Source of the DNA: Sphyrna mokarran | Lineage: Eukaryota | DNA length: 41,352 bases | Direction: 5' to 3' | Assembly: GCA_024679065.1 (NCBI GenBank) | Contig: JAGIQG010000307.1 | Coordinates: 1-41,352, forward strand | In this document: piece after piece, positions 1 through 41,352 of the stretch | How positions within the stretch are numbered: position 1 is the stretch's first letter | How the letters are laid out: each line of letters opens with the position of its first letter | Position numbers and translations under genes: made by a program | The notes under the pieces: model-generated | What the model saw: the letters and a program-made list of their open reading frames with translations, nothing else | The model's database searches: none | Told to the model about the DNA's origin: nothing

Positions 1-1257
1 AAGGGTAGGTCATGCCTTACTACCTCATTGAGTTTTTTGAGAAAGTGACCAGAGAGGTGGATGGGGGTAAGGCGGTTGATGTAGTATATATGGACTTTAG
101 TAAGGCTTTTGATAAGGTGGCCCATGGAAGACTTCTACAGAAAATGCAGATGTGTGGAATAGAGTGTGATTTAGCTAATTGGATTAGGAATTGGCTGGCA
201 GATAGAAGACAGAGGGTGGTGGTTGATGGGAGATATTCATCGTGGAGTTCGGTGACGAGTGGTGTGCCTCAGGGGTCTGTTTTGGGGCCCCTGCTGTTTG
301 TAATTTTTAGAAATGATCTGGATGAGGGTATTGAGGGATGGATCAGTAAATTTGCAGATGATACTAAAGTTGGTGGTGTGGTATATAGTGAAGAGGGGTG
401 TTTTAGTTTACAGAGTGACTTGGACAAGTTGCAGAGCTGGGCCGAGAGGTGGCAAATGGAGTTTAATGTGGAAAAGTGTGAGGTAATGCACTTTGGCAGG
501 AACAATAAATGTGTAGAGTATAGGGCTAATGGTAGTGCTCTTAATAGTGTTGAGGAACAGAAGGATCTTGGTGTATGTGTCAATAGATCCCTGAAAGTAG
601 GCAGTCAAGTGGATAAAGTTGTTAAGAAGGCTTATGGAGTCTTAGCTTTTATGGGTAGGGGGATTGAATTTCGGAGCCGCAGCATCATGTTGCAGCTGTA
701 CAAAACTCTAGTGCGGCCGCACTTGGAGTATTGTGTGCAGTTCTGGTCCCCACATTATAAGAAAGATGTGGAGGCATTGGAGAGGGTCCAGAGGAGGTTT
801 ACCAGGATGTTGCCTGGTATGGAGGGCAGGTCTTATGAAGAGAGGCTGAGGGATTTGAGATTGTTTTCGTTAGAAAGGAGCGGCTAAGAGGGGACCTAAT
901 CGAAACATATAAGATGATTAGAGGTTTAGATAGGGTGGACAGTGATAGCCTTTTTCCTAGGATGGAGAAAGCTAGCACGAGGGGACACAGCTTTAAATTA
1001 ATGGGTATGAGTTATAGGACGGATATCAGAGGTAGGTTCTTTACTCAAAGAGTGATTAGGGAGTGGAATGCCCTGCCTGCAGCTGTTGTAGATGCGCCAA
1101 GTTTGGTGCGTTTAAGAGGTTAGTTGATAAGTATATGGAAGAGAAGGGAATGGTTTAGTTTGGAGGGGCATTGCTTTTTTATTTTGGTCGGCACAACATC
1201 GAAGGCCGAAGGGCCTGTTCTGTGCTGTATTGTTCTATGTTCTATGTTCTATGTTCT
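1..1257 (+). mobile_element. CR1 LINE subfamily A, ORF2 RT C-terminal part plus 3'UTR, cut by the window start
   Basis: ORF 12-887 has RT motifs [21 protein letters not shown] and KFADD plus the CR1 C-terminus LYKTLVRPHLEYC. Frameshift near 880. Ends in a (TTCTATG)n tail. Confidence 0.95.
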
Positions 1258-1340
1258 AAATCACCTTCTATCCCATACATCTGCATTTTCTGCAGAAGTC
1301 TTCCATGGGCCACCTTATCAAACGCCTTACTAAAGTCCAT
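1258..1340 (-). mobile_element. CR1-A RT fragment, antisense, abutting the tail of the upstream copy
   Basis: Reverse complement matches ATGGACTTTAGTAAGGC...GATTTAG, i.e. positions ~90-175 of the + copy. Confidence 0.85.
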
Positions 1341-1537
1341 AATGGTGGAAGAGAGAATGCCCAGGGTGCATGGGGACCCTTGATCATGCTAGTTGCTTTT
1401 CCCCGAGGCAGCGGGATGTGTCATTGAATGGAAGGCTGGTTTGAAGTTTACTCCCAATTGGCTTTCAGTCCGCTATCTTCAAGGAATGGTCCATAATCTG
1501 AGGTGACTGTTGTTTTATCTCTCTTTCTCTTTCCCAG

Positions 1538-1876
1538 TTACAGTGTCTCAAGTAACCGTGTCCCAGTCTCCGCCGGTTCAGACGCTCCCTGCCGGGTGTT
1601 CTGTTAATCTCCGCTGCCACATCCAGGAGCAAGCTGCTGGCTCTGTCTTCTGGTACAGACAGAGGGGAAGAAACAACATCGATGCCATCTATACAGCGTT
1701 CCAGAACAGTCCAGTTGTGGAGAGATATTCAAGCGAGATTTCTGAAAATGGGCGTATTTATACACTTACCATTGCGGATTCCCGGATAAATGATTCTGGG
1801 GTGTATTACTGTGCAATCTCCAATTACCCGAAAATGGCCCAAATATTCGGCAATGGCTCCAAGTTAGTGATTATGG
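1538..1876 (+). CDS. Exon: Ig V-set domain with germline-joined J-like segment of a VJ-C1 receptor gene
   Basis: Polypyrimidine tract and acceptor ttcccag|TT (phase 1). Encodes TVSQVTVSQSPPVQTLPAGCSVNLRC...VFWYRQ...YTLTIADSRINDSGVYYCAISNYPKMAQIFGNGSKLVIM, with canonical Cys, Trp, DxGxYYC and FGxG. Donor G|gtaaat at 1877 (phase 1). Confidence 0.93.
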
Positions 1877-1976
1877 GTAAATTCCATTATTATTCTCTTT
1901 CAGTGGGTTTCTCAAAGATAATAAAGTGTCTTGTTCCACCAGTTAACGGGTGTTCTGTTTCATTCACTGGATTTAG

Positions 1977-2282
1977 CGGGTTCTCCCACCATATTCCTCC
2001 TCACCCCGCCGCTGGATGAGATTCCCGATATGAAAAGCGTCCCATTGTTGTGTTTGATCAGAGGTGTGTCTCCCGATCCCTTTCCCATCAGCTGGAATGT
2101 TTCAGGGAGAGATACCGAGGGACAGACCGATTCGGGGACACTGGAGCCGGACGGGACCTACACCGTCAGGAGTTACATCAGCGTCTCGGCAGAAACTTGG
2201 AGAAGCGGCGCTCACTGTACTTGCGCCATTCAAGTCAACTTCAGTGAAAGTGTTCTCAGTGAAAGTGTCTCATCTCAGAGAG
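1977..2282 (+). CDS. Exon: Ig C1-set constant domain of the VJ-C1 receptor gene
   Basis: Acceptor atttag|CG (phase 1). Encodes AGSPTIFLLTPP...VPLLCLIRGVSPDPFPISWNVSG...DGTYTVRSYISVSAETWRSGAHCTCAIQ...SQR, matching C1 motifs PxVFLLxP, LxCLxxxxxPxxxxxxW, DGTYxxxS and WxxxxxxxC. Donor G|gtattc at 2283 (phase 1). Confidence 0.92.
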
Positions 2283-2677
2283 GTATTCACACTGACCATT
2301 TTTCAATCCATTTCATATTAAGGGGGGCAACTTACCAAGGGGCCATTGTAGATTATCTCTTAGTGTCACTGTAAATTTTTGGGATTAAGTGATTGGGACG
2401 TGGGTGGGAGTATTTTCTTGCAAATGTCTCCGCGGGCATCTCCATGGAGATAGAAATCATCACTACCCTATCATTGTCCTCCCAGTTTCGTTTTCTGATA
2501 TTTTATATCTTCTATAGAAAACAGTGAATATTCAAACACAGAAACAGTTTTTTTTTTAGAACGGATAGATTAAACGCTAAGGGAAAGAGGCCGGGGGAAG
2601 TGAGGTTCATGTACATGCTTAGCCATGGTGTTATTAGATGGCAGAGTAAACAAGTTAAACCGAATCACCTCTTCTTT

Positions 2678-3040
2678 ACCTGATCGAAACATATAAGATG
2701 ATTAGAGGTTTAGATAGGGTGGACAGTGATAGCCTTTTTCCTAGGATGGAAAAAGCTAGCACGAGGGGAAACAGCTTTAAATTAAGGGGTGATAGTTATA
2801 GGCCGGATATCAGAGGCAGGTTCTTTACCCAAAGGGTGGTTCGGGAGTGGAATGCCCTGCCTGCAGCGGTTGTAGATGCGCCAAGTTTGGTGGCGTTTAA
2901 GAGGTTAGTTGATAAGTATATGGAAGAGAAGGAATGGTTTAGTTTGGAGGGGCATTGCTTTTTATATTGGTCGGCGCAACATCGAAGGCCGAAGGGCCTG
3001 TTCTGTGCTGTAATGTTCTATGTTCTATGTTCTATGTTCT
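2678..3040 (+). mobile_element. CR1-A 3' fragment (intron)
   Basis: [22 protein letters not shown]..., 3'UTR GGCCGAAGGGCCTGTT and TTCTATG tail. Confidence 0.93.
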
Positions 3041-3199
3041 TCTCCTCTCCCACTTTTTATATCTGGCTAAGACACCGTCTGAAAGTTAGGGACCAATCTG
3101 AAAGTGTGTAAAATTGAAATGTGTCACACTCTGTCACAGCACGGCGTTGAACCATTCACTCATTCCTTCATCTCTCTCTCTACTTCAATCCCATTCAGT

Positions 3200-3735
3200 T
3201 ACGCTGGATGTCCTGTGGATGTTTCTGTTTCCTCTCAATCTCCAAAGATGTACGGGTTAGGTGGATTGACCGTGCTAAATTATTCCTCAGTGTCCAAAGA
3301 TGTGCAGATTGGATGGATTGGCTGCTTTAAATCGCCCCTTAATGTTAAGGAATATGTAGGTCATCTGGACTAGCCAAGGTTAATTGAATCCAAGTGTCAT
3401 GGATCCGAAGGTTAGCTGTATTAGCCATGCTAACTTGCTTCTTAGTGTCCAAAAGTGTGCAGGCTGGTGGATTGGCCATGCTAACTTGCTTCTTAGTGTC
3501 CAAAAGTGTGCAGGCTGGTGGATTGGCCATGCTAAATTGCCCCTTAGTGTCCAAAGATGTGCAGGTTAGGTGGATTGGCCGTGCTAAATTGTTCCTGAGT
3601 GTCCAAAGATTAGTAAATCAGGTGGATTGGCCATGCTAAATTGTCTGGTGTCATGGTAAATATTTGGGATTAAGTGGTTGGGACCTGCGTGGGATTATTT
3701 TCTTGCAGGCTCGATAGATTGATAGGCCTTCTTTT
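3200..3735 (+). repeat. HE1-type SINE remnant with about 8 tandem copies of a 51-52 bp internal unit
   Basis: Unit TCCAAAGATGTGCAGGTTAGGTGGATTGGCCATGCTAAATTGCCCCTTAGTG recurs from 3241 to ~3650. The same core occurs in the SINEs at ~5420 and ~15650. Confidence 0.8.
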
Positions 3736-3851
3736 GTTGTTTATTTTCTCCTGTTTACCACCGACTCCCCGCCACCCCAACCCACCCGCACACCTCCCTC
3801 CCCCACTTTCTCTCTGTCAATACTCAAGCTTTTCCCTGGTGTAACTTTCTC

Positions 3852-4125
3852 AATAAGATGTCTCACAACACCAGGTTCAAGTCCGACCAATGTATTTGAT
3901 AATAAACTCACAAGGTTTCGGGGTTTGCCCCTTGGCCAGGCTTATGGAGAATTCTGGCCTCAGATATATGCTCTGTCTGAGGCCAGAACTCTTCTTTTGT
4001 CTGATGGAGGGGCAAACCCCGAAACCTTATGGGTTTACTATCAAATAAATTGGTTAGACTTTAAACTGGTGTTGTGAGACTTCTTACTATGTTTATCTCA
4101 GTCTAATGCTGGCATCTCCACATTG
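3852..4125. mobile_element. Penelope-like element terminal remnant forming a ~237-bp palindrome
   Basis: 3852-3932 is the near-perfect reverse complement of ~4008-4088. Inner stem TTCTGGCCTCAGA/TCTGAGGCCAGAA. CTGATGGAGGGGCAAACCCCGAAA motif. A second single-arm copy is at 32250-32410. Confidence 0.65.
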
Positions 4126-4192
4126 TAACTGTCTCCATCAGTCTGTCCTGGGACACTGTTTGCATCGCTTTCACTCCCGTTCTACTTCACAT

Positions 4193-4227
4193 CTCTCTCT
4201 CTCTCTCACTCTCTGCCTCTCTCTCTC
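4193..4227. repeat. (CT)n microsatellite
   Basis: Direct reading. Confidence 0.8.
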
Positions 4228-4524
4228 CTTCTCCCCGTTTATTTATTGGCTTATTTAGTATTCCCCAGTGTTCTATATTTGCAATTGTTGTGCTAGTAAT
4301 ATGGTGCTTGAACTAAGTGCCCACCTGTCGCTCTCCAAGAATATCTATTTTATTCTCTCCTTTTTGCTCGTCCTCAAAATCTCTATGTTTCCCCAATGGA
4401 AATCGAGCTAAATACTTTTGGAGAAGTCATCTGTTCTATCTATTCTGTCCATCTCTCCATCTAAGATTGGGAGAACATAAACTAAGCGCTAATGCGCAGT
4501 TTTTTGCTGGACATGTCTCGATTG

Positions 4525-4795
4525 AATTAGATTGGATCTGATTTCATTTACTGTCAAATGTATTAGTACACATTGGAAAGAAGATTTTCTTGCGGCTATG
4601 GAAGGGAAATATATCGTACAAATGGAAGGAAAGGAAAGTGCAGAATGTGGTGTCACAGCCATAGTTAGTGTATAGAGAAAGATCAACGTAATAGTAGGGA
4701 ATTTGGGGCGGGGGGGTGCGGCTGGCATTCAAAAGTCTGAAGGTAGCAGTGAAGAAGCAGTGTTTGAGTCAGTTGGTACGTGACCTCCGACTATT
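4525..4795 (-). mobile_element. Rex1/Babar-like LINE 3' end, degraded
   Basis: Homologous to 8650-9170. (GATTT)n-like tail on the + strand. Confidence 0.6.
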
Positions 4796-4824
4796 TTTGA
4801 ATCATTAATTCTGTCCATATACCT

Positions 4825-5070
4825 GGAGCATTTTTTTCACACACAGTGTGTTGAGTATCTGGAACAAGCTGGCAGAAGTAGTAACAGAGGTCGGTACAAT
4901 TTTGTCTTTTAAAAGGAGATCAGTCAGTCGCATAGGTAAGATCAGTACAGAGGGATATGGGACAAACACGGGCAAATGAGACTAGCTTAGTGGTTAAAAT
5001 GGGGGCGGGATAGACAAGTTGGTCGGAAGTGATTTTTTCCATCCTGTGAGACTCTGCAACCCTATGAATC
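4825..5070 (+). mobile_element. Old CR1 3' fragment
   Basis: TTTTTCACACACAGTGTGTTGAGTATCTGGAAC... resembles the degenerate CR1 FFTQRVV..WN terminus and 3'UTR. Confidence 0.55.
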
Positions 5071-5253
5071 TACTTCGTACTTTATTTCTTTGTCGTTTAA
5101 ACTGGGCTCTGTAAAATTTTGGTTCTTTCTCCTCCCTGAATGTTCTACACTCTACACCTTTCCCTATGTGGGCCTCGTTCAAAACATGTTCAGTCCCTCT
5201 GTCATTATCTTTGTATCTCCCTGTGTCCTATTTTTTTTTTCAAATCTCTCGAT

Positions 5254-5503
5254 TGGGCAATATGGTGGCACAATTGTTCGCACAGCGACAAGAGACCTGG
5301 GTTCAATTCCAGCCTCGTGGAGGGTGGGGGGGGGAGGGGGCAGTGGGGTTGTCTGTATGGAGTCTGTACATTCTCCCCGTCTCTGCGTTGGTTTCCACCG
5401 GGTGCTTCGGTTTTCTCCCACAGTCCAAAGATGTGCAGGTTTGGTTGATTGGCCCTGTTAAATTGAGCGGAGTGCCAGGGGGATTACGAGGGTAAATACA
5501 TGA
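5254..5503 (+). mobile_element. HE1-type tRNA-derived SINE, 5' part (3' part continues at ~7796-7880)
   Basis: GGTGGCACA...GACCTGGGTTCAATTCC box A/B-like head and TCCAAAGATGTGCAGGTT core. Split by a CR1 insertion. Confidence 0.75.
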
Positions 5504-7796
5504 ACATAGAACATAGAACATTACAGCGCAGAACAGGCCCTTCGGCCTTCGATGTTGCGCCGACCAATTATGAAAAAAGCAATGACCCACCAAACTAAAC
5601 CATTCCCTTCTCTTCCATAAACTTATCAACTAAACTCTTAAACGCCACCAAACTTGGCGCATCTACAACTGCCACAGGCAGGGCATTCCACTCCCTAACC
5701 TCCCTCTGGGTAAAGAACCTACCTCTGATATCCGTCCTATAACTATCACCCCTTAATTTAAAGCTATGTCCCCTCGTGCTAGCTTTCTCCATCCTAGGAA
5801 AAAGGCTATCACTGTCCACCCTATATAAACCTCTCATCATCTTATATGTTTCGATAAGGTCTTCTCTTAGCCGCCTTCTTTCTAACGAAAAGAACCTCAA
5901 ATCCCTCAGCCTCTCCTCATAAGACCTGCCCTCCATACCAGGCAACATCCTGGTAAACCTCCTCTGTATTATCTCCAATGCCTCTACATCATTCTTATAA
6001 TGTGGGGACCAGAACTGCACACCATACTCCAAGTGCGGCCGCACTAGAGTTTTGTACAGTTGCAACATGACGTTGTGGCTCCGAAATTCAATCCCCCTAC
6101 CAATAAAAGCTAAGATTCCGAATGCCTTCTTAACAACATTATCGACTTGATTGCCTACTTTCAGGGATCTATGAACATATACACCAAGATCCCTCTGTTC
6201 ATCAACACTATTGAGAGTCCTACCATTAGCCCTATACTCTACACATTTGTTATTCCTGCCAAAGTGAATTACCTCACACTTTTCCACATTAAACTCCATT
6301 TGCCACCTCTCGGCCCAGCTCTGCAACTTGTCCAAGTCTCTCTGCAAACTATAACACCCCTCTTCACTATCTACCACTCCACCGACTTTAGTGTCATCCG
6401 CAAATTTACTAATCCATCCTTCAATACCCTCATCCAGATCATTTATAAAAATTACAAACAGCAGGGGCCCCAAAACAGACCCCTCAGGTACACCACTTGT
6501 AACCGAACTCCACGATGAATATCTCCCTTAAACCACGACCCTCCGTCTTCTATCTGCTAGCCAATTCCTAATCCAATAAGCTAAATCACCCTCAATCCCA
6601 TACATCTGCATTTTCTGCAGAAGCCTCCCATGGGCCACCTTATCGAACGCCTTACTAAAGTCCTTATATACCACATCAACTGCCTTACCCCCATCCACCT
6701 CTTTGGTCACTTTTTCAAAAAACTCAATAAGGTTAGTAAGGCACGACCTACCCTTCACAAAACCATGCTGACTATCCCCAATCAATTCATTTCTCTCTAA
6801 ATAACTATAAATCCTATCCCTGATAATTCTCTCCAATACTTTGCCCACAACAGAAGTAAGACTCACTGGCCTATAATTCCCTGGAAGGTCTCTCTTCCCC
6901 TTCTTGAACAATGGGACCACATTCGCTATCCTCCAGTCCTCCGGAACTATACCCGTAACCAATGACGACCTGAAGATCAGAGCCAGAGGCTCTGCAATCG
7001 CCTCTCTTGCCTCCCAGAGAATCCTAGGGTAAATCCCGTCCGGCCCAGGGGACTTATCTAATTTCAAACCGTCAAGAATATCTAGCACATCCTCCCTATC
7101 TACTTCAATACTTTCCAGTTTGCAACCCTGTACCTCAGTGTTCTCCACAACTACATTTACATCTCCCTGCGTGAATGCCGAAGAGAAATATTTGTTCAGT
7201 GCCTCTCCAATCTCTTCAGGCTCCACGCACAACTTCCTACTGCTGTCTATGACTGGCCCTAATCTTGCCCTAACCAATCGTCCATTCTTAACATATCTGA
7301 ATGAAGCTTTAGGATTCTCCTTAATCCTATCAGCTAAAGTCTTCTCGTGTCCCCTCTTAGCTCTCCTCAAGTCACTCTTTAGCTCCCTCCTGGCTAATCT
7401 ATAGCTATCCATTGCACTAACTGAGCCTTCAATCCTCATCCTGACATAAGCCTCCTTTTGCCTTTTAACCAGCAAATTAACTTTTCTAGTACACCACGGT
7501 TCCCTTACTCGACCATTTCCTCCTTGCCTGACAGGGACATACTTATCAAGGACTCGCAGCAGCTATTCCTTGAATAAGCTCCACATTTCAGATGTTCCCA
7601 GTCCCTGTAGTTTCCTAGTCCGACCTATGCACCCTAATTCTCTCCTTATGGCCTCATAATTACCATTCCCCCAGCTATAACTACTGCCCCCAGCTTCCTG
7701 CCTATCCCTATCCATCACTAAGGCGAACGTAACCGAATTGTGGTCACTATCACCAAAATGTTCACCAACTTCCAAGCCTAACACCTGGTCTGGCTC
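5503..7796 (-). mobile_element. CR1-A, 2.3-kb 5'-truncated copy (end of APE endonuclease, RT, 3'UTR)
   Basis: ORFs 7563-7784 (GDSDHNSV endonuclease end), 6528-7475 (KSPGPDG, NYRPVSLTS, QHGF) and 5595-6473 (KFADD). Tail GAACATA repeats at ~5503-5520. Frameshifted. Confidence 0.95.
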
Positions 7797-8134
7797 ATGA
7801 GGTAACAGGGATGGAGTAGGATCGCTGTAAGCGTAGACGCGAGGACCCGAATGGTCTTTTTCTGCGGTATGGGATTCTGCAGTTACTCTCTAACTGATTC
7901 TGTCATTCTCTCACTTCATCTCCCTGTGTGTCCTGTTCGAAAAAAGTGCTCAGTCTCTCTACCACTATCTCTCTCTACCTCGCCTTGTGTTCTGTTGCAC
8001 AAGTGCTACTCTATTGCGTGATGGGAACGTGTGCAAAAAAAAGCGTTTTGCCATGTTCCAGTAAAGTTAGATTGGACAAAATCCTTCGTTTGTTTAATTA
8101 TTTCCTCACTTCCGTTGAGTGAGTGTTTTTGCAG

Positions 8135-8254
8135 ATTCTCCGTCCTCATCCATCTGTAATTTAATGTTTTCCGGGGGTTTGTCGGCCGCGGCGTTTCTGC
8201 TTCTGGGATTGATCCTTGTGGCCGGAAGTATGATCTGCAGGAACCGCCAGAGAG
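8135..8254 (+). CDS. Exon: connecting peptide plus transmembrane segment of the VJ-C1 receptor gene
   Basis: Acceptor tttttgcag|AT (phase 1). Encodes DSPSSSICNLMFSGGLSAAAFLLLGLILVAGSMICRNRQR, a hydrophobic stretch followed by a basic stop-transfer motif. Donor G|gtaatg (phase 1). In frame with the C1 exon. Confidence 0.85.
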
Positions 8255-8392
8255 GTAATGATTGCTGGGAAACGCTGTTACTCCACGGCGCTCTCAATCC
8301 ACTCATTTATCACTGAGTTATTGACACCTCTGAACGGGTTCGGTGTGAAATGTAGCCATTTTAAATTTCATTTCAATCTCTATTTCTAACAG

Positions 8393-8451
8393 GAACCGCG
8401 AACAGTGATGAGGAACTGACAGAATCCAGAGAACACAAACAGGATAAAGAG
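8393..8451 (+). CDS. Exon: cytoplasmic exon 1 of the VJ-C1 receptor gene
   Basis: Acceptor tatttctaacag|GA (phase 1). Encodes GTANSDEELTESREHKQDKE. Donor GAG|gtgaat (phase 0). Confidence 0.78.
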
Positions 8452-8649
8452 GTGAATGAATAGAATTATTGTTACTAAAACACACGGATATTTTTCATTA
8501 ATTATTAATCCGCGATTTAGAATTCGCAACCAACACAGAAAATTCTGGAAATTCTCAACAAGCCTGGCGGCATGACGGATAGATTAAAGTCTCCAGGCCG
8601 AATGACACCTCTTCAAAGTTATATTTTTGTTCAATTTATTCGTGGGTCA

Positions 8650-9170
8650 TTTGATTTGGGTTGATTTATTACTGTCACATATATTAGCATACGTGAAAAG
8701 TATTGTTTTTGCGCGTGATACAGAAAAAGCATACCATTCATAGAGTTGATTTAATATTGTCAAATTTATTGGAATACAATTGTTTCTTGCGCTCTATACA
8801 GAGAAGGCATATCGTTCATAGAGCAGGAAAGGAGCGTGTGGAGAATGTAGTGTTATCGTCATGGATAGGGTGTAGGGAAAGATCAACTTACAGCGAGGTC
8901 CATTCAAAAGTCTGATGGAAGCAGAGAAGAAGCTGTCCTTACGCCAGTTGGTACGTGACCTCAGACCTTTGTTTCTTTTTCCCGACGGAAGTAGGTGAAA
9001 GAGGGAACGTCCGGAATGCCTGGGGTCCTTAATTATGCTGACTGCTTTGCCGGGGGAAGAGGAAGTGTCGAAAGATTCATTGGATGGGAGGCTGGTTTGA
9101 ATGACAGGACATGACTCATTCATGATCCTTTGTAGTTCTTGCAGTCTTGGTCAGAGCAGGAAACATATCA
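8650..9170 (-). mobile_element. Rex1/Babar-like LINE 3' fragment
   Basis: ORF 8794-9123 reads IIKDPRHSGRSLFHLLPSGKR...RTNWRKDSFFSASIRLLN, matching the Rex1-type ORF C-terminus (HPxxxLFxLLPSGRR...SFFPxAIRLLN). Confidence 0.7.
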
Positions 9171-9229
9171 AGCTTATTCACTATGGAAAAATGTTCTTGC
9201 TCTTGAAAGAGCAAGAACATTGAGAGAGC

Positions 9230-10011
9230 AAGAATAATAAATGTGTAGAGTATAGGGCTAATGGTAGGATTTTTAATAGTGTTGATGAACAGAGGGATCT
9301 TGGTGTATTTGTGCATAGATCCCTGAAAGTAGGCAGTCAAGTCGATAAGGTTGTTAAGAAGGCATACGGAGTCTTAGCTTTTATGGTAGGGGGATTGAAT
9401 TTCGGAGCCGCAACGTCATGTTGCAACTGTACAAAACTCTAGTGCGGCCGCACTTGGAGTATTGTGTGCAGTTCTGGTCCCCACATTATAAGAATGATGT
9501 GGAGGCATTGGAGAGGGTACAGAGGAGGTTTACCAGGATGTTGCCTGGTATGGAGGGCAGGTCTTATGAGGAGAGGCTGAGGGATTTGAGGTTGTTTTCG
9601 TTATAAAGGAGGCGGATAAGAGGAGACCTTATTGAAACATATAAGATGATGAGAGGTTTAGATAGGGTGGACAGTTTTATCCTTTTCAGTGATAGCCTTT
9701 TTCCTAGGATGGAGAATGCTAGCACGAGGGGACACAGCTTTAAATTAAGGGGTATGAGTTATAGGACGGATATCAGAGGTAGGTTCTTTACTCATAGAGT
9801 GATTAGGGAGTGGAATGCCCTGCCTGCAGCTGTTGTAGATGCGCCAAGTTTGGTGGCGTTTAAGAGGTTAATTGATAAGTATATGGAAGAGAAGGGAATG
9901 GTTTAGTTTGGAGGGGCATTGCTTTTTATTTTGGTCGGCACAACATCGAAGGCCGAAGGGCCTGTTGTGTGCTGTATTGTTCTATGTTCTATGTTCTATG
10001 TTCTATGTTCT
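9230..10011 (+). mobile_element. CR1-A 3' fragment inserted in an older CR1
   Basis: [19 protein letters not shown], 3'UTR and (TTCTATG)n tail. Confidence 0.93.
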
Positions 10012-10735
10012 GGAGTGTAACGATGGTTTACCAGACTGATTTCGGGAATAGAAGGACTGATGTTTGACGAGAGATTGAAGAGGTTATCATTGTTTTCGCT
10101 CGTGTTCAGACAAATGAGAGGGATTTCACAGACATAAAATTCTAACAGGACTAGATAGGTTAGAAGCAGGAAGGATGTTCCCGATGCTGGGGCAGTCCAG
10201 AAACAGCAATCACAGATTGGGTGATGGGACAGGACCAGTTATTGTGGATTTGGGTAGAGCAGGAAACATACCAAGCGTATTGAATTTGGAAGAACGTCCT
10301 TGCTCTGGAGGAAATGCATTGAAGATTTATCAGGCTCATTCCGGGAATGGCGGGACTGATGTATAACGAGAGGTTGACTAGGTCAGGATTGTTTTCAGTG
10401 GAGTCCAGACAAATGAGGGGATTTCACAGGCTTATGAAATTCTAACACGACTAGACATGGCAGATGCAGGGAGGATGTTGCTGATGCTAGGGGGAGTCCG
10501 GAACGAGGAGCCACAGTCTGAGATTTTAGGTAGACCATCCAGAACAAAGGTGACTAGACATTTCATCATCCAAAACGTGGTGAACCTATGAGATTCATTA
10601 CCACAGGATGTAGTTGACGCCAAAAAATTGAATGTATTTGAGAAGTGGCTAGACATACACTTGGGGGCGAAGGTAATGGGGAGAAGTCAGGATTAGGCTT
10701 TTGGGCTGGACGATCAGCTGTGATCGTAATATGTG
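10012..10735 (+). mobile_element. Old diverged CR1 3' fragments, tandemly duplicated
   Basis: Two related copies of TTTACCAGACTGATT...GAGAGATTG...TAAAATTCTAACAGGACTAGA. Confidence 0.6.
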
Positions 10736-10737
10736 AA

Positions 10738-11047
10738 AACAGCCAGTATAATCAAGGACCCCACGCATCTCTTTTCCACCTCCTTCCTTCGGGGTAAAAA
10801 AATACATCAGTCTAAGGTCACGTGCCAATCGACCCAAGAACAGCTTCTTCCCTGCTACCGTCAGAGTTGACCTGCCTCATATTAAGATGATCTTTCTCTA
10901 CACGTGAGCTATCACTATAATATTATAATCTGCACCCTCGCCATTCCTGTTCCATACACGACACTCTTTGTCACTATTGGACAAGAAGCAGTACTTTTCA
11001 ATACATACTAATATATATGAGGCAAGAATAAACCAAATCAAATCAAA
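10738..11047 (+). mobile_element. Rex1-like LINE 3' end
   Basis: ATAATCAAGGACCCC...AAGAACAGCTTCTTCCCTGCT...AATAAACCAAATCAAATCAAA tail. Confidence 0.65.
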
Positions 11048-11307
11048 ACGTTTCTCCACACAATGAGGGTCGGCTTTCTGGTCACTAAAAAGCTATACAG
11101 AGCCATTATACCTTTGGGACTCTCCAAAGTGAGACGGATAGATTTATGTTAGTGAATGGATTAAGGATTATTCAATGTATGTGTGTGTGTGAGTTGAGCT
11201 ACTCGTCAACCATAAACCCATTGAGTAGAGTGGTGGCGGGGAAGAGGGAAGGAGGTGGGGAACTCAATGGTATGGATTGTATTAACAGACCTTTTTTTCA
11301 TCCACAG

Positions 11308-11352
11308 ACACTTTATGCTCGCCTGGCCTTTAACGAGGATCCAAAACTCTAA
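11308..11352 (+). CDS. Exon: terminal cytoplasmic exon with ITSM/ITIM-like motif
   Basis: Acceptor ctttttttcatccacag|ACA (phase 0, matching the previous donor). Encodes TLYARLAFNEDPKL-stop. The five exons total 869 nt, plus 1 nt from the leader = 290 codons with no internal stop. Confidence 0.78.
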   Translation, partial: TLYARLAFNEDPKL

Positions 11353-12221
11353 CTCGAGAGGAAATTGGGAGAACTCAGTCTGTATTTCCTAGAAATCTAC
11401 TATTGTGGAAGCATTCTTCTTGTGCTACCGGAAGTTCTGAATGTGCAGCCAGTACAAATTCGGGCGGATTGGCGGCTCAATACTATGTTGGTCCCAAGGT
11501 GAAAAATGAACTTTCCCTTAATGTCCGCCATTCTAAGACGAAATATGGCCTGCAATGCAATTTCACCCCTTCATGCTTCTGATTTTTATATCGGCTTTTA
11601 ACATTGTATTCCGCATTTTCTACCGTTATTGTGCAAGGGACAATCCAAAATGTGCCTTTTCCCCAGTTACCTAAACAGTGAAACAGGTTTTGAATACCAA
11701 ATGTAAGCTGTGTGATTCCTGTTTCTATGGCGGTTTAGAACAAAGATGCTTCCGGTGGCCCTTCAACGAATTTACAAAAAGATTTTAGGGTGAGTGTGTG
11801 TGCGTTGGAGATGGGATTAAGGGCAGAACAGGCTTGTTAGCAACTGGTTTGGGATTTCGGCTGCATGAATCTGAAATCTCTGAAGATTAAATGTGTCCCG
11901 AGCCTTAGCTGGATGCAGCCTAGTGTTGGACATTTAATTGAACATTGTTACTTAATCCTGAAAGACCATTTCTGCAATCCATATTCCCGTATAATAACAC
12001 GGGGAAGTGGATTTTATAGACTCGAAGCTTATTTCTGTCGTCATTTCCAGCCCAGAAAGAGGCCATTCTGCCCGTCAAGCCAGTGTCATTTGTTTTAACT
12101 GGTAATTTAGTCTAAAGTCTCGGCTTTTTCCCAATGCCCTTGAGAATTTTCCTCTTTTACCAAACCACCGTTTTAAAGGTGTATTTTTTCCCCTTAATTC
12201 TCAGTAAATTTTCGCACCTTG

Positions 12222-12580
12222 ATGCGGCGGTCTAGTGGCATTATCACGAGACTCATAATTCAGCATGTTAGCTAATGTGGATTGGGCTTTGTATCCCACC
12301 ACGGCAGATTGTTAAATTTGGATTATTATTATTGTATTGTTTTAAATCTCTGTCATTAATAATCTACTGTTGACCCTTGTCGACTGTCGTAAAATAATAT
12401 CTGGTTCACTAATATTCACCAGAGAAAGAAAAATGCCTCCTTAACCGGTCTGGCTGACAAGTGAATTCCGAGCCACTGCAGTGTGATTAATTATTAACTG
12501 CCCTCCAATAGCAACTCGGAATGGGCAAAAAATACTGTCCAACCAGCGATGCCCATGTTCCACGAATGAATAAATAAAAT
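12222..12580 (+). mobile_element. Degenerate SINE-like repeat in the putative 3'UTR
   Basis: tRNA-like head GGTCTAGTGGCATTATCAC, body CTGGTTCACTAAT... and A-rich tail GAATGAATAAATAAAA. A partial antisense copy lies at ~15100-15175. Confidence 0.5.
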
Positions 12581-12895
12581 CCATACAGCTTGAAACGTAA
12601 CGCATTGGTTTGAACTGCAAGACGTTTGCTGGCGAAATTTGCAAACATCAATCCTTCAGTCACGTTAGAAAATTAGACAAGTGAGTAAATTTCAGATGAC
12701 TTTTTTTTAACTGAGATGATACGACTTATCCCATCATATTTTTAATGTCATAACTATTGAGAATCTGAGGTGTTGCGTGATGATTTTTGGATATATTGAT
12801 AATTGCTAGTTTCTGATGTAATGTAGAACATTGGACAATTTGTGATACCAATGTGTCGATGTACGTTCAAATTAACACTGCTTTACATTTGTCAA

Positions 12896-12901
12896 AATAA
12901 A
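12896..12901 (+). promoter_or_regulatory. Candidate polyadenylation signal of the VJ-C1 gene
   Basis: AATAAA ending an AT-rich, mostly non-repeat stretch about 1.5 kb after the stop codon. Alternatives: ATTAAA at 11886 and AATAAA in the SINE tail near 12570. Confidence 0.3.
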
Positions 12902-12974
12902 CCATTTTGCACAGAGATTGTAAATTGTTTTGGAGCCATTTGCTATACTACACATAATAATACTACACATAATA

Positions 12975-13520
12975 CTACACATAATGCAGAAGAGGCCCTT
13001 CGGCCCATCGAGTCTGCTCCCATGACCTGAACGCCCAATAATCCCAACTACCAGCAATTGGCCCATAGCCTTGAATGAAATGACGTGCCAAGTGCTTATG
13101 CAGATACCTCTCAAAGGATGTGAGGCAACCCAGGCCTACCACCCCCATCCCTAGACAACGCATTCCAGGCCATCGCCAAGCTCTGAGTAAAATATTTTCC
13201 TCATATCCCCCCGAAATCTTCTGCCCCTTACCTTGAACTTATATCCCTTCGTGACTCACATTCAACTGGGGGGAATTGCCGCTTCTTATCCACCCTGTCC
13301 CTGTCCTACATAATCTTGTACACCTCAATCAGGTACCCCCCCCCCGCTCCAACGAAAATGACCTAAGCCTCCCTAGTTCTCTCCGTAACTTAAATGTTGC
13401 ACCCCAGACAGCATCCTGGTGAATCTTCTCTGCATCCCCTCCAGTGTAATCATATCTTTCCTATAATGTGAAGAGCAGAGCTGTCCACGATACTCTATCT
13501 GCGACATTACTGACGTTCTA
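12975..13520 (-). mobile_element. Old CR1 3' fragment
   Basis: Antisense [25 protein letters not shown] and GGCCGAAGGGCC 3'UTR. Confidence 0.75.
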
Positions 13521-13779
13521 CATGACACCTGCTTTTGTAGGGAAGGTAAGAGATGGGAAAACAAAATGTGTTCAAGACAGTTTATCCACCTCATGAGGTT
13601 TTCAACTTCTAATCCACCAGGACAATTTTTCTTGAGGAATGCCGCGGTTGCATTCAATTATTCCTCCAATTCGTTCAATCCAGAGAAACATTCTCAAAGT
13701 CGTTCACTTCCTGTGTGATCAGTTCCTGGCATTGGTACTAACTTTGCCTTGAAATATGTTAAGCCTCTCCATCATATGT

Positions 13780-15065
13780 CTGATGGAGAGGCTTCTGAGG
13801 GATAAGATATATGAACATTTAGAGAAGTTTCAACTGATTAGAAATAGTCAGCATGGTTTTGTCAAGGGCAGGTCATGCCTTACGAGCCGAGTTGAGTTCT
13901 TTGAAAATGTGACTGAACACATTGACGAAAGAAGGGTGGTGGACGTAGTGTACATGGACTTTAGTAAGGCGTTTGATAAGGTCTCCCATGCAAGGCTTCT
14001 GGAGAAGGTGAGAGGGCATGGGATCCAAGGGGCTTTGGCCTCGTGGATCCAGAACTGGCTTGCCAGCAGAAGGCAGAGAGTGGTCTTTTCTGCATGGAGA
14101 TCGGTAACCAGTGGAATGCCCCAAGGATCTGTTCTGGGACCCTGCTGTTTGTCATTTTCATAAATGACCTGGATGAGGAAGTGGAGGGATGGGTTAGCAA
14201 GTTCGCCGACGATATGGAAGGATGCCAAAAGTTGCAGCGGGACATAGACAGGATGCAAGACTGGGCGGAGAAGTGGCAGATGGACTTCAACCCTGATAAA
14301 TGTGTAGTTATCCATTTTGGCAGGAATAATGGGATGAAGAAGTTCAATATAAGGGGTAGGAGTCTTAGCTGTGTTGTAGAGCAGAAGGATCTCGGGGTCC
14401 GGGTCCATAGGACTCTTAAATCAGCCTCGCAGGTGGAGGAAGTGGTCAAGAAGGTGTACGGTGTACTTCATTAATCCAGGAATAGAGTTTAGGAGTCAGG
14501 AGGTAATGATGCAGCTCTATAAGAATCTTGTCAGACCCCAGTTGGAGTATTGTGCGCAGTTCTGGTCGCCTCATTATAGGAAGGATGTCGAGGCTATTGA
14601 GAGGGTTCAGAGGAGATTTACAAGGATGCTGCCTGGATTGGGAGGCAGGCCTTATGAAGATAGGTTGAGGGAGCTGGGACTCTTCTCACTGGAGAGACGT
14701 AGGTTGAGAGGCGACCTGATAGAGGTTTATAAAATGTTGAGAGGAATAGATAGGGTGGACTCTCAGAGACTATTTCCCCGAGCTGAAATGGTCACTACGA
14801 GAGGACGCAGATTTAAGGTGCAGGGAAGCAAATACAAAGGAGATGTCAGGGGTAGGTTTTTCACTCAGAGGGTGGTGAGTGAATGGAACCGACTGCCGAG
14901 GGAGGTTGTTGAGGCAAACTCACTGGGGTCTTTTAAGAGACTTTTGGATAACTATATGGAAAAGAATAGGATAGGGGGCTATAGATAGGTCTGTGGATTG
15001 GTGGATGTGATCGGTGCAACTCGTGGGCCGAAGGGCCTGTTTGTGCTGTATGCTTGTTCTATGTT
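13780..15065 (+). mobile_element. CR1 LINE subfamily B, 5'-truncated, with small deletions
   Basis: ORFs 13756-14163, 14043-14474 and 14461-14988 (QHGF, DFSKAFDKV, KFADD, YCAQFWSPHYRKD). The 3'UTR differs from subfamily A. Confidence 0.93.
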
Positions 15066-15504
15066 ACTGCTGCGGTAATCGGTAGATTTTTCATTCCAAT
15101 TTTTTTTTTATTAAATTCAAATTCCACCATCTGCTTGGATTTGAACTTGGGCCCCCAGAACATTAGTTGAGTTTTTATTTGAAAATTGGCAGAAAATAGT
15201 ATTCAGCCATCAGCTCCCCATGTGGAAGGAGTTTAATGCATAGGATAAATATCAGCCTGGAAGAGATTGACCATGTTCCAACGATTTAGAGGATAATTAT
15301 ACCATAGAAAGATAGAGAGTGAAACAGACACTGGGTGAAACAATAACTGTAATGTTCACTCTTCATTCTAATGATCCTTTTTCGGACAACTTCTGGTTGG
15401 AAACAGAAACAAATGAATTCAAAGCAACACTCGACATCAGAGTGCTGCCCCCTTGTGCCCAGGTGAATAACACAACCTGTTGATTTCAGCAACAAATCCA
15501 AAAA

Positions 15505-15800
15505 AGGGCGACAGCGTGCCACAGTGGTTAGCACTGCTGCCTCACAGAGCCAGAGACCTAGGTTTTTTTGGCTTGTGTCACTATCTGCGTAGAATCTGCA
15601 CGTTCTCCCCGCGTCTGCTTGGGTTTATCCCGGGTTCACCGGTTTCCTCCACAGTCCAAATGATGTGCAGGTTAGGTGATTTAGCCATGCTAAATTCTCC
15701 CTCAGTGTAGTCGAACAGGCGCCAGAATGTGGCGAGATGGGGATTTCCATTGCAATGTGAATGCAAGCCTATTTGTGACTAAAACAGAAACAAATAAACT
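15505..15800 (+). mobile_element. HE1-type SINE
   Basis: GCCACAGTGGTTAGCACTGCTGCCTCACAG head, GTGCAGGTTAGGTG core, A-rich end. Confidence 0.8.
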
Positions 15801-15919
15801 TTGCCTTTCCTCCACAGTTTGAATCAGTCTGAAGCGCCCAGCTAAACATAAGCTATGAGGTGTTTGTTTTTGTGGGCGAGATGTGGGTGGGTCCTGAACT
15901 GTAGACAGGAAGCAATGAC

Positions 15920-17008
15920 AATTTTTTAAAAAGTGACCAAAGAGGTGGATGGGGGTAAGGCAGTTGATGTGGTATATATGGACTTTAGTAAGGCGTTCGA
16001 TAAGGTGGCCCATGGAAGGCTTCTGCAGAAAATGCAGATGTATGGGATTGAGGGTGATTTAGCGAATTGGATTAGGAATTGGCTAGCAGATAGAAGACAG
16101 AGGGTGGTGGTTGATGGAAGTTATTCATCGTGGAGTTCAGTTACAAGTGGAGTGGTAGATAGTGAAGAGAGGTGTTATAATTTGCAGAGAGACTTGGACA
16201 AGTTGCAGAGCTGGGCCGAGAAGTGGCAAATGGAGTTTAATGTAGAAAAGTGTGAGGTAATTCACACTTTTGTGTAGAGTATAGGGCTAATGGTAGGACT
16301 CTTAATAGTGTTGAAGAACAGAGGGATCTTGGTGTATATGTGCATAGATCCCTGAAAGTTGGCAATCAAGTCGACAAGGTTGTTAAGAAGGCATACAGAA
16401 TCTTAGCTTTTATTGGAAGGGGGATTGAATTTCAGAGCCGCAACGTCATGTTGCAACTGTACAAAACTCTAGTGCGGCCGCACATGGAGTATTCCGTACA
16501 GTTCTGGTCCCCACATTATAAGAAAGATGTGGAGGCATTGGAGAGGGTACAGAGGAGGTTTACCAGAATGTTGCCTGGTATGGAGGGCAGGTCTTCTGAA
16601 GAGAGGCTGAGGGATTTGAGGTTGTTTTCGTTAGAAAGAAGGCGGCTAAGTGGAGACCTTATTGAAACATATAAGATGATTAGAGGTTTAGATAGGGTGG
16701 ACTGTGAAAGTCTTTTTCCTAGGATGGAGAAAACTAGCACGAGGGGACATAGTTTTAAATTAAGGGGTGGTAGTTATATGAAGGATGTCAGAGGTAAGTT
16801 CTTTACCCAAAGGGTGGTAAGGGTATGGAATGCCCTGCCTGCTGCAGTTGTAGATGCGCCAAGTTTAGTGGCGTTTAAGAGGTTAGTAGATAAGTTTATG
16901 GACGAAAAGGGAATGGTTTAGGTTAAAGGGTCATTTCTTTTTCCTAATTGGTCGGCGCAACATCGAAGGCCGAAGGGCCTATTCTGCGCTGTAATGTTCT
17001 ATGTTCTA
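15920..17008 (+). mobile_element. CR1-A with internal deletions
   Basis: ORFs 15933-16277 and 16340-16921. VTSG joins directly to VVDSEE, deleting the PQG...FADD segment. TTCTAT tail. Confidence 0.93.
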
Positions 17009-17294
17009 TAAAATAACTGAATTTTCCAATTCTTCACCACTGCATTTTCCTCTGCAAAACGTGCATTTCCACGAAGTTTTCTCATCCCCGGGTGCCCAGT
17101 ATGAAGTTACCCGAGAGAAAAGCTGCTGTGTGTAGAACAGCAAAAAGATACACGATCCCAGCCCATCCTCTCCTTTCTGGCCTAGGCACCTGCTTTAAAG
17201 TTTGGGTCACCCTCACTTAGACTGGTACCTTTGCATGGTCAACACCATTGAGATAGCAGGCAGTTGCTGCACTTTATAATTTGCATAACTGAAT

Positions 17295-18050
17295 TTTTTG
17301 ATTTGATTTCAGCTATTATTGTCACACGTATTGGATACAGAGAAAAGTAATGCTCCTTGCGCGTGATACAGAAAACGCCTGCTGTTCATAGAGCGCACAG
17401 GTGAGAAGGAAATGAGACAGTGCAGAATGTAGTGTCACCGTCATAGCTCGGGTATACAGGCAGATCAATTTAATGCGCTGTGGATCCTTTCAAAAGTTTG
17501 AAGGAGCAGGAAACAAGCCATTTTTCACTCCGTTAACATATAATATTAGGCATCTTCCTCCTGACAGAGAAAGGTGGAAAACGGAACATCCGGGGTGTGT
17601 GGGTCCTTAATTATGTTTGTTTTTTTTTTCCCAGCGGGAAGTGTGGACAGAATCGAAGGATGGGAGTAGTCAGGCTTTCGAAATGGGACCATGCTTCCTT
17701 CACAACACTTTGTAGTTTATTGTGGTTTTGGGCAGAGCAGGAGCAATCCCAAACTATCATACATTCGGAAAAGATGCTTTCTTTGGTGCATCTGTGAAGT
17801 TGGTAAGAGTTGTCGCTGACATGCCAAATTTTCTCCGTCTCCTGGGAAAGTAGAAGGATTAGTGTGTTTTGTTAACAATTGGCATTGGGGAACCAGGACA
17901 GTTTGTTGGTGATCTAAGCACCAGGAAATCTGAAGCTCTCGACCATTTCCTCTTCACTCCCATTTGCACAGACAGGGGCTTGTCCTCCACTATGTTTCCT
18001 CAAGTCGATGACTACATCTTTTGTTTTGTTCCCATTGAGAGAGAGATTAA
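17295..18050 (-). mobile_element. Rex1-like LINE fragment, degraded
   Basis: Homologous to 8650-9170 and extends further 5'. Confidence 0.6.
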
Positions 18051-18184
18051 GATCCCTTCTTCAGTTCACCAGACTCTTTGTCTCTTTCTCCAACGTTTAA
18101 CCTCATGCTGAAGAAGTGAATTATTTACAGCTGATCATAATGAATCAATCTCAATATTCTCCAATCAATTGAAACAAAAGCCCC

Positions 18185-18560
18185 GTGTCTAATCACCTGG
18201 ATTTAAAGTACCCAACGCACCCCAGGTATACGTCATTCTATCTACTTCCATCGGGAAAACATGTATAAAATTCTGAGATCACCTACCAACCGATTCAAGA
18301 AGTGTTTCTTTCCTGCTGAATCGTACTTGTGAAAGGACCTACCTTATAATGTTTTTTTTCTCTATATATATACACCCTAGCAATGACATCAGCACTATAT
18401 TCTGCAACTTCTCCTTTCCTTCTTCCCATATATTCTACGAACGGTATGTTTTGCCTGTAGACTGTGCAAGAAACAATACTTTTCATTCATTGCCAATACC
18501 TTGAGGCAATGTTTTAAACTCTACCCAAATACATGTGACAATAATAAATTAAATTAATTC
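18185..18560 (+). mobile_element. Rex1-like LINE 3' end
   Basis: ACCAACCGATTCAAGAAGTGTTTCTTTCCTGCTG...ACATGTGACAATAATAAATTAAATT tail. Confidence 0.6.
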
Positions 18561-19084
18561 AATGCTGGCTGTTTCAGATTAACTGAATGGTACCAATATC
18601 ACCCGATTGTTCCATATTCGTAAAGTTACCAATAAAGGAGATTTATTAACTTCAGATAAAGGCAAAATGTTAATGACAGAACTAAAATATAGAATGACAG
18701 AGACAAAATGGAGTCCATTCGGCCCTTCTTGGCAGCCTGGGCTCTTTCAAAGTGATGTAGAATGTATCCCTCTTTCTTGTTTTTTTGCTAATATCCCAAC
18801 AACTTCCATCAAGTAATTACTTAATTTCCTCGTGAGTGTATCAATTTAATCGGCATCCCTAATCAAAACTCATCGTGTTGTTAAAAAAAAACCTTCATCT
18901 TCACGGTTCCATTTCTTTTTTCACCAAATATCTGGACCCTCTGGTCTCCAAACCGTGTGTCGTTGGAAAGATTTTCTCCTCACTTTTGCCATGGACGCTA
19001 TAATGGGGAGTTCTATTCTGGTTGGCAAATTATCTTATAGGTTATAGAAACTAATAGAGGTTTGATAAACTCGATTTGTTCTCA

Positions 19085-19475
19085 CTGGGTTGACAGACAT
19101 TGAGAGCGACCTGATAGAGGTCTACAAAATTATTAGTAGCATGAATAGAGTGGATAGTCAGATGTTATTTCCTCGGGTAGAAAAGTCACAATTAGGGGTT
19201 TTAGTGTTAACGTGGAGAAAAGGTTACAGGGGATATGCAATGCAAGAATGTTACACAGAGGTGATGAAAATGGAACACGATGCCTGGAGAGGTGGTCGGA
19301 GCAGATACTTTAGCGACATCTAAGGGACAACTAGATGCATACATGAATAGGATCGATTTGGAAGGTTACGGATTCAAAAACTGCATACAGTTTTTCTCTA
19401 GTCGGGCACTATAGTGGGCGAAGGCCTGGAGTGCCGAAGGCCTGTTCCTATGCTACACCTTTCTTTGTGCTATGT
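19085..19475 (+). mobile_element. Old CR1 3' fragment
   Basis: DLIEVYKII..MNRVDSQMLFPRVE and GCCGAAGGCCTGTT 3'UTR. Confidence 0.7.
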
Positions 19476-20374
19476 AACTCTGATTAGTAAATCTCGCAAA
19501 GGTAACTGAAAGTCAGTATTACAAGCATAATTTTCAAAACTAGTCTTGTTATAGACACAGAAAAAGTTCAAAGAACTGAAAACATACAATAGACTACTCT
19601 GGTAATTCGGCTGAAGGGGGATTCAATGGCGCGACAACACCTTGAGTTTCCTCAGCTGATGTCCACTTTTGCGCCAGAAATTTGACAATTTTAGAATTTA
19701 GCTAAGATGCTATCACGCAATTAACTTAACATGATCTCATCTAATATTTTTTGTGTCGTCTATTCATGGCAACTCCATAATCTGAATTATAACTTGACAC
19801 TTAAAATATTGATCTGTCACTTGTTCTTTAAACTAACAGAAGTTCACTCCTTAAACAAAATGGCATCCTGTTTGCTTAGCAATACATAACAATAATTTCA
19901 ATTGGTTTTGTGAGGAAGCCAAAACTAGTCAATCTGCTGGAGAAGGGCTTGGTCATCTGGCAGAATTCCCAGGTTGGACCCCCTGTACCCAATCCAAAGT
20001 TACATTATTTGCCTCTTTAATCAACGCACAATGCCATAATCATCCCAAAGTTTAAGTTACGTAGAACATAGAACAGTACAACAAGTCCTTCAGCCCTTCG
20101 ATGTTGTGTCGACCTATGTCCAAACCCAAGATCAAGCTATCCGCCCGCCTATCACTCTGGTTATATTTGTAGCAGAGTTTTATGTTTTAGCTGACTTACT
20201 CACACAATCAAGTCCTTGAGTTATGAAATTTAACGCTAGCAGTTTATTAGCCATTCGTTTTGAAAATATCATTACTGCATTATTTAATACCCATTTCATT
20301 CTAAAGCCTTCTAATATGATACAATATGCTTGCGCATCACAATGTAATAACAGTGAGATTTTGATTTGTTTTGG

Positions 20375-21175
20375 GTTGCATTATATTGAGATGTGGAATC
20401 ATGCTGTGCTTTATTAGATTGAAATGTGGAATAATGTTGAGTTATATTAAATTCAGATGTAGAACCATACTGGGTTTCATCAGACTGAGATGTGGAATCT
20501 TATTCTGCTGCATGAGGTTGTGATGTGAAATCATGCTGAGTTTTATCAGATTGAGATTTGGAGTTATATTGTGTTCTATTGTATTGTGATGTTGAGTCAT
20601 ATTGCGCACTTGTTTGAGATTGAGATGTGGAATCATGCTGAGTTTTATTAGATTGAGATGTGGAATCATATTTTGTCACATTAGAGTGATATATTGAACA
20701 GCCTTGTGCGTATTAAATTGAAATGTGGAATCATATTGTGTTGAATTAGATTGAGATGTCAAATCACGTTGAGTTGCGTTATATTGAAATGAGGAATCGC
20801 TTTCCTTTGTGTTAGATTGAGATGTGGAATTAGATTGTGTTATTGTAGATTGAGATGTGGAATTATAACGTGTTATATTAGATTGAGATGCGGAAACATA
20901 TTGAGTTGCATTGGATTGAGATGCGGAATTGCATTGTGTTGTCTTCGAATGAGATGTAGAATCATGTTACGTTGTATTAGATTGAGTTGCAGAATCATAA
21001 TATGTTAGACTGAGATGCGGAATCACAGTGAGTTGCATTACATTGAGTTGTGGAATCGTATTGTGTTAGATTGAGATGTGCAACATATTGAGTTGCATGA
21101 GATTGAGATGTGGAATCATATTGTGTTATTTTAGATTGAGATGTGTAAATATATTGTGTCGTGTTAAACTGAGAT
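20375..21175. repeat. 33-bp tandem minisatellite, left part
   Basis: Consensus ATTAGATTGAGATGTGGAATCATATTGTGTTGT. Spurious ORFs show 11-aa periodicity. Confidence 0.9.
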
Positions 21176-23064
21176 AGAACATAGAACATCGAACAATATA
21201 GCACAAACAGGCCCTTCGGCCTACGAGTTGCGCCTATCACATCTACCAATCCACAGACCTATATATAACCCCCTATCCCATTCGTTTTCATATATTCATC
21301 CAGAAGTTTTTTTTTAAAAGACCCCAGCGAGTTTGCCTCAACAACTTCCAACGGTAGCCGATTCCATTCACTCACCACCCTCTGAGTGAAAAACTTACCC
21401 CGAACATCCGCTCTGTATTTGCTTCTCTGCAACTTAAATCTGTGTCCTCTCGTAGTGACCATTTCAGCCCTGGGAAATAGTCTCTGAGAGTCCACCCTAT
21501 CTATTCCTTACAACATTTTATAAACTTCTATCAGGTCGCCTCTCAACCTACGTCTCTCCAGTGAGAAGAGTCCCAGCTCGCTCAACCTATCTTCATAAGG
21601 CCTGCCTCCGAATCCAGGCAGAAACCTTGTAAATCTCCTCTGCACTCTCTCAATAGCCTCTACATCCTTCCTATAGTGAGGCGACCAGAACTGGGCACAA
21701 TACTCCAAGTGGGGTCTGACAAGAGTCTTATAGTACTGCATCATTACCTCCTGACTCCTAAAGTCTATTCCTCGATTAATGAAGGCCAGTACACCGTAAG
21801 CCTTCTTGACCACTTCCTCCACCTGCGAGGCCGATTTGAGAGTCCTATGGACCCGGACCCCGAGATCCTTCTGCTCTACAACACAGCTCAGACTCCTACT
21901 CCTATTGGTCCTTTGGTCGGCACAACATCGAAGGCCGAAGGGCCTGTTCTGTGCTGTAATGTTCTATGTCCTTATATTGTACTCCTTCATCCCATTATTC
22001 CTGCCAAAATGGACCACTACACATTTATCCGCGTTGAAGTCCATCTGCCACTTCTCCGCCCAGTCTTGCATCCTGTCTATGTCCCGCTACAACTTTTGAC
22101 AGCCCTCCAGACCATCCACAACATCACCGACTTTGTATTGTCGGCGAACTTACTAAACCATCCCTCCACTTCCTCATCCAGGTCATTTATGAAAATGACA
22201 AACAGCAGGGGACCCAGAACAAATCCTTGGGGCACTCCACTGTTTACCAAACTCCATGCAGAACAAAACCTATCCACAACCACTCTCTGTCTTCTGCCGG
22301 CAAGACAGTTCTGGATCCACGAGGCCAAAGCCCCTTGGATCCCATGCCCTCTCACCTTCTCCAGAAGCCTTGCATGGGGGACCTCATCAAACGTCTTGTT
22401 AAAGTCCATGTACACTACGTCCACTGCTCTTCCTTCGTCAATGTGTTCAGTCACATTTTCGAAGAACTCAACTCGGCTCGTAAGGCATGACCTGCCCTTG
22501 ACAAAACCATGCTGACTATTTCTAATCAGTCCAAACTTCTCCAAATGTTCATAAATCTTATCCTTCAGAAGCCTCTCCATCAGCTTACCAACCACTGAAG
22601 TCAGACTCACCGGTCGGTGACTTCTGGGCTATCCCTGTTCCCTTTCTTAAAGATAGGAGCCACATCCGCAATCCTCCAATCCTCCGGAACCTCTCCCGTT
22701 TCCATGGACGACGCAAAGATCATCGCCAGGTGCTCCGCAATCGCTTCTCTCACCTCCCACAATAACCTGGGATACATCCCATCCGGTCCCGGCGACTTGT
22801 CTATCTTGATAGAATTTAACAGGTCTAACACATCCTCTTTCCTAACTTCCACATACTCAATCTTTTCCGTTTGCCTCAAACCTGCAGTACAACCTCCCAG
22901 TTCACTTTCTACCGTGAATACCGAGGCAAAGTACTCATGAAGCACCTCTGCCATTTCTTCCGGATTCACACAGACGTTTCCCCCTTCACCTTTTATAGGT
23001 CCTACCCCTTCTCGTCTCATCCTTTTACTTTTGACATATTTGTAGAAGGCCTTGGGATTCTCCT
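21176..23064 (-). mobile_element. CR1-B, 1.9 kb, inserted in the 33-bp array
   Basis: ORFs 22607-23020, 22077-22610, 21508-21822 and 21259-21495. Tail AGAACATAGAAC at ~21176. Confidence 0.93.
21901..21969 (+). mobile_element. ~65-bp CR1-A 3'UTR tip nested inside CR1-B
   Basis: TTGGTCGGCACAACATCGAAGGCCGAAGGGCCTGTTCTGTGCTGTAATGTTCTATG interrupts the host GACTCCTAC|CCTTATATTG. Confidence 0.85.
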
Positions 23065-25250
23065 TGTGGAATTGTAGTGTATTGTGTTCGAATGAGAAGT
23101 AGAATCATTTTGTGCAGTGTTACATTGAGTTGTGGAATCATGTTGTGTTATATTAGAGTGAGATGTGAAATCGTTTGCGTTATATTGAGATGTGAAATCA
23201 TATTGTGTTTTGTCAGGTTGACATGATGAATCATATTGTGTTGGATTAGATTGAGATTTGCAATTGTTTTTTTTATTGTATAACAATTAAATATAGTGTT
23301 GTATTAGATTGAGACGTGGAGTCATATTGTGTTGTTTAAGAGTGAGATGTTGGATTGTTCTATGTTGTATTACATTGAAATTTGGAATCATATTTGTGTT
23401 GTATTAGATTGAGATTTGAAATCATACTGTGTTGTATTAAATTGAGATGTGGAATCATATTGGGCACTGTTCGACTGAAATGTGGAATCATATTCAGATG
23501 CATTAGATTGAGATTTGGAATCACATTGTCTTATGTTAAATTGGAATTTGGAATCATATTGTGTTTTATTAGATTGAGATGTGAAATTGTATTGTGTTGT
23601 GGTCAGTTGAGATGTAGAATCATATTATATTTTATTAGATTGAAATGCGGAATCATATTGTGATGTATTAGCTAGAGATGTTGAATTGCTTTTTTATTGT
23701 ACTAGATTGAGATGCAGAATCATATTGTGCTATATTACATTGAGATGTGGAATCATATTGTGTTAGATTGAGATTCGGAATCATAGAGAGTTGTATTTGG
23801 TTGAGTTGTGGAATCGTATTGTGTTAGATTGAGAAATGGAATCATATTGAATTGCATTAGAATGAGTCGTAGAATCATATTGTGCTGTACTAGAGTGAGA
23901 TGTGGAATCATATTGCGTTGAATTAAATTGGGGCGTGGATTTACACAGTGATGTGTTAAACAGAGATGTAGAATCATATATTGTGCTGTGTTACATTGAG
24001 ATGTAGAGTCATGATGAGTTATATTAAATTGAGATGAGGAATCATACTATGTTGCTTATATTGAGATGCAAAATCGTACTATATTCTATGAGATTGATAT
24101 ATGGAATCGTATTTTGTGGTATGTGATTGAGATATGGAATTGCACTGTTTTGTATTAGATTGAGATGAGGAATCTTTTTGTGTTATACTAAGTTGATATG
24201 TGAAATCATGTTGTGTTCAATTACATTGAGATGTGGAATCATATTGTTAGACGTATGAGATTCTCATGTGGAATCGTATTGCTTAATAATATATTGAGAC
24301 GTGGAAACACATTCTGATCTATAAGGTTGAGATTAGGAATCATTATATTGAAACATAAAATTGTTCCAGATTGATATATGGAATCCTACTGTATGAGATT
24401 GAGATATGTAATCGCATTGTTTTGTGTAAGATTGAAACGTGGAATCGTATTGTGTTATATTAAGTTGACAAAGTTAACTTGGAATCATGTTGTGTTCAAT
24501 GAAATTAAGATGTGGAAGCATATTGAGTTGAGTTGTATAGTGTTGTGGTCAAATGAGATGTAGAATCATATTTTATTAGATTGAGATGTATAATCATACT
24601 GTGATATACTAGTTTGATATGTTGAATCTTTTTTATTGTATTAGATTGAGATGTAAAATCATACTGAATTGCATTAGATTGTGTTGTGGAATCGTATTGT
24701 GTTAGATTGAGATGTAGAATCATATTGTGTAGTTGTATTAGATTTTGATGTGGAATCATATTGAGTTGCATTAGCCTGAGATGTGAAATCATGTTGTGTT
24801 TTATTGGATTGAGGTATAGAATCATATTATGTTTATTAGTTTGAGATGTGGAATCATATTGTGTTTATTAGATTGGGATGTAGAATTATATTGTGTTTAT
24901 TAGATTGAGAAGTGGAACTATGTCGAGTTTTTGCAATCATACTGTGTTACATGAGGTTGTGATGTGGAACCATGCTGAATTTTAATAGAGTGAGCTTTGG
25001 AATCATATTGTGTAGTAATAGATGAAAATAAGGAATCACACTGTGTTGTACAAATTAAGACATGGAATCATATTGTGTTGTATTGGATTGAGATGTGGAA
25101 TCATCTTGTGTCGTTGTATTAGGTTGAGATGTGAATTGCGTTCTGTTGTACTAGATTGGGATGTGGAATCGTATTGTGTTGTATTAAATTGATATATAAA
25201 ATCATATTTGTTGTATTATATTGAGATGTGAAATTGTATTTTGTTGTTTT
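23065..25250. repeat. 33-bp tandem minisatellite, right part
   Basis: Same consensus as 20375-21175. Confidence 0.9.
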
Positions 25251-25254
25251 ATGT

Positions 25255-25985
25255 ACACTATCAAAGGTAGGAGTCTTAGCTGTGTGGAAGAGCAGACGGA
25301 TCTTGGGGTCCGGGTCCATAACACTCTCAAATCGGCCTCCCAGGTGGAGGATGTGGTTAAGAAAGCTTACGGTGTACTGGCCTTCATTTATCGAGGGATT
25401 GAGTTCAGGAGTCAGGAGGTAATGCTGCAGCTTTATAGGACCCTTGTCAGACCACATTTGGAGTACTGTGCGCAGTTCTGGTCGCCTCACTATAGGAAGG
25501 ACGTGGAAGCTATTGAAAGGGTGCAGAGGGGATTTACAAGGATGTTGCCTGGATTGGGAGGCATGCCTTATGAAGACAGGTTGAGGGAGCTGGGACTGTT
25601 CTCCCTGGAGAGACGAAGGTTGAGAGGCGACCTGATAGAGGTTTACAAGATGTTGAGAGGAATAGATAGGGTAGACTCTCAGAGACTATTTCCCAGGGCT
25701 GAAATGGTCGCGACGAGAGGGCACAGATTTAAGGTGCAGGGAAGCAAGTACGGAGGGGATGCTAGGGGTAATTTTTTCACTCAGAGGGTGGTGATTGATT
25801 GGAATCGGCTGCCGTCGGTGGTGGTCGAGGCGAACTCGCTGGGGTCTTCTAAAAGACTTCTGGATGAGTACATGGGATTAAGTGGAATTGGGAGTCACAG
25901 ATAGTTCTATGGCCTAATAGGTATTGGTATGATTGTCACAACTTGTGGGCTGAAAGGCCTGTTTGTGTTTTATGTTCTATGTTTT
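25255..25985 (+). mobile_element. CR1-B 3' fragment
   Basis: ORF 25221-25904 C-terminal CR1 motifs and 3'UTR. Confidence 0.9.
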
Positions 25986-26289
25986 ATGAATTTGTTTGCT
26001 TTGCGTGTGAAAACTTGCCAAAAGTTTTGCTGAAATTCATATAAACCATAACAATTGGACGACCCTCGTCAACACACCTGCTAAACCCCACACAAAATTC
26101 AGTTAAATTAGTCAGGCATGCCCTCCCTCTGCAAACGCCAAGCTGACTCCTTGATCAAGTGTTACCTCTCAAAGTGGAGGTAGATGTTTTCCTTCAGCAT
26201 TTTCTCCAATTGTTTCCCTGCAGTTGATTTGAAGATTCGCAGAAGTAGAGGATTTGCATGTGGAGACTTTGCACATATGGAACAGGGAT

Positions 26290-26578
26290 TCATAGAACCC
26301 GATAGTGCAGAAAGAGGCCCTTCGGTCCATCGAGTCTGCACCGAACACAATTCCATCCAGGCCCTATCCCCATATCCCTACATATTATACCGACCAATCT
26401 TCTAACCTACGCATCCCTAGACACGGAGCAGCAATTTCTTAGCATGACCAATCAACCTAGCCCGCACATCCTTGGACTGTGGCAGGAAACCAGAGTTCCC
26501 GGGGGGAACTCACGTAGACACAAGGAGAATCAAACCCAGGACCCTGGAGCTGAGAAGCAGCAGTTCTAACCACTGTGC
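26290..26578 (-). mobile_element. HE1-type SINE
   Basis: Antisense of GCACAGTGGTTAGAACTGCTGC head, TCCAAGGATGTGCGGGCTAGG core and CR1-like tail. Confidence 0.7.
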
Positions 26579-26652
26579 TTTTGTACCATCCATTTGTACC
26601 CGGAAATGATTCACACATGGAAATGATTCACACGGAAAGTGCGTGCATCTTA

Positions 26653-27093
26653 CGTTTGGAGTTAAACCCATTCAGGTACTCAGAGAGGGCGGACTTCATC
26701 CCTGGAGGACAGGGTGATATTCTAGTGACACAGACGGGCAGGAGCCTGGAAAGAACCTCATTCTGATGAGTGACAAATGTGGAGTGAGTTTGTATTATGA
26801 GAGTGTATGAACCTGCTACAACTCCCAAACTGTAAGCCTGAGGTTGCAAATATTCAGAACCTGCTGAGGAACTAACTCTGACAAAATTTGCAATGTTGGT
26901 GTGTTACAATACTGGGAGGATTTGAAAACAGGGATGATCATTGACCTCCAACCTCAGATGCAACTACCTAACCCCCATCGATGACCTCCCAATCCCACTG
27001 AACGAGTCCAATTTCAGAGGACTGTTGATCCCACCTCTGCTTTCTCTCTGTGGCTGAGAGGGCCAAGGTCGTGAGAAACAGCAGGAGAATCAT
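26653..27093 (-). pseudogene. Possible decayed signal peptide plus Ig V-type (CD2/CEACAM-like) exon
   Basis: ATG at 27093 gives MILLLFLTTLALSATE..., then fragments in shifting frames: AEVGSTVL, EIGLVQWDW, RVSSSAGS/LNICNLRLT/AGSYTLII. Donor C|GTAAGA at 26653. Multiple stops and frameshifts. Confidence 0.3.
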
Positions 27094-27294
27094 TGTATTA
27101 CTTAATTATAACCCATAGACCGTTATACAATTGTTCACAAGTTATACGACCCACACACCCGTTCAACTTACTTGGAGGGCAGTGTCTCACATATCTGTGA
27201 ATTGATCACATTACATATGTGTCCAATTCAGGCCCGTGTATTATTTCAACTGAGTCCAATGTTTCCAGACCTCATTAACACTTCCTGCATTAGC

Positions 27295-27515
27295 ACTGCA
27301 ACGAAGTTACTGTGAACATTCCCAAGTCGCTGCAATCCAGCGCCTTTTTGGGTACACTGACGGAACATTTAGGATGGCCAATTCACCTAATCATCGCGTT
27401 CTTTTGACTGTGGTAGGGTACAAAAACAACGAGAAGAAACGTAGATGCCTTACAGGCAGAGGCCCACGCCGGAAAAGGAACATGAGTTTCTGGTTTTGTG
27501 AGTTAGCAGTGATTC
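27295..27515 (-). mobile_element. HE1-type SINE remnant
   Basis: Antisense homology to 15640-15780. Confidence 0.55.
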
Positions 27516-27639
27516 TCTAATGCCTCGACGGCGACATTATAAATGGACAACTCTTAAACAGAGAGACTTAACATCGGCCTTTCACATTCAATGACATCAT
27601 CCTCCCTGAATCCCCCACTTCCAACCATTAAATAGAAAC

Positions 27640-27995
27640 AGAACTGCGGACACAAGAGCAGATTCGAAGCGAGGTTAACTCAGCTACTGTACCCCAAAGT
27701 AAGGAACAAGTCTGGAAATGGAATCTTCTCCACATGTCAGAATAAGCGCCGCTCCAAAACCAATCAAGGGCTCCACACCACCGAGGGTGAAGCAGCCTCA
27801 TTCACTTACCACCCCATTCATAAACCCTCGCTCCATCAACCACTGACACACAACGGCAACGGTGTGCAGGTTAAAGAAGATGCACTGTAACAACTCACAT
27901 AAGCTCCTTGGACAACACCTCCTAAACACATGCCCTCTAGCGTCGAGAAGGACAAGGGCAGCAGGTTAACGGGAATATCACTTGCAAGTTTCAGA
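27640..27995 (+). mobile_element. Old non-LTR retroposon 3' fragment (related antisense copy ~41000-41265)
   Basis: AAGATGCACTGTAACAACTCACATAAGCTCC...AGAAGGACAAGGGCAGCAG...ATATCACTTGCAAGTT has a reverse-complement counterpart near 41140-41260. Confidence 0.45.
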
Positions 27996-28077
27996 AGTTA
28001 AAATGCTTAAGAGAGGAACAAATGAACCATTTGTGCAAATCATGTTATTCATAAATAAATTTGGTAGACAGTTCATT

Positions 28078-29121
28078 AGGGTGGTGGTTGATGGGAGATA
28101 TTCTTCGTGGAGTTCGGTGACAAGTGGTGTACCTCAGGGGACTGTTTTGGGGTCCCTGCTGTTTGTAATTTTTATAAATGATCTGGATGAGGGTATTGAA
28201 GGATGGATTAGTAAATTTGCAGATGACACTAAAGTCGGTGGAGTGGTAGATAGTGAAGAAGGGTGTTATAGTTTGCAGAGAGACTTGGACAAGTTGCAGA
28301 GCTGGGCCGAGGTGTGGCAAATGGAGTTTAATGCGGAAAAGTGTGAGGTAATTCACTTTGGCAGGAATAAGAAATGTGTAGAGTATAGGGCTAATGGTAG
28401 GACTCTTAATAGTGTTGATGAACAGAGGGATCTTGGTGTATGTGTGCATAGATCCCTGAAGGTTGGCAATCAAGTCGATAAGTTTGTTAAGAAGGCATAT
28501 GGAGTCTTAGCTTTTATTGGTAGGGGGATTGAATTTCGGAGCCGCAACATCATGTTGCAACTGTACAAAACTCTAGTGCGGCCGCACTTGGAGTATTGTG
28601 TACAGTTCTGGTCCCCACATTATAAGAAGATGTGGAGGCATTGGAGAGGGTACAGAGGAGGTTTACCAGGATGTTGCCTGGTATGGAGGGCAGGTCCTAT
28701 GGAGAGAGGTTGAAGGATTTGAGGTTGTTTTCGTTAGAAAGGAGGCGGCTAAGGGGGGATCTTATTGAAACATAGAAGATAATTAGAGGTTTGGATAGGG
28801 TGGACAGTGATAGCCTTTTTCCTAGGATGGAAAAAGCTAGCACGAGGGGACACAACTTTAAATTAAGGGGTATGAGTTATAGGACGGATATCAGAGGTAG
28901 GTTCTTTACTCAAGAGTGATTAGGGAGTGGAATGCCCTGCCTGCAGCTGTTGTAGATGCGCCAAGTTTGGTGGCGTTTAAGAGGTTAATTGATAAGTATA
29001 TGGAAGAGAAGGGAATGGTTTAGTTAGGGGGGGCATTGCTTTTTATTTTGGTCGGCACAACATCGAAGGCCGAAGGGCCTGTTCTGTGCTGTATTGTTCT
29101 ATGTTCTATGTTCTATGTTCT
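28078..29121 (+). mobile_element. CR1-A, 5'-truncated
   Basis: ORF 27982-28713 RT motifs, 3'UTR and tail. Followed by an older CR1 3' piece at 29122-29495. Confidence 0.94.
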
Positions 29122-29722
29122 AGATAGAGGTGTATGAGATTTTGATGGGTATAGTTAGAGTCAATGCAAGCATACTTTTTACACTGAGGCTAGGGGAGAA
29201 ATAAAGCCTGATCGCATGGGTTAGCGGTGAAAGGAGAAAAGTTTAAAGGGAATATTAGGGGGAGGGCGGCTTCTTCATGCAGAGACTGATGGGAGTGTGG
29301 AACGAATTGCCAGATGAAGTGGTAAATGCGGGGTCATTGTTAACATGTAAGAAATTCTTGGACAGGTACATGGATGAGAGGGGTGTGGAGGGATATGGTC
29401 CAAGTGCAGGTCAGTGGGACTAGGCAAAAAAATGGTTCACCTCAGACAAGAAGGGCCAAAAGGCCTATTCCTGAGTTATAATTTTCTATGGTTCTAACAG
29501 TGATTTGCCTCCTCCTTCTTCTCCTCCTCGCTACTTCGTGGGGTTTGTCGTTCAGGGTAAATGTGGGAGAGAGGCAAGTCACAAGAGGTCAAGGCCGGGG
29601 ACCTGCTGGCAAAGATTGAGATGTGTCTTAATACCCTCAGCAACTCATGATACTGTTAGGAGTTGTTTTAGGGTCCAAAAACCTGCAATTGCTTCATATT
29701 GTACCACCTGGCCTTCCCAAGA

Positions 29723-31667
29723 GTTATAGAGTTATAGAACATTACAGCGCAGTACAGGCCCTTGGCCCTCGATGTTGCGCCAGCCAGTGGACCCTCTAAC
29801 CCTCTAACTGGAGGATGGCGAATGTGGTCCCATTGTTTAAGAAGGGGAAGAGAGACCTTCCTGGGAATTATAGGCCAGTGAGTCTTACTTCTGTGGTGGG
29901 CAAGGTATTGGAGAGAATTATTAGGGACAGGATTTATAGTTATTTAGAGAGAAATGAATTGATTGGGGATAGTCAGCATGGTTTCGTGAAGGGTAGGTCA
30001 TGCCTTACTAACCTCATTGAGTTTTTTGAGAAATTGACCAGAGAGGTGGATGGGGGTAAGGCGGTTGATGTAGTATATATGGACTTTAGTAAGGCGTTTG
30101 ATAAGGTGGCCCATGGAAGACTTCTGCAGAAAATGCAGATGTATGGGATAGAGGGTGATTAGCTAATTGGGTTAGGAATTGGCTAGCAGATAGAAGACAG
30201 AGGGTGGTGGTTGATGGGAGATATTCATCGTGGAGTTCGGTGACGAGTGGTGTGCCTCAGGGGTCTGTTTTGGGCCCCCTGCTGTTTGTAATTTTTATAA
30301 ATGATCTGGATGAGGGTATTGAAGGATGGATTAGTAAATTTGCAGATGACACTAAAGTCGGTGGAGTGGTAGATAGTGAAGATGGGTGTTATAGTTTGCA
30401 GAGAGACTTGGACAAGTTGCAGAGCTGGGCTGAGAGGTGGCAAATGGAGTTTAATGTGGAAAAGTGTGAGGTAATGCACTTTGGCAGGAATAATAAATGT
30501 GTAGAGTATAGGGCTAATGGTAGGATCCTTAATAGTGTTGATGAACAGAGGGATCTTGGTGTATTTGTGCATAGATCCCTGAAAGTAGGCAGTCAAGTCG
30601 AGAAGGTTGTTAAGAAGGCATATGGAGTCTTAGCTTTTATTGGTAGGGGGATTGAATTTCGGAGCCGCAACGTCATGTTGCAACTGTACAAAACTCTAGT
30701 GCGGCCGCACTTGGAGTATTGTGTGCGTTCTGGTCCCCACATTATAAGAAAGATGTGGAGGCATTGGAGAGGGTACAGAGGAGGTTTACCAGGATGTTGC
30801 CTGGTATGGAGGGCAGGTCCTATGAAGAGAGGTTCAAGGATTTGAGGTTGTTTTCGTTAGAAAGGAGGCGGCTAAGAGGGGATCTTATTGAAGCATATAA
30901 GATGATTAGAGGTTTAGATAGGGTGGACAGTGATAGCCTTTTCCTAGGATGGAGAAAGCTAGCACGAGGGGACACAGCTTTAAATTAAGGGGTATGAGTT
31001 ATAGGACGGATATCAGAGGTGATGGGGGAGCTTGTTCTTTATCACATCAAAGTGTGTGTTGTTTTTGGAGTGGTGTATTGCCCTGCCTGCTAGTCTTTTG
31101 TTGTAGACCTTGCGGGCCTAGTTTGGTTGGCGTCTTTCAAGCGGTTTAGGTTGATAAGCTATATGTGATGCATGTCGAGGTATACTGTGGAATGTTGTAG
31201 TTTGTGTGCGAGTTGTGCGCATGGTGTTTTGACCTTTTTTATTTTGGTCGGCACAACATCGAAGGCCGAAGGGCCTGTTCTGTGCTGTATTGTTCTATGT
31301 TCTATGTTCTATTCCAATACCATCCATATGCCTATCCACCGACCATTTAAATGCCGCCAAAGTAGGCGAGTCCACAACTGCTGCAGGCAGGGCGTTCCAC
31401 GCCCTCACCACCCTCTGTGTAAAGAACCTGCCTCTGACATCCATCCTATAACTACCACCTCTTAATTTAAAGTTATGTCCCCTCGTGTTGGTCATCACCA
31501 TCCGAGGAAAAATGCTCTCACTATCCACCCTATCCAGTCCTGTGATCATCTTATACGCCTCAATTAGGTCACCGCATAACCTTCTTCTCTCTAATGAAAA
31601 TAACCTCAGGTCCCTCAGTCTTTCCTCATAAGGCCTTCCCACCATACCAGGCAACATCCTGGTAAAG
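29723..31667 (-). mobile_element. CR1 3' fragment (31310-31667 plus tail 29723-29807), interrupted by a + strand CR1-A
   Basis: ORF 31295-31657 is the CR1 C-terminus. Its 3'UTR/tail (antisense GGCCCTCGATGTTGCGCC, ATAGAACATTACAGC) lies at 29723-29790. Confidence 0.8.
29808..31310 (+). mobile_element. CR1-A, 1.5 kb
   Basis: ORFs 29815-30162 and 30204-30845. Tail TTCTATG at ~31290-31310. Confidence 0.93.
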
Positions 31668-31977
31668 GTCCATCAGCACCCTGTTAGTAGATGGGCTTGC
31701 GTGGCCTACCACTGAGTCAACCCCGTGTAACTGGGGGCAGCAGTGTGCCTAGCTGGAAACGCTGAAGCATAACCTGTTGGCCGTTTTCATGTTCGATGGC
31801 GTACAGTTTGCCATCAAAGTATGCCTTCCTTATTCTTCCCTTTTCCCATTTTAACAGCCGCTGTCTATTCTACAGCCTGAATGTTTTCGAGCAATGTTTG
31901 GACTGTGATCTCCTGCTTGCGGACGAAGAGCTAGTATTCTCATAAATCCAGATCTGGCAGGAGATAAATTCCACCTG

Positions 31978-32060
31978 GTGTGTGGTGTGTGTGTGTGTGT
32001 GTGTGTGTGTTGTTGTGTGGTGGTGTGTGTGGTAGTGTAGGGGGGTGGGGGTTGGGGGGG
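31978..32060. repeat. (TG)n / G-rich simple repeat
   Basis: Direct reading. Confidence 0.8.
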
Positions 32061-32249
32061 TCAGTCTTTACTCAACTAACCTGCTATTCAAGTCTTAAAG
32101 ATGCCACCAATGTAAGTGGACAGAACATTAAGCACAGGTTAAAAAATGTGCATTATCTCCAGACAGTGCAGTACTGTACTACTTGAATAGCAGGTTTTTT
32201 GTAAAAACTCGCATTCTAGTCAGTAATCTGTAAACTGTCTGTGCTGTTA

Positions 32250-32410
32250 TATGTTCTGTCTGAGGCCAGAACTCTCCATTCTGCTGACGAAGTGCAAACC
32301 CCGAAAGCTTGTGAGTTTACTATCAAATAAATCGGTTGGACTTAAACCTGATGTTGCCAGACTTTTTACTGTGTTTACCTAAGACCAACGTCGGCATCTC
32401 CACATTGTGA
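32250..32410 (+). mobile_element. Penelope-like element terminal remnant (second copy)
   Basis: Highly similar to 3968-4125, including CTGACGAAGTGCAAACCCCGAAAGCTT. Confidence 0.6.
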
Positions 32411-32529
32411 AATGGCCACTCAAGGAAGGGTAATTAGAACCGACATACCACACTTCCCTTATCAGCAATGCAAAGTTGTGAATAAAGGCCATGCAAATCA
32501 GCTCTGGGCTGGAACAAAATAGATATGTA

Positions 32530-33173
32530 CATAGAACATAGAACATTACAACACAGAAAAGGCCCTTCGGCCTTCGATGTTGCGCCGATCATTATGAAAA
32601 GCAATGGCACTCCAAACTAAACCATTCCCTTCTCTTCCATAAACTTATCAACTAATCTCTTAAACGCCACCAAACTTGGTGCATCTACAACTGCCGTAGG
32701 CAGGGCATTCCACTCCCTAACCACCCTCTGGGTAAAGAACCTACCTCTGATATCCGTCCTATAACTATCACCCCTTAATTTAAAGCTGTGTCCCCTCGTG
32801 CTAGCTTTCTCCATCCTAGGAAAAAGGCTATCACTGTCCACCCTATCTAAACCTCTAATCATCTTATATGATTCGATAAGGTCTCCTCTTAGCCGCCTCC
32901 TTTCTAACGAAAACAACCTCAAATCCCTCAGCCTCCCTTCATAAGACCTGCCCTCCATACCAGGCAACATCCTGGTAAACCTCCTCTGTACCCTCTCCAA
33001 TGCCTCCACATCTTTCTTATAATGCGGGGACCAGAACTGCACACAATACTCCAAGTGCAGCCGCACTAGAGTTTTGTACAGTTGCAACATGACGTTGTGG
33101 TTCCGAAATTCAATCTCCCTAACAATAAAAGCTAATACTCCGTATGCCTTCTTAAGAACCTTATCGACTTGAC
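32530..33173 (-). mobile_element. CR1-A 3' fragment
   Basis: ORF 32617-33204 and tail. Confidence 0.93.
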
Positions 33174-33179
33174 TGTTAT

Positions 33180-33455
33180 ATGTAGAGTGTACAGGAAGTT
33201 TCACTCAACATATAACCCTGGGCTGTATCTGTCCTGCGAGTGCTTGATGGAGCAGTATAGAGGGAGATTTATTCTGCATCTTATTCCATGCTCGACTTTT
33301 CCTGGGAGTGATTGATGGAGACAGGATAGAAGGAGCTTATTCTGTATCTTATCCCTGCTTACCTGCACTGCCATGGATTAATGGGGGGTAGTTTAGGGGG
33401 AAGTTTAGTTACGATCTAATCCCATGCTCTATGTGTCCTGAGAGAGCCGATGTAG
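33180..33455. repeat. Degenerate ~68-bp tandem repeat
   Basis: CCTGGGAGTG..TGATGG..ACAG..TAGA.GGAG..TTATTCTGTATCT recurs at 33233 and 33301, with further decayed units. Confidence 0.55.
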
Positions 33456-33459
33456 ATGT

Positions 33460-35240
33460 GGTGTTGGCAATGGGAGAGAATGGGGCCCGGTTTCGTAGTA
33501 GGTATAGGGTTTTGGAGTGTGAGTGGGATTAGTTTGGGATTGATGCGGGTCTATCGAAAAAAGCAGGGCAGTTAGTTTAATTCGTCATTTTTCAAGGTGA
33601 TGGAGGGAGGGGGATCATTGGATTTATCTTTGGAATGGACACAGCACTAGGGAGAGAAGCACAAGGAATCTGGGTTAAATTTTGGAATTTTATAGGGCTG
33701 CAGAGAGACGGGGGTGGGGGCATTCACATTAATTTCGCATTGATTTGGGGCTACGGGGTTGGGAGTGCGGTGTACTAAAATTATTTTGTGATTGATACAA
33801 AACTACGAGGAAAAAATGGGGCCGTGAGATCGGTCTGTGGAATTGAACGAGGTCTTTGGGGGGCCGGGGTGAGAAGGGTATTTGGATTAGTTTAGGAATG
33901 ATACACGGCAATAGGGAGGGAGTAGTGCATTGGGATTATTTTGGAATTGAAACAGGGCTATGCAGAGAGTACAGAGTACTGAGGTTATTTTGGGATTGAT
34001 GCAGGGCTATGTGGAGAAAGCAGGTAAATGGGATTTTTTTCTGATTGATGGGCGGGAGTGGAGTAATGGGATTTGTTGGGAAATTGCTAGGGGGCTATGG
34101 GTTTAGGTGGGGCATTGAGATTAATTTGGGAATTGATATCGGGCTATGTGGAGAGAACAGAGCAGTGGGAGTTGTTAGGTTTTGATACAGGGTATGGGGA
34201 GAAAGCGGGTCAGTGGGTTCGTACTGAATTGATACAGAGCCATGGGGTAACAGTGGGGCAGTCGGATAACATTTGGGGTTAATACTGTGCTAGAGGGACA
34301 GGACGGGACAGTAGGGCAAAGTTGGCATGCAAACAGGGCTATGAGGAGAGAACAGGCAATGGAAATTGATGGTTGGTTTCCGGGAGAGTATGGTGAATTG
34401 GGATTAGTTTTTGTTTGATCCAGAGTTATGGAGTGAGAGCGGGGCTGTGGATTAATTTGTGATCTTTACTCAAAGAGTGATTAGGGAGTGGAATGCCCTG
34501 CCTGCAGCTGTTGTAGATGCGCCAAGTTTGGTGGCGTTTAAGAGGTTAGTGGATAAGTATATGGATGAGAAGGGAATGGTTAGTTAGGAGGGGCATTGCT
34601 TTTTATTTTGGTCGGCACAACATCGAAGGCCGAAGGGCCTGTTCTGTGCTGTATTGTTCTATGTTCTATGATTGTTGTTGGGATATGGGAAGAGAGTGGG
34701 AGTGGGATTAGTTTGTAGATGATACAGGACTATAGGGAGAGTATGGCATATGGGGATTAATTTGAGGTTGAAACCGGTCTATGGGGATAGAACCGGGTAG
34801 TGGAATTAGATTGGGAATTAATATAGGGCAATGGGGAATGAATAGGGCGGTGCTATTAGTCTTGGAATGATAGGGGGAACTGGGGAGGGAGTGGGGTAAT
34901 GGGGTTCGTTTTGGATTGTTCGAAAGTATGGGGAATGATTGGGGCAGTGGGAATATATTCGGTATTGGTGCAGGGCTATGGGGAAATATCACAGCAATGG
35001 GATTAGTTTCGGATTGATACAGGTCTTTAGGGAAAGGATAGGGCAGTGAGATTAGTTTGCAGGTATGATACAGATGAGACGGCAGGCAATGGAATTCGTT
35101 TGTAATTGGTACATATCTATGGGGAAAGAATGAATGCAGGCAGATGGACTAGTTTAAGATTGATACAGAGCAATGTTGAGAAAGGGGGACAGTGGGATTA
35201 GATTGGGGATGACACAGGGTTATACGAAATGTAACTGGGA
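33460..35240. repeat. Degenerate ~49-bp G-rich tandem repeat
   Basis: GGGATTAGTTTGGGATTGATACAGGGCTATGGGGAGAG... period 49 (e.g. 34704, 34753, 34802). Confidence 0.8.
34465..34669 (+). mobile_element. CR1-A 3' tip inserted in the 49-bp array
   Basis: TTTACTCAAAGAGTGATTAGGGAGTGG...GTTCTATG. Confidence 0.9.
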
Positions 35241-35956
35241 ATTAATTATGTGCAGCCATCTCACAGCTGGCTTTAGACACTATTGACAGAAACGCAACTT
35301 ATATTTTGGAAATGCTACAAAGATTGTTAAACACATTACGCTGCGTATCTTAATTTTGGAATGTTCCTCCAAAATTGATATTTCACTGAGTCAACATTTT
35401 TGACCACTGTAATATAACGTCAATCAAAGTAATTGGGTTTATTTTAAGTAAACTGGAAACAGTTTCAGTTGAGAATGCTGCAGTCTGTAATGTGTGAAAT
35501 CGAAATTGGATTGATGAATCAAGTTGCAGTTTATTTTTTAATCGCATGAGATTGCAAGACCCGGAGATCCACAAGTTCCATATGCTAAAATAAAGATGTG
35601 AATCAGTATATAATTGACATTCTTCGGACAAGTGAAATGCAAGAGAAATACACAATACACAGATGGACAACTGTATTCAGAGTTTAAATCTCATGTTTGA
35701 ATGTGAAGGGTTGATAACAAGAACAAATTACTTGTGGGTCGAAGGGCCTGTTTGTGCTGTAGTGTTCTAAATTGATTCATGCCCCCCCCCCACAAAAGAA
35801 ATCTGTAATTGCAACATGTATGGGCAGAGTGAAGGGAATTTTGCTCTATTTAGACCCTTGACGTATTTGTGCAATAATGTAGCGAAACATTGAGGGGTCT
35901 CGCAGCGCAATGTTAAAGGCCCCCAAATCACCAATTTTGCGATTCCAAATACACTT

Positions 35957-36090
35957 AGAACATAGAACATAGAACATTACAGCACAGAACAGGCCTTCGG
36001 CCTTCGATGTTGTGCCGACCAAAATAAAAAGCAATGCCCCTCCAAACTAAACCATTCCCTTCTCTTCCATATACAATACTCTTCCATATA
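35957..36090 (-). mobile_element. CR1-A 3' tip
   Basis: Antisense 3'UTR and tail. Confidence 0.9.
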
Positions 36091-36745
36091 CTTGTTGCAA
36101 TTGAACGTGGTGTTGTGAGACCTCTTACTGTGCCTAGCCCAAATCAAAGCAGAAATTTCTACCTCGCAGTTCAGGGAAAGATTAACACTGAGATGCATGA
36201 ATTAAAGTGAAAGCATGATTAAATCAAATACTTCACATGAATGAGGGATGTGGAAGAGGGGTTGTTAAATAACATTTCTTTTTCTGCTAGTGGGTGAGTT
36301 CAGCATTTAGTAATGTTGGATGTTAGACGCAAGTAAGAAGGTTAGAATTAATAGGATTAAGATATTGCCACACCTAAAAAAAACAATATTCTGCAAACAA
36401 CAATCCATGCTCAGTCGTCTACTAAATTTTAAATCTGAGCTTGATAGATTTTTTTCTCTTCTGTTTGTACTGTGCGCTTTCTCCAATGTCTTCACATCTT
36501 CTCGCAAGTGCTCTAGGTAAGGTCTTGTACTATTTCAACATCGGCTCATTACTCTTGTACTCAATACCTCTATTAATAAAAGCTGGAATACCAAAAGCTT
36601 TATTAACTGTTCTCTCAACATGCCTTCCCATTTCAAATGACGTCTGTACATGGATCCCGCTCTCCCCCGAACAATCAGAGATTGTTCAGAGATTTTGCCG
36701 TTATTTTTTTCTGCTGTCTCTGCATGTTTTCCTGCCAATATAAAC

Positions 36746-38182
36746 CATAGAACATAGAACATAGAACATTACAGCACAGAACAGGCCCTTCGGCCTTCGA
36801 TGTTGTGCCGACCAAAATAAAAAGCAATGCCCCTCCAAACTAAACCATTCCCTTCTCTTCCATATACTTATCAATTAACCTCTTAAACGCCACCAAACTT
36901 GGCGCATCTACAACAGATGCAGGCAGGGCATTCCACTCCCTAATCACTCTTTGAGTAAAGAACCTACCTCTGATATCCGTCCTATAACTCATACCCTTTA
37001 ATTTAAAGCTGTGTCCCCTCGTGCTAGCATTCTCCATCCTAGGAAAAAGGCTATCACTGTCCACCCTATCTAAACCTCTAATCATCTTATATGCTTCAAT
37101 AAGATCCCTCTTAGCCGCCTCCTTTCTAACGAAAACAACCTCAAATCCTTCAACCTCTCTTCATAGGACCGGCCCTCCATACCAGGCAACATCCTGGTAA
37201 ACCTCCTCTGTACCCTCTCCAATGCCTCCACATCTTTCTTATAATGTGGGGACCAGAACTGCACACAATACTACAAGTGCGGCCGCACTAGAGTTTTGTA
37301 CAGTTGCAACATGATGCTGCGGCTCCTAAATTCAATCCCCCTACCAATAAAAGCTAAGACTCCATATGCCTTCTTAACAACTTTATACACTTGACTGCCT
37401 ACTTTCAGGGATCTATTGACACATACACCAAGATCCTTCTGTTCCTCAACACTATTAAGAGCCCTACCATTAGCCCTATACTCTACACATTTATTGTTCA
37501 TGCCAAAGTGCATTACCTCACACTTTTCCACATTAAACTCCATTTGCCACCTCTCGGACCAGCTCTGCAACTTGTCCAAGTCACTCTGTAAACTAAAACA
37601 CCCCTCTTCACTATCTACCACACCACCAACTTTAGTATCATCTGCAAATTTACTGATCCATCCCTCAATACCCTCATCCAGATCATTTAAAAAAATTACA
37701 AACAGCAGGGGCCCCAAAACAGACCCCTGAGGCACACCACTTGTCACCGAACTCCACGAGGAATATCTCCCATCAACCACCACCCTCTGTCTTCTATCTG
37801 CTAGCCAATTCCTAATCCAATTAGCTAATCACCCTCTATTCCACACATCTGCATTTTCTGTAGAAGTCTTCCATGGGCCACCTTATCAAACGCCTTACTA
37901 AAGTCCATATATACTACATCAACCGCCTTACCCCCATCCACCTCTCTGGTCACTTTCTCAAAAACTCAATGAGGTTAGTAAGGCATGACCTACCCTTCAC
38001 GAAACCATGCTGACTATCCCCAATCCATTCATTTCTCTCTCAATAACTATAAATCCTATCCCTAATAATTCTCTCCAATACCTTGCCCACAACAGAAGTA
38101 AGACTCACCGGCCTATAATTCCCTGAAAGGTCTCTCTTCCCCTTCTTAAACAATGGGACCACATTCGCTATCCTCCAGTCCT
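36746..38182 (-). mobile_element. CR1-A, 1.4 kb
   Basis: ORFs 37271-37783, 37082-37264 and 36840-37085, plus tail. Confidence 0.94.
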
Positions 38183-38507
38183 CACTTCACACTTCGCTAT
38201 ATTCATGCCTAAGTACCACTTAAATCTCCAATCCACCAATACGCCGTAATGAGATGTTCACAATGATTTTGACTAACAAGACATTAAAGAACAAAATGAG
38301 AGTGCATGGAAATGGATGGAATTGACAGGAATGAATTGGCAACTGCTAAACGAAGGGAAATGGAATTTAGGAACAAATGGGTCAATGTCGACGTGGCAGT
38401 CGGTGGCTTCTGGTTTAGCACAAGTTCAATATTCAGGATCCCAGATATTCAAATCCATAACAGTATTTGGACGTTTGGTATTAAATGTGGCATTTCAGAG
38501 TTTGCAA

Positions 38508-38705
38508 ACACACACACACACAAGCACACACACACACACGCGTAATAGAACCCTTGCAGGCTCTCTCACGCACACATAGACAAACACTAAAAAAGCTTAA
38601 ACACACGCACTTGAGCACACGGACACGTATTCACACATACAGGTACATGCATACACACATGCACACACACACACACAAACATACACACATATGCATGCGT
38701 AGATA
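38508..38705. repeat. CA-rich simple repeat (continues ~39990-40590)
   Basis: Direct reading. Split by a CR1. Confidence 0.8.
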
Positions 38706-39989
38706 CATAGAACATAGAACATAGAACATTACAGCACAGAACAGGCCCTCCCGCCCTCGATGTTGCGCCTACCAATTAAGAAAAAGCAATGACCCTCTAA
38801 CCAAACCATTCCCTTTTCATCCATAAACCTATCTACGGACCTCTTAAACGCCCCCAAACTTGGCGCATCTACAACTGTAGCAGGCAGGCCATTCCATACC
38901 CTTAACACCCTCTGGGTAAAGAACCTACCTCTGACATCCATCCTATAACGACCACCCCTTAATTTAAAGCTTTTCCCCCCGTGCTTGCTTCCTCCATCCG
39001 AGGAAAAAGGCTATCACTGTCCACCCTATCTAAACCTCTAATCATCTTATATGTTTCAATAAGGTCTCCTCTTAGCTGCCTTCTTTCTAACGAAAAGAAC
39101 CTCAAATCCTTCAGCCTCTTCTCATAAGAAGAAGAGGCATACCAGGCAACATCCTGGTAAACCTCTTCTGCACCCTCTTCAATGCCTCCACATCTTTCTT
39201 ATAATGTGGGGACCAGAACTTTGCACAATACTCCAAGTGCGGCCGCACCAGAGTTTTGTACAGTTGCAACATGACGTTGTGGCTCCGAAATTCAATCCCC
39301 CTACCAATGAAAGCCAAGACTCCGTATGCCTTCTTAACAACCTTATCAACTTGATTGCGAACTTTTAGGGATCTATGCACATATACACCAAGATCCCTCT
39401 GTTCATCAACACTACTAAGAGTTCTGCCATTGGCCCTATACTCTACACATTTGTTATTCCTGCCAAAGTGAATTGCCTCACACTTTTCCACATTAAACTC
39501 CATTTGCCACCTCTCGGCCCAGCTCTGCAACTTGTCCAAGTCTTTCTACAAATTATAACATCCCTCTTCACTGTCTACCACTCCTCCGACTTTGGTGTTA
39601 TCCGCAAATTTACTAATCCATCCTTTTATACCCTCATCCAGATCATTTATAAAAATTACAAACAGCAGGAGCCCCAAAACAGATCCCTGAGGTACACCAC
39701 TTGTAACCGCACTCCATGATGAATAATTTCCATCAACCACCACCCTCTGTCTTCTATCAGCTAGCCAATTCCTGATCCAATTAGCTAAATCACCCTCAAT
39801 CCCATACATCTGCATTTTCTGCTGAAGCCTTCCATGGGGAACCTTATTGAACGCCTTACTAAAGTCCATATACACCACGTCAAGTGCCTTACCCCCATCC
39901 ATCTCTTTGGTCACTTTTTCAAAAAACTCGATAAGGTTAGTAAGGCACGACCTACTCTTCACAAAACCATGCTGACTATCCCCAATCAA
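38706..39989 (-). mobile_element. CR1-A, 1.3 kb, inserted in the CA-rich tract
   Basis: ORFs 39546-40025, 39111-39539 and 38729-38941, plus tail. Confidence 0.93.
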
Positions 39990-40267
39990 TACATACCACA
40001 CCCTTGCAGGCTCACTCACACACATAGACAGACATAAAAAAGCGAAAACACATCAATTGAGCACCATATACATATTGACCATACATGTCAGCGTGCACAC
40101 GCACAGGCCGACACACACACACACGTAACACAACGCACTCACCACACACCACACCATACACACACCCACAACAACCCACAACAACAAAAAAAACAAACCC
40201 CCTTCTTCCAAAGAAAACAACCAAACAAACAAAAACAACGCATAACACAAAAAAAAAAATATAAACA

Positions 40268-40406
40268 NNNNNNNNNNNNNNNNNNNNNNNNNNNNNNNNN
40301 NNNNNNNNNNNNNNNNNNNNNNNNNNNNNNNNNNNNNNNNNNNNNNNNNNNNNNNNNNNNNNNNNNNNNNNNNNNNNNNNNNNNNNNNNNNNNNNNNNNN
40401 NNNNNN
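40268..40406. other. Assembly gap (139 N)
   Basis: Run of N. Confidence 0.99.
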
Positions 40407-41352
40407 TACGCTCACTCACGCACACATCGACAAACATAAAAAAGCTTAAACACAAGCACCTGAGCACACAGACACATATTCACACATACTCGCATGTGCG
40501 TGCACACACACACACACACACAGAAACACACATACAAAACTCAGACTGACAAACACACCCACTGGCTCACACACACAAATACAGACCAACATCTGCACCT
40601 AACTTTATCAATACCTATTAGTTGTTGTTGCATCATTTTGGGTGTTATTTGTCAGTTCAAGTGATATTCCATGTGACTATTCTGACGGTTATTTGCTGCT
40701 GTCAATTTTCCATATTCTTGGGGCATGATTTGAGTTACATTTATTGTGAACAGTTTAAGTGATTTGAGAGCCTAGTTTAAGTGAGGTTTGCAGCGAGCAT
40801 TCAAAATGTGAATGTTCTGAAAATTCATTGAAAGGTTAATTTCTTTCTCCATTTGACAGGTTAATCCTCATTACAATATCTGATTTCGCAGCAATAAGAA
40901 ATTGAATCACTGAGGCTTTCAGAACAATTTATTCTTTCTCACTATATGAGTGTTCCTGATGATTATTGACTTTTAGTGATCATTGATCAATCTTGAACTG
41001 ATCGAAAAAGTGAACCTGTTCGCCTATGCGATGTGTTAACACCCATAGTATTCTTAGAAAGTCAGTCCCAGCATTTTGACTCTGTGACCATCAGGAGATG
41101 ATGGCTAATTTCAAAACCAGGATGTTGAGTGGCTCAGAAGGGAAGTACCAAGGTGGTATTCTCAATGTGTGTAATGCCTTTGCCCTTCTCGGTCATAGAG
41201 ATGGTGGGTTTGGAATGTGCTGTTGAAAACACCTTAGCGAGTGGCATCTTGTAATTGGTACATCATAGAACAAAGAACAAAGAAAAAATAGCATGGGGAA
41301 CAGGCCCTTCGGCCCAACGAGTCTGCGCTGCCTCCCCGATGTTCCCACCTCT

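Follow-up and report, generated by a model that had tools for sequence, protein, structure and literature searches.

A likely inhibitory member of a PRARP1-like, non-rearranging VJ-C1 receptor family in the shark Sphyrna mokarran

We examined 41,352 nucleotides of Sphyrna mokarran DNA, the whole of contig JAGIQG010000307.1 (C891; hereafter the window), and identified on its forward strand five exons of a gene that encodes a V-set domain, a C1-set domain, a transmembrane segment (TM) and a tail. All five have AG/GT ends and form one open frame after splicing. The window starts 1537 bases before the V exon, and it contains no gene of the second, B type described below. The features of the gene are as follows.

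1538..1876, + strand: V exon with the germline-joined J motif FGNGSKLVI (Pfam V-set, E 2e-14; splice ends)
1977..2282, + strand: C1-set exon (Pfam C1-set, E 8e-10; splice ends)
8135..8254, + strand: exon for the connecting peptide, the TM and the start of the tail, phase 1/1 (matched by RefSeq models P0002 and P0004)
8155..8157, + strand: hinge Cys, predicted to form an inter-chain disulfide (alignment column C237, nearly invariant from sharks to chicken PRARP1)
8161..8235, + strand: uncharged TM, LMFSGGLSAAAFLLLGLILVAGSMI, 25 amino acids without K, R, D, E or H
8393..8451, + strand: first tail exon, 59 nucleotides, phase 1/0, ending in E (splice joints in run X4)
11308..11352, + strand: last coding exon, TLYARLAFNEDPKL followed by the stop codon (splice ends, run X4 joints and conservation)
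11308..11331, + strand: tyrosine motif TLYARLAF, with T at -2, A at +1, L at +3 and F at +5 relative to Tyr (codon 11314-11316)

The V domain is encoded by a single exon of 339 nucleotides in which the J-like segment is already joined; there is no separate J, and a heptamer scan of positions 1401-2300 found no recombination signal sequence (RSS) heptamer. The joined J motif and the V-set and C1-set matches agree with the original prediction of a TCR-like ectodomain with a C1 domain. A search of the PDB matched only Ig and TCR chains, and the closest named proteins are those of Mustelus, Heterodontus, Cetorhinus and Scyliorhinus.

Evidence that the last exon is used, a point on which the original prediction depended, comes from spliced contigs and from gene models. 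In run X4, which derives from a related organism, is RNA by guess and may owe its joints to paralogues, three contigs link 8451 with 11308 over a GT..AG gap of 2856 bases, the shorter side having 54 letters, and two contigs link 8254 with 8393, where the shorter side has just 21 letters. Another contig of this run joins 8451 to 11312 with four different letters between and resembles a paralogue, and one weak contig (depth 5) reaches 11518 without an AG end. A second run, X1, continues into an intron and may therefore be DNA. The identical exon chain and the terminal ETLYARL are seen in RefSeq models from Mustelus and Heterodontus. Among the annotated isoforms, Mustelus P0001 omits the 59-nucleotide exon, so that the last exon is read in another frame and the Tyr is lost, and Heterodontus P0006 omits the TM exon.

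The TM and tail have the anatomy that had been proposed for them. The TM was said to carry no Lys, Arg or Asp, and indeed its 25 residues include none of the five charged or ionizable types listed above; its best 19-residue Kyte-Doolittle mean is 2.39. A Ser-Met pair at the end of the TM is among the residues peculiar to this copy. The tail, put at about 40 amino acids, is 40 residues long with exactly one Tyr, 29 residues past the TM, and the acidic SDEE is located at 8404-8415; divergent paralogues do not retain it. The motif E-T-L-Y-A-R-L had been placed at the start of an exon after a phase-0 boundary. This holds for T-L-Y, which opens the last exon, and fails for the E, which is the final codon of the 8393-8451 exon. 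The window contains 481 acceptor-like sites when both strands are counted, and only that of the last exon opens with such a motif.

The motif is conserved well beyond this gene. In this genome, an in-frame xxYxxL is present in 34 of 39 A-type last-exon copies. Within these 34, the Y and L are set by the rule used to select the motif; independently of that rule, A at +1 and F at +5 occur in every copy. T at -2 occurs in 32, L at +3 in all 34, and position +2 is free (R in 26). The codons vary silently, with TAC in 22 and TAT in 12 for Tyr, TTT in 21 and TTC in 13 for Phe, and similar variation for Leu. Outside this genome, the motif is retained by 23 of the 25 A-type proteins from other shark and ray species in which TM and tail are both present, a set that excludes incomplete models and isoforms nearly duplicating one another. 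Across a 24-row alignment that extends to turtles, alligator, amphibians and birds, the columns of the Tyr and of the hinge Cys are almost invariant, and the shark motif is aligned with TEYAMV of chicken PRARP1, from which it differs at +3. This conservation had been named as a check on the prediction, and the outcome agrees with it.

The class of the motif is less clear. It had been called ITSM- or ITIM-like, and a single conserved T-x-Y-A-x-L motif is present, but neither strict consensus fits. As given in PMC12151841, the ITIM is (S/I/V/L)xYxx(I/V/L) and the ITSM is TxYxx(V/I). TLYARL departs from the first by its T at -2, where only a few relatives have S or I, and from the second by the L at +3 of all intact copies. 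Because TxYxxL lies outside the ITSM consensus, the link to SAP is weak. A conserved T at -2, A at +1 and F at +5 together with a free +2 agree with SH2 preferences described in the same paper.

We identified a large family of related genes in this genome, of two types, A and B. An own-genome search found 36 A-type V exons with at least 44% identity on a second contig (C1027) between 0.79 and 2.85 Mb, a count made by eye with split matches merged, and 34 B-type C exons are interleaved with them; 14 B loci were read. This gives about 36 A-type and about 34 B-type genes (roughly 70, both counts being lower bounds) in one 2.3-Mb cluster. A separate head-to-head A/B pair lies on a third contig (C894). 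Of the 2.86 Mb of C1027, about 0.68 Mb, chosen around genes, was read for the paralogues, and within the DNA examined an open in-frame V and C is missing in 14 of 39 units. B chains have an uncharged TM, the hinge Cys and a terminal P-x-Y-A-S-L in the three genes read, and the P-x-Y-A-S-L exon was found 33 times in a DNA search.

Some paralogues have the opposite anatomy. An activating paralogue with a charged TM had been suggested as something to look for, and an Arg in the outer TM was found in seven of 39 TM units, none of which has the tyrosine motif, as against 30 of the 32 others (p 2e-6, a value to be read in light of the seven units representing only four sequence lineages, and of two of them having little downstream DNA covered and no last exon nearby). 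Two of the seven, with V at C1027:1062779 and C1027:1329670, have an intact V and C; in both, the first tail exon contains a stop and the last exon no longer has the Tyr codon. The other five are frameshifted, or their V or C is missing within the DNA examined. In other sharks, Heterodontus P0269 and Mustelus P0287 likewise combine an outer-TM Arg with a tyrosine-less tail (2/2, p 0.003). P0269 has a Tyr inside its TM, which is not a tail motif.

Over at least 3747 bases spanning leader, V and C, the gene with V at 1117565 of the cluster contig is 99.84% identical to the Arg gene at 1062779, but its TM is uncharged and its tail carries the tyrosine. The pair may reflect a genuine hybrid gene or a false join in the assembly. 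A mid-TM Arg occurs together with the tyrosine motif in three intact genes. The genome also contains two zeta-family adaptor TM exons with Asp. According to PMC4016189, which sets out the general paired-receptor idea, the FcR gamma chain appears with bony fish; the two zeta-family matches leave that statement undecided. In paired-receptor families, as described in PMC3533184, inhibitory members have a tail motif and activating members a TM Arg or Lys with a short tail. Judged by anatomy alone, the shark family includes both motif-bearing tails and Arg-TM short tails.

Sequence searches connect this family to PRARP. A Heterodontus member retrieved V-C1 proteins of turtles, alligators, amphibians, lungfish, coelacanth, sterlet and hawk from the libraries, and the hawk (Accipiter) protein in turn retrieved a cluster containing chicken PRARP1 (QBF67926.1), so that the path from shark to PRARP1 took two steps, Heterodontus to Accipiter to chicken. 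When PRARP1 was searched back, the top 28 of 44 matches in this genome were A-type V exons. Chicken PRARP1 and a Mustelus member are 31% identical over 175 residues. A V+C1 tree of 43 rows separates the family from Ig light chains (100/98), the only outgroup (one such row having been dropped, and SIRP, NITR, CD8 and NKp30 not being included). In it, the PRARP1 clade is the sister group of shark A (86/85, not starred) and shark B falls with a second type from reptiles (93/92), chicken PRARP2 not being among the rows. In a V-only tree the family falls in a polytomy with TCR-alpha/delta V.

Fu et al. are said to have described PRARP in 2019 as a pair of genes in chicken, whose products reportedly have ITIM/ITSM tails, form disulfide-linked homo- or heterodimers and are expressed in B and T cells. 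To our knowledge, cartilaginous fish lie outside the taxonomic range given for PRARP. The features reported for PRARP were found here: a non-rearranging VJ exon, a V-C1 ectodomain with a single TM, an ITIM/ITSM-like Tyr, sequence orthology to PRARP1, and two related gene types as a pair. PRARP is named once each in the available parts of PMC10751288 and PMC11599192, and the shark cluster does not appear in those parts. Our literature search, with supplements outside its scope, found no description of the cluster; the supplement of PMC10751288 could bear on priority.

Taken together, these observations make it likely that positions 8135 to 11352 encode the membrane anchor and tail of a VJ-C1 gene that does not rearrange and belongs, as an inhibitory member, to an expanded family of PRARP1-like paired receptors, with a tail Tyr that is a candidate docking site of the SHP type. 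From the last-exon use, the conserved motif and the charged-TM, Tyr-less paralogues we infer inhibition, as originally proposed. The opposite anatomy of the paralogues is the strongest indirect support for the uncharged, Tyr-bearing members being inhibitory. Judging from sequence, the Tyr probably recruits SHP-2 or SHP-1. In such a mechanism, the variable V domain would bind a ligand and the Tyr would undergo Src-family phosphorylation; the phosphotyrosine would then recruit SHP-2 (or SHP-2L or SHP-1), and leukocyte activation would be dampened. The hinge Cys would make a disulfide-linked dimer, which would thus offer two tails and two phosphotyrosines to tandem SH2 domains. SHP2 is activated far better by two linked motifs than by one, according to PMC6994217. 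The Arg-TM short-tail paralogues would signal through adaptors of the CD3zeta/FcRgamma type, as the activating arm.

Several observations count against this reading: each chain has a single Tyr, the strict consensus is missed, and mid-TM Arg and motif occur together in some genes. So do the five of seven outer-Arg units that are broken or without V or C in the DNA examined, a leader that is off the contig, splice joints from a related species that may stem from paralogues, and a tree placement of shark A with PRARP1 that is supported at 86/85 against Ig light chains alone and dissolves into a polytomy when V is used by itself.

The alternative that survives best, though we consider it improbable, is that the Tyr serves mainly as a Yxx-hydrophobic sorting signal for AP-2/AP-3 endocytosis, helped by the SDEE, in a receptor that cycles rather than signals. 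Y-A-R-L conforms to the general Yxx-hydrophobic pattern, the site is close to the C-terminus, 29 residues beyond the TM, and the L at +3 is invariant. However, this alternative must contend with the conservation of A, T and F around a free +2, a pattern of SH2 preferences, and with the loss of SDEE in divergent paralogues, and it leaves the pairing of Tyr loss with TM Arg gain unexplained.

There is a smaller chance still that we are dealing with a genuine switch motif, one binding an adaptor of the SAP/EAT-2 type and able to co-stimulate depending on the cell. The T at -2 of nearly all copies would suit such a motif, and the canonical TxYxxV is present in the tetrapod orthologues from chicken (PRARP1), turtle, alligator and caecilian, but the invariant shark L at +3 falls outside TxYxx(V/I).

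Equally doubtful is the idea that the family is inhibitory while this copy is a silent or decaying duplicate that makes no protein. No leader exon was found in the window, where the 1537 bases 5' of V are mostly repeat, or in the redundant contig C868, which ends at the same base as C891 and is identical to it over the 2593 bases compared. The incomplete units noted above (14 of 39) point the same way, as does splice support that comes from the run of a related organism rather than from own-species RNA. Against this stand five open exons with canonical splice sites. In addition, the paralogues have their leaders some 0.7-2.2 kb 5' of V, so the leader may sit just beyond the contig, which may simply stop short.

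A rearranged TCR or Ig light chain gene is ruled out by the uncharged TM, the signalling tail and the multiple copies with fixed J, identity with UrIg or UrIg2 by the presence of only one C1 domain, and a retroelement artefact by exons that are spliced and conserved.

There is nothing unusual in an Ig-superfamily receptor with a single tyrosine motif, and this tail is typical for its family; PRARP tails were reportedly described as ITIM/ITSM-like by Fu et al. in 2019. The interest lies in the setting: where chicken has a two-gene PRARP, sharks appear to have a large and diversifying family in which an ectodomain resembling an unrearranged TCR chain is combined with inhibitory and, by prediction, activating arms. 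Should signalling and a ligand be confirmed, the family would represent an NK-receptor-like system for cartilaginous fish and reveal a role of VJ-C1 receptors apart from RAG rearrangement.

More tentatively, and with clearly less confidence, we can imagine a complete shark paired-receptor system of NK type. It would comprise some 70 germline-diversified, TCR-alpha/delta-like VJ-C1 PRARP genes with two chain types, in which inhibitory dimers would give SHP-2 two phosphotyrosines and activating twins would arise repeatedly by Gly-to-Arg change and tail loss, including the pair with identical ectodomains and opposite tails. If this were true, PRARP would date to the jawed-vertebrate ancestor, and the family would offer a testable candidate for the missing-self or MHC-sensing receptors of sharks.

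The original prediction likened the gene to a lamprey TCR-like molecule, a resemblance that stands as analogy only, the closest known relative being chicken PRARP1. The lamprey molecule has a V domain, a second Ig domain, a TM and a tyrosine-based inhibitory tail. Our literature search for it found the paper on NICIP alone, and according to that paper NICIP has the same arrangement and recruits SHP-1 and SHP-2; unlike the shark gene, its second domain is C2-set and its tail has two ITIMs (PMC5071834). UrIg and UrIg2, together with NKp30, resemble the shark family as non-rearranging VJ genes of sharks, and UrIg2 also has C1 domains (PMC12227049). However, UrIg2 carries nine of these, in contrast to the one C1 domain and signalling-type tail of this gene, and the available part of that paper mentions neither ITIM nor VJC1.

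Mammalian KIR, LILR and PILR are alike in their clustered genes, similar ectodomains and inhibitory/activating anatomy, as described in PMC3533184. They differ in that the shark ectodomain is an antigen-receptor-like VJ-C1, rather than C2 or a lone V, with one motif per chain. The likeness meant here is one of anatomy. Chicken PRARP1 is closest, with a non-rearranging V of VJ type, a C1-type second domain, the hinge Cys, an uncharged TM and a single terminal T-x-Y-A-x-V/L motif, and in both PRARP, as reported, and the shark family two gene types lie side by side. The shark family differs in its gene number, tens of A and of B genes as opposed to the two reported for chicken, in the L instead of V at +3, and in having Arg-TM, tyrosine-less paralogues.

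An inverted pair of genes was identified in the main A/B cluster of the S. mokarran genome (G000, contig C1027):

G000:C1027:1062779, minus strand: gene with a transmembrane (TM) Arg and a short tail (locus L053)
G000:C1027:1117565, plus strand: gene with an uncharged TM and a tyrosine tail, predicted inhibitory (loci L051/L052)

The leader, V and C of the two share 99.84% identity across at least 3747 bases, and their TM and tail anatomies are opposite. The 3' half of the 1117565 gene is a 99.35% match to an orphan TM-tail unit at G000:C1027:1025001-1035595. Intact A-type genes at G000:C1027:789440, 935676 and 1709157 carry a mid-TM Arg together with a retained tail tyrosine motif. The B-type proteins P0283 (Chiloscyllium), P0100 (Rhinoraja) and P0037 and the lungfish member P0034 also combine an outer-TM Arg with a tail that lacks tyrosine.

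Skipping of the 59-nt tail exon (window 8393-8451) shifts the frame of the last exon, and the Tyr is lost. This skip is present in Mustelus isoform P0001, and in Heterodontus the Arg gene P0269 ends in a tail of the same out-of-frame form. Use of the exon is a simple splice switch between a predicted-inhibitory and a neutral tail. Contig C1027 also contains five orphan A-type last exons, with no TM or V nearby within the flanking DNA examined; a point change has removed the Tyr in two of them:

G000:C1027:697238, 718570, 736105, 749993 and 1824147: orphan A-type last exons

Just past the TM (8227-8232) the window copy encodes Ser-Met, whereas most paralogues have Arg-Arg; this private mark is helpful in assigning reads. 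Its V has an additional Cys ahead of the first canonical Cys. No B-type gene lies within the 41,352-nt window, whose introns and 3' part are occupied by repeats:

20360-25200: long, degenerate short-period tandem repeat
1-1260, 5510-7800, 9240-10010 and 13800-15060: many LINE-like fragments

Contig C868 is a second, near-identical assembly of the window contig (C891), with identical exons and 99.5% identity across 8761 bases outside them. Upstream of V, the ends of the two contigs fall on the same base.

A lone pair lies apart from the main cluster:

G000:C894:2351072-2394870: head-to-head A/B pair (loci L002-L006)

Because its A gene clusters with ray orthologues (support 99/93), this pair may represent the conserved ancestral locus.
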